Source: a virus (Duplodnaviria; Heunggongvirae; Uroviricota; Caudoviricetes). From it: DNA of 4,635 nucleotides. A model generated the notes under the pieces. That model searched no databases. It had not been told where the DNA came from and was given only the letters and a program-made list of their open reading frames with translations. The stretch lies in IMG/VR virus record IMGVR_UViG_2740892423_000025. The stretch is one strand, 5' to 3'. The position numbers and the translations under genes were made by a program. Of the stretch, positions 1 through 4,635 are shown piece after piece. Position 1 is the stretch's first letter; the number at the start of each line of letters is the position of its first letter.

Positions 1-387
1 GTGCAATATTTAAAAGGAACGCCATTACATCAGGCCCGATTTGCAGGCGTCAGGATTACATGTCCTTCAGAGCTTTCCTCTTCAATAGAGGAGTATTTTA
101 AAAATAATGGATTTGATATAGGTCGTGTGACTTGCTTCTCTGCGAATGCACCCGATATGCTTAGTGTTACGTTTGAGTTGCTCTCACGGGCGAAAAAATT
201 TGCAGAGGTTATTATGGGGTTATTGAACAGGAATGATGTCGAAGTTGAATTACACCTTTGTACCAGAGACGATGAGCCTAAAACTGCAAAGCTCAAATTA
301 AGAAACCTCAAAGATGTTGATGCGTGTGAGCGTCTGATTGATAAACTGGCTGCAGTGGTAATAACGCCAAAGAAAAATGAAGAATAA
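1..387 (+). CDS. hypothetical protein, probably 5'-truncated at the window edge (family not recognised)
   Basis: Frame open from base 1 to TAA at 385-387. The GTG at 1 cannot be tested as a true start because no upstream sequence is in the window. Followed 24 nt later by an intrinsic terminator. Amino-acid composition looks protein-like. Confidence 0.5.
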   Translation: MQYLKGTPLHQARFAGVRITCPSELSSSIEEYFKNNGFDIGRVTCFSANAPDMLSVTFELLSRAKKFAEVIMGLLNRNDVEVELHLCTRDDEPKTAKLKLRNLKDVDACERLIDKLAAVVITPKKNEE

Positions 388-410
388 TCGGTAAGCCAAC
401 CACCCTCTCT

Positions 411-449
411 GGAAATAAAAAGCCCGCGACTAATCCTGCGGGCTTTTTG
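411..449. terminator. bidirectional rho-independent terminator shared by the convergent 1-387 gene and the hok-like transcript
   Basis: Stem 421-427 (agcccgc) pairs with 438-444 (gcgggct), 10-nt loop. Flanked by an A-rich tract 411-420 (a U-tract when read on the - strand) and TTTTT at 445-449 on the + strand. Confidence 0.6.
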
Positions 450-468
450 CATTCAGGTTTGTGAGATG

Positions 469-483
469 GGGTGCCTTATCGGC
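469..483 (-). promoter_or_regulatory. fbi-like 3' element of the toxin mRNA, complementary to its predicted 5' end (810-823)
   Basis: Plus 469-483 gggtgccttatcggc is an inverted repeat of plus 810-823 gccgaaaggcaccc. In the - strand RNA, 5' GGGUGCCUUUCGGC can pair with GCCGAUAAGGCACCC in the 3' UTR: 14 bp with one bulged U, including 9 contiguous perfect bp. Confidence 0.4.
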
Positions 484-533
484 CTTACCCTGGCAACCGA
501 TTGACGGGGGATTGCTCCCCCGTCGCGGTTTCC

Positions 534-677
534 TTACGGTTTACACTGTAAGAACGCCGCAAACTCCGCTCCCCAGAAGCTCATCCGTATCTCGCAGAGC
601 GAACCCTGCAACATCCAGATGATGAGGATTGCCGTCACGCACAGTGTGGTGATGGCGATTAGCGATTTTTGCGACAT
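534..677 (-). CDS. hok: Hok/Gef-family type I toxin (small membrane protein), 47 aa
   Basis: Not in the ORF track (too short). Reverse-strand translation ATG 677-675 to TAA 536-534 gives MSQKSLIAITTLCVTAILIIWMLQGSLCEIRMSFWGAEFAAFLQCKP. Hydrophobic N-terminal segment, then SLCEIR and E-x-AAF motifs as in plasmid R1 Hok (…[25 protein letters not shown], from memory). SD AAGGAG about 8 nt upstream of the ATG. Confidence 0.8.
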   Translation of the reverse strand: MSQKSLIAITTLCVTAILIIWMLQGSLCEIRMSFWGAEFAAFLQCKP

Positions 678-780
678 AGCACTTGCTCCTTTTTCGGAGA
701 GGCGCTAACCTACGACTTGCGAAGGTTGTATGGCTAGGGCCTCGGGTTAACGTTAAAGTTGACTCGGGGCCTTTCCACAT
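541..780 (-). CDS. mok-like overlapping reading frame (79 codons) that fully overlaps the hok-like ORF in another frame
   Basis: ATG at 780-778 preceded by GAAGG. In-frame stop just upstream (793-795) fixes the maximal extent. Ends at TAA 543-541, 7 nt beyond the hok stop, the arrangement described for mok/hok. The protein sequence itself is not diagnostic. Confidence 0.4.
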   Translation of the reverse strand: MWKGPESTLTLTRGPSHTTFASRRLAPLRKRSKCYVAKIANRHHHTVRDGNPHHLDVAGFALRDTDELLGSGVCGVLTV

Positions 781-809
781 CCGGCCTTCGGTTTACCCTC
801 CAGCCATCA

Positions 810-823
810 GCCGAAAGGCACCC
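810..823 (-). promoter_or_regulatory. tac-like 5' element of the toxin mRNA (partner of 469-483)
   Basis: Lies exactly at the transcription start predicted independently from the promoter at 830-859. Complementary to 469-483 (see that feature). Confidence 0.4.
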
Positions 824-829
824 GCGCGA

Positions 830-859
830 ATTCTAGCCTGGTTTTTTCCCTTGTTTCAA
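830..859 (-). promoter_or_regulatory. candidate sigma70 promoter of the hok-like transcript
   Basis: On the - strand: -35 TTGAAA (859-854), 18-nt spacer, -10 TAGAAT (835-830). Predicted start near 823, giving a transcript of about 410 nt to the terminator at about 415, similar to the roughly 400-nt hok mRNA of R1. Confidence 0.35.
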
Positions 860-863
860 TCCG

Positions 864-891
864 TTGAGGCCTCTCAGCCTTCTGATATAAA
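864..891 (+). promoter_or_regulatory. candidate strong sigma70 promoter with extended -10, driving the 898-964 small RNA
   Basis: -35 TTGAGG (864-869), 16-nt spacer, TG at 883-884, -10 TATAAA (886-891). Predicted start at G898 or A899. Confidence 0.45.
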
Positions 892-897
892 ATTCCC

Positions 898-964
898 GAC
901 CGCAGACATTATTCAGTCACGCATTTGATACATGCTTCCGCCGGCGTTCGCGCCGGTTTTTTTT
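898..964 (+). ncRNA. candidate ~67-nt small RNA, divergent from the hok-like gene (possible Sok-like antitoxin RNA; relation to the toxin unproven)
   Basis: Bounded by the promoter at 864-891 and the terminator at 941-964. No ORF with an SD inside. Possible small stem 921-924/932-935. Size matches type I antitoxin RNAs (Sok is about 64 nt). It does not overlap the predicted toxin mRNA (about 415-823). Confidence 0.4.
941..964 (+). terminator. rho-independent terminator
   Basis: Perfect 6-bp GC stem ccggcg (941-946) / cgccgg (951-956), tetraloop ttcg, followed by eight T (957-964). Confidence 0.65.
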
Positions 965-981
965 CGTCCTGTTGCTGCGTA

Positions 982-1239
982 GATCGTCATGTGCGATCGA
1001 GGCGCGGTATTGATCCTTTTTTCAGTTTAATTTTGACTCTTAATTTTACGCAGGCCGCGCCGCGTCTGGCTTCGTTGTTTGACGATTTTTTGATGCGATC
1101 CTTTCGCGATCGTGTCTTGTCCCACGTAAAGTATGAAAACTCTTTTAATATCATGCTGTTTTATTGCTACTGCCATTTGTGCGATCGTAAAAACCACTCT
1201 GAAAACTGCAAAAAATTTCAAAGCGTGAAATTTCAGATC
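982..1239. other. cluster of seven GATC (Dam) sites, three in the context GCGATCG; TGTGCGATCG occurs twice
   Basis: GATC at 982, 995, 1012, 1097, 1108, 1183 and 1236 (first base), counted by eye. 10-mer TGTGCGATCG at 990-999 and 1178-1187; CGCGATCG at 1105-1112. Confidence 0.5.
1213..1233. promoter_or_regulatory. AT-rich perfect palindrome AAATTTCA-N5-TGAAATTT, possible dimeric regulator site
   Basis: 1213-1220 aaatttca and 1226-1233 tgaaattt are exact reverse complements around a 5-nt spacer. GATC at 1236 lies 3 nt downstream. Confidence 0.3.
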
Positions 1240-1345
1240 TTCGCTTTTCCCTCAGTTGCTGCGCGGGCTGGCGGTCAGTTTTGCACGGCAGAAAACTGAA
1301 AAACTGTTTCGACACAAAACCCGCGGGTTGGAGGGGGTAGCGCGG

Positions 1346-1385
1346 TTTACGTCACCTCACGCTTTACGTCACACCGTTTACGCGG
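1346..1385. repeat. direct repeats of TTTACG(TCAC): two exact 10-mers and a third partial copy
   Basis: tttacgtcac at 1346-1355 and 1363-1372; tttacg again at 1377-1382. The third copy sits inside the inverted repeat cacaccg (1369-1375) / cggtgtg (1382-1388). Confidence 0.35.
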
Positions 1386-1442
1386 TGTGTGCATACAGCG
1401 CCGGAATGGCACGCAGAACGCATTAATCAGGTAGTGGATATG

Positions 1443-1469
1443 AAAAACGCACGGTCGGAACCGTGCGTT
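1443..1469 (-). terminator. rho-independent terminator of the - strand operon
   Basis: Stem 1448-1455 (cgcacggt) pairs with 1460-1467 (accgtgcg), loop cgga. On the - strand it is followed by TTTTT (plus 1443-1447 aaaaa). Lies 40 nt past the stop of the 565-aa gene. Confidence 0.6.
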
Positions 1470-1507
1470 GTTTGATGGGGCGTTTATGTGGGTTTTATGT
1501 CGGGAAC

Positions 1508-3205
1508 TCAGGCGATAAGGTCGCCGTATTTTTCGCGCAGATTCGTGGCCTGCAGGGCATCTGCAGCAAGCTCGCTGCTGTTTGTTGGTGTGCCGGTGTT
1601 GCTGTGGGTATGGTTTGCAGTATGTGTGGCCAGCAACTGAACCAGATCCAGAATATCAATCAACAACGTCAGCAGATTAAGTCCGGATTTTTCCCGTGAG
1701 CCACTGCGACCAATAAATACTGTCGGGGCTGTAAACTCCAGACCACCGTCCGCCCGGCATGTTCTGCGGCCTCCCACGTTTTCAGTAAGGTCGCGCTCAA
1801 TCGTGGATGTCGCCCCTTTGAGTTTAGTCAGCAAATCCTGCGCTACCATCTGGATATGCTCACCGGCTGCGATCGCGTAATGGCCGGTAGTAAGGTGCTC
1901 TATTTGTCCTGCCATTAGCTTGCTGGTTCCCAGAACGCTGGTTATATCGTTTGCCTGTACTGTGGTTGTTCTGGTTGTTGTTGTGCGTTCCTCCTGATCG
2001 CTGTTAATGGTTCGCCGGGCTGAATGTTCTCTGATTTGCTGATCGGTTTCTCTGTGCCAGCTTCCGTCAGTCGTGACGCGCTGAAACACTTCTGCGCGCT
2101 GTTGCTGCAGCTGTTCGCCGGGCTTTACATCAGGCAGGTTATGGCCAGCGGGTAAGATTTGCCTGATAACGGGTTTGTCCGGACGTCCTTCAATGTTGGA
2201 TATTTCCACGATGGTGCCTGCCGGTGGGTAGGCAAAACATCCCGCCTCACTGCCAGCCATGGGGACGGGGAGCGGTACTGCCGGGTAAACGGGCGTGTCG
2301 CTTTTATCGTTGCCGTCCTCATCGAGCAGTTGCACATCGACGGCGTAGCGTGGGCGGAAACTGTCGGCCACATCGCCCAGGGTGGCGGGCTCCGTTGGCG
2401 CAATGACGCGCGCCAGCCGGGTATGTAGCGTACCGCTGGCCAGTTCCGGGAACTGTGTTTCCATTTGTCTGCGTAATGGTGATTTGGAAACAGGGTTACC
2501 CGTGGCGGTAAGGCGCTCCCATGTCAGGGTCATTTTCTCGTTGTTGAGGGCTACACGGGTAATGCGCCCGGCCGGTAGGTTCACGCCCGGTCGCACAGTT
2601 TCCATAAACATGATGTCGATGCTGTTTCCGCCGCTTTGCCCGAGCGTGTACTGTTGCGGAATATCCGGCATTGTAATACTGGCAAATCGTGAATCAGCTG
2701 CGCTTCCCACAAATACAGAACCGTCCGGCATAGGGTGCCAGACGTAATCGCTGATACTGAATGCTCGCCCCAGTTGGCTGAGCAGTTGTGCTCCGCTGCC
2801 GCTGTGGGTGATGTAGGGAGTTGGTATACTGGCATAATCCGCATCCGGAGTGATAAAAACGATACCGCTTTGTCGCCCCAGATTATCGAGTACCCTCCGC
2901 AACGTCGGGTGTTGCATGGAGCAAGGGAAATCAAAATCCAGCACAGCAGCCGCTTCACGAATAAAAAGGCGACGTGAGCCATTTTCAGCAGGTTGATCGC
3001 GCTCAATGTAGCCGGAGAAATAGCGCCATGCTTCACCGTCACGGCCGAGATCAATTTGTACCATTGCGCCGGCAAGGCTGTGTTCGGGTGACAGATTGTT
3101 AACAGAAATGAAGCCACGACCGGCAGCATTCAGGGTAAGAACAAGGCTTATATCGGCAATTTCCACCCGTTCGCCATTAATCATGCAGCGTTGTATCAAT
3201 TTCAT
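1508..3205 (-). CDS. baseplate hub/spike-like protein (gp5/gpV/VgrG-type OB-fold and His-rich tip behind a ~270-aa N-terminal domain), 565 aa
   Basis: Longest ORF in the window. SD GGAAGG 7-8 nt before ATG 3205-3203. Start overlaps the upstream stop (ATGA). Residues 327-347 PPAGTIVEISNIEGRPDKPVI match the P-x-x-G-x-x-V-x-I…G-x-x-D-x-P-V pattern I recall in P2 gpV and VgrG. C-terminal ATHTANHTHSNTG resembles the His-rich apex of P2 gpV (LHTHKH, from memory). Family call is by eye only. Confidence 0.7.
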   Translation of the reverse strand: MKLIQRCMINGERVEIADISLVLTLNAAGRGFISVNNLSPEHSLAGAMVQIDLGRDGEAWRYFSGYIERDQPAENGSRRLFIREAAAVLDFDFPCSMQHPTLRRVLDNLGRQSGIVFITPDADYASIPTPYITHSGSGAQLLSQLGRAFSISDYVWHPMPDGSVFVGSAADSRFASITMPDIPQQYTLGQSGGNSIDIMFMETVRPGVNLPAGRITRVALNNEKMTLTWERLTATGNPVSKSPLRRQMETQFPELASGTLHTRLARVIAPTEPATLGDVADSFRPRYAVDVQLLDEDGNDKSDTPVYPAVPLPVPMAGSEAGCFAYPPAGTIVEISNIEGRPDKPVIRQILPAGHNLPDVKPGEQLQQQRAEVFQRVTTDGSWHRETDQQIREHSARRTINSDQEERTTTTRTTTVQANDITSVLGTSKLMAGQIEHLTTGHYAIAAGEHIQMVAQDLLTKLKGATSTIERDLTENVGGRRTCRADGGLEFTAPTVFIGRSGSREKSGLNLLTLLIDILDLVQLLATHTANHTHSNTGTPTNSSELAADALQATNLREKYGDLIA

Positions 3206-3777
3206 GTTTTCCCTTCCTCTTTCACGCTCCCGATGCCAACAGCATCCAGACCAGAGCCAACGGCATCATTGATTTTTTTCCAGAACGAACTTTGCGTATT
3301 CATGCCTTTGTCTGGTGCCTGTTCGCTACCGTTCTGGGTCTGCTGTCTGGCGATGGTTTTCTGCGAACCGCTACGTGCAGACGCTTTCTCTGGCACGCTT
3401 AATTTTTCCCTGAGAGTAAAGGTGACCTGCCAGTGCATTTTTCCCTGTTGTTCCGTGGCATCAATGCCACCAGAAAATACCCCCTGTCGCATATTGATTG
3501 CCTTCGCGGTAGCGTTAGCAATGCGATATGTTTTTTTCGCGCCATTGCTTTCTGTTGCCTCCGCAAGCTGAAAAATACGGGTCAGAATAGCTTCATCGTT
3601 AAAATCAATAACCCCCGACACGCGCAGCTCTTTAGCCTTGCTTCCCTGCTGGGCGCTCGTGGTGCTGGTTGACTGTCCGGACATATCTTTGTCCGGTAGT
3701 TGCATGGTGGCGCTGACGGTGATGTTGCGCAGCAGAATGGCTTCCCCGTCAAGCGCAAGGACAATCATCTGGGTCAT
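3202..3777 (-). CDS. hypothetical protein, 191 aa (possible tail/baseplate accessory protein by context only)
   Basis: ATG 3777-3775 with SD AAGGGAAG about 7 nt upstream. Stop TGA 3204-3202 overlaps the next start. No family recognised. Confidence 0.65.
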   Translation of the reverse strand: MTQMIVLALDGEAILLRNITVSATMQLPDKDMSGQSTSTTSAQQGSKAKELRVSGVIDFNDEAILTRIFQLAEATESNGAKKTYRIANATAKAINMRQGVFSGGIDATEQQGKMHWQVTFTLREKLSVPEKASARSGSQKTIARQQTQNGSEQAPDKGMNTQSSFWKKINDAVGSGLDAVGIGSVKEEGKT

Positions 3778-4462
3778 GTAGTGCTTCCCTTAGTGATGAG
3801 AGATCATCGCCGACGAACAGCATCACAGCTGTAAAAACCCACTCAGGGTGTGGGATGTTTTTTTGTATCAGCACTGCGGCCTGGCTGAGGGCTCCCTTGT
3901 AGCAAAAGCGCCACACCGGGCAAAATTTTTGCCGGAGTGCGGCCTGCTGATCAGCGATTTCCTGTAGAGCTTTATCTCTCGCATTCATGAACTGATGCAG
4001 TGATGATGACAATGTTTCCGGTGATGTGGCGGCAGGAGTGGCTGCCTGTGCAATGGTTGCCGCCAGCGACATGCTGCGAGTGGTCTGTGTCGACAGCATT
4101 ATCGGTTCCGGAAGTGATGTTGCCGGTCTGGCGGGGATTTGCATTCTGCTGATGGCCAGTGAAAGCTGGCTGGAGATCATGCGGGACATTCGTCCCACCT
4201 CCGGCAACGGAAATGCGCCTGAAAATTGCCTGGCGAGTGATAAAAACTCGCCAGCAGAAGGAGCGCAAAATAACAGCGCCACAATGTCCTTTTCTGTGTT
4301 TTCTTTCAGATAGGGTAAAAGTGCAGATACAGCATTTTCGGGGCTGAGATAACGCCCCGATGGTTTGATGTTTCCGGTATTTTCTGACCATGGATGCAGG
4401 CAAACCACAGAGCATTTAATGTTCATGGCTGACGGGCGCAGAATTGCCTTTTCCCATTTCAT
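3749..4462 (-). CDS. hypothetical protein, 237 aa, with an S/T/A/P-rich central linker and Cys pairs (C-x3-C N-terminal; C-x5-C and C-x-C C-terminal)
   Basis: ATG 4462-4460 with SD GGAGAG. Start overlaps the stop of the upstream partial gene (ATGA). 3' end overlaps the 191-aa gene start by 29 nt. No family recognised. Confidence 0.6.
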   Translation of the reverse strand: MKWEKAILRPSAMNIKCSVVCLHPWSENTGNIKPSGRYLSPENAVSALLPYLKENTEKDIVALLFCAPSAGEFLSLARQFSGAFPLPEVGRMSRMISSQLSLAISRMQIPARPATSLPEPIMLSTQTTRSMSLAATIAQAATPAATSPETLSSSLHQFMNARDKALQEIADQQAALRQKFCPVWRFCYKGALSQAAVLIQKNIPHPEWVFTAVMLFVGDDLSSLREALHDPDDCPCA

Positions 4463-4635
4463 TCTGACTCTCCAGCCTGAAAAGCGCGGATGTCGGCAAG
4501 ATTATTAAGGCTATCCAGCACGTCCTTCATCTGTCGCTGACGGCGATAAATCTCGTCATTGCGATCGACCTGCGCCTGCGCCATTGCTGCCGCCAGTTCT
4601 TCCAGTTCCGGCATCGACAGTTTCACCTGTTGATT
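4459..4635 (-). CDS. hypothetical protein, 3' fragment (N-terminus beyond the window), helical-looking C-terminus
   Basis: Frame open from the window edge to TGA 4461-4459. Translation …NQQVKLSMPELEELAAAMAQAQVDRNDEIYRRQRQMKDVLDSLNNLADIRAFQAGESE. Stop overlaps the ATG of the 237-aa gene. Confidence 0.5.
   Translation of the reverse strand, partial: NQQVKLSMPELEELAAAMAQAQVDRNDEIYRRQRQMKDVLDSLNNLADIRAFQAGESE

Follow-up and report, generated by a model that had tools for sequence, protein, structure and literature searches.

The closest described system for the locus analyzed here is R1 hok/sok. In R1 hok, the full-length RNA is closed by pairing between its 5' element (tac) and its 3' element (fbi), the ucb element masks the Shine-Dalgarno sequence of the mok leader reading frame, and 3' processing lets the alternative tac/ucb pairing form (PMC9841398). 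This mechanism has been established since the 1990s (PMC9841398, PMC4147584), and hok is described as strictly dependent on mok being translated for its own translation in R1 (PMC4147584). An R1-type control sequence folded by us likewise forms its own tac/fbi helix, in which nt 1-7 pair with nt 390-396.

A comparable lock operates in the aapA1/IsoA1 system of Helicobacter pylori, whose toxin mRNA is, like some others of type I, inert when first transcribed, and where a long-range contact of the 5' end with the 3' end locks the primary toxin mRNA and 3' trimming yields a form that is both translatable and sensitive to the antisense RNA. The toxin and RNA sequences of aapA1/IsoA1 are unrelated to those of the present locus, and aapA1 has no leader reading frame; the likeness is functional, not ancestral.

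Nearer to the present locus, the hokW/sokW genes of Sakai prophage 5 (Sp5) were shown experimentally to form a type I toxin-antitoxin pair (Takada et al. 2021, PMC8621323). Northern blots for hokW also revealed RNAs of lesser length, which may have arisen by truncation, and tac and fbi go unmentioned in that paper (PMC8621323). The orthology of HokW is uncertain, and it may be a different paralogue, because it comprises 51 aa (PMC8621323) versus 46 aa in the lom-adjacent homologue of the present gene. A survey of Hok diversity from 2025-26 deliberately left mok and mRNA structure unanalyzed (bioRxiv 10.1101/2025.08.07.668861).

The locus lies in a stretch of 4,635 nucleotides, referred to as the window, for which an original prediction from the sequence had proposed a toxin mRNA whose first nucleotides pair with its 3' untranslated region (UTR) in a tac/fbi-like manner. 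We read the two segments as the tac and fbi elements of a hok-family type I toxin mRNA in a Mu-like Escherichia prophage, with a probability of roughly 0.85. The gene and its transcript are defined by the following features.

Positions 534 to 677, minus strand: hok open reading frame of 47 codons plus stop, encoding MSQKSLIAITTLCVTAILIIWMLQGSLCEIRMSFWGAEFAAFLQCKP
Positions 690-686, minus strand: Shine-Dalgarno sequence AGGAG of hok, within the conserved hairpin UAGCGC/GCGCUA of the consensus fold
Positions 830 to 859, minus strand: predicted hok promoter, with -35 box TTGAAA (859-854), an 18-nt spacer and -10 box TAGAAT (835-830)
Positions 417 to 448, minus strand: intrinsic terminator hairpin with U-runs on both strands, common to hok and the convergent 128-aa open reading frame 1-387

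That the toxin mRNA is of the hok type is supported by three matches. The product of reading frame 677-534 belongs to the Pfam family Hok/Gef (PF01848; E = 6.5e-7, with 29.3 bits where the cutoff is 22), a protein of 100% identity already bears the name Hok/Gef family protein [Escherichia coli], and the leader is recognized by the Rfam model RF01794 (sok / hok leader). RF01794 models the first 157 nt of hok mRNA, and its full length (model positions 1-157) aligns with window positions 823 to 664, starting exactly at 823. The score of 41.9 bits (E = 3.6e-7) lies below the gathering threshold of 59 bits, and by the model's standard the locus is a divergent member of RF01794. The window Hok, with 47 aa, carries a one-codon insertion relative to the 46 aa found in homologues.

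A promoter scan found the hok promoter to be sigma-70-like with 10/12 matches, which places the predicted start at position 823, about 7 nt downstream of the -10 box. This start had been predicted from the promoter alone; it coincides with the first position of the RF01794 alignment, and the -10 box 7 nt upstream of it is conserved, as a -10-like hexamer is found at a constant distance from GGGTGCC in all aligned homologues. A 5' end at 823 is probable. At the other end, the primary hok transcript as modeled here probably stops at the terminator hairpin at 417-448; this terminator is not kept in other genomic contexts. Because of this strong hairpin at 448-417, the predicted primary transcript is about 409 nt long (823..415). 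A weak match of the Rfam Thr-leader model at 417-448 corresponds to the terminator itself and was treated as noise, as was a weak RsmY match at 3718-3859.

The long-range helix is formed by two elements at the ends of this transcript.

Positions 810 to 823, minus strand: tac element, transcript nt 1-14, GGGUGCCUUUCGGC; the 5' arm of both the long-range helix and the tac-stem
Positions 469 to 483, minus strand: fbi element, transcript nt 341-355, GCCGAUAAGGCACCC; the 3' arm, with the U at window position 478 bulged

The claimed pairing of nt 1-14 with positions 483-469 over 14 bp with one bulge was recovered exactly, as 14 Watson-Crick pairs running from G1-C469 through U9-A477 and, beyond the bulged U478, from U10-A479 through C14-G483. 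A 15th pair, U15·G484 (window 809/484), is predicted at the inner end. The outer end of the helix is at +1, beyond which a C faces a C and pairing ceases. The duplex between the first 16 nt and the 119-nt 3' UTR was calculated at -28.0 kcal/mol (RNAduplex), a value that none of the other 16-mers within transcript nt 1-316 attains against the UTR. Among all 16-mers taken from the window, 0.9% did at least as well as the first 16 nt, a figure that was set aside because the set appears to be inflated by opposite-strand exact complements of the UTR.

Folding of the 415-823 transcript placed the 5'/3' helix in both the minimum free energy (MFE) and the centroid structure, each of which it closes (409-nt RNA 823..415, z = -6.4). 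The pair probabilities range from 0.83 to 0.998, and a constrained refold in which fbi was forbidden costs 10.4 kcal/mol. The concern attached to the original prediction, that the elements might instead be locked in stable local structures, does not hold for the predicted transcript, as judged by the MFE, the centroid and the pair probabilities. The window fold depends on the assumed ends, since little energy separates the two conformations. For an RNA that begins at 823-826 and ends at the terminator, the probability of the tac/fbi helix is 0.99, dropping to 0.86, 0.50, and 0.08 when 10, 30, and 60 extra nucleotides are added at the 5' end, and to 0 if the RNA reads through the terminator to window position 389. 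In nine homologues, folding with native flanks of 60 and 80 nt left the helix in place, at probabilities of 0.41-1.0.

To compare the helix across the family, 28 distinct transcripts from E. coli, E. albertii, E. marmotae, Salmonella, Stx phages, and plasmids were aligned from +1 to two bases past fbi. The E. coli and Salmonella homologues share 76-92% nucleotide identity over the transcript. An alignment-based search of a species-representative genome set returned only 6 loci, and Salmonella copies were added via exact-protein look-ups. Three of those six loci lie in assemblies labeled Planococcaceae, Vagococcus, and Xanthomonas, which are probably contaminated.

RNAalifold, unprompted, closes the consensus of the 28 sequences with the tac/fbi helix, in an alignment whose trimming at tac and fbi favors a terminal helix. 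In total, 96.9% of the alignment cells in the helix are paired, versus 40-48% after the partner had been shifted by 1-3 columns, and none of 500 shuffles equaled the observed paired fraction or covariation score. The first nine nucleotides of tac are invariant across the 28 homologues, and the changes lie further inward. Escherichia-type sequences combine UUUCGGC with GCCGA(U)AA, and Salmonella-type sequences combine UUCGAC with GUCG(U)AA, which amounts to the paired loss of U10 and its A together with a change from G-C to A-U. At position 13 the window has G-C and Salmonella A-U, while numerous E. coli copies show the intermediate G·U. A further change, from C-G to U-A, is found in S. diarizonae, and one E. 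coli copy without C11 has a reshaped 3' element that keeps the pairing. When elements were combined across the clades, the helices were on average 1.4-5.4 kcal/mol weaker than the cognate ones.

The number of independent covariation events is nonetheless small, because most of the signal comes from a single split between the Escherichia type and the Salmonella type. Plain MAFFT misregisters the two types by one base at tac/fbi owing to the paired U10/A deletion. The double-change counts in columns 10-13 thus represent few events rather than 13, because the paired indel and the substitution are mixed in them.

In R1 the tac element has a second partner, and the corresponding elements are found in the leader of the present transcript.

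Positions 766 to 775, minus strand: ucb-like box, transcript nt 49-58, GAAAGGCCCC; pairs with tac when fbi is absent
Positions 738 to 744, minus strand: CGAGGCC, transcript nt 80-86, with a Shine-Dalgarno-like GAGG at nt 81-84; nearly invariant in the alignment

When fbi is removed, the 5' end refolds onto ucb and forms a local hairpin that spans nt 1-58. This tac-stem is the first hairpin of the Rfam consensus. In the alignment, 95% of its cells are paired, versus 27-67% in slid registers, and it contains two covarying pairs. The change of tac positions 10-11 from U,C to C,G is matched in both fbi and ucb. The CGAGGCC motif occupies the position of the R1 mok Shine-Dalgarno sequence, and in the closed form of the consensus, nt 53-59 (window 771-765, the 3' part of ucb plus nt 59) pair with the GAGG region. 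This ucb/GAGG helix is seen in the consensus fold and only partly visible in the window's own MFE structure; it is paired in 97.6% of cells, with a change from G-C to A-U in 9 sequences. When only the first 30-45 nt were considered, nt 4-15 were predicted thermodynamically to fold against nt 19-30, and a local 5' hairpin involving tac has been described for nascent hok RNA (PMC9841398). Since tac covaries with two mutually exclusive partners, the alignment has the pattern expected of the R1 hok switch. Gultyaev, Franch and Gerdes (1997) reportedly noted coupled covariations of such a kind in the hok family.

Two further features concern the control of the transcript by an antisense RNA and its processing at the 3' end.

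Positions 683 to 775, plus strand: predicted Sok-type antisense RNA gene, with -35 box TTGCTC (683-688) and -10 box TAACCT (706-711)
Positions 502 to 525, minus strand: GC-rich hairpin, transcript nt 299-322, GACGGGGGAGCAAUCCCCCGUC; 19 nt upstream of fbi

The predicted Sok RNA would start near position 718 and comprise a hairpin at 737-771 followed by UUU at 772-774, so that it would be complementary to hok mRNA nt ~49-106. Its predicted fold consists of a free 5' tail and a hairpin of -30 kcal/mol. The arrangement TTGCTC-17-TAACCT sits where the R1 sok promoter does and is nearly invariant in the alignment. A generic promoter scan did not call the Sok promoter; the Sok gene is predicted from the sequence. 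The GC-rich hairpin at 525-502 shows several compensatory pairs in the alignment. In the R1-type sequence the analogous hairpin ends at nt 361, which is the published truncated 3' end (PMC9841398). By this analogy, the hairpin at 525-502 is a candidate for the 3' end-protecting hairpin of a truncated active mRNA.

Taken together with what is known from R1, these features suggest the following course of events. In the predicted complete transcript, the two ends pair and thereby fold the RNA back on itself in a compact, closed form. By homology with R1, the closed full-length RNA would be stable and inert to both ribosomes and Sok, until slow 3' trimming back to the hairpin at 525-502 removes fbi. 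With fbi gone, the tac-stem would form and the leader would open to Sok or, when Sok is gone, to Hok synthesis. The pairing may thus keep the message translationally inert until 3' processing, as the original prediction had it on the analogy of hok mRNA.

The likeness to R1 hok/sok extends over most of the locus. Both systems have a Hok/Gef toxin, a long structured leader, the tac/fbi helix, a tac-stem with ucb, the ucb/GAGG pairing, and a GC-rich hairpin just upstream of fbi, as well as an antisense promoter over the hok Shine-Dalgarno region, which is predicted in the window. On the other hand, nucleotide similarity is low outside the motifs. The helix in the window has 14-15 pairs, whereas that of R1 is predicted to have 7 contiguous G-C-rich pairs and two more after a gap. 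The window leader is about 27 nt shorter than that of R1, with the hok AUG at nt 147 instead of nt 174. Unlike in R1, fbi is followed in the window by a strong intrinsic terminator, whose hairpin lies 20 nt beyond fbi and would be an obstacle to an exonuclease simply trimming from the 3' end. The most consequential difference is that R1 has a mok reading frame and the window subgroup has none after GAGG.

When the same test for reading frames was applied to the R1 control, mok was found, with its ATG at nt 116, 70 codons and a GAGG spacing of 7. In the 28 homologues, a start codon after the conserved GAGG was found in none (ATG, GTG, and TTG were tested), and in 17 of the 28 no ATG, GTG, or TTG reading frame reads into the hairpin of the hok ribosome-binding site (RBS). 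The leader between GAGG and the hok Shine-Dalgarno sequence varies by indels of 1-4 nt that do not keep the frame. In the window, an overlapping reading frame of 79 codons (780-541) begins at nt 44, in the ucb region, and is common only to one E. albertii copy. A mini-reading frame GUG-AUA-GGU-UAG (3 codons, ending at the base of the hok Shine-Dalgarno hairpin) was considered as a conserved leader reading frame and rejected, being found in some copies only and absent from the window. Judged by these sequences, the subgroup apparently has no conserved mok leader reading frame, a non-canonical start or a very short leader reading frame being possible. The subgroup thus has the RNA-switch features of R1 and lacks one of its defining features, mok. 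Because no mok is conserved, the step from the opening of the leader to the translation of hok cannot run exactly as in R1.

How Hok is controlled in such a subgroup can be read in more than one way. We tentatively propose, with less than even confidence, that the mok-less subgroup keeps the tac/fbi/ucb/GAGG switch and Sok and controls Hok without translational coupling. A possible route would be through a standby region, 30-90 nt upstream of the hairpin-enclosed hok RBS, to which the switch and Sok grant or deny ribosomes access. It is also conceivable, if on the whole unlikely, that the helix in this subgroup mainly stabilizes the mRNA and gates the access of Sok, with no block of translation through a leader reading frame, and that Hok translation is controlled otherwise, for example at a standby site or by RNase III cleavage. 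The failure of the test that finds mok in R1 to find it here speaks for such a role, as do the leader indels that keep no reading frame. The predicted accessibility of the hok Shine-Dalgarno sequence and AUG does not differ between the long and the short form, so that folding alone gives no translational mechanism, whereas the target of the Sok 5' tail opens in the short form, from a predicted accessibility of 0.36 to 0.53. For hokW/sokW, moreover, the authors consider it probable that repression involves some mechanism in addition to RNase III cleavage (PMC8621323). A role restricted to stability and Sok access is harder to reconcile with the conservation of GAGG and its partner, which covary as in R1, and leader translation from a non-canonical start, from a very short reading frame or, in the window, from the 79-codon frame may yet take the place of mok.

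A different reading takes the two segments as DNA, namely as terminal inverted repeats of a mobile hok cassette that are conserved for recombination. The distribution of the cassette gives this reading its appeal. In E. coli it has matches at about 2980 places, spread over 1750 of the 5426 complete genomes; further matches lie on 35 plasmids and in 198 phage records, and the contexts are as unrelated as the position after ogr in P2-like prophages, the position after lom in Stx phages, and IncI and IncF plasmids. The closest relatives, with 95% identity over the whole window (among them SC418 and CFIAFB20180511), belong to a Mu-like prophage, where the cassette lies near the com / DNA-methyltransferase end and adjoins tail and baseplate genes. 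Loci annotated as 'Hok/Gef family protein' or 'MokW-like host killing' in E. coli and Salmonella have the same layout of tac, ucb, GAGG, Shine-Dalgarno hairpin, and fbi; compared with these, the window copy is fully Watson-Crick at position 13, and the promoter and terminator around it are peculiar to it. The flanks differ among the contexts, and close similarity runs from near the promoter and +1 to just past ...GGCACCC (fbi), so that close homology stops just past the 3' repeat.

At the 5' end, however, the similarity continues for about 25-45 nt upstream of the repeat, into the promoter, and the 5' arm covaries with the internal ucb box as well, neither of which is what terminal repeats would lead one to expect. 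The equivalent arrangement in R1 is a proven RNA helix (PMC9841398). Furthermore, one-sided changes in tac/fbi gave 20 G·U cells against 2 A·C cells on the hok-sense strand, which shows that the pairing is held on the hok-sense RNA and is not merely a DNA inverted repeat. The tac/fbi helix is under RNA-level selection, and an explanation by DNA repeats is very improbable.

A chance match in a GC-rich untranslated region has next to no probability left, for although moderate matches are common (the mean for GC-rich 16-mers with shuffled UTRs is -18.5 kcal/mol), a single dinucleotide shuffle of the UTR out of 2000 reached -28 kcal/mol, and likewise 1 of 2000 for the 5' segment, and chance is refuted by the conservation of the helix and its compensation in the 28 homologues.

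The tac/fbi pairing in the window is the known hok/sok fold-back lock in one more member of the family. As end-pairing has long been established in hok mRNAs, the finding mainly confirms that the locus is a complete and probably functional hok/sok module, which might have a part in prophage maintenance, lysis timing, or phage defense. It also bears out the predicted start site. About one in three complete E. coli genomes carries the subgroup, and in none of the homologue records examined are the RNA elements annotated. The alignment adds a clean case of one element that covaries with two alternative partners. The apparent absence of mok is the sole point that could change the understanding of the family: if true, control of Hok without mok would represent a second regulatory solution within a model type I toxin-antitoxin family.

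In the closest full-length relative of the window (L034), the gene order runs from a RuvC-like ORF through a Com-family regulator and a DNA methyltransferase to the host gene flk.

L034 1915-2848: region of this relative that lies past the window's left end

This gene order places the hok cassette close to the end of a Mu-like prophage. Its location is similar in P2-like and lambdoid phages, at accessory-gene positions or near prophage ends.

The surroundings of the cassette contain three further predicted elements.

417-448: terminator hairpin, flanked on both sides by U-runs
864-893 (+): promoter-like site
940-957 (+): terminator-like hairpin

The terminator at 417-448 is probably common to hok on the minus strand and the 128-aa ORF that converges on it from the plus strand (1-387) and is annotated in a close relative as "RuvC family protein". 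Directly beyond it, nucleotides 389-414 could, in silico and assuming read-through, rival tac (the transcript's 5' end) for fbi, the 3' UTR element. On the other side of hok, the roughly 670 nt up to the 565-aa tail-region gene (830-1500), which include the promoter-like site and the terminator-like hairpin, are free of gene annotations in the nearest E. coli relatives and gave no match in an Rfam search. A weak RsmY-like Rfam match (18.5 bits, E = 0.24) in the tail-gene region, at 3718-3859 (+), spans the junction between two coding ORFs of the minus strand and was taken as chance.

Several Salmonella genomes (L026, L027, L030, and L031) carry tandem hok cassettes, with two complete copies about 500 nt apart.

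about 455-812 in these loci: first hok copy
about 945-1316 in these loci: second hok copy

Another locus, L032, looks like a recombinant whose 5' part stems from copy 1 and whose 3' part stems from copy 2; its cognate tac/fbi energy is the weakest observed (-21.2 kcal/mol). Near-identical E. coli-type cassettes also occur in assemblies labelled Planococcaceae MAG, Vagococcus sp., and Xanthomonas pisi (L015, L016, and L018), which most likely represent enterobacterial contigs present as contaminants; the leader of L015 includes a masked run of N.

In records of Stx and Shigella phages, the 46-aa Hok ORF adjacent to lom (L005, L013) is labelled "MokW-like host killing", whereas HokW of Sp5, which has been studied by experiment, is reported to have 51 aa. 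Two paralogues may be conflated under this label, or it may misname hok as mok. A conserved mok leader ORF was not found in this Hok subgroup when ORFs starting with ATG, GTG, or TTG were sought in the alignment of 28 distinct homologous transcripts (loci L001-L032); the same test recovered mok in the R1-type control sequence. With these start codons, no ORF runs into the hok ribosome-binding hairpin in 17 of the 28 homologues, and none of the 28 has an ORF start downstream of the conserved GAGG motif. The window itself has a 79-codon ORF overlapping hok at 541-780 (-), which among the homologues recurs only in one E. albertii copy.

Within hok, the consensus fold contains a helix between GUCGCAAA (nt 149-156), in the first codons, and UUUGCGGC (nt 261-268), close to the 3' end of the ORF.

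668-675 and 556-563 (-): hok start-region helix, from the consensus fold

This pairing is nearly invariant, and through it the start region of hok could be masked in the full-length and the shortened mRNA alike.

Follow-up and report, generated by a model that had tools for sequence, protein, structure and literature searches.

A probably complete hok/sok-type type I cassette without a conserved mok frame beside prophage baseplate genes

Results and discussion

Positions 417–859 of the DNA analysed here (a 4,635-nucleotide stretch from a tailed-phage record, IMGVR_UViG_2740892423_000025, hereafter the window) very probably constitute a complete and apparently intact hok/sok-type type I cassette, arranged for a scheme of mRNA end pairing, 3' processing and antisense control. 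Its centre is a 47-codon open reading frame (ORF) which, judged by its sequence, is a real and ordinary Hok-family membrane toxin gene. The gene is already known, being called by PGAP and present in the catalogue of a recent Hok survey. For the cassette as a whole, we computed the ORF, its family, its conservation, the promoters, the complementarities and the predicted folds.

The 47-codon ORF encodes a Hok-family protein

The hok coding sequence runs from an ATG on the minus strand (534–677, 47 codons) and specifies the product MSQKSLIAITTLCVTAILIIWMLQGSLCEIRMSFWGAEFAAFLQCKP. A preliminary description, made from the letters of the sequence, had placed a 47-codon ORF exactly at these positions, leaving its strand (minus) unstated, and its reading of the gene holds in each respect. 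The good Shine–Dalgarno sequence (SD) that it claimed is AGGAG at 686–690 on the minus strand, 8 nt before the hok ATG, as read from the sequence; the hydrophobic N-terminal segment corresponds to residues 5–23, with a mean Kyte–Doolittle value of 2.43, which is transmembrane grade; and the Hok core can be read directly as SLCEIR at residues 26–31 and AAF at residues 40–42. The family membership that it proposed is borne out by the HMM of Pfam PF01848 (HOK_GEF), which aligns residues 7–45 with profile positions 4–42 of 42 at 29.3 bits (E = 6.5e-7), above its gathering score of 22.

Other profile collections place the protein in the same family at different depths. The “moron” family PHROG 251, which bears the name “MokW-like host killing” and groups Hok proteins broadly, matched with 78.4 bits (E = 5.8e-22). 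Among NCBIfam models, the best match was to the HokA equivalog of E. coli K-12 (NF007290), yet at 35.7 bits it falls far under the cut-off of 89, and the Hok-subfamily model NF007279 likewise stayed below its cut-off (23.6 bits vs. 73). Since the NF007290 score lies under the equivalog cut-off, the window protein is a Hok without being a HokA ortholog, and HokA orthology was rejected. Identity to R1 Hok in BLASTP is 38% over the core comprising the transmembrane (TM) segment, LCEIR and AAF.

Among 5.8 billion proteins searched, 43 were homologs at E ≤ 1e-3. One is a 100%-identical 47-aa nr entry, “Hok/Gef family protein [Escherichia coli]”, found on 44 contigs; the 42 other relatives are mainly 46-aa proteins from E. 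coli, Shigella and Salmonella. Codon differences from close relatives were synonymous more often than non-synonymous (9:4, 7:5 and 6:5), the pattern that purifying selection is expected to give. Judged by the Pfam score above the gathering threshold and the 43 homologs, the hok ORF is far beyond what chance would produce. The opposite reading, that the frame is open by chance or that the real product is a 79-aa protein encoded by an overlapping frame, can appeal to the shortness of 47 codons and to that longer ORF on the same strand. It is refuted by the Pfam match and the 43 homologs, alongside the NCBIfam and PHROG matches to Hok, while the 79-aa product itself found no match in Pfam and its frame is broken in most relatives; we therefore give it practically no weight. 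Neither Hok nor the adjoining 128-aa protein matched any of the PADLOC defence models.

The window protein belongs to a surveyed Hok cluster

A 2026 bioRxiv survey sorted 1264 unique Hok peptides, at 60% identity, into 61 clusters and found hok genes to be four-fold enriched in prophages (10.1101/2025.08.07.668861). The window protein belongs with its “cluster 72” (MSQKSL...IIWML.GSLCE...GAEFAAFLQCK), and window residues C13-V-T15, L27-C28-E29 and E38 occupy positions that are more than 80% conserved in the Hok logo of that survey. Only the final residue, Gln in place of Pro, separates peptide 1584 from the window protein, and peptide 1585 is the copy from E. coli A36. Two further members, 72_1621 and 72_1589, which correspond to the copies from E. 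coli CFIA and from phage VT2-Sakai, appear in Table S2 of that survey among the tested sequences, cloned for the overexpression assay (10.1101/2025.08.07.668861); by our own count, 72_1621 and the window Hok are identical at 42 of 47 positions.

Out of 45 homologs tested in the survey, 42 were toxic, the non-toxic ones being 19_179, 60_1482 and 69_1540 only (10.1101/2025.08.07.668861). Because the survey, in its own statement, names only these three other sequences as non-toxic, the toxicity of cluster 72 has been shown by others. Compared with the tested 46-aa members, the window allele, like peptides 1584 and 1585, has an extra Thr in its TM segment; it also carries Gln24 and, unlike peptide 1584, ends in Pro instead of Gln. 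For this exact allele (extra Thr, Gln24 and C-terminal Pro) we infer toxicity. The survey analysed coding sequence only and explicitly left out mok, and likewise Sok and mRNA structure (10.1101/2025.08.07.668861), which are the subject of the following sections.

The predicted hok mRNA pairs its two ends

A promoter scan placed a sigma-70-like hok promoter on the minus strand at 830–859 (−35 TTGAAA, 18-nt spacer, −10 TAGAAT; 10 of 12 consensus positions), and because it ends at 830 transcription would start near 823. The 5' end of the K-12 hokC mRNA, GGGTGC, aligns with the window at about the same position, ~823. From there to position 664, on the hok-sense strand, the Rfam model RF01794 (“sok”) matches over its full length with 41.9 bits (E = 3.6e-7). 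By Rfam's standard the window leader is thus a diverged member, the score being under the gathering value of 59, and this shortfall counts against the cassette as we read it. We observed in passing that RF01794, although entitled “sok antitoxin”, spans the hok mRNA from its 5' end to just beyond the hok AUG; as the match (664–823) is on the sense strand and not on the strand of Sok, what the model captures is the hok leader and not the antisense RNA.

The mRNA of R1 hok is governed by the logic of its tac, fbi and ucb elements (PMC9841398), and candidates for each can be located in the window. The putative tac element GGGUGCCUU (815–823, minus strand) forms the 5' end of the mRNA, and its GGGTG together with the next C is invariant in 10 loci. 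Near the other end lies a candidate fbi element, GGCCGAUAAGGCACCC (469–484, minus strand), which complements the first 15 nt of the mRNA and contains an invariant GGCACCC; within this pairing, GGGUGCCUU (823–815) is the exact complement of AAGGCACCC (477–469). In the MFE structure of the RNA from 823 to 465, 19 pairs join the 5' end (tac) to the 3' end (fbi). When the RNA is trimmed at its 3' side to 823–500, the MFE structure instead pairs nucleotides 1–11 locally with GAAAGGCCCC (766–775, minus strand), the ucb-like tac partner, giving the tac-stem of the 3'-trimmed mRNA.

This behaviour is shared by the relatives. Independent folds of the window and nine homologous loci gave 13–19 end pairs in 10 of 10 sequences, and the duplex of 5' and 3' ends scored z values of −3.2 to −4.5 across the ten, with 0–2 of 200 shuffles doing equally well. 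In eight of the ten, the 5' end was predicted to refold onto the GAAAGGCCCC box after trimming. Compensatory changes between tac and fbi occur in the two most diverged loci (L010 and L011), and the helix extension reads CGAU/AUCG in S. diarizonae, CGACC/GGUCG in C. braakii and CGGCU/GGCCG in the window. Covariation of tac and fbi columns was set aside, as MAFFT gaps in the diverged loci push the helix extension out of register; support for the pairing comes from the separate folding of each homolog and from the shuffled duplex controls.

Further elements lie between the two ends. The GAGGC box at 739–743 (minus strand) is aligned to the position of the R1-type mok SD in the Rfam alignment and the alignment of loci, and in the MFE structure it pairs with a dcb-like GCCUC at 699–703. 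Downstream of the stop codon a GC-rich hairpin, GACGGGGG-AGCAAU-CCCCCGUC (503–524, minus strand), was seen both in the folds and in a hairpin scan (plus strand, 502–525), and its stem is kept across loci despite differences in sequence; by analogy with the R1 model (PMC9841398), it is likely to shield the 3' end of the mRNA once processed. The unit is closed by a bidirectional intrinsic terminator at 417–448, a perfect hairpin between A5 and T5, which serves hok on the minus strand and the RuvC-family/phrog_14142 gene on the plus strand. A weak Rfam match to Thr_leader (417–448) was dismissed because it covers this terminator hairpin alone.

A Sok-like antisense RNA is predicted opposite the hok leader

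On the plus strand, opposite the leader, a candidate Sok promoter occupies 683–711, with a −35 of TTGCTC (683–688), a 17-nt spacer and a −10 of TAACCT (706–711). Its −35 overlaps the hok SD of the opposite strand, just as the −35 of the R1 antisense promoter overlaps the hok SD, and the 17-nt spacer is likewise shared with R1. All 10 loci have the same −10, and eight of them have TTGCTC as the −35. With six of 12 consensus positions the promoter was not reported by the promoter scan, a point against our reading, as is the short U-tract (UUU) of the Sok terminator.

The predicted Sok-like RNA of ~57 nt (719–776, plus strand; −27.9 kcal/mol) consists of a single-stranded 5' tail and a 16-bp GC-rich hairpin (738–771) followed by UUUCC. 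The same architecture is predicted in 10 of 10 loci at −21 to −28 kcal/mol, and it comes with two versions of the hairpin, unlike in upper-stem sequence, that both fold, and with one further compensatory change from GC to AU. The annotated sokC of K-12 (59 nt) aligns to window positions ~725–780. From these features the window is predicted to encode, in cis, an antisense RNA with its own promoter that is complementary to the hok leader.

The overlapping 79-codon frame is not conserved

The preliminary description had hok fully overlapped by a mok-like frame, as in hok/mok/sok loci. The frame is there: the ORF list contains 79 codons from an ATG at 541–780 (minus strand), one base out of register with hok, and it leaves only the last 7 nt of hok uncovered, so that “fully” is nearly correct. 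Taken literally, a frame that starts in the Sok-target region and runs at least to the hok SD answers to the definition of mok. The parallel is nevertheless not supported by the comparison of loci: the frame is missing or shortened in 9 of 12 loci, and its length is unremarkable by chance. With hok codons permuted and the leader shuffled, an open alternative frame of at least 83 codons arose in 851 of 5000 trials (17%), so the length of the 79-codon frame is not beyond chance.

Its ATG lies 103 nt upstream of hok, with AAGG 4 nt before it. An upstream ATG is present in 10 of 12 loci, followed by ORFs of 8, 15, 19, 24 or 79 codons in differing frames. The 79-codon ORF is common only to the window and its two nearest relatives, E. 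coli A36 (L001) and E. albertii (L005), which are ~95% identical; seven further loci have the ATG with an ORF of 8, 15, 19 or 24 codons, and two have no ATG. In the more distant loci, the frame one base off hok is shut by stops at −55, −43, −28 or −7 and contains no canonical start, the exception being a GTG at −28 in S. diarizonae. We looked in every aligned locus for ATG, GTG or TTG after the GAGG box and found none, and because the box is not followed by a start codon the window appears to have no R1-type mok. An in-frame extension of hok, as in mokC of K-12, is impossible because of a conserved TAG at −30, part of the invariant sequence complementary to the Sok −10.

Could the cassette nevertheless work exactly as R1 does, with 541–780 as a true mok whose translation opens the hok ribosome-binding site and whose initiation is blocked by Sok? 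The frame has an ATG preceded by AAGG and stays open past the SD and start codon of hok, the ATG is widespread among the loci, and in R1 mok is offset from hok by one base, as is the window frame. A check on this register with an R1-type IncFII plasmid locus (L012; NZ_CP128973.1) did not reproduce it. The 3' end of the predicted Sok (776) is, moreover, 2 nt from the ATG (778–780), so a Sok duplex would fall inside the ribosome footprint. Against this stand the confinement of the long ORF to three loci, the missing start after the box aligned to the R1-type mok SD and the share of shuffles that reach an equal or longer frame. The MFE structure predicted for the active mRNA encloses ATG 780 and its AAGG in the tac stem-loop, and the conservation of AUGUGGAAAGGCCCC is explained by its roles as tac partner (ucb) and as complement of the Sok terminator. 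We regard operation exactly as in R1 as unlikely; the 79-codon frame is, on the comparison of loci, most likely a lineage-specific accident and not a coupling ORF.

The geometry of R1 mok that underlies this comparison was taken in part from the literature (PMC9841398), as L012, meant as a positive control, has its upstream ATG in frame with hok. In that plasmid locus (440–660), the ATG follows GAGG, and PGAP calls a 33-aa Hok only, though the 52-aa ORF is intact. Because both this ATG and the mokC of K-12 (L014) are in frame with hok, mok geometry varies even among classical loci. R1 genetics requires translation of mok up to the hok SD for Hok synthesis (PMC9841398), and the lack of a conserved mok ORF reaching that SD is a further point against the cassette reading; since R1 needs mok and none is conserved here, either control differs in these cassettes or translation is inefficient. 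It is possible, if somewhat doubtful, that cluster-72 cassettes as a group have no ORF leading from the Sok-target region to the hok SD and so control Hok translation without mok-type coupling. Possible mok-free routes are a direct structural switch in which the GAGGC/GCCUC stem alternates with an anti-SD pairing of CUCC and GGAG, a standby site, or decay by RNase III alone.

The absence of a conserved mok could also be taken to mean that the locus is a decaying, non-functional hok remnant, passive in a cryptic prophage like several chromosomal hok loci of E. coli K-12. The poor consensus match of the Sok promoter would fit this, as would the many frameshifted or extended peptide variants in databases (P0002, P0005, P0011, P0015 and P0037). 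The ORF is intact, however, as are tac, fbi, the two promoters and the two hairpins, and all are conserved across loci down to 64–70% protein identity; synonymous changes exceed non-synonymous ones; neither an IS element nor a truncation is present; and the two tested cluster-mates are outside the three sequences reported as non-toxic. Decay is thus a very unlikely explanation, and the intact cassette is the reading we retain.

The cassette lies at the end of a baseplate module and recurs in unrelated phages

E. coli chromosomes match the window over its whole length at 95.2% identity, and in them PGAP names the same ORF “Hok/Gef family protein”. The gene order there, with tail fibre, DUF4376, baseplate genes, hok and a 128-aa “RuvC family protein”, equals that of the window, and the flanking ORFs match the HP1 ORF34 baseplate protein (Pfam PF25759) and PHROG baseplate families. 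In the best explanation, the cassette is a moron of an E. coli-type prophage, placed where the baseplate/tail module ends.

In the phage collection, the match was confined to the ~400-bp hok cassette, and the tail genes had none. The cassette recurs in P2-like Peduoviridae, P88-like Xuanwuvirus and Stx-converting Sepvirinae, within unrelated neighbourhoods. Homology between cassettes starts at about the hok transcription start and stops at about the fbi box or the terminator; with its bounds at these sites, the mobile unit is the transcription unit itself.

Three hok loci were found in records labelled as a Planococcaceae MAG (L006), a 226-kb contig of Vagococcus sp. WN89Y (L007) and Xanthomonas pisi (L009), with 70–89% protein identity to the query and 82–87% DNA identity to the window cassette. 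The likeliest account is that these assemblies are contaminated or mislabelled, and not that hok was transferred beyond Enterobacteriaceae.

Some observations concern the surroundings of the cassette. The 128-aa ORF at 1–387 (plus strand) converges on hok; it carries the PGAP label “RuvC family protein” in E. coli, which looks weakly founded because the ORF has no Pfam match and PHROG 14142 (unknown function) is its sole match. On the other side, 660 bp between the hok promoter and the baseplate gene (840–1508) are without a convincing ORF. This stretch gave no match in the phage collection and is 93–94% conserved, only in the loci of the same prophage type (L001, L002 and L005). It includes tandem CG(G/C)TTTACGTCAC repeats at 1343–1372, copies of TGTGCGATCG at 990 and 1178, and a terminator-like hairpin at 1446–1469, after the baseplate gene. 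Back-to-back with the hok promoter, a promoter-like TTGAGG-18 nt-TAAAAT (864–893, plus strand) precedes a strong intrinsic terminator (940–957 plus T8, plus strand), and the two could bound a transcript of ~65 nt; the candidate transcript (900–966, plus strand) was rejected, its fold being no better than shuffles (z = −1.74). An Rfam match to RsmY at 3718–3859 was dismissed, as it lies within coding sequence and has an E value of 0.24.

Comparison with known hok/sok systems

The window cassette resembles the hok/mok/sok locus (parB) of R1 in the pairing of tac and fbi at the mRNA ends, in the refolding into a tac-stem after 3' trimming and in the GAGG/CCUC stem. It differs in its toxin (47 aa vs. 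52 aa), in its location (a prophage, whereas R1 is a conjugative plasmid) and in its only overlapping frame, which starts ~60 nt further upstream, is not conserved and has no counterpart starting after GAGG. With hokC/mokC/sokC (gef) of K-12 it shares the leader start GGGTGC and an antisense RNA, sokC aligning with the predicted Sok; unlike the window frame, mokC is an in-frame N-terminal extension of hokC that starts inside sokC.

A functional precedent in a prophage is HokW of the Stx2 prophage Sp5, which is toxic and countered by sokW, with contributions from RNase III and Hfq (Takada et al., 2021; PMC8621323). The pair advances lysis and doubles phage release after induction, and HokW has 51 aa and 44% identity to R1 Hok (PMC8621323). 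Both systems are prophage-borne hok/sok loci, and an oligonucleotide for the sokW locus contains TTGCCT-17-TAACC, the same promoter layout as in the window. The proteins differ: the window Hok has 47 aa and begins MSQKSL, whereas HokW begins MKQQKAM, an N-terminus read from primer YO-357. By its length and N-terminus, HokW probably belongs to a different subfamily; the idea that the window Hok is the tested HokW was rejected on these grounds, “MokW-like” being the PHROG name given to phage copies of the gene.

Phage VT2-Sakai (L013; AP000363.1), which we take to be the phage Sp5 in which hokW was studied, contains at 1210–1640 an intact 46-aa cluster-72 hok that adjoins lom, is separate from hokW and has no CDS annotation. 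This second hok could be one reason why deleting hokW-sokW has only a partial phenotype.

Proposed mechanism and implications

Transcription, processing, RNase III dependence and toxicity of the window allele are described here after the R1 and hokW paradigms. The minus strand would yield a hok mRNA of ~360–400 nt that starts near 823 and encodes a 47-aa single-pass toxin of the inner membrane. The nascent mRNA would be locked, with tac (the first ~15 nt) paired to the fbi box (469–484), until slow 3' trimming to the hairpin at 503–524 frees the 5' end, which may then refold onto GAAAGGCCCC (766–775) and so open the leader. A constitutive and presumably unstable Sok of ~57 nt (plus strand, ~719–776) would pair with the opened leader, forming a duplex that blocks expression and is marked for RNase III. 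Were Sok production to stop, Hok would be translated and the membrane damaged. Candidate roles of the cassette are retention of the prophage, help in lysis at induction as for hokW, and abortive infection.

Beyond annotation the window cassette itself matters little; length-thresholded ORF tracks miss its hok gene. Of some interest is the cluster to which it belongs. If cluster 72 is mok-free, it would represent a mok-independent variant of the textbook hok/sok mechanism, and the 79-codon frame of the window would be a recent accident; apparently lacking a conserved mok frame, cluster-72 hok offers a natural test case for gating without R1-type coupling.

Follow-up and report, generated by a model that had tools for sequence, protein, structure and literature searches.

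Our analysis suggests that a compact promoter-terminator unit at 864-964 on the + strand of the 4,635-nt stretch of phage DNA studied here (the window) probably gives rise to a non-coding RNA of ~65 nt, which is carried as prophage cargo beside a hok/sok locus. As a tentative reading, held with slightly more doubt than belief, we propose that the unit is expressed as a free-standing prophage sRNA, which would act in trans through base pairing. An earlier note made from the letters of the DNA had described a near-consensus extended -10 promoter, a canonical GC-stem plus T8 terminator and a 67-nt non-coding segment, all of which we recovered. It had also suggested, from size and position, that the RNA is an antitoxin of the adjoining type I toxin, and this part of the note is not supported by our data.

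The unit has the features of an sRNA gene, i.e. its own promoter (with the exception of one clade of relatives, STEC313), an intrinsic terminator with a long U-tail and no coding capacity. The promoter scan of the + strand found the -35 hexamer TTGAGG at 864-869 and, after an 18-nt spacer, TAAAAT at 888-893, with 9 matches out of 12. The same bases on this strand can also be read as TTGAGG, a 16-nt spacer and TATAAA at 886-891 preceded by TG at 883-884, i.e. as a canonical extended -10, and the -10 region TGATATAAAAT (883-893) holds both readings. Such a match alone is not significant, as the window has two promoter-like matches while 3.7 are expected in shuffled sequences. The intrinsic terminator, GCCGGCG-TTCG-CGCCGGT at 940-957 (+), is a stem-loop of six G-C pairs and one G-U pair with a UUCG loop, and it leads into a run of eight T at 957-964, counting the last base of the stem. 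Terminators of such quality (at least 7 pairs, at least 6 of them G-C, and at least 7 T) occur at 0.002 per dinucleotide-shuffled window over both strands, and were found in one of 1000 shuffles. The sigma-70-type promoter lies ~35-45 nt upstream of the terminator, and from the shuffle density the chance of a same-strand promoter match within 100 nt upstream is ~0.04.

The predicted + strand transcript runs from ~898-900, a predicted start, to ~962-964 and is 63-67 nt long. Its 5' body (898-939) is mostly unstructured, and in the predicted fold, whose z score is only -1.5 to -1.8, the terminator hairpin is preceded by an open 5' region. The segment has no open reading frame with a ribosome-binding site, and its sole ATG (932) reads through the terminator. 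The T-run varies from 5 to 9 among relatives, which breaks any reading frame across the unit, and on these two grounds we rejected the possibility of a small protein. No LexA box was found by eye at the promoter. Our Rfam search of 850-1000 and of the whole window gave no family at the gathering threshold, the best hit in the unit being rseX with 17.8 bits against 50. The unit of the diverged relative L046 likewise gave only sub-threshold hits, the best being rseX (23.1) and OmrA-B (20.2), and these sub-threshold matches to the unit rest on the terminator.

The unit resides in a prophage that combines a P2-type capsid module with an HP1-like tail module and also encodes ogr, a replication endonuclease and an integrase; its 191-aa ORF matches Pfam HP1_ORF34. 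We found matches to window 852-1010 in 41 of 5426 complete E. coli genomes at 83-99% identity, and the window also matches E. albertii NBRC 107761, while the phage and plasmid collections gave no DNA match to the unit. The strains with the element are not among the standard laboratory strains. The order in strain A36 is serS, hok, the unit and the tail genes, and in STEC316 the integrase end abuts dmsA, the neighbour of serS in E. coli K-12. The genes beyond hok vary by strain and include DUF4875, TagO/T6SS genes, a serine acetyltransferase, com with a DNA methyltransferase, and the 128-aa ORF of the window, which is annotated as 'RuvC family protein' in one genome and has no Pfam match. The slot at 1-387 (+) and its equivalents in the relatives L001-L009 hold a different cargo gene in almost every strain. 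The conserved phage backbone begins at ~985-1010, and the relative L038 carries unrelated cargo up to that point. The strain-variable genes on one side and the backbone on the other place the unit and hok/sok in a variable cargo zone. This zone is terminal in the HP1/P2-like prophage, bounded by the conserved backbone on one side and by the attachment site on the other.

Two further observations concern the prophage as a whole. The STEC316 prophage (L062) encodes ParM and a partition/stability protein at 26366-27644, adjoining the replication endonuclease, which suggests that maintenance as a plasmid may also be possible for it. The hok end of this prophage abuts flk and a second copy is present in the strain, while the A36 prophage (L001) lies beside serS; the two sets of flanks suggest a chromosomal rearrangement between prophage copies.

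The backbone next to the unit starts with a conserved non-coding stretch (985-1445), which is ~70% identical in Edwardsiella prophages. It has seven GATC sites in 255 nt (982, 995, 1012, 1097, 1108, 1183 and 1236), most of them kept in those prophages, against 10 in the other ~4400 nt of the window. The stretch lies just after the 565-aa ORF, the counterpart of orf35 of HP1/HP2, and this counterpart is the last gene before the record end in HP2, phiO18P, SW3 and ESSI-2-like phages. Since the gene is terminal in phage records, 985-1445 is probably the cos/packaging region, judging from the sequence comparison. The public RefSeq record NC_049395.1 (Escherichia phage ESSI2_ev015, L074) contains the Illumina Nextera adapter TCGTCGGCAGCGTCAGATGTGTATAAGAGACAG at 16-48, which is a contamination. 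The adapter is followed by GTAGCGCCGTTTTTG, which aligns with window 1337-1351; the alignment gives a weak hint that a physical DNA end possibly lies near 1337. A triple direct repeat of the TTTACG(TCAC) type is found at 1346-1382, i.e. TTTACGTCAC at 1346-1355, TTTACGTCAC again at 1363-1372 and TTTACG at 1377-1382. It is almost invariant in the E. coli relatives and looks like a putative protein-binding site. The motif TTTACGTC is present twice in the relatives L032/L042, within the sequence that takes the place of the sRNA unit. The same backbone contains a 31-aa hydrophobic ORF, MKTLLISCCFIATAICAIVKTTLKTAKNFKA, at 1133-1228 (+), which resembles a small membrane peptide; the relatives carry non-conservative substitutions in it (A36: ...SACFLSPAIHEIVKIPL...), so that it is probably not coding.

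On the other side of the unit, the hok toxin gene (47 aa, 534-677 on the - strand) matches Pfam HOK_GEF with 29.3 bits against a cut-off of 22, and in relatives the gene is annotated as a member of the Hok/Gef family. A 79-aa frame in the ORF list (541-780, -) overlaps hok and corresponds to mok, with its start codon at 780-778. The leader of the hok mRNA (664-823, -), which includes this start codon, was identified by Rfam RF01794, the sok model, which covers the hok leader region. The model aligns end to end at 823-664 (-) with 41.9 bits (E 3.6e-07), which is lower than the gathering score of 59, and automatic annotation would hence miss this hok/sok allele. The hok promoter found by our scan (830-859, -; TTGAAA at 859-854 and TAGAAT at 835-830) is conserved in relatives and stands back to back with the candidate promoter. 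The region 469-851 shares ~83% identity with Stx phages. A strong hairpin at 417-448 (AAAAAGCCCGCG...CGCGGGCTTTTT), flanked by A and T runs, separates the 128-aa ORF from the 3' end of the hok mRNA; it is potentially a bidirectional terminator and is the source of a spurious Rfam Thr_leader match.

The antitoxin of this hok gene is predicted to be a Sok RNA encoded at ~718-778 on the + strand, cis-antisense to the hok leader, rather than the RNA of the unit at 864-964. The prediction rests on the fold of this region (z = -4.7) and on the analogy with sokW, and the ends are inferred. The closest relative that has been studied is hokW-sokW of prophage Sp5, whose antitoxin has a 71-nt complementarity to the 5' UTR of hokW (PMC8621323). 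A putative Sok promoter, with TTGCTC at 683-688 and TAACCT at 706-711 (+), can be read off the sequence. In the predicted Sok a single-stranded 5' tail precedes a long hairpin (736-772), and the hairpin has only UUUCC after it.

The unit lies in a place that does not suit a Sok-type antitoxin. The hok mRNA starts at ~823 and its promoter occupies 859-830, which puts the whole unit outside the hok mRNA; the unit starts 4 nt past the -35 hexamer of hok and runs in the opposite direction. A Sok-type antisense RNA is encoded opposite the hok/mok leader, and the unit has no overlap with it. Antitoxins acting in trans on type I toxins have ~16 nt or more of continuous complementarity, while the longest Watson-Crick helix between the candidate and the hok mRNA is 8 nt, which is equalled by 30% of shuffles. 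With G-U pairs allowed the longest helix is 10 nt, equalled by 72% of shuffles, and the duplex energy is inside the shuffle range. The duplex with the Sok region is no stronger than in shuffles either (-17.3 kcal/mol against a shuffle mean of -23.4). The RF01794 model found nothing in 850-1000 even at E up to 10, its sole match in the window being the one at 664-823.

We therefore consider it very unlikely that the RNA of the unit controls the adjacent hok, as antitoxin or as second regulator, by acting in trans like IstR-1, OhsC or OrzO. Such a role would be in keeping with the divergent, back-to-back arrangement, in which only 4 nt (18 nt in L046) separate the two -35 hexamers, and with the unit being found only beside hok in the lineages that possess it. 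Both alleles, that of the window and that of L046, can also pair weakly with the mok start region, in a helix of 8-10 bp with many G-U pairs. The L046 RNA forms one 13-bp helix, with three G-U pairs, with its own hok mRNA, but the window allele cannot pair at that site, and we found no pairing site with the hok mRNA common to the two alleles. Besides the lack of overlap and the chance-level pairing, this role is opposed by a Sok that is predicted to be normal, and by the presence of hok/sok without the unit in L041, L065, P88, Chuche and 933W. The cases of L041 and L065 indicate that hok/sok does not need the unit. Moreover, the STEC313 clade has acquired a different hok allele, with the exchange reaching to ~904, and has kept the same RNA body.

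The comparison with relatives argues for a real transcription unit. We counted variable sites among 28 distinct sequences of the main clade, leaving out four sequences of the STEC313 clade. The numbers are 2 of 6 for the -35 hexamer, 8 of 16 for the spacer, 2 of 8 for the -10 zone, 8 of 35 for the body, 3 of 18 for the terminator and 32 of 95 for the downstream flank (966-1060). Such numbers would be expected if the promoter works and the RNA is under some constraint; we give them small weight, because the close relatives are all recent copies and their conservation says little. The -35 reads TTGAG or TTGGG in all main-clade relatives, the -10 reads TAAAAT or TAGAAT in the main clade, L039 and L046, and the terminator stem is kept wherever the unit is present. 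L039 (~90% identical) has ~7 substitutions in the body and keeps the promoter and the terminator, and L066 has two changes in the stem, G-U to A-U and G-C to G-U, which preserve the pairing. The most informative relative is L046, which is ~78% identical across the window. It has TTGAAT, a 17-nt spacer and TAAAAT at 3834-3862, and a terminator with the same stem and a different loop at 3914-3932, followed by a T-run to 3940, in the same place as in the window. Its RNA body is only about half identical to that of the window by eye. The retention of both signals in place despite this divergence argues for a real transcription unit, and the drift of the body speaks against a seed under strong conservation.

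The unit is not a fixed part of these phages. It is absent from L041/L065, L032/L042, L038 and the Edwardsiella prophages, and is thus dispensable for the phage. In the STEC313 clade (8 of the 41 genomes) the -10 is replaced by GTGCAT and no promoter is recognisable, while the body and the terminator are kept; the donor of this promoter sequence was searched for and the sequence was seen only in the same eight genomes. Scans of viral contigs and metagenomes with the conserved backbone as anchor found only the window-type, L039 and L046 alleles and the unit-less L041/L065 type.

One could regard the unit as a decaying remnant or neutral passenger, i.e. a promoter-terminator pair that an older cargo gene left behind and that no longer has a function, and we judge this to be unlikely. 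The presence/absence polymorphism, the loss of the -10 in the STEC313 clade, the shortening of the T-run to 5 in some copies and the drift of the body between alleles are all in line with decay. However, a remnant would hardly be expected to keep both promoter and terminator at the ~78% overall identity of L046, or to have a terminator whose quality is so far above chance.

The chief rival to the sRNA reading, which we regard as possible but doubtful, is that the terminator or the act of transcription is functional and the RNA is a by-product. The terminator at 940-964 (+) would then act as an insulator, halting the transcription that leaves hok/sok before it enters the conserved non-coding backbone, which is probably the packaging site, and crosses the late tail operon in antisense direction. 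The transcription to be halted would come either from read-through past a weak Sok terminator or from the promoter at 864-893. Read-through is plausible, given that the predicted Sok hairpin is followed only by UUUCC, and the unit is oriented towards the conserved backbone and towards the late operon's end. The terminator is also the best-kept part of the unit, persisting without the -10 in the STEC313 clade and with the same stem in L046 despite the divergence of the body. On the other hand, L046 retains a good promoter directly upstream, which an insulator alone would not need, and the hexamers are kept while the spacer varies, which suggests selection on the promoter. L041 and L065, with their hok/sok, manage without any such insulator.

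It is also conceivable, though we find it quite improbable, that selection acts on the promoter-terminator cassette rather than on the RNA sequence, with the act of transcription being what counts, for example through its effect on local supercoiling or on the occupancy of the hok promoter or of cos. Transcription would then start next to the hok promoter, run towards the presumed packaging (cos) region and be strongly terminated after a short distance. Selection of this kind would explain why L046 keeps the promoter, the terminator and their spacing with a body that is only about half identical.

The reading that we favour is the trans-acting sRNA. A free-standing, sigma-70-driven unit would produce an RNA of ~65 nt, made up of ~40 nt of largely single-stranded sequence, a G+C-rich hairpin and a U-tail. 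The location in the cargo zone between the backbone and the attachment site suggests that this RNA would be made in the lysogen. Its 5' part would pair with a host or phage mRNA, and the terminator hairpin with the U-tail would serve as the Hfq-binding end. We infer here that the unit is transcribed, where its transcript starts, and that the RNA depends on Hfq and acts in trans. The sequence support consists of a terminator far beyond chance with a promoter upstream, hexamers that vary less than the spacer between them, the retention of these signals in L046, L039 and L066, and a predicted fold with an open 5' region and a hairpin.

Several observations count against the sRNA reading. The 5' part that is predicted to be open is the same part in which the alleles of the window and of L046 share only about half of their positions, so a seed conserved between the two is poorly supported by the comparison. 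The STEC313 clade has no recognisable -10, several relatives have no unit and the Rfam searches gave no family match above threshold. An Hfq-binding module ideally is U-rich just upstream of the hairpin. The window allele has CUUCC there, which is not U-rich and hence not ideal. Our search for pairing targets among the translation-start regions of 48 prophage genes (those of L062) gave a best z of -2.5, for gpM, which is at chance level.

The candidate resembles several known small RNAs. Like Sok, it would be a small non-coding RNA (~60-70 nt) with its own constitutive promoter, a single-stranded 5' part and a 3' hairpin, and it shares the locus and the strand with the predicted Sok. The difference is that Sok is cis-antisense to the hok leader (71 nt in the case of sokW) while the candidate is outside the hok mRNA, with complementarity not beyond chance. 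The candidate also resembles IstR-1/tisB, OhsC/shoB, OrzO/zorO and RalA/ralR in being a short RNA divergent from the toxin promoter region. IstR-1, OhsC and OrzO have ~16-20 nt of continuous complementarity to their toxin mRNAs. The corresponding stretch in RalA is 16 nt (PMC4041452). The candidate differs from all four in its match of only 8 nt and in that the adjacent toxin already has a predicted cis antitoxin.

Another short phage RNA is OOP of phage lambda, which has ~77 nt and consists of a constitutive promoter immediately followed by an intrinsic terminator, and which is antisense to the 3' end of cII. The candidate is likewise a very short phage unit in which a promoter is followed by an intrinsic terminator, but no gene lies opposite to it.

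Prophage cargo zones are known homes of Hfq-type sRNAs, often with Sok nearby (bioRxiv 10.64898/2026.05.13.724894). The candidate resembles PasA-D, AgvB, AsxR, Esr41, STnc100 and DicF in being prophage cargo with a 3' stem-loop and poly-U (bioRxiv 10.64898/2026.05.13.724894). It further shares with the Hfq-type sRNAs of Escherichia prophages the patchy occurrence among strains, the sequence variants, the presence/absence polymorphism and the frequent proximity of Sok. Those known sRNAs belong to lambdoid/Stx-type prophages and have experimental support, whereas the candidate belongs to an HP1/P2-like prophage and is predicted from sequence. We rejected the possibility that the unit is itself a Pas sRNA, as the Pas genes are in lambdoid/Stx prophages (1362 genomes), while the unit was matched by 41 E. 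coli genomes and by none of the phage records; our search for a Pas link to the candidate sequence found none. The corresponding slot in other hok-bearing phages is occupied differently. In 933W lom follows directly after the hok promoter, so that a gene of this kind would not fit, in P88 the slot holds an unannotated ogr-like gene, and in Chuche ogr lies only ~33 nt past the hok match.

The understanding of hok/sok is unaltered by these results, which indicate that a small RNA adjoining a type I toxin is not necessarily its antitoxin. If the unit is transcribed, it would represent a previously undescribed sRNA that travels as co-cargo with hok/sok in an HP1/P2-like temperate Escherichia phage. 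With at least two strongly diverged alleles and a presence/absence polymorphism, it would add to the growing list of prophage-borne regulators and would offer a small and easy system for studying the origin and turnover of such genes.

Follow-up and report, generated by a model that had tools for sequence, protein, structure and literature searches.

A long gap between genes, at positions 965-1442 of the 4,635-nt stretch of DNA analysed here (the window), overlaps a conserved non-coding block of ~465 bp (1010-1475) that is very probably the cos (packaging) region of an HP1-type P2-family prophage. It would most likely represent a known kind of cis-acting element that is unannotated here. The block is marked by its position behind the last tail gene, by its conservation across 51 of 5426 complete genomes of E. 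coli and in prophages of E. albertii and Edwardsiella, by its homology to phage genome termini, and by its presence in P4-like satellites. That the DNA is cut here, exactly where, and which repeats terminase would bind are predictions from these features. The assignment gives a function to a long unannotated gap in all of these genomes and offers, for an uncultured lineage of HP1-type coliphages, a prediction of the genome ends.

The prophage and the limits of the gap

The window constitutes the left arm of a ~37 kb P2-family (Peduoviridae) prophage. More than 80% of it is present in 41 of the 5426 complete E. coli genomes, at 92-95% identity, and all copies of the gap in these genomes are chromosomal. 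Searches with megablast and blastn found the gap in none of the isolates of the phage collections and in none of the plasmid collections. The closest isolated phages, which include Yersinia YenM_324, the ESSI-2 group, Salmonella SI7, SW3 and SW5, Aeromonas and Vibrio P2-likes, and HP1/HP2, have terminases that are at most 60% identical.

A complete element is located between flk and pdxB in E. coli SC418. From attL, it comprises an N6_N4 methyltransferase gene with Com, an ORF of 128 aa (window 1-387), hok (534-677, minus strand), the gap, and the genes for proteins of 565, 191 and 237 aa. These are followed by a DUF4376 gene and the genes for tail fibres, baseplate, tape measure, and sheath and tube, then by the lysis and head genes and by terminase (gpM/gpP homologues), portal and ogr. 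The remainder consists of Rrf2, parM and a partition/stability gene, a replication endonuclease of the gpA type, cox, a helix-turn-helix protein placed where P2 has its C repressor, int and attR. The genome from which the window derives most likely carries the version integrated beside serS, in which hok and the 128-aa ORF are the sole cargo (L073, L075). In the element of accession NZ_LR778147.1 (L002:1890-3168), parM and a gene annotated as plasmid partitioning/stability adjoin the replication gene, an uncommon arrangement for a phage that integrates and a hint of a plasmid-like phase.

The decisive lead to the cos assignment was synteny with Haemophilus phage HP1: homologues of HP1 orf33, orf34 and orf35 lie on the minus strand to the right of the gap. 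The 565-aa protein (1508-3205, minus strand), which is the product of the last late gene and anchors the cos region, matches PHROG 2258 'baseplate protein' (phrog_2258, E 4e-233) and is 41.6% identical to HP1 orf35 (E 5e-108). The 191-aa protein is the homologue of orf34 (E 3e-38; Pfam HP1_ORF34) and the 237-aa protein that of orf33 (E 4e-19). The complete prophage keeps the HP1 order, with the last late genes followed by the predicted cos and then by the attP/int side.

The gap is framed by two terminators. On the side of hok, an intrinsic terminator on the plus strand (940-965), formed by the hairpin GCCGGCG-TTCG-CGCCGGT (940-957) and a T8 tract, lies at the outer edge of the hok cassette and is carried along with hok rather than with the cos block. 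On the opposite side, a 10-pair hairpin on the minus strand (1443-1472; 1446-1469 in the terminator scan) closes the late tail operon of orf33-34-35 homologues, just 3' of the 565-aa gene, whose stop lies at 1508. No ORF of the gap is kept open with a start codon across relatives. Of 32 aligned relatives, 2 have an intact ORF 925-1299 on the plus strand and 5 an intact ORF 1027-1221 on the minus strand; the other four ORFs of at least 30 aa (987-1154 and 1151-1315 on the minus strand, 1133-1228 and 1256-1426 on the plus strand) are disrupted in L028, L005, Edwardsiella and the satellites, by loss of the start, by frameshift or by stop codons. The first-pass annotation had described the gap as lacking a credible ORF between two terminators and had judged 925-1299 and 1027-1221 to look spurious, and both statements are borne out; annotation pipelines have no grounds for ORF calls in 965-1442.

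Two further features were noted on the hok side of the gap. A promoter-like sequence, TTGAGG-18-TAAAAT (864-893, plus strand), lies ~50 nt 5' of the plus-strand terminator and may give rise to a ~70-nt transcript at the outer border of the cassette, transcribed away from the hok promoter (859-830, minus strand). The leader of hok (664-823, minus strand) matches the Rfam sok model with 41.9 bits (E 3.6e-07), a score below the gathering value of 59, as would fit a hok/sok locus of chromosomal or prophage type that has diverged.

The left edge of the gap (965-1010) is the junction between exchangeable cargo, here the hok cassette, and the conserved cos block, since the similarity between the window and relatives with different cargo breaks off at 982 (L024) or at 1010-1012 (L003, L012, L005). 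Conservation climbs at 1010 from ~0.7 to ~0.9. The first-pass suggestion that the gap might contain the junction of an acquired element therefore holds for this edge. The slot between cos and the attachment site (window 1-965; L001, L003, L005, L071, L072) is a hotspot of variable cargo. It contains hok alone, hok with the 128-aa ORF (PHROG 14142, with no assigned function), hok with a DUF4875 gene, hok with the 128-aa ORF, com and the N6_N4 methyltransferase, or a YafO toxin with a 208-aa protein and an AAA_15/AAA_21 OLD-like ATP-dependent nuclease. The protein adjacent to YafO, of 208-259 aa (L003:5270-5896 and L005:5292-6071, both on the minus strand), is named 'iron-sulfur cluster assembly scaffold protein SufA' in RefSeq. 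No Pfam family matches the 208-aa version from L003; RefSeq has probably misnamed the protein, which may be the partner of the YafO-family toxin.

A near-invariant core homologous to the genome termini of relatives

Within the block, the best-conserved stretch of the gap is a near-invariant core, AGAAAACTGAAAAACTGTTTCGACACAAAACCCGCGGGTTGGAGGGGGTAGCGCGGTTTACGT (AAAACTGAAAAA...CCCGCGGGTTGGAGGGGGTAGCGCGGTTTACGT; 1290-1352), which reads AAACCGCGCTAC-CCCCTCCAA-CCCGCGGGTTTTGTGTCGAAACAGTTTTTCAGTTTTC on the minus strand and is found 156-190 bp past the stop of the orf35 homologue. Its 10-nt bins are 0.90-0.99 identical over 33 distinct sequences, and it is nearly unchanged in the Edwardsiella prophages. 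The orf35 protein of these prophages is 61% identical to that of the window, and the non-coding DNA of 1096-1352 is as well conserved (70%) as the neighbouring coding DNA (66-72%), which marks the element as strongly constrained by selection.

The first-pass annotation had also called the gap dense in motifs, and the counts exceed chance. All six copies of TTTACG in the window are located inside the gap, with 1.95 copies expected per 4635-nt window and six reached in 3 of 200 shuffles. The motif TTTTCAGTTT, with at most one mismatch, has three of its five window matches in the gap; 0.48 are expected, and none of 200 shuffles reaches five. The first of the three copies is on the plus strand (1019-1028), the second, TTTGCAGTTT, is inverted and has one mismatch (1203-1212, minus strand), and the third, also inverted, falls within the near-invariant core (1293-1302, minus strand). 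Copies of this motif also flank the genome end of HP1, of the ESSI2 group and of the S.Kent fragment described below. An inverted TTTACG copy is included in a further conserved block, CACGTAAAGTATGAAAACTCTTTTAATATCATG (1123-1155), that is kept in the satellites too. Three direct repeats, CGGTTTACGTCAC, CGCTTTACGTCAC and CCGTTTACGCGG, occupy 1343-1385 on the plus strand, on the tail-gene side of the predicted cut; they are identical in the satellites and are candidate terminase-recognition (cosB-like) elements.

Megablast and blastn searches with the whole gap matched nothing in the phage and plasmid collections, and only a low-stringency search with the core recovered a fragment of the Salmonella phage S.Kent 1-2-1; here the core aligns with a contiguous motif (blastn, 78%). 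The linear records of SW5, ESSI2_ev015, ESSI2_ev129 and ESSI-2 start or end within this core-homologous motif. The two ends of the SW5 record read ...GGCGCTACACCGC and GCACCCGCC..., and the ESSI2_ev015 and ESSI2_ev129 records show ...GGCGCTAC followed directly by a Nextera adapter, the other end of the ESSI2_ev015 record starting with GCACCCGCC. The boundary of the ESSI-2 record is located 12 nt further into the same motif, and the ends of HP1 (...CCACT and TCCTTCCCCACC...) fall in the same alignment columns as the other termini. All of these termini map to window 1320-1345, those of SW5, ESSI-2 and the ESSI2_ev phages being record ends and those of HP1 annotated cohesive ends. An orf35 homologue is placed at the extreme end of many linear records of the clade, among them HP1, HP2, K139, phiO18P, PV94, F108, ESSI-2, ESSI2_ev015, ESSI2_ev129, ESSI2_ev040 and SW5. 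The distance from the GTAG of the core to the stop of the orf35 homologue is 167 nt in the prophage, and the matching distances are 175 nt in SW5, 188 nt in ESSI2_ev015, 192 nt in HP1 and 198 nt in ESSI-2.

The adapter is found at the start of NC_049395.1 (ESSI2_ev015, nt 1-48; L061) and at the 5' end of NC_049394.1 (ESSI2_ev129; L067). Its reverse complement, CTGTCTCTTATACACATCTGACGCTGCCGACGA, is fused directly to the right arm of cos, ...GGCGCTAC. The adapter is a contamination, yet it marks the end of the assembled molecule.

Because the termini of the relatives fall within the homologous motif, the terminase cut is placed in 1320-1345, in a predicted cosN-like cleavage region with the sequence CCCGCGGG-TTGGAGGGG-GTAGCGCGG. 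By analogy with the 9-nt cosL of HP1, the cohesive-end segment would lie at ~1328-1336, a placement that is good to ~10 nt. The ends are thus predicted from the sequences of relatives with terminases no more than 60% identical. During lytic growth, concatemeric or circular phage DNA would be recognised at this region by terminase and cut in the G/C-rich core, which would generate two virion chromosome ends, one with the tail genes (the orf35 side) and the other with the cargo, attP and int. On the tail side, recognition would likely involve the three direct repeats of TTTACG, and on the opposite side the TTTTCAGTTT motifs.

Contigs of the lineage that break at the predicted site were sought in IMG/VR, Logan and NCBI, and none was found. 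Scans of IMG/VR with the full core and with each arm likewise returned no contig breaking there; L066, considered as a new core match in the IMG/VR scan, was rejected as a chance 16-mer within a coding region. An exact-protein look-up of the orf35 homologue gave seven genomic or Logan contexts, none of which ends at cos.

Satellites, GATC sites and alternative functions

Three P4-like satellites of ~12 kb carry part of the block: L041 (11,987 nt) and L054 (12,061 nt), which are IMG/VR contigs, and L004:1-6900, which adjoins hpt in E. coli 52F4. Each encodes an integrase, an 895-aa Toprim/P4-alpha-like primase and an ogr/delta-like gene. Window 1202-1469/1504 is present in them at 79-82% identity, with the core and the TTTACG repeats identical, and the 1123-1155 block is also kept (88% over 33 nt in L054). 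Satellites of P2-type phages share the cos signal of their helper (Ziermann and Calendar 1990, as quoted in PMC9122126), and the presence of the block in these satellites therefore supports a packaging function. The sharing does not amount to proof, because hok, ogr and int DNA is also common to the satellites and the prophage, and the block could in part have travelled into the satellites with hok. An origin as a mere hitch-hiker of hok is weakened by the loss of the DNA between hok and 1202 and by the identity of the core. Carriage of the block would be expected of elements that use the terminase of a helper. The satellites would depend on the packaging machinery of this helper, and the cos block offers a sequence handle for finding further ~12 kb elements that appear to exploit the lineage. 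They also encode a P2-family major capsid protein of their own (374 aa, PF05125), which is 44% identical to the capsid protein of the prophage over 278 aa; the classical P4 gene set has no capsid gene.

The left part of the block contains a cluster of GATC sites, at 982, 995, 1012, 1097, 1108, 1183 and 1236. Seven of the 17 GATC in the window fall in 982-1239 (263 bp), where 0.8 are expected from the density in the 37-kb prophage (Poisson P ~2e-5), and the cluster is the densest in the whole prophage. All phage versions, that of Edwardsiella included, retain the sites at 1012, 1097, 1108, 1183 (~1194 in Edwardsiella) and 1236. None of the cluster sites is present in the three satellites, so they are probably dispensable for cutting and packaging as such, and packaging alone does not account for the left 300 bp. 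The GATC sites may serve the phage alone in a role that depends on methylation, or may simply belong to an array of protein-binding sites.

It is possible, though not very likely, that the left half (~980-1290) is a separate regulatory element sensitive to Dam/SeqA, beside cos and compatible with the cos reading; its methylation state might control a phage-specific process such as the timing of cos use, transcription through the region, or sequestration after replication. The density of the cluster speaks for such an element, as does the conservation of five GATC positions to Edwardsiella despite an overall identity of ~70%. The corresponding arm of ESSI2_ev015 and of the S.Kent fragment also has pairs of GATC spaced by ~11-12 bp, and that of SW5 a wider pair. 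A Com-controlled N6_N4 DNA methyltransferase is encoded nearby in some phage versions, and HP1 encodes a Dam methylase (HP1 record; cited in PMC7556043). The region has, however, no promoter-like site, and some of the GATC may be conserved merely as part of a conserved block. A more specific proposal, which we consider rather unlikely, is that the conserved cluster forms a module that senses methylation and is linked to the cos region of these helper phages. The methylation state of the five conserved GATC (Dam, SeqA or the Com-controlled phage methyltransferase) would then gate a phage-specific step, such as the conversion of new DNA into a packaging substrate or transcription across cos, and the satellites, by shedding the module, would escape methylation control. 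Literature searches on HP1 cos and on Dam-dependent cos packaging found nothing directly relevant.

The remaining readings of the gap are far less probable. That it holds an unannotated small gene or RNA, such as a second type I toxin encoded by the 31-aa ORF or a product of the 56-aa ORF, is very unlikely. ORF 1133-1228 specifies a hydrophobic 31-aa peptide beside hok and is intact in 18 of 32 relatives, but L026, L003, L028 and Edwardsiella lack its ATG, and its frame contains 3-4 stops in L005, Edwardsiella and the satellites; as a second toxin it is rejected on conservation. An open 56-aa counterpart of ORF 1256-1426 exists in Edwardsiella, but TTG, the sole start of this ORF, is lost (TTA) in L001, L029 and L024, and frameshifts or stops interrupt the ORF in L028, L005, Edwardsiella and one satellite. 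The Rfam covariance-model scan gave no match in the gap, its hits elsewhere being sok/hok at 664-823 and weak chance matches; single-sequence folding of the gap yielded z-scores of only -1.1 and -1.2, and no promoter-like site was found inside it.

A replication origin or partition site is extremely unlikely. The GATC cluster, the iteron-like direct TTTACG repeats and a GC content that falls to 36-40% at 1100-1250 would suit such a site, and the prophage encodes ParM and a partition/stability protein. The gap contains, however, no DnaA box with one mismatch or fewer, the parM genes are ~25 kb away, and the prophage has a gpA/HP1-rep-type replication endonuclease; the P2 gpA-type protein nicks an origin inside its own gene. 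Moreover, the satellites, which have their own primase, keep the core and drop all GATC, and the core maps to the genome termini of relatives, with the repeats beside them. Neither an IHF consensus nor an Ogr-type late-promoter dyad (TGT-N12-ACA) was found in the gap. It is just as hard to credit that the gap is a non-functional spacer or a scar left by insertion of the hok cassette. The breakpoints at 982 and 1012 indicate that recombination does occur here, but the DNA to the right of 1012 is conserved like coding DNA as far as Edwardsiella and includes the near-invariant core of ~60 nt. The unannotated RNA and the origin that the first-pass annotation had offered for the gap are thus disfavoured, and nothing was found that points to its third suggestion, a transfer-related site. 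What remains of its interpretation is a conserved cis-acting DNA site joined to a cargo junction; cos was not named.

Comparison with known packaging sites

The assignment of 1010-1475 as a cos region is best compared with HP1 (Hpunavirus, Peduoviridae; NC_001697), in which orf33-34-35 are the last late genes, as in the prophage. The right cohesive end of HP1 is located 192 bp past the orf35 stop and is followed by cosL, attP and int, so that both genomes present orf35, ~170-190 bp of DNA, the cut, and the attP/int side. The non-coding block measures 442 bp in HP1 (orf35 stop to attP) and ~465-496 bp here; the length of the gap, which the first-pass annotation had considered unusual, is real but typical of this phage group. 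Direct repeats of the ACG(G/T)AAA type, CACG(G/T)AAA in HP1, occur on the tail side in both, and TTTGTGT and TTTTTCAGTT are found in both ~25-45 nt beyond the cut. The cut stretch is C/T-rich in HP1 and C-rich in the prophage, with TCCTTCCCC in the HP1 core in place of CCCCTCCAA. No BLAST alignment beyond 10-11-mers connects HP1 with the gap, and HP1 lacks the GATC cluster, having 2 GATC in the first 420 nt. In HP1, cos leads directly to the attachment site, whereas 0.9-2.3 kb of cargo (hok and others) intervene in the prophage.

Among the enterobacterial phages compared, Salmonella SW5 (Irrigatiovirus), Escherichia ESSI2_ev015/ev129 (Quadragintavirus) and Cronobacter ESSI-2 (Seongnamvirus) have in common with the prophage the homologous motif AAAC(C/G)GCGCTAC...ACCCGC..G..TTTT...TTTTTCAGTTTTC...GACCGCCAG, and carry GATC sites in the same arm. 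They differ in the segment at the cut, which is ACCGC in these phages and CCCCTCCA in the prophage, and the tail-side repeats are GACAAAA in the ESSI2 group as against TTTACG. Their orf35 homologues are only 47-49% identical to that of the prophage.

The pac site of P1 is a Dam-methylation-dependent packaging site with a cluster of GATC in TGATCA/G hexamers, and serves headful packaging. The gap resembles it in that a packaging site, here a predicted one, is accompanied by a GATC cluster. The contexts of the sites differ, being CGATCG, CGATCC, TGATCC and AGATC(G/T) in the prophage, and methylation is unlikely to be required for cutting, because in the satellites the cos core is retained in the absence of GATC.

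The cos of P2 and P4 (19-nt GGCGAGGCGGGGAAAGCAC) has a G/C-rich cut site, as in the prophage, and the TTTTTTCAG found in P2 ~45 nt from the left genome end can be likened to the motif beside the prophage cut. The 19-nt cohesive end itself, GGCG(A/T)GGCGGGGAAAGCA(C/T), is absent from the gap. The location is also different: in P2, cos is placed between old/tin and the adjoining portal gene Q, whereas the predicted site of the prophage follows the last tail gene and is ~20 kb from portal and terminase. Hotspots of variable accessory and defence genes next to cos have been described for P2 and P4 (PMC9122126), where cos is common to helper and satellites and adjoins the hotspot, as it does here. 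The P2/P4 pattern of variable cargo next to cos would thereby extend to the HP1-type layout, in which cos is placed after the tail genes.

Follow-up and report, generated by a model that had tools for sequence, protein, structure and literature searches.

The nearest functional analogy to the locus described here is the packaging site of phage P1, pac. According to the passage on pac in PMC10028697, which cites Sternberg & Coulby, this site includes seven GATC sequences, adenine methylation governs how it is cleaved, and a Dam enzyme can be provided by the phage itself. The P1 GATC sequences reside within conserved TGATCA/G hexamers on both sides of the cut, to which the enzyme binds, and P1 DNA is packaged by the headful mode with a pacase unrelated to the terminase of the phage under study. 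We are aware of no packaging site other than P1 pac that is under methylation control.

Among the phages with cohesive ends, HP1, HP2, K139, phiO18P and ESSI-2 carry cos at the same position, between the orf35 homolog and either attP or cargo genes. The cos of lambda follows the cosQ-cosN-cosB logic, in which a nicking site is flanked by repeated binding motifs of the small-terminase type in both orientations and by bendable AT-rich DNA; we know of no involvement of Dam at lambda cos. The satellite P4 shares the cos of its helper P2, and variable hotspots for defence and cargo genes adjoin this cos (PMC9122126). GATC sequences clustered at distances of one or two helical turns are also present at oriC and in the Dam/OxyR and Dam/Lrp switches (PMC2691817, PMC4856963), and SeqA prefers GATC pairs on one helix face, binding them when they are hemimethylated (PMC2691817).

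Prophage context and the predicted cos region

We analysed a stretch of 4635 bp (referred to as the window), in which a cluster of GATC sequences had been pointed out within a non-coding region. As judged from its sequence, the window covers one end of a prophage that is HP1/P2-like (Peduoviridae) and has inserted beside serS, and it matches prophages of both E. coli and E. albertii. On the minus strand, the end of a late tail operon, coding for proteins of 237 aa, 191 aa (HP1_ORF34) and 565 aa, is followed by a terminator, a gene-free stretch of about 650 bp, the hok/sok cassette and an ORF of 128 aa (Table 1). By tblastn, the 565-aa protein was found to be 42% identical to orf35 of HP1/HP2 and 47-49% identical to its counterparts in the ESSI-2 group. 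The link to HP1 was obtained through this protein and not through the DNA of the arm, for which a similarity search of deposited phages, the distant mode included, gave no match. Pfam search gave no match for the 128-aa, 565-aa and 237-aa proteins; the 128-aa ORF adjoins serS and reads toward cos.

The gene content of this prophage type was examined in L007, a 35-kb P2-like prophage (34.5 kb within a locus of 46.5 kb), which carries P2-type capsid and terminase genes, ogr/Delta, a gpA-type replication endonuclease gene, cox, a repressor gene and an integrase gene. The gene-free stretch is by far the largest intergenic region of L007. The cargo beyond this stretch differs between relatives, and consists of hok only, of hok together with a TM2 protein, a Com-like regulator and an N6_N4 methyltransferase, or of a YafO toxin pair together with an ATP-dependent nuclease. 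The breakpoint of homology with alternative cargo is located at window position 1012, and the homology with two other loci, L003 and L004, begins at 1010-1012. We interpret the changing set of genes past 1012 as a cargo hotspot next to cos, similar to those known from P2 and P4 (PMC9122126).

The 650 bp of non-coding DNA that follow the last tail gene very probably represent the cos (packaging) region of the phage. The segment between 1012 and 1445 was read as cos because its position, core and flanking motifs match those of HP1-type relatives. In the deposited relatives with records laid out from the ends, the orf35 homolog is always the last gene and the genome end is located before attP. 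The genome end follows the stop codon of the orf35 homolog by 192 bp in HP1, 215 bp in phiO18P, 198 bp in ESSI-2 and 174 bp in K139, and the core predicted for the window lies 168-185 bp downstream of the corresponding stop at 1508. In the HP1 record cosL is annotated at 1-9 and attP at 251-694; the phiO18P record includes both cosL and cosR, the ESSI-2 genome has a terminal repeat of 15 nt, and K139 shows the same layout. The genome ends of the window-type phage are predicted from sequence, whereas those of the HP1 group are annotated or laid out in the records. The core of the window (CTACCCCCTCCAACCCGC) can be aligned with the cohesive end of phiO18P (CTCATCCGCTCCCGCC) and the terminal repeat of ESSI-2 (CTACACCGCACCCGC), although it differs from the HP1-group core, CTACACCGCACCCGCC. 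The terminase is predicted to cut at this core, giving rise to cohesive ends.

The cos of the HP1 group resembles that of the window in its C-rich core, in the ACG(T/G)AAA repeats on the tail-gene side, in the TTTTTCAG repeats on the opposite side and in the presence of GATC sequences within the left arm. The window shares both kinds of repeat, one on each side of the core, with HP1, K139, ESSI-2, ev015 and the Edwardsiella loci. The right-arm motif family also precedes cos in HP1 (cacgtaaa, cacggaaa), K139 and phiO18P, and three of its six matches within the 46.5-kb locus of L007 are located at cos; the inverted copy of this motif in the left arm is kept in L004, in L015/L016 and in satellites. 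The strict left-arm motif occurs three times within the same 46.5-kb locus, which spans the whole 34.5-kb prophage, and all three are in the left arm. At the cos-proximal position of its copy 1, TTTTTCAG is found in HP1, ESSI-2 and even P2. At the place that corresponds to the palindrome at 1226-1235, the ESSI-2-type arms carry a nested palindrome. No sequence within one mismatch of the IHF consensus was detected in the left arm, and as to activator sites of the P2 Ogr type, the arm motif did not recur at the late promoters of L007. Taken together, the position after orf35, the C/G-rich core and the shared repeat architecture are those of an HP1-type cos.

The similarity extends in part to more distant systems. 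P2 and P4 employ a homologous terminase family (gpM/gpP), and their cos has a G/C-rich core (GGCGAGGCGGGGAAAGCAC in P2); in addition, P2 carries TTTTTTCAG about 45 bp into its left end. The cos of P2 is, however, located beside the portal gene, and that of the window after the tail operon. With lambda cos the window may share the tripartite logic, but no homology in sequence or protein.

Table 1. Positions of the features recognized or predicted in the 4635-bp window
Feature	Position	Strand	Remarks
hok/sok-type toxin-antisense cassette	436..851	-	cargo of the cos-adjacent variable hotspot, outside the conserved arm; hok ORF 534-677, hok promoter 859-830
Strong terminator hairpin	940..957	+	in junction segment
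GATC cluster	982..1239	.	seven sites as first reported: 982, 995, 1012, 1097, 1108, 1183, 1236
Two GATC (982, 995) in junction segment 894-1011	982..998		close relatives with hok cassette only
Left arm of predicted cos region	1012..1322		about 310 bp
Deeply conserved part of cos left arm	1012..1239		five conserved GATC: 1012; pair 1097/1108; ~1183; 1236
Left-arm motif TTTTTCAGTTT, copy 3	1018..1028		inverted; adjoins GATC 1012; outer edge of conserved arm
GC-rich inverted repeat CAGGCCGCGCCGCGTCTG	1051..1068		conserved in all arm types
Inverted copy of right-arm motif, ACGTAAA	1124..1130		in left arm, within AT-rich block 1130-1240
Left-arm motif GAAAACTGCAAAA, copy 2	1201..1213
Palindrome TGAAATTTCA	1226..1235		adjoins GATC 1236; conserved in E. 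coli-type arms
Left-arm motif GAAAACTGAAAAA, copy 1	1291..1303		20-30 bp from cos core
cosN-like core, predicted staggered terminase cut site	1323..1340		GCGGGTTGGAGGGGGTAG on +, CTACCCCCTCCAACCCGC on -
Right arm of predicted cos region	1344..1445
Right-arm repeats, three copies	1346..1383		TTTACGT at 1346 and 1363, TTTACGC at 1377; minus-strand GACGTAAA-type
Intrinsic terminator of late tail operon	1446..1469	-	terminator prediction
HP1 orf35 homolog, 565 aa	1508..3205	-	last gene of tail/baseplate operon; tblastn, alignment
HP1_ORF34 baseplate-complex protein, 191 aa	3202..3777	-	Pfam PF25759, E 8e-54

The GATC cluster and conservation of its sites

The original prediction had counted seven GATC within 258 bp, against about one expected by chance, and the count was confirmed (Table 1). 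The whole window includes 17 GATC, close to the number of about 16 expected from shuffled sequences, and this rate predicts about 0.95 per 258 bp. When the window was shuffled with its dinucleotides preserved, a 258-bp span with at least seven GATC was observed in 5 of 5000 shuffles; at least seven within the 656-bp intergenic stretch were also obtained in 5 of 5000, with a mean of 1.8. None of the other palindromic tetramers was enriched in the intergenic stretch by the same comparison. In the complete prophage L007, which has 3.0 GATC per kb, the cluster is the densest GATC spot with seven per 260 bp, followed by one with four. The region is indeed non-coding, as had been stated: no reading frame is conserved among the homologs, indels of 1 nt are present, and the longest open frames of the arm homologs are in differing strands and frames. 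By Rfam scan, no match was detected within the cluster, the neighbouring sok being the only match. Two further details of the earlier description, the GCGATCG context (at 995, 1108 and 1183) and the duplication of the 10-mer TGTGCGATCG (at 990 and 1178), are present in the window but not conserved in relatives. The second copy of the 10-mer reads tcatgaGATCgt or ttgcgtGATCgt in prophages of 94-96% identity, and both details were treated as incidental because they are not kept even in relatives as close as these.

The GATC sequences themselves showed a different degree of conservation. Five sites, those from 1012 onward, are kept in divergent phages, the one near 1183 with a position that shifts between lineages, whereas the two at 982 and 995 were found only in close relatives. 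A scan of genome contigs gave only three loci, and scans of IMG/VR were far more productive. Among 24 matches to the cos core in IMG/VR, all of the 21 phage-type loci with a full-length arm carry six or seven GATC within the homologous 345 bp. The left arm of the E. coli locus L004 is 66% identical to that of the window, and the arms of the Edwardsiella prophages L015 and L016 are 64% identical; in both lineages, GATC is present exactly at 1012, 1097, 1108 and 1236, and a new GATC is located within 1-11 bp of 1183. Thus, four of the five GATC are strictly conserved in both L004 and L015, compared with 15% of other tetramers (P about 0.002).

The analysis was extended to 80 further IMG/VR loci found with the orf35 protein, and 42 enterobacterial lineages with less than 90% identity were anchored on the cos core. 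The left arms of these 42 lineages include 162 GATC where shuffled sequences predict 45.9. The ratio is thus 3.5, with a z-score of 17.7, which overstates independence because the lineages are related. In the ranking of tetramers GATC is second to CAGT, a part of the arm repeat, and it is the only strongly enriched palindrome. The GATC sites of these lineages are located at fixed distances from the core. The short spacing observed most often by far is 11 bp, followed by 21 bp (5 times), and the 27 GATC-N7-GATC pairs have 25 different spacers. Likewise, the arms of K139 type in five Vibrio lineages carry 5-6 GATC each, with pairs 10 and 21 bp apart, variable spacers and one GATC about 30 bp from the start of the core. 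Among deposited phages, the left arm includes two GATC in HP1, of which the arm is AT-rich, three within 35 bp in phiO18P, 4-5 in K139 and three in ESSI-2. In the ESSI-2 and K139 types a GATC is maintained 12 nt after the core; the window type has neither this site nor the right-arm GATC of the ESSI-2 type.

The sequences flanking the GATC vary by lineage, and the tetramer itself is constant. Since the tetramer and the spacing stay constant while the flanks are free and sites turn over locally, selection appears to act on GATC itself. We conclude that in HP1-type phages of Dam-positive hosts (Enterobacterales, Vibrio, Aeromonas and Haemophilus) the GATC sites are likely to be under Dam-linked selection. 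HP1, K139, ESSI-2, ev015 and phiO18P each encode a DNA methyltransferase, and that of HP1 is a Dam according to references listed in PMC7556043. The window-type prophage L007 has no obvious Dam gene; its only methyltransferase is the N6_N4 enzyme of the cargo, accompanied by the Com-like regulator and of unassigned specificity.

Arms of relatives and satellites with few or no GATC

The arms of Pseudomonas phages of phi3 type share the architecture described above, including a core (CTTATCCCCCTCCCGCC), a GC hairpin and repeated GTGAAA/TGCAAA motifs. Of eight such arms, six are free of GATC, another is free of it up to about +430, and the last one has two; the flanking DNA includes 4.5-7.5 GATC per kb. 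The hosts of the phi3-type contigs in IMG/VR are presumed from their similarity to phi3. To our knowledge, Pseudomonas is devoid of Dam, SeqA and MutH.

A similar observation was made for satellites. An element of about 12 kb in E. coli 52F4 codes for an integrase, a P2-family capsid protein, an Icd-like protein, a toprim primase, ogr/Delta and hok, and two IMG/VR contigs belong to the same family. The cos core and right arm of this family are at least 95% identical to those of the window, which gives indirect support for the cos assignment. The left arm is 58% identical and keeps every other motif, but it includes no GATC at all. For the ESSI-2-type cos, the arms located beside orf35 have about three GATC on average, while the primase-bearing elements without orf35, which form three lineages, have zero or one, and this single GATC sits at or beyond the edge of the arm. 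The difference between phages and primase-bearing elements gave P = 0.005 by the Mann-Whitney test on samples that are not independent, and some ESSI-2-type phage arms also hold only zero or one GATC. Within about 200 bp of the P2 and P4 cos no GATC was found, different from the window, and P2 is poor in GATC as a whole (0.74 per kb). The GATC array is therefore not general to the family.

These comparisons showed that an element can do without the GATC sites if packaging is all that it requires. A requirement of the GATC for cutting by terminase had been considered and was dropped on account of the satellites with the same core but no GATC. As satellites with the same core have zero or one GATC, the role of the sites can be only regulatory or negative, and one that has nothing to do with packaging would fit equally well.

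Possible roles of the GATC array

The best overall explanation, to which we assign a probability of about 40%, is that the cos arm carries an array of Dam sites, which is under methylation-linked selection and controls the use of cos. As to how this control would be exerted, we tentatively propose a packaging gate, in which the methylation state of the array would determine the use of cos by the phage's own terminase. Terminase might sense this state itself, or SeqA occupying hemimethylated pairs might mediate the effect. For instance, circles that have just been replicated and are hemimethylated would stay uncut until Dam catches up. P2-type terminases cut monomeric circles, so that a delay in cleavage of hemimethylated circles would protect the replication templates. 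Satellites that have lost the sites would escape the gate. It is doubtful, though conceivable, that a gate or timer at cos is combined with the purging of the sites from P4-like capsid-encoding satellites, which would thereby escape it and be packaged with priority.

P1 pac and the predicted cos have in common that multiple GATC are present at a packaging site, seven in pac and five conserved ones in the arm. The GATC of pac, however, form part of a conserved recognition repeat present on either side of the cut. This arrangement is absent from the window, in which the GATC flanks vary and the conserved sites all lie on one side of the core, at a distance of 85-310 bp, an observation that argues against the gate. 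The P2 and P4 cos devoid of nearby GATC, the ESSI-2-type phage arms with zero or one GATC and the absence of an obvious Dam gene from L007 also speak against it. Furthermore, the satellites function without GATC. The cos arm may thus work like pac but is not called a member of the pac type, because this defining feature fails.

The array might instead act on transcription, although we consider this unlikely: interleaved with the cos arm, there would be a Dam/SeqA-sensitive promoter or insulator between cos and the cargo/attP side, which might drive or shield transcripts of the cargo or on the int side. The arm does border the variable cargo hotspot, of which the genes often read away from cos, and satellites are packaged without GATC. 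SeqA can act as a transcription factor at lambda pR, and the annotation of P2 places the old/tin promoter in the cos-proximal region. In the Vibrio K139-type arms a promoter-like sequence, TTGACG-17-AATGAT, overlaps the third GATC. This is the sole candidate, and the spacing to its -35 element is not kept among Vibrio lineages; no sigma-70-like promoter was predicted in the left arm of the window or of two ESSI-2-type loci, L056 and L098. Moreover, the cargo varies in both identity and orientation, the 128-aa ORF and the cargo of ev015 reading toward cos, no downstream gene is conserved, and hok and other cargo genes have promoters of their own. Still less probable in our estimate is a patch for SeqA binding or sequestration that serves replication, topology or segregation of the phage with no direct effect on terminase, and that would, for example, mark newly replicated circles or tether them. 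SeqA-type spacing, with at least two GATC on the same helix face about 1-3 turns apart, is present in the window (1097 and 1108, 11 bp apart) and in the family (10, 11 and 21 bp). The pairs 10-11 or 21 bp apart with free spacers fit the preference of SeqA (PMC2691817). The claim of a SeqA target in the original prediction is therefore plausible because of this pair spacing, and the sites behave as Dam sites under selection. In agreement with such a patch, the sites are limited to phages of host groups with Dam and SeqA, and they are lacking in satellites that replicate with their own primase. The patch would, however, leave unexplained why the sites keep set distances from the cos core and adjoin the cos-arm repeats if cos were irrelevant, and the replication origin of the phage is expected, from the annotation of P2, inside the distant gpA-type gene.

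The other roles proposed at the outset, a Dam/SeqA-controlled replication origin or a phase-variable promoter of the pap/agn43/gtr/opvAB type, are jointly very improbable. With its GATC cluster, AT-rich block and short repeats the region superficially looks like an origin, and GATC pairs do occur in OxyR/Dam switches (PMC4856963). Neither proposal was supported. No mismatch-free DnaA box was found, one-mismatch matches being no more common than in shuffles, and no initiator gene is adjacent, the P2 gpA-type replication endonuclease being encoded about 25 kb away. Iteron-like repeats were also considered as a sign of an origin and rejected; these are the cos-flank motifs in common with HP1, whose cos end is annotated. 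Nor were OxyR-like half-sites, a sigma-70-like promoter or a conserved downstream gene detected for the cluster. Freely varying flanks and spacers are unlike a protein site overlapping the GATC, which would require conservation. Unlike oriC and the Dam switches, the window is thus devoid of origin machinery, OxyR or Lrp sites, promoter and regulated gene. The context of the cluster, in all probability a phage cos site, had not been recognized in the first reading. Least probable of all is that the GATC are functionless and conserved only by hitch-hiking with the arm. Chance deserves consideration: a large number of windows and motifs had been covered by the first-stage scan, P at the level of the window is about 0.001, and the lineages compared share ancestry. 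Against neutrality, GATC is conserved far better than the neighbouring tetramers; a lost GATC is replaced by a new one nearby, and the paired spacing is kept while the spacers vary. In addition, GATC is lost from satellites and Pseudomonas-type arms that keep the other arm motifs.

If the packaging gate is true, this would be the first methylation-controlled cos site, and epigenetic control of packaging would be extended to cos phages of enterobacteria, vibrios, Aeromonas and Pasteurellaceae. It would also offer a role for the methyltransferases carried by HP1-type phages and open a new axis of conflict between helper and satellite. GATC has been reported to be selected against in enterobacterial phages, and a gate could explain why the sites are kept in one spot despite this counter-selection. 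The Pseudomonas relatives and the satellites, which share the arm architecture without GATC, make the idea directly testable by a few point mutations. The analysis suggests that the cos belongs to a known family, the HP1-type cos, with a Dam-site array that is apparently undescribed there: the searchable literature, which does not cover the older HP1 and K139 papers where an earlier mention is possible, gave no description of such an array. The analysis also gives a probable location for cos, and for the cargo hotspot beside it, in a prophage type that is common in E. coli and E. albertii but unannotated.

GATC sites around the cos core

In phages of the ESSI-2 type, a GATC preceding the cos core, towards the tail genes, was found to be kept in 30 of the 42 lineages, and these phages therefore carry GATC on both sides of the cut, as in the pac site of P1, where GATC sites also flank the cut. 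The window type differs in having no GATC on the tail-gene side.

In the deposited record of phage K139 (L019, NC_003313), comparison with a prophage copy (L134, 4274-4310) indicated that the sequence was opened within the first GATC following the cos core, with ..tttttggat joined to cactttt.. at the junction, where prophages read ..tttttgGATCactttt.. at the same place. Judging from this position of linearisation, the deposited ends are probably a cloning junction and not the cohesive ends.

Satellite-like elements with a helper-type cos core, and a LexA-box-like sequence at ESSI-2-type loci

A satellite-like element of approximately 12 kb was observed in E. coli 52F4 (L158), located between gcd and hpt, and further members of this size were the IMG/VR loci L162 and L177 and the ESSI-2-type counterparts L183, L199, and L216. 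Besides a P2-family major capsid protein and a possible scaffold, these elements have genes for an integrase, an Icd-like protein, and a P4-alpha-like primase, as well as ogr/Delta. Their cos core is identical or nearly so to that of the HP1-type helper phages, and GATC is almost absent from their cos arms.

Directly outside the last arm repeat of ESSI-2-type loci, a LexA-box-like sequence, TACTGT-N8-ACAGTA, was detected. Its location suggests that the gene next to cos in these loci may be under SOS control. The tum gene of phage 186 is a parallel for such an SOS-controlled gene.

Variable cargo from the cos arm to attL

The interval between the cos arm and attL differs in cargo among the related prophages (L001/L007, 653-1601; L003, 2415-5896; L004, 4912-6071). 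One variant is a Com-like zinc ribbon with an N6_N4 DNA methyltransferase, arranged similarly to com/mom of Mu. The others are a YafO toxin whose partner bears the annotation 'SufA', a TM2 protein, and an ATP-dependent nuclease. In the window, the cargo is a hok/sok-type cassette, within which the Rfam match to sok (664-823) scored under the gathering threshold. Plasmids, Stx phages, and P88-like phages also carry the same cassette. Since a promoter-like sequence is followed by a strong terminator, the flank of this cassette may give rise to a transcript of 50-70 nt divergent from hok. The 128-aa ORF was found only in the exact-match contigs L009 and L011, and its Pfam search was without match.

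Features in the window and at ESSI-2-type cos loci
Feature	Position	Strand	Remark
128-aa ORF	1-387	+	between hok and serS
hok/sok-type toxin-antisense cassette	436-851		cargo in cos-adjacent hotspot
hok ORF	534-677	minus
hok promoter	859-830
Promoter-like TTGAGG-18-TAAAAT	864-893	+
Strong terminator	940-957	+	downstream of TTGAGG-18-TAAAAT
Right-arm GATC, ESSI-2 type	50-75 and 175-200 bp before cos core
LexA-box-like sequence	~400-450 bp past cos core		IMG/VR ESSI-2-type loci, e.g. L038, L039, L045, L055
LexA-box-like sequence	record end		ESSI-2 (L018)

In the complete prophage L007, genes for ParM and a partition/stability protein (26254-27532) adjoin the replication endonuclease gene; their carrier is an integrating P2-like prophage.

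Follow-up and report, generated by a model that had tools for sequence, protein, structure and literature searches.

The last gene of an operon in this DNA encodes a protein in which the hub and the spike of a contractile injection machine appear to be joined on one chain, as they are in the VgrG proteins of type VI secretion, and the question that the locus raises is what kind of machine such a protein serves. The window analysed here is a stretch of 4,635 nucleotides of viral DNA (IMG/VR record IMGVR_UViG_2740892423_000025), in which the features below were recognized, all on the minus strand.

1446..1469 (-): intrinsic terminator of the late (tail) operon, a 10-bp stem and then UUUUU
1508..3205 (-): open reading frame of 565 aa, very probably a hub-spike fusion protein, orthologue of HP1 orf35 and K139 orf39, PHROG 2258
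1511..1705 (-): predicted tip domain, residues ~501-565, with a helix (511-530), an HxH loop (H532, H534) and a second helix (543-560)
1706..2155 (-): predicted triple-stranded beta-helix shaft, residues ~351-500, suggested by a weak Gp5_trimer_C match and by the profiles of relatives
2156..2479 (-): putative spike N-terminal helix and OB fold of the gp5/gpV/VgrG type, residues ~243-350, including the motif at 327-347
2480..2515 (-): hub/spike fusion linker, residues ~231-242, placed by the ends of standalone hubs and spikes and a dip in pLDDT
2516..3205 (-): predicted compact hub domain of the gp27/gp44/gpD type, residues 1-230
3202..3777 (-): baseplate complex protein of the HP1 orf34 family, 191 aa (PF25759 HP1_ORF34, E 8e-54; phrog_1398)
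3749..4462 (-): protein of the HP1 orf33 family, 237 aa (phrog_1677, phrog_31292), syntenic with HP1 orf33
4459..4635 (-): 3' end of a DUF4376 / tail-fibre-associated gene, cut by the edge of the window (phrog_7703; phrog_1141, tail fibre protein)

The 565-aa reading frame begins with ATG, preceded by GAGGAAGGG, and this start overlaps the stop codon of the upstream gene (ATGA), an arrangement of translational coupling; stops and starts overlap among all three genes of 237, 191 and 565 aa. The original prediction that the gene is the last of its operon and is followed directly by a terminator holds: the stem at 1469..1446 on the minus strand (-15.8 kcal/mol, z = -5.9) lies 38 nt past the stop codon. 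The 650-nt spacer on the 3' side of the terminator had no match in a DNA search against phage genomes.

Domain architecture of the 565-aa protein

In the AlphaFold2 (AF2) monomer model, the hub domain is predicted with pLDDT values of 75-94. The best Foldseek matches are Pvc8, AlgoCIS, AnaCIS, VgrG and Afp8 (E 1e-16 to 1e-13), and proteins consisting of a hub only are matched at E 1e-11 to 1e-9; as modelled, residues 1-230 have the gp27/gp44/gpD-type hub fold. Phage_GPD of Pfam is matched neither by the 565-aa protein nor by any of 20 standalone-hub relatives, profile alignments (hhalign) to P2 gpD and gpV are not significant (E 0.11-0.29, with gpD at 0.11), and searches of PDB chains and Pfam with the standalone-hub profile gave nothing relevant, so that the assignment of the hub rests on predicted structure. 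In Canoevirus, ACA1, phi3 and many metagenomic relatives, hub and spike are encoded by separate, standalone genes; the hubs end at about residue 230 of the query and the spikes begin at about residues 242-244, with pLDDT falling in the linker between them (~231-242). The N-terminal domain of about 270 aa originally proposed to resemble gp27/gpD hubs is therefore borne out by its fold, not by its sequence, and its boundary moves to residues ~230-242.

Residues 1-230 could instead be an accessory or adaptor domain in front of a spike, with the true hub encoded by another gene, such as that of the 237-aa orf33-like protein. In favour of this reading, which we judge very unlikely, are the lack of a sequence-level link between these residues and any hub family, their being ~150 aa shorter than P2 gpD (387 aa), and the lack of an assigned role for the 237-aa protein. 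The AF2 model of the latter (mean pLDDT 60) is an alpha/beta fold with long helices that has no Foldseek match at E <= 0.001; a role as tube initiator by analogy with Pam3 gp17 and XM1 gp11 was considered and set aside as unsupported. No second gpD- or gpV-like gene is annotated in E. coli prophage L001, a 95%-identical relative. The reading of residues 1-230 as the hub is followed below.

The OB-fold signature reported for residues 327-347 is weak in the 565-aa protein by itself and, judged from sequence profiles, significant at the level of its family. Phage_base_V of Pfam reaches only E 0.021 over residues 311-347 (15.6 bits, cutoff 23.8), so the search suggested with the original prediction falls short for the protein itself and succeeds for 15 of the 25 standalone-spike relatives (best 2.8e-6), and the spike profile aligns with VgrG chains at E 1.7e-7, exactly over the motif. 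The NCBIfam VgrG models TIGR01646 and TIGR03361 match residues 314-363 far below their cutoffs (19.4 and 16.1 bits against 121.8 and 186.35). For the shaft, a triple-stranded beta-helix is predicted over residues ~351-500: Gp5_trimer_C gives a weak match below cutoff in the 565-aa protein (residues 393-442, E 0.13) and is matched by two of the 25 standalone-spike relatives, DUF2345 is matched by four of them, and the spike profile aligns to the beta-helices of VgrG and T4 gp5. Insertions and deletions in the shaft among relatives measure 8, 16 or 24 residues; pLDDT of this region in the monomer model is below 50.

The His-rich tip that had been pointed out reads H528-T-A-N-H532-T-H534, and neither H532 nor H534 varies among 26 full-length relatives and 35 tip sequences. 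The two flanking helices are modelled with pLDDT of 74-84. The C-terminus of P2 gpV (LHTHKHPG) carries the same HxH motif, and the gpV Apex model of Pfam is matched by two of 35 tip relatives (best E 1.8e-5), while a 56-position tip profile has no match among PDB sequences, even at E 10. The predicted hairpin of helix, HxH and helix is the one mildly unusual part of the protein, with no relative of solved structure at the sequence level. In a trimer, three such hairpins (~511-560) may give a distal six-helix bundle with three HxH motifs on one metal ion, and a tip of this kind may unite the helical-bundle tip of the Pam3 type with the metal apex of the gpV type.

The layout is thus VgrG-like in its fold matches and, as first described, shorter than VgrG: type VI secretion system (T6SS) VgrG chains have 616-674 aa, and the spikes Afp8 and Pvc8 of extracellular contractile injection systems (eCIS) have 529-538 aa. 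The length of 565 aa is typical of such eCIS spikes and below that of T6SS VgrG.

Family membership and prophage context

These likenesses would suit the spike of a non-phage contractile system (T6SS, eCIS or R-type tailocin), because the fused spikes of eCIS and T6SS are the best fold matches over the full length, a fused layout is their hallmark, and there are the weak matches to NCBIfam VgrG models. Against this reading stand the VgrG score of 19.4 bits where 121.8 are needed, the existence of orthologues in the plaque-forming phages HP1, K139, phiO18P and ESSI-2, and the genes that surround the protein.

By full-length homology, synteny and a P2-family myovirus context, the protein belongs to the HP1 orf35 / PHROG 2258 family. 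It matches phrog_2258 ('baseplate protein') at E 4e-233, residues 1-565 against positions 1-544 of 544. Matches by tblastn include orf35 of Haemophilus phage HP1 and of HP2, orf39 of Vibrio phage K139, Kappa kp45, phiO18P, ESSI-2 and others, with identities over approximately the first 450 residues of 41.6% to HP1 orf35 (UniProt P51739) and 33.9% to K139 orf39; HP1 orf35 aligns along the whole length, including the HTH tip. HP1 orf33, orf34 and orf35 (258, 187 and 533 aa) are syntenic with the genes of 237, 191 and 565 aa in the window, and in K139 the order orf37-38-39 is followed by an annotated terminator, T39, in the position equivalent to that of the terminator at 1446..1469. The gene order is the standard one of HP1 and K139, in which this is the last late-operon gene of HP1-like Peduoviridae.

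The neighbours belong to the same setting. The orf34-like gene, directly upstream of the hub-spike gene and translationally coupled to it, is present in 75 phage records, whose breakdown by genus equals that of the 75 records with the hub-spike. Its product is a possible counterpart of gpU, an equivalence that the authors of the ACA1 genome rated as uncertain. ACA1 gp46, the homologue of the 237-aa orf33-like protein, is annotated as 'detected by mass spectroscopy', which makes it a virion component. A PDB sequence search with the orf34-like and orf33-like proteins gave no meaningful match; a match to NDUEG3 was spurious and was discarded. The DUF4376 fragment at 4459..4635 corresponds to a full 190-aa DUF4376 gene in L005/L006 and in L001.

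In contigs that encode the identical 565-aa protein, the order of genes is chaperone, tape measure, DUF2590, Baseplate_J, gpI-like protein, two fibres, Tfa, DUF4376, the 237-aa protein, HP1_ORF34 and the 565-aa protein, with TAC and DUF6890 also present; downstream come hok and, beyond it, host genes. The hok/sok genes and a 128-aa gene separate the hub-spike gene from the end of the prophage, and this cargo is a difference of the E. coli prophage from HP1 and K139. Sheath, tube and capsid genes were read in L001, not beyond 10 kb in the window's own contig; L001 encodes a sheath protein (phrog_907), a tube protein (phrog_1182), a P2-family capsid, a GPO scaffold, terminase, portal and Ogr, and also a terminator, wedge, head completion protein, holin and endolysin. 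Genes for Hcp, TssB/C or an Afp-type ATPase are not present in the prophage context. A T6SS, eCIS or tailocin spike, extremely improbable on these grounds, was rejected: the locus consists of phage tail, fibre and capsid genes, head genes are present, and the VgrG cutoffs are missed.

Inspection of the upstream region, as the original prediction had advised, thus turned up tape measure, wedge and fibre genes beside the identical protein, and sheath and tube genes in L001. This overturns its proposal that the module is a reduced or uncharacterised contractile or secretion-related one; the wedge and fibre genes are not missing and stand upstream in the same operon. The contrast it drew with P2 was only half right: P2, too, ends the structural genes of an operon with its hub gene, D, after which come only the small regulator gene ogr and a terminator.

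The 565-aa gene might also be a relic in a decaying prophage that no longer makes a working spike. The nearest isolated phages have only 47-50% protein identity, the gene has no DNA-level match among phage records, and the 95%-identical relative sits at a topB gene that is truncated. On the other hand, the frame is intact at the full length of the family and keeps all family-invariant residues, neither the coupled starts nor the terminator has been lost, and the 97%-identity cluster of the protein holds 956 sequences. Prophages with the identical protein lie at no fewer than two places in the chromosome, one beside serS and another beside flk/DUF4875, and the 95%-identical relative lies at topB, which implies recent mobility. 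Decay is therefore highly improbable. The prophage represents an enterobacterial lineage without a representative among deposited phages. RefSeq labels the protein 'hypothetical' in the majority of the listed E. coli genomes that match.

We conclude with high confidence that the gene specifies the hub-spike at the centre of a contractile tail, that of a temperate HP1-like Peduoviridae (P2-family) prophage of E. coli. It is the orthologue of HP1 orf35 and K139 orf39, and its single chain very probably combines the hub and the spike that P2 makes separately as gpD and gpV.

Proposed assembly and comparison with known systems

Three copies of the 565-aa protein would form a trimer in which the hub domains (residues 1-230) make a ring that fits the three-fold symmetry of the spike to the six-fold symmetry of the tube and its initiator. 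This ring would nucleate the baseplate with the orf33-like and orf34-like products and with wedges of the gpW/J/I type. The OB-fold domains (residues ~260-350) would plug the hub, the next ~150 residues would intertwine into the beta-helical shaft, and the C-terminal helix-loop-helix units would close the tip, where a metal ion is probably bound by six histidines from three HxH motifs, as it is in P2 gpV. Contraction of the sheath would then push the trimer, with the tube behind it, through the outer membrane.

HP1 and K139 have the same system, with the synteny orf33-orf34-orf35, a last late gene before the terminator, and the fused layout of gpD plus gpV. The tip of HP1 orf35 (ATHTH) has the same HxH motif; the shaft of the 565-aa protein is 22 residues longer than that of HP1, and the tip 32 aa longer overall. 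The fusion of gpD and gpV homologues in HP1 is given in Table S1 of a published supplement (PMC10612066), so the 565-aa gene is of an ordinary, known kind, and the fusion will not surprise a phage structural biologist. The protein can now be named with confidence as the baseplate hub-spike (cell-puncturing) protein of an HP1-like prophage, which matters mainly for annotation.

P2 fills the same roles, within the same virus family, with gpD (387 aa) and gpV (211 aa; PDB 3QR8), and gpV has an OB fold, a beta-helix and an iron-binding HxH apex, a design like the one predicted for the spike here. The P2 proteins are two chains from two operons, whereas the 565-aa protein is one chain with a hub ~150 aa shorter and a spike ~110 aa longer, without significant sequence similarity to them, and its tip is a predicted helical hairpin where gpV has a short beta apex. 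Hub and spike are also separate proteins in Pam3 (gp17-gp18-gp19-gp20; 7YFZ) and Vibrio phage XM1 (gp11-gp12-gp13-gp14), and no sequence-level relationship to these minimal myophage baseplate cores was detected.

The arrangement predicted here, of gp27-like hub, OB fold and beta-helix on one chain, is found in the eCIS and T6SS spikes Pvc8 (6J0M, 9QGM), Afp8 (6RBK), Alg8 (7AEF) and VgrG1 (4MTK, 4UHV), which belong to non-phage systems and share only 9-14% identity with the 565-aa protein. A separate PAAR or tip protein usually caps these spikes, and the 565-aa protein differs in having an HxH tip of its own; a compact hub of ~230 aa together with a self-capped tip may be of interest for the engineering of minimal contractile injection systems. 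The protein clearly shows that a hub and spike on one chain are found outside T6SS and eCIS too, and that the two genes fuse and split within a single phage family. With both fused and split genes, the HP1-like clade could model how spikes of the VgrG and Afp8 type originated from two-gene hub-spike pairs of phages or break up into them; that the tip is a structurally undescribed variant, and the clade a natural model for spike fusion and fission, is put forward as a tentative idea.

The late operon and its HP1-like relatives

On its minus strand, the window has a series of translationally coupled genes that ends with the 565-aa ORF, whose ATG overlaps the stop codon of the 191-aa gene (ATGA) and is preceded by GAGGAAGGG.

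Features of the window
4459..window end (-), DUF4376/tail-fibre-associated gene, 3' end
3749..4462 (-), 237-aa ORF, HP1 orf33 family
3202..3777 (-), 191-aa ORF, HP1 orf34-like
1508..3205 (-), 565-aa ORF, hub-spike gene
1469..1446 (-), hairpin terminator (10 bp, GC-rich, then UUUUU), 38 nt past the stop codon of the 565-aa gene
534..823 (-), hok/sok-type toxin-antitoxin locus downstream of the tail operon
534..677 (-), 47-aa Hok/Gef ORF
1..387 (+), 128-aa ORF, phrog_14142 (function unassigned in PHROG; E 5e-52)

The terminator hairpin has a folding energy of -15.8 kcal/mol (z = -5.9 versus shuffles). The ORF, its last place in the operon and the terminator, all part of the original prediction, are borne out by the ORF calls, the ATGA overlap, and the hairpin with its UUUUU tract.

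The last three late genes of HP1, orf33, orf34 and orf35, encode proteins of 258, 187 and 533 aa, and their counterparts in the window encode 237, 191 and 565 aa. The 565-aa protein matches PHROG 2258 ('baseplate protein') over its full length (E 4e-233), with PHROG 4011 as a further match of its C-terminal 320 residues, and its 191-aa neighbour belongs to Pfam PF25759, 'Bacteriophage HP1 ORF34 baseplate complex protein' (E 8e-54). Relatives of the 565-aa protein were found by tblastn in 75 deposited phage records, including HP1/HP2 orf35 (~42% identity), K139 orf39, Kappa kp45, phiO18P, ESSI-2, and Salmonella SW5 and SI7; all those checked are of the HP1-like P2-family group (Peduoviridae). 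The orf34-like gene likewise occurs in 75 phage records, distributed over genera in the same way, and a rho-independent terminator is also annotated downstream of K139 orf39. Because no phage record matches the 565-aa gene at the DNA level and the best protein identity among deposited phages is ~50% (tblastn), the gene belongs to an E. coli prophage lineage without an isolated-phage representative.

The orf33-like and orf34-like proteins probably belong to the inner baseplate. The orf34-like gene is syntenic with P2 gpU, a homology called uncertain by the authors of the ACA1 study, and ACA1 gp46, the orf33-like homologue, was found in virions by mass spectrometry. The 237-aa protein diverges rapidly, with only 32 relatives in a word-indexed search, and its low-confidence AlphaFold2 model (alpha/beta, pLDDT 60) matches no fold in the PDB. 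Genes of the orf34-like type are labelled 'nucleoid DNA-binding protein' in Pseudomonas phage phi3 and 'adenine glycosylase' in several Vibrio phages, both likely misannotations.

Prophage context and the downstream region

Chromosomal segments of 41 complete E. coli genomes match at least 80% of the window with 92-95% identity. In a 95%-identical prophage (L001), DUF4376 comes first upstream, then two tail fibres plus an assembly protein, a gpI-like gene, Baseplate_J, DUF2590, the tape measure and chaperones. Beyond these lie, still in order, endolysin, holin, tube, sheath, the tail completion and tail terminator proteins, and head completion; the small terminase subunit, the P2-family major capsid, the GPO scaffold, the large terminase subunit, the portal and an Ogr-type regulator come last. 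PHROG scans back the assignment of sheath, tube, wedge, tape measure and tail terminator. Contigs that encode an identical 565-aa protein have the same upstream tail genes, and downstream only the hok-type gene, plus the 128-aa gene in some, before host genes begin. Therefore, the locus is a complete temperate myovirus, and the 565-aa gene closes its structural operon near the prophage-host junction. The reduced or secretion-related module originally proposed is not borne out, as wedge and fibre genes are present upstream in L001 and in the identical-protein contigs. In P2, too, no structural gene follows the hub gene D in its operon; only the small regulator gene ogr comes between D and a terminator, and thus a hub gene in last place is normal for this virus family.

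The host flank is serS in two of the identical-protein prophages (L006 and L008) and flk/DUF4875 in two others (L005 and L007), and L001 adjoins a truncated topB. Because these flanks differ, either one phage lineage uses several integration sites or recombination has occurred at prophage ends. ParM and plasmid partitioning/stability genes lie just past the portal/Ogr end of L001 (L001:43529-44591), a hint of a phage-plasmid-like maintenance module in the HP1-like lineage.

The Rfam sok match (664..823; E 3.6e-7) reaches 41.9 bits and so falls short of the gathering score (59). Since copies 83-88% identical are found in Stx-converting phages, P88, Xuanwuvirus and others, hok/sok seems to be a module of mobile cargo placed at the end of the prophage. 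The 128-aa gene, labelled 'RuvC family protein' by RefSeq in a 95%-identical genome, is the last before host serS in L006 and L008. The stretch of ~770 nt that separates hok from the operon terminator (~680..1445) contains no annotated gene, and a spacer query (850-1500) had no match in the phage collection, distant mode included. A GC-rich hairpin in the spacer (940..957), with a T-run on the plus strand and an A-run on its other side, may be a bidirectional terminator.

Evidence for a hub-spike fusion

The AlphaFold2 model of the 565-aa protein, built from 26 homologues, is confident in residues 1-250 (pLDDT 75-94) and moderate in the OB region; residues 353-490 are poorly modelled, as would be expected of a shaft that folds only as a trimer. 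The top Foldseek matches in the PDB are the fused hub-spikes Pvc8, AlgoCIS, AnaCIS, VgrGs and Afp8 (E 1e-16 to 1e-13), and the next tier consists of hub-only proteins (PhiTE, Mu gp44, MuSo2, P1, E217, pyocin R2 and T4 gp27). Searched exhaustively with HMMER, 1.84 billion representatives yielded 601 relatives, many of them standalone proteins of ~225-245 aa that cover residues 1-230, and many others standalone proteins of ~300-400 aa matched from their own N-terminus by residues 244-565. Split hub and spike genes were verified in deposited phages (Canoevirus gp40/gp41 and ACA1 gp48/gp49). In phi3 (L009), the spike is labelled 'Gp5 domain-containing' and a standalone hub ORF upstream (L009:1501-2190) has no GenBank annotation.

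Sequence evidence from the 565-aa protein alone is weak. It matches Phage_base_V under the cutoff (E 0.021, residues 311-347) and Gp5_trimer_C with E 0.13, and VgrG NCBIfam models fall far under cutoff; but Phage_base_V matches 15 of 25 standalone spikes (best 2.8e-6), DUF2345 four, Gp5_trimer_C two and the gpV Apex motif two. A profile of the standalone spikes matches VgrG chains (E 1.7e-7) across the OB-fold signature originally noticed (residues 327-347) and on into the beta-helix. For the hub half, no sequence similarity to Phage_GPD, P2 gpD or any solved chain could be detected, and residues 1-230 are assigned as the hub by predicted fold and position. L001 and the identical-protein contigs have no second gene annotated as gpD- or gpV-like. 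The fusion reading itself is upheld by the fused-spike structural matches, the split-gene relatives and the match of the spike profile to VgrG.

Parts of the 565-aa protein
1-230, compact hub (by predicted fold)
231-242, linker joining two modules that are separate genes elsewhere (boundaries of standalone relatives)
243-256, predicted helix (AlphaFold2)
~260-350, OB fold (standalone-spike profile matches)
~350-500, probable beta-helix
511-530, predicted tip helix 1 (AlphaFold2)
H532-T-H534, loop with HxH motif, invariant among relatives
543-560, predicted tip helix 2 (AlphaFold2)

Relatives differ in shaft length by blocks of 8, 16 and 24 residues (window ~1706..1840 (-), residues ~456-500), which fits a triple beta-helix built, as in T4 gp5, from modular octad repeats. 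For the tip helices pLDDT is 74-84, and a tip profile found no relative among PDB sequences. The C-terminus of P2 gpV is LHTHKHPG; in the gpV structure (PDB 3QR8), an iron ion is bound at the apex by the HxH motifs. In Vibrio phage 1.202.O (gp41-gp42; L002:3666-4561), the spike of a split-gene pair is 231 aa long and has no helix-HxH-helix tip. A separate 65-aa ORF, gp42, comes next; another small protein may supply the tip in that lineage.

From what is known of contractile tails, a trimer of the 565-aa protein would nucleate the baseplate, its hub ring matching three-fold to six-fold symmetry beneath the tube initiator and tape measure, while wedges (DUF2590/gpW-like, gpJ and gpI) and fibres would assemble around it. 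Contraction would then push the metal-stiffened tip through the outer membrane. A domain search found no enzymatic domain in the protein, and an M15 peptidase is encoded by another gene of the phage (L001).

Comparison with known systems

VgrG, Afp8 and Pvc8 share the layout of the 565-aa protein, but by score and genomic context it is not one of them. The closest described architecture is that of the Pam3 spike gp20, which starts with a helix, continues with an OB fold and a short beta-helix, and ends in two helices that make up a distal bundle (PMC9942802). The gpD/gpV fusion in HP1 is already recorded: Table S1 of PMC10612066 pairs ACA1 gp48 with P2 gpD and the N-terminal half of HP1 orf35 (P51739N), and ACA1 gp49 with gpV (3QR8_A) and the C-terminal half (P51739C). 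Thus the window gene adds a member to a known type, and the predicted helix-HxH-helix tip is its only mildly novel element.
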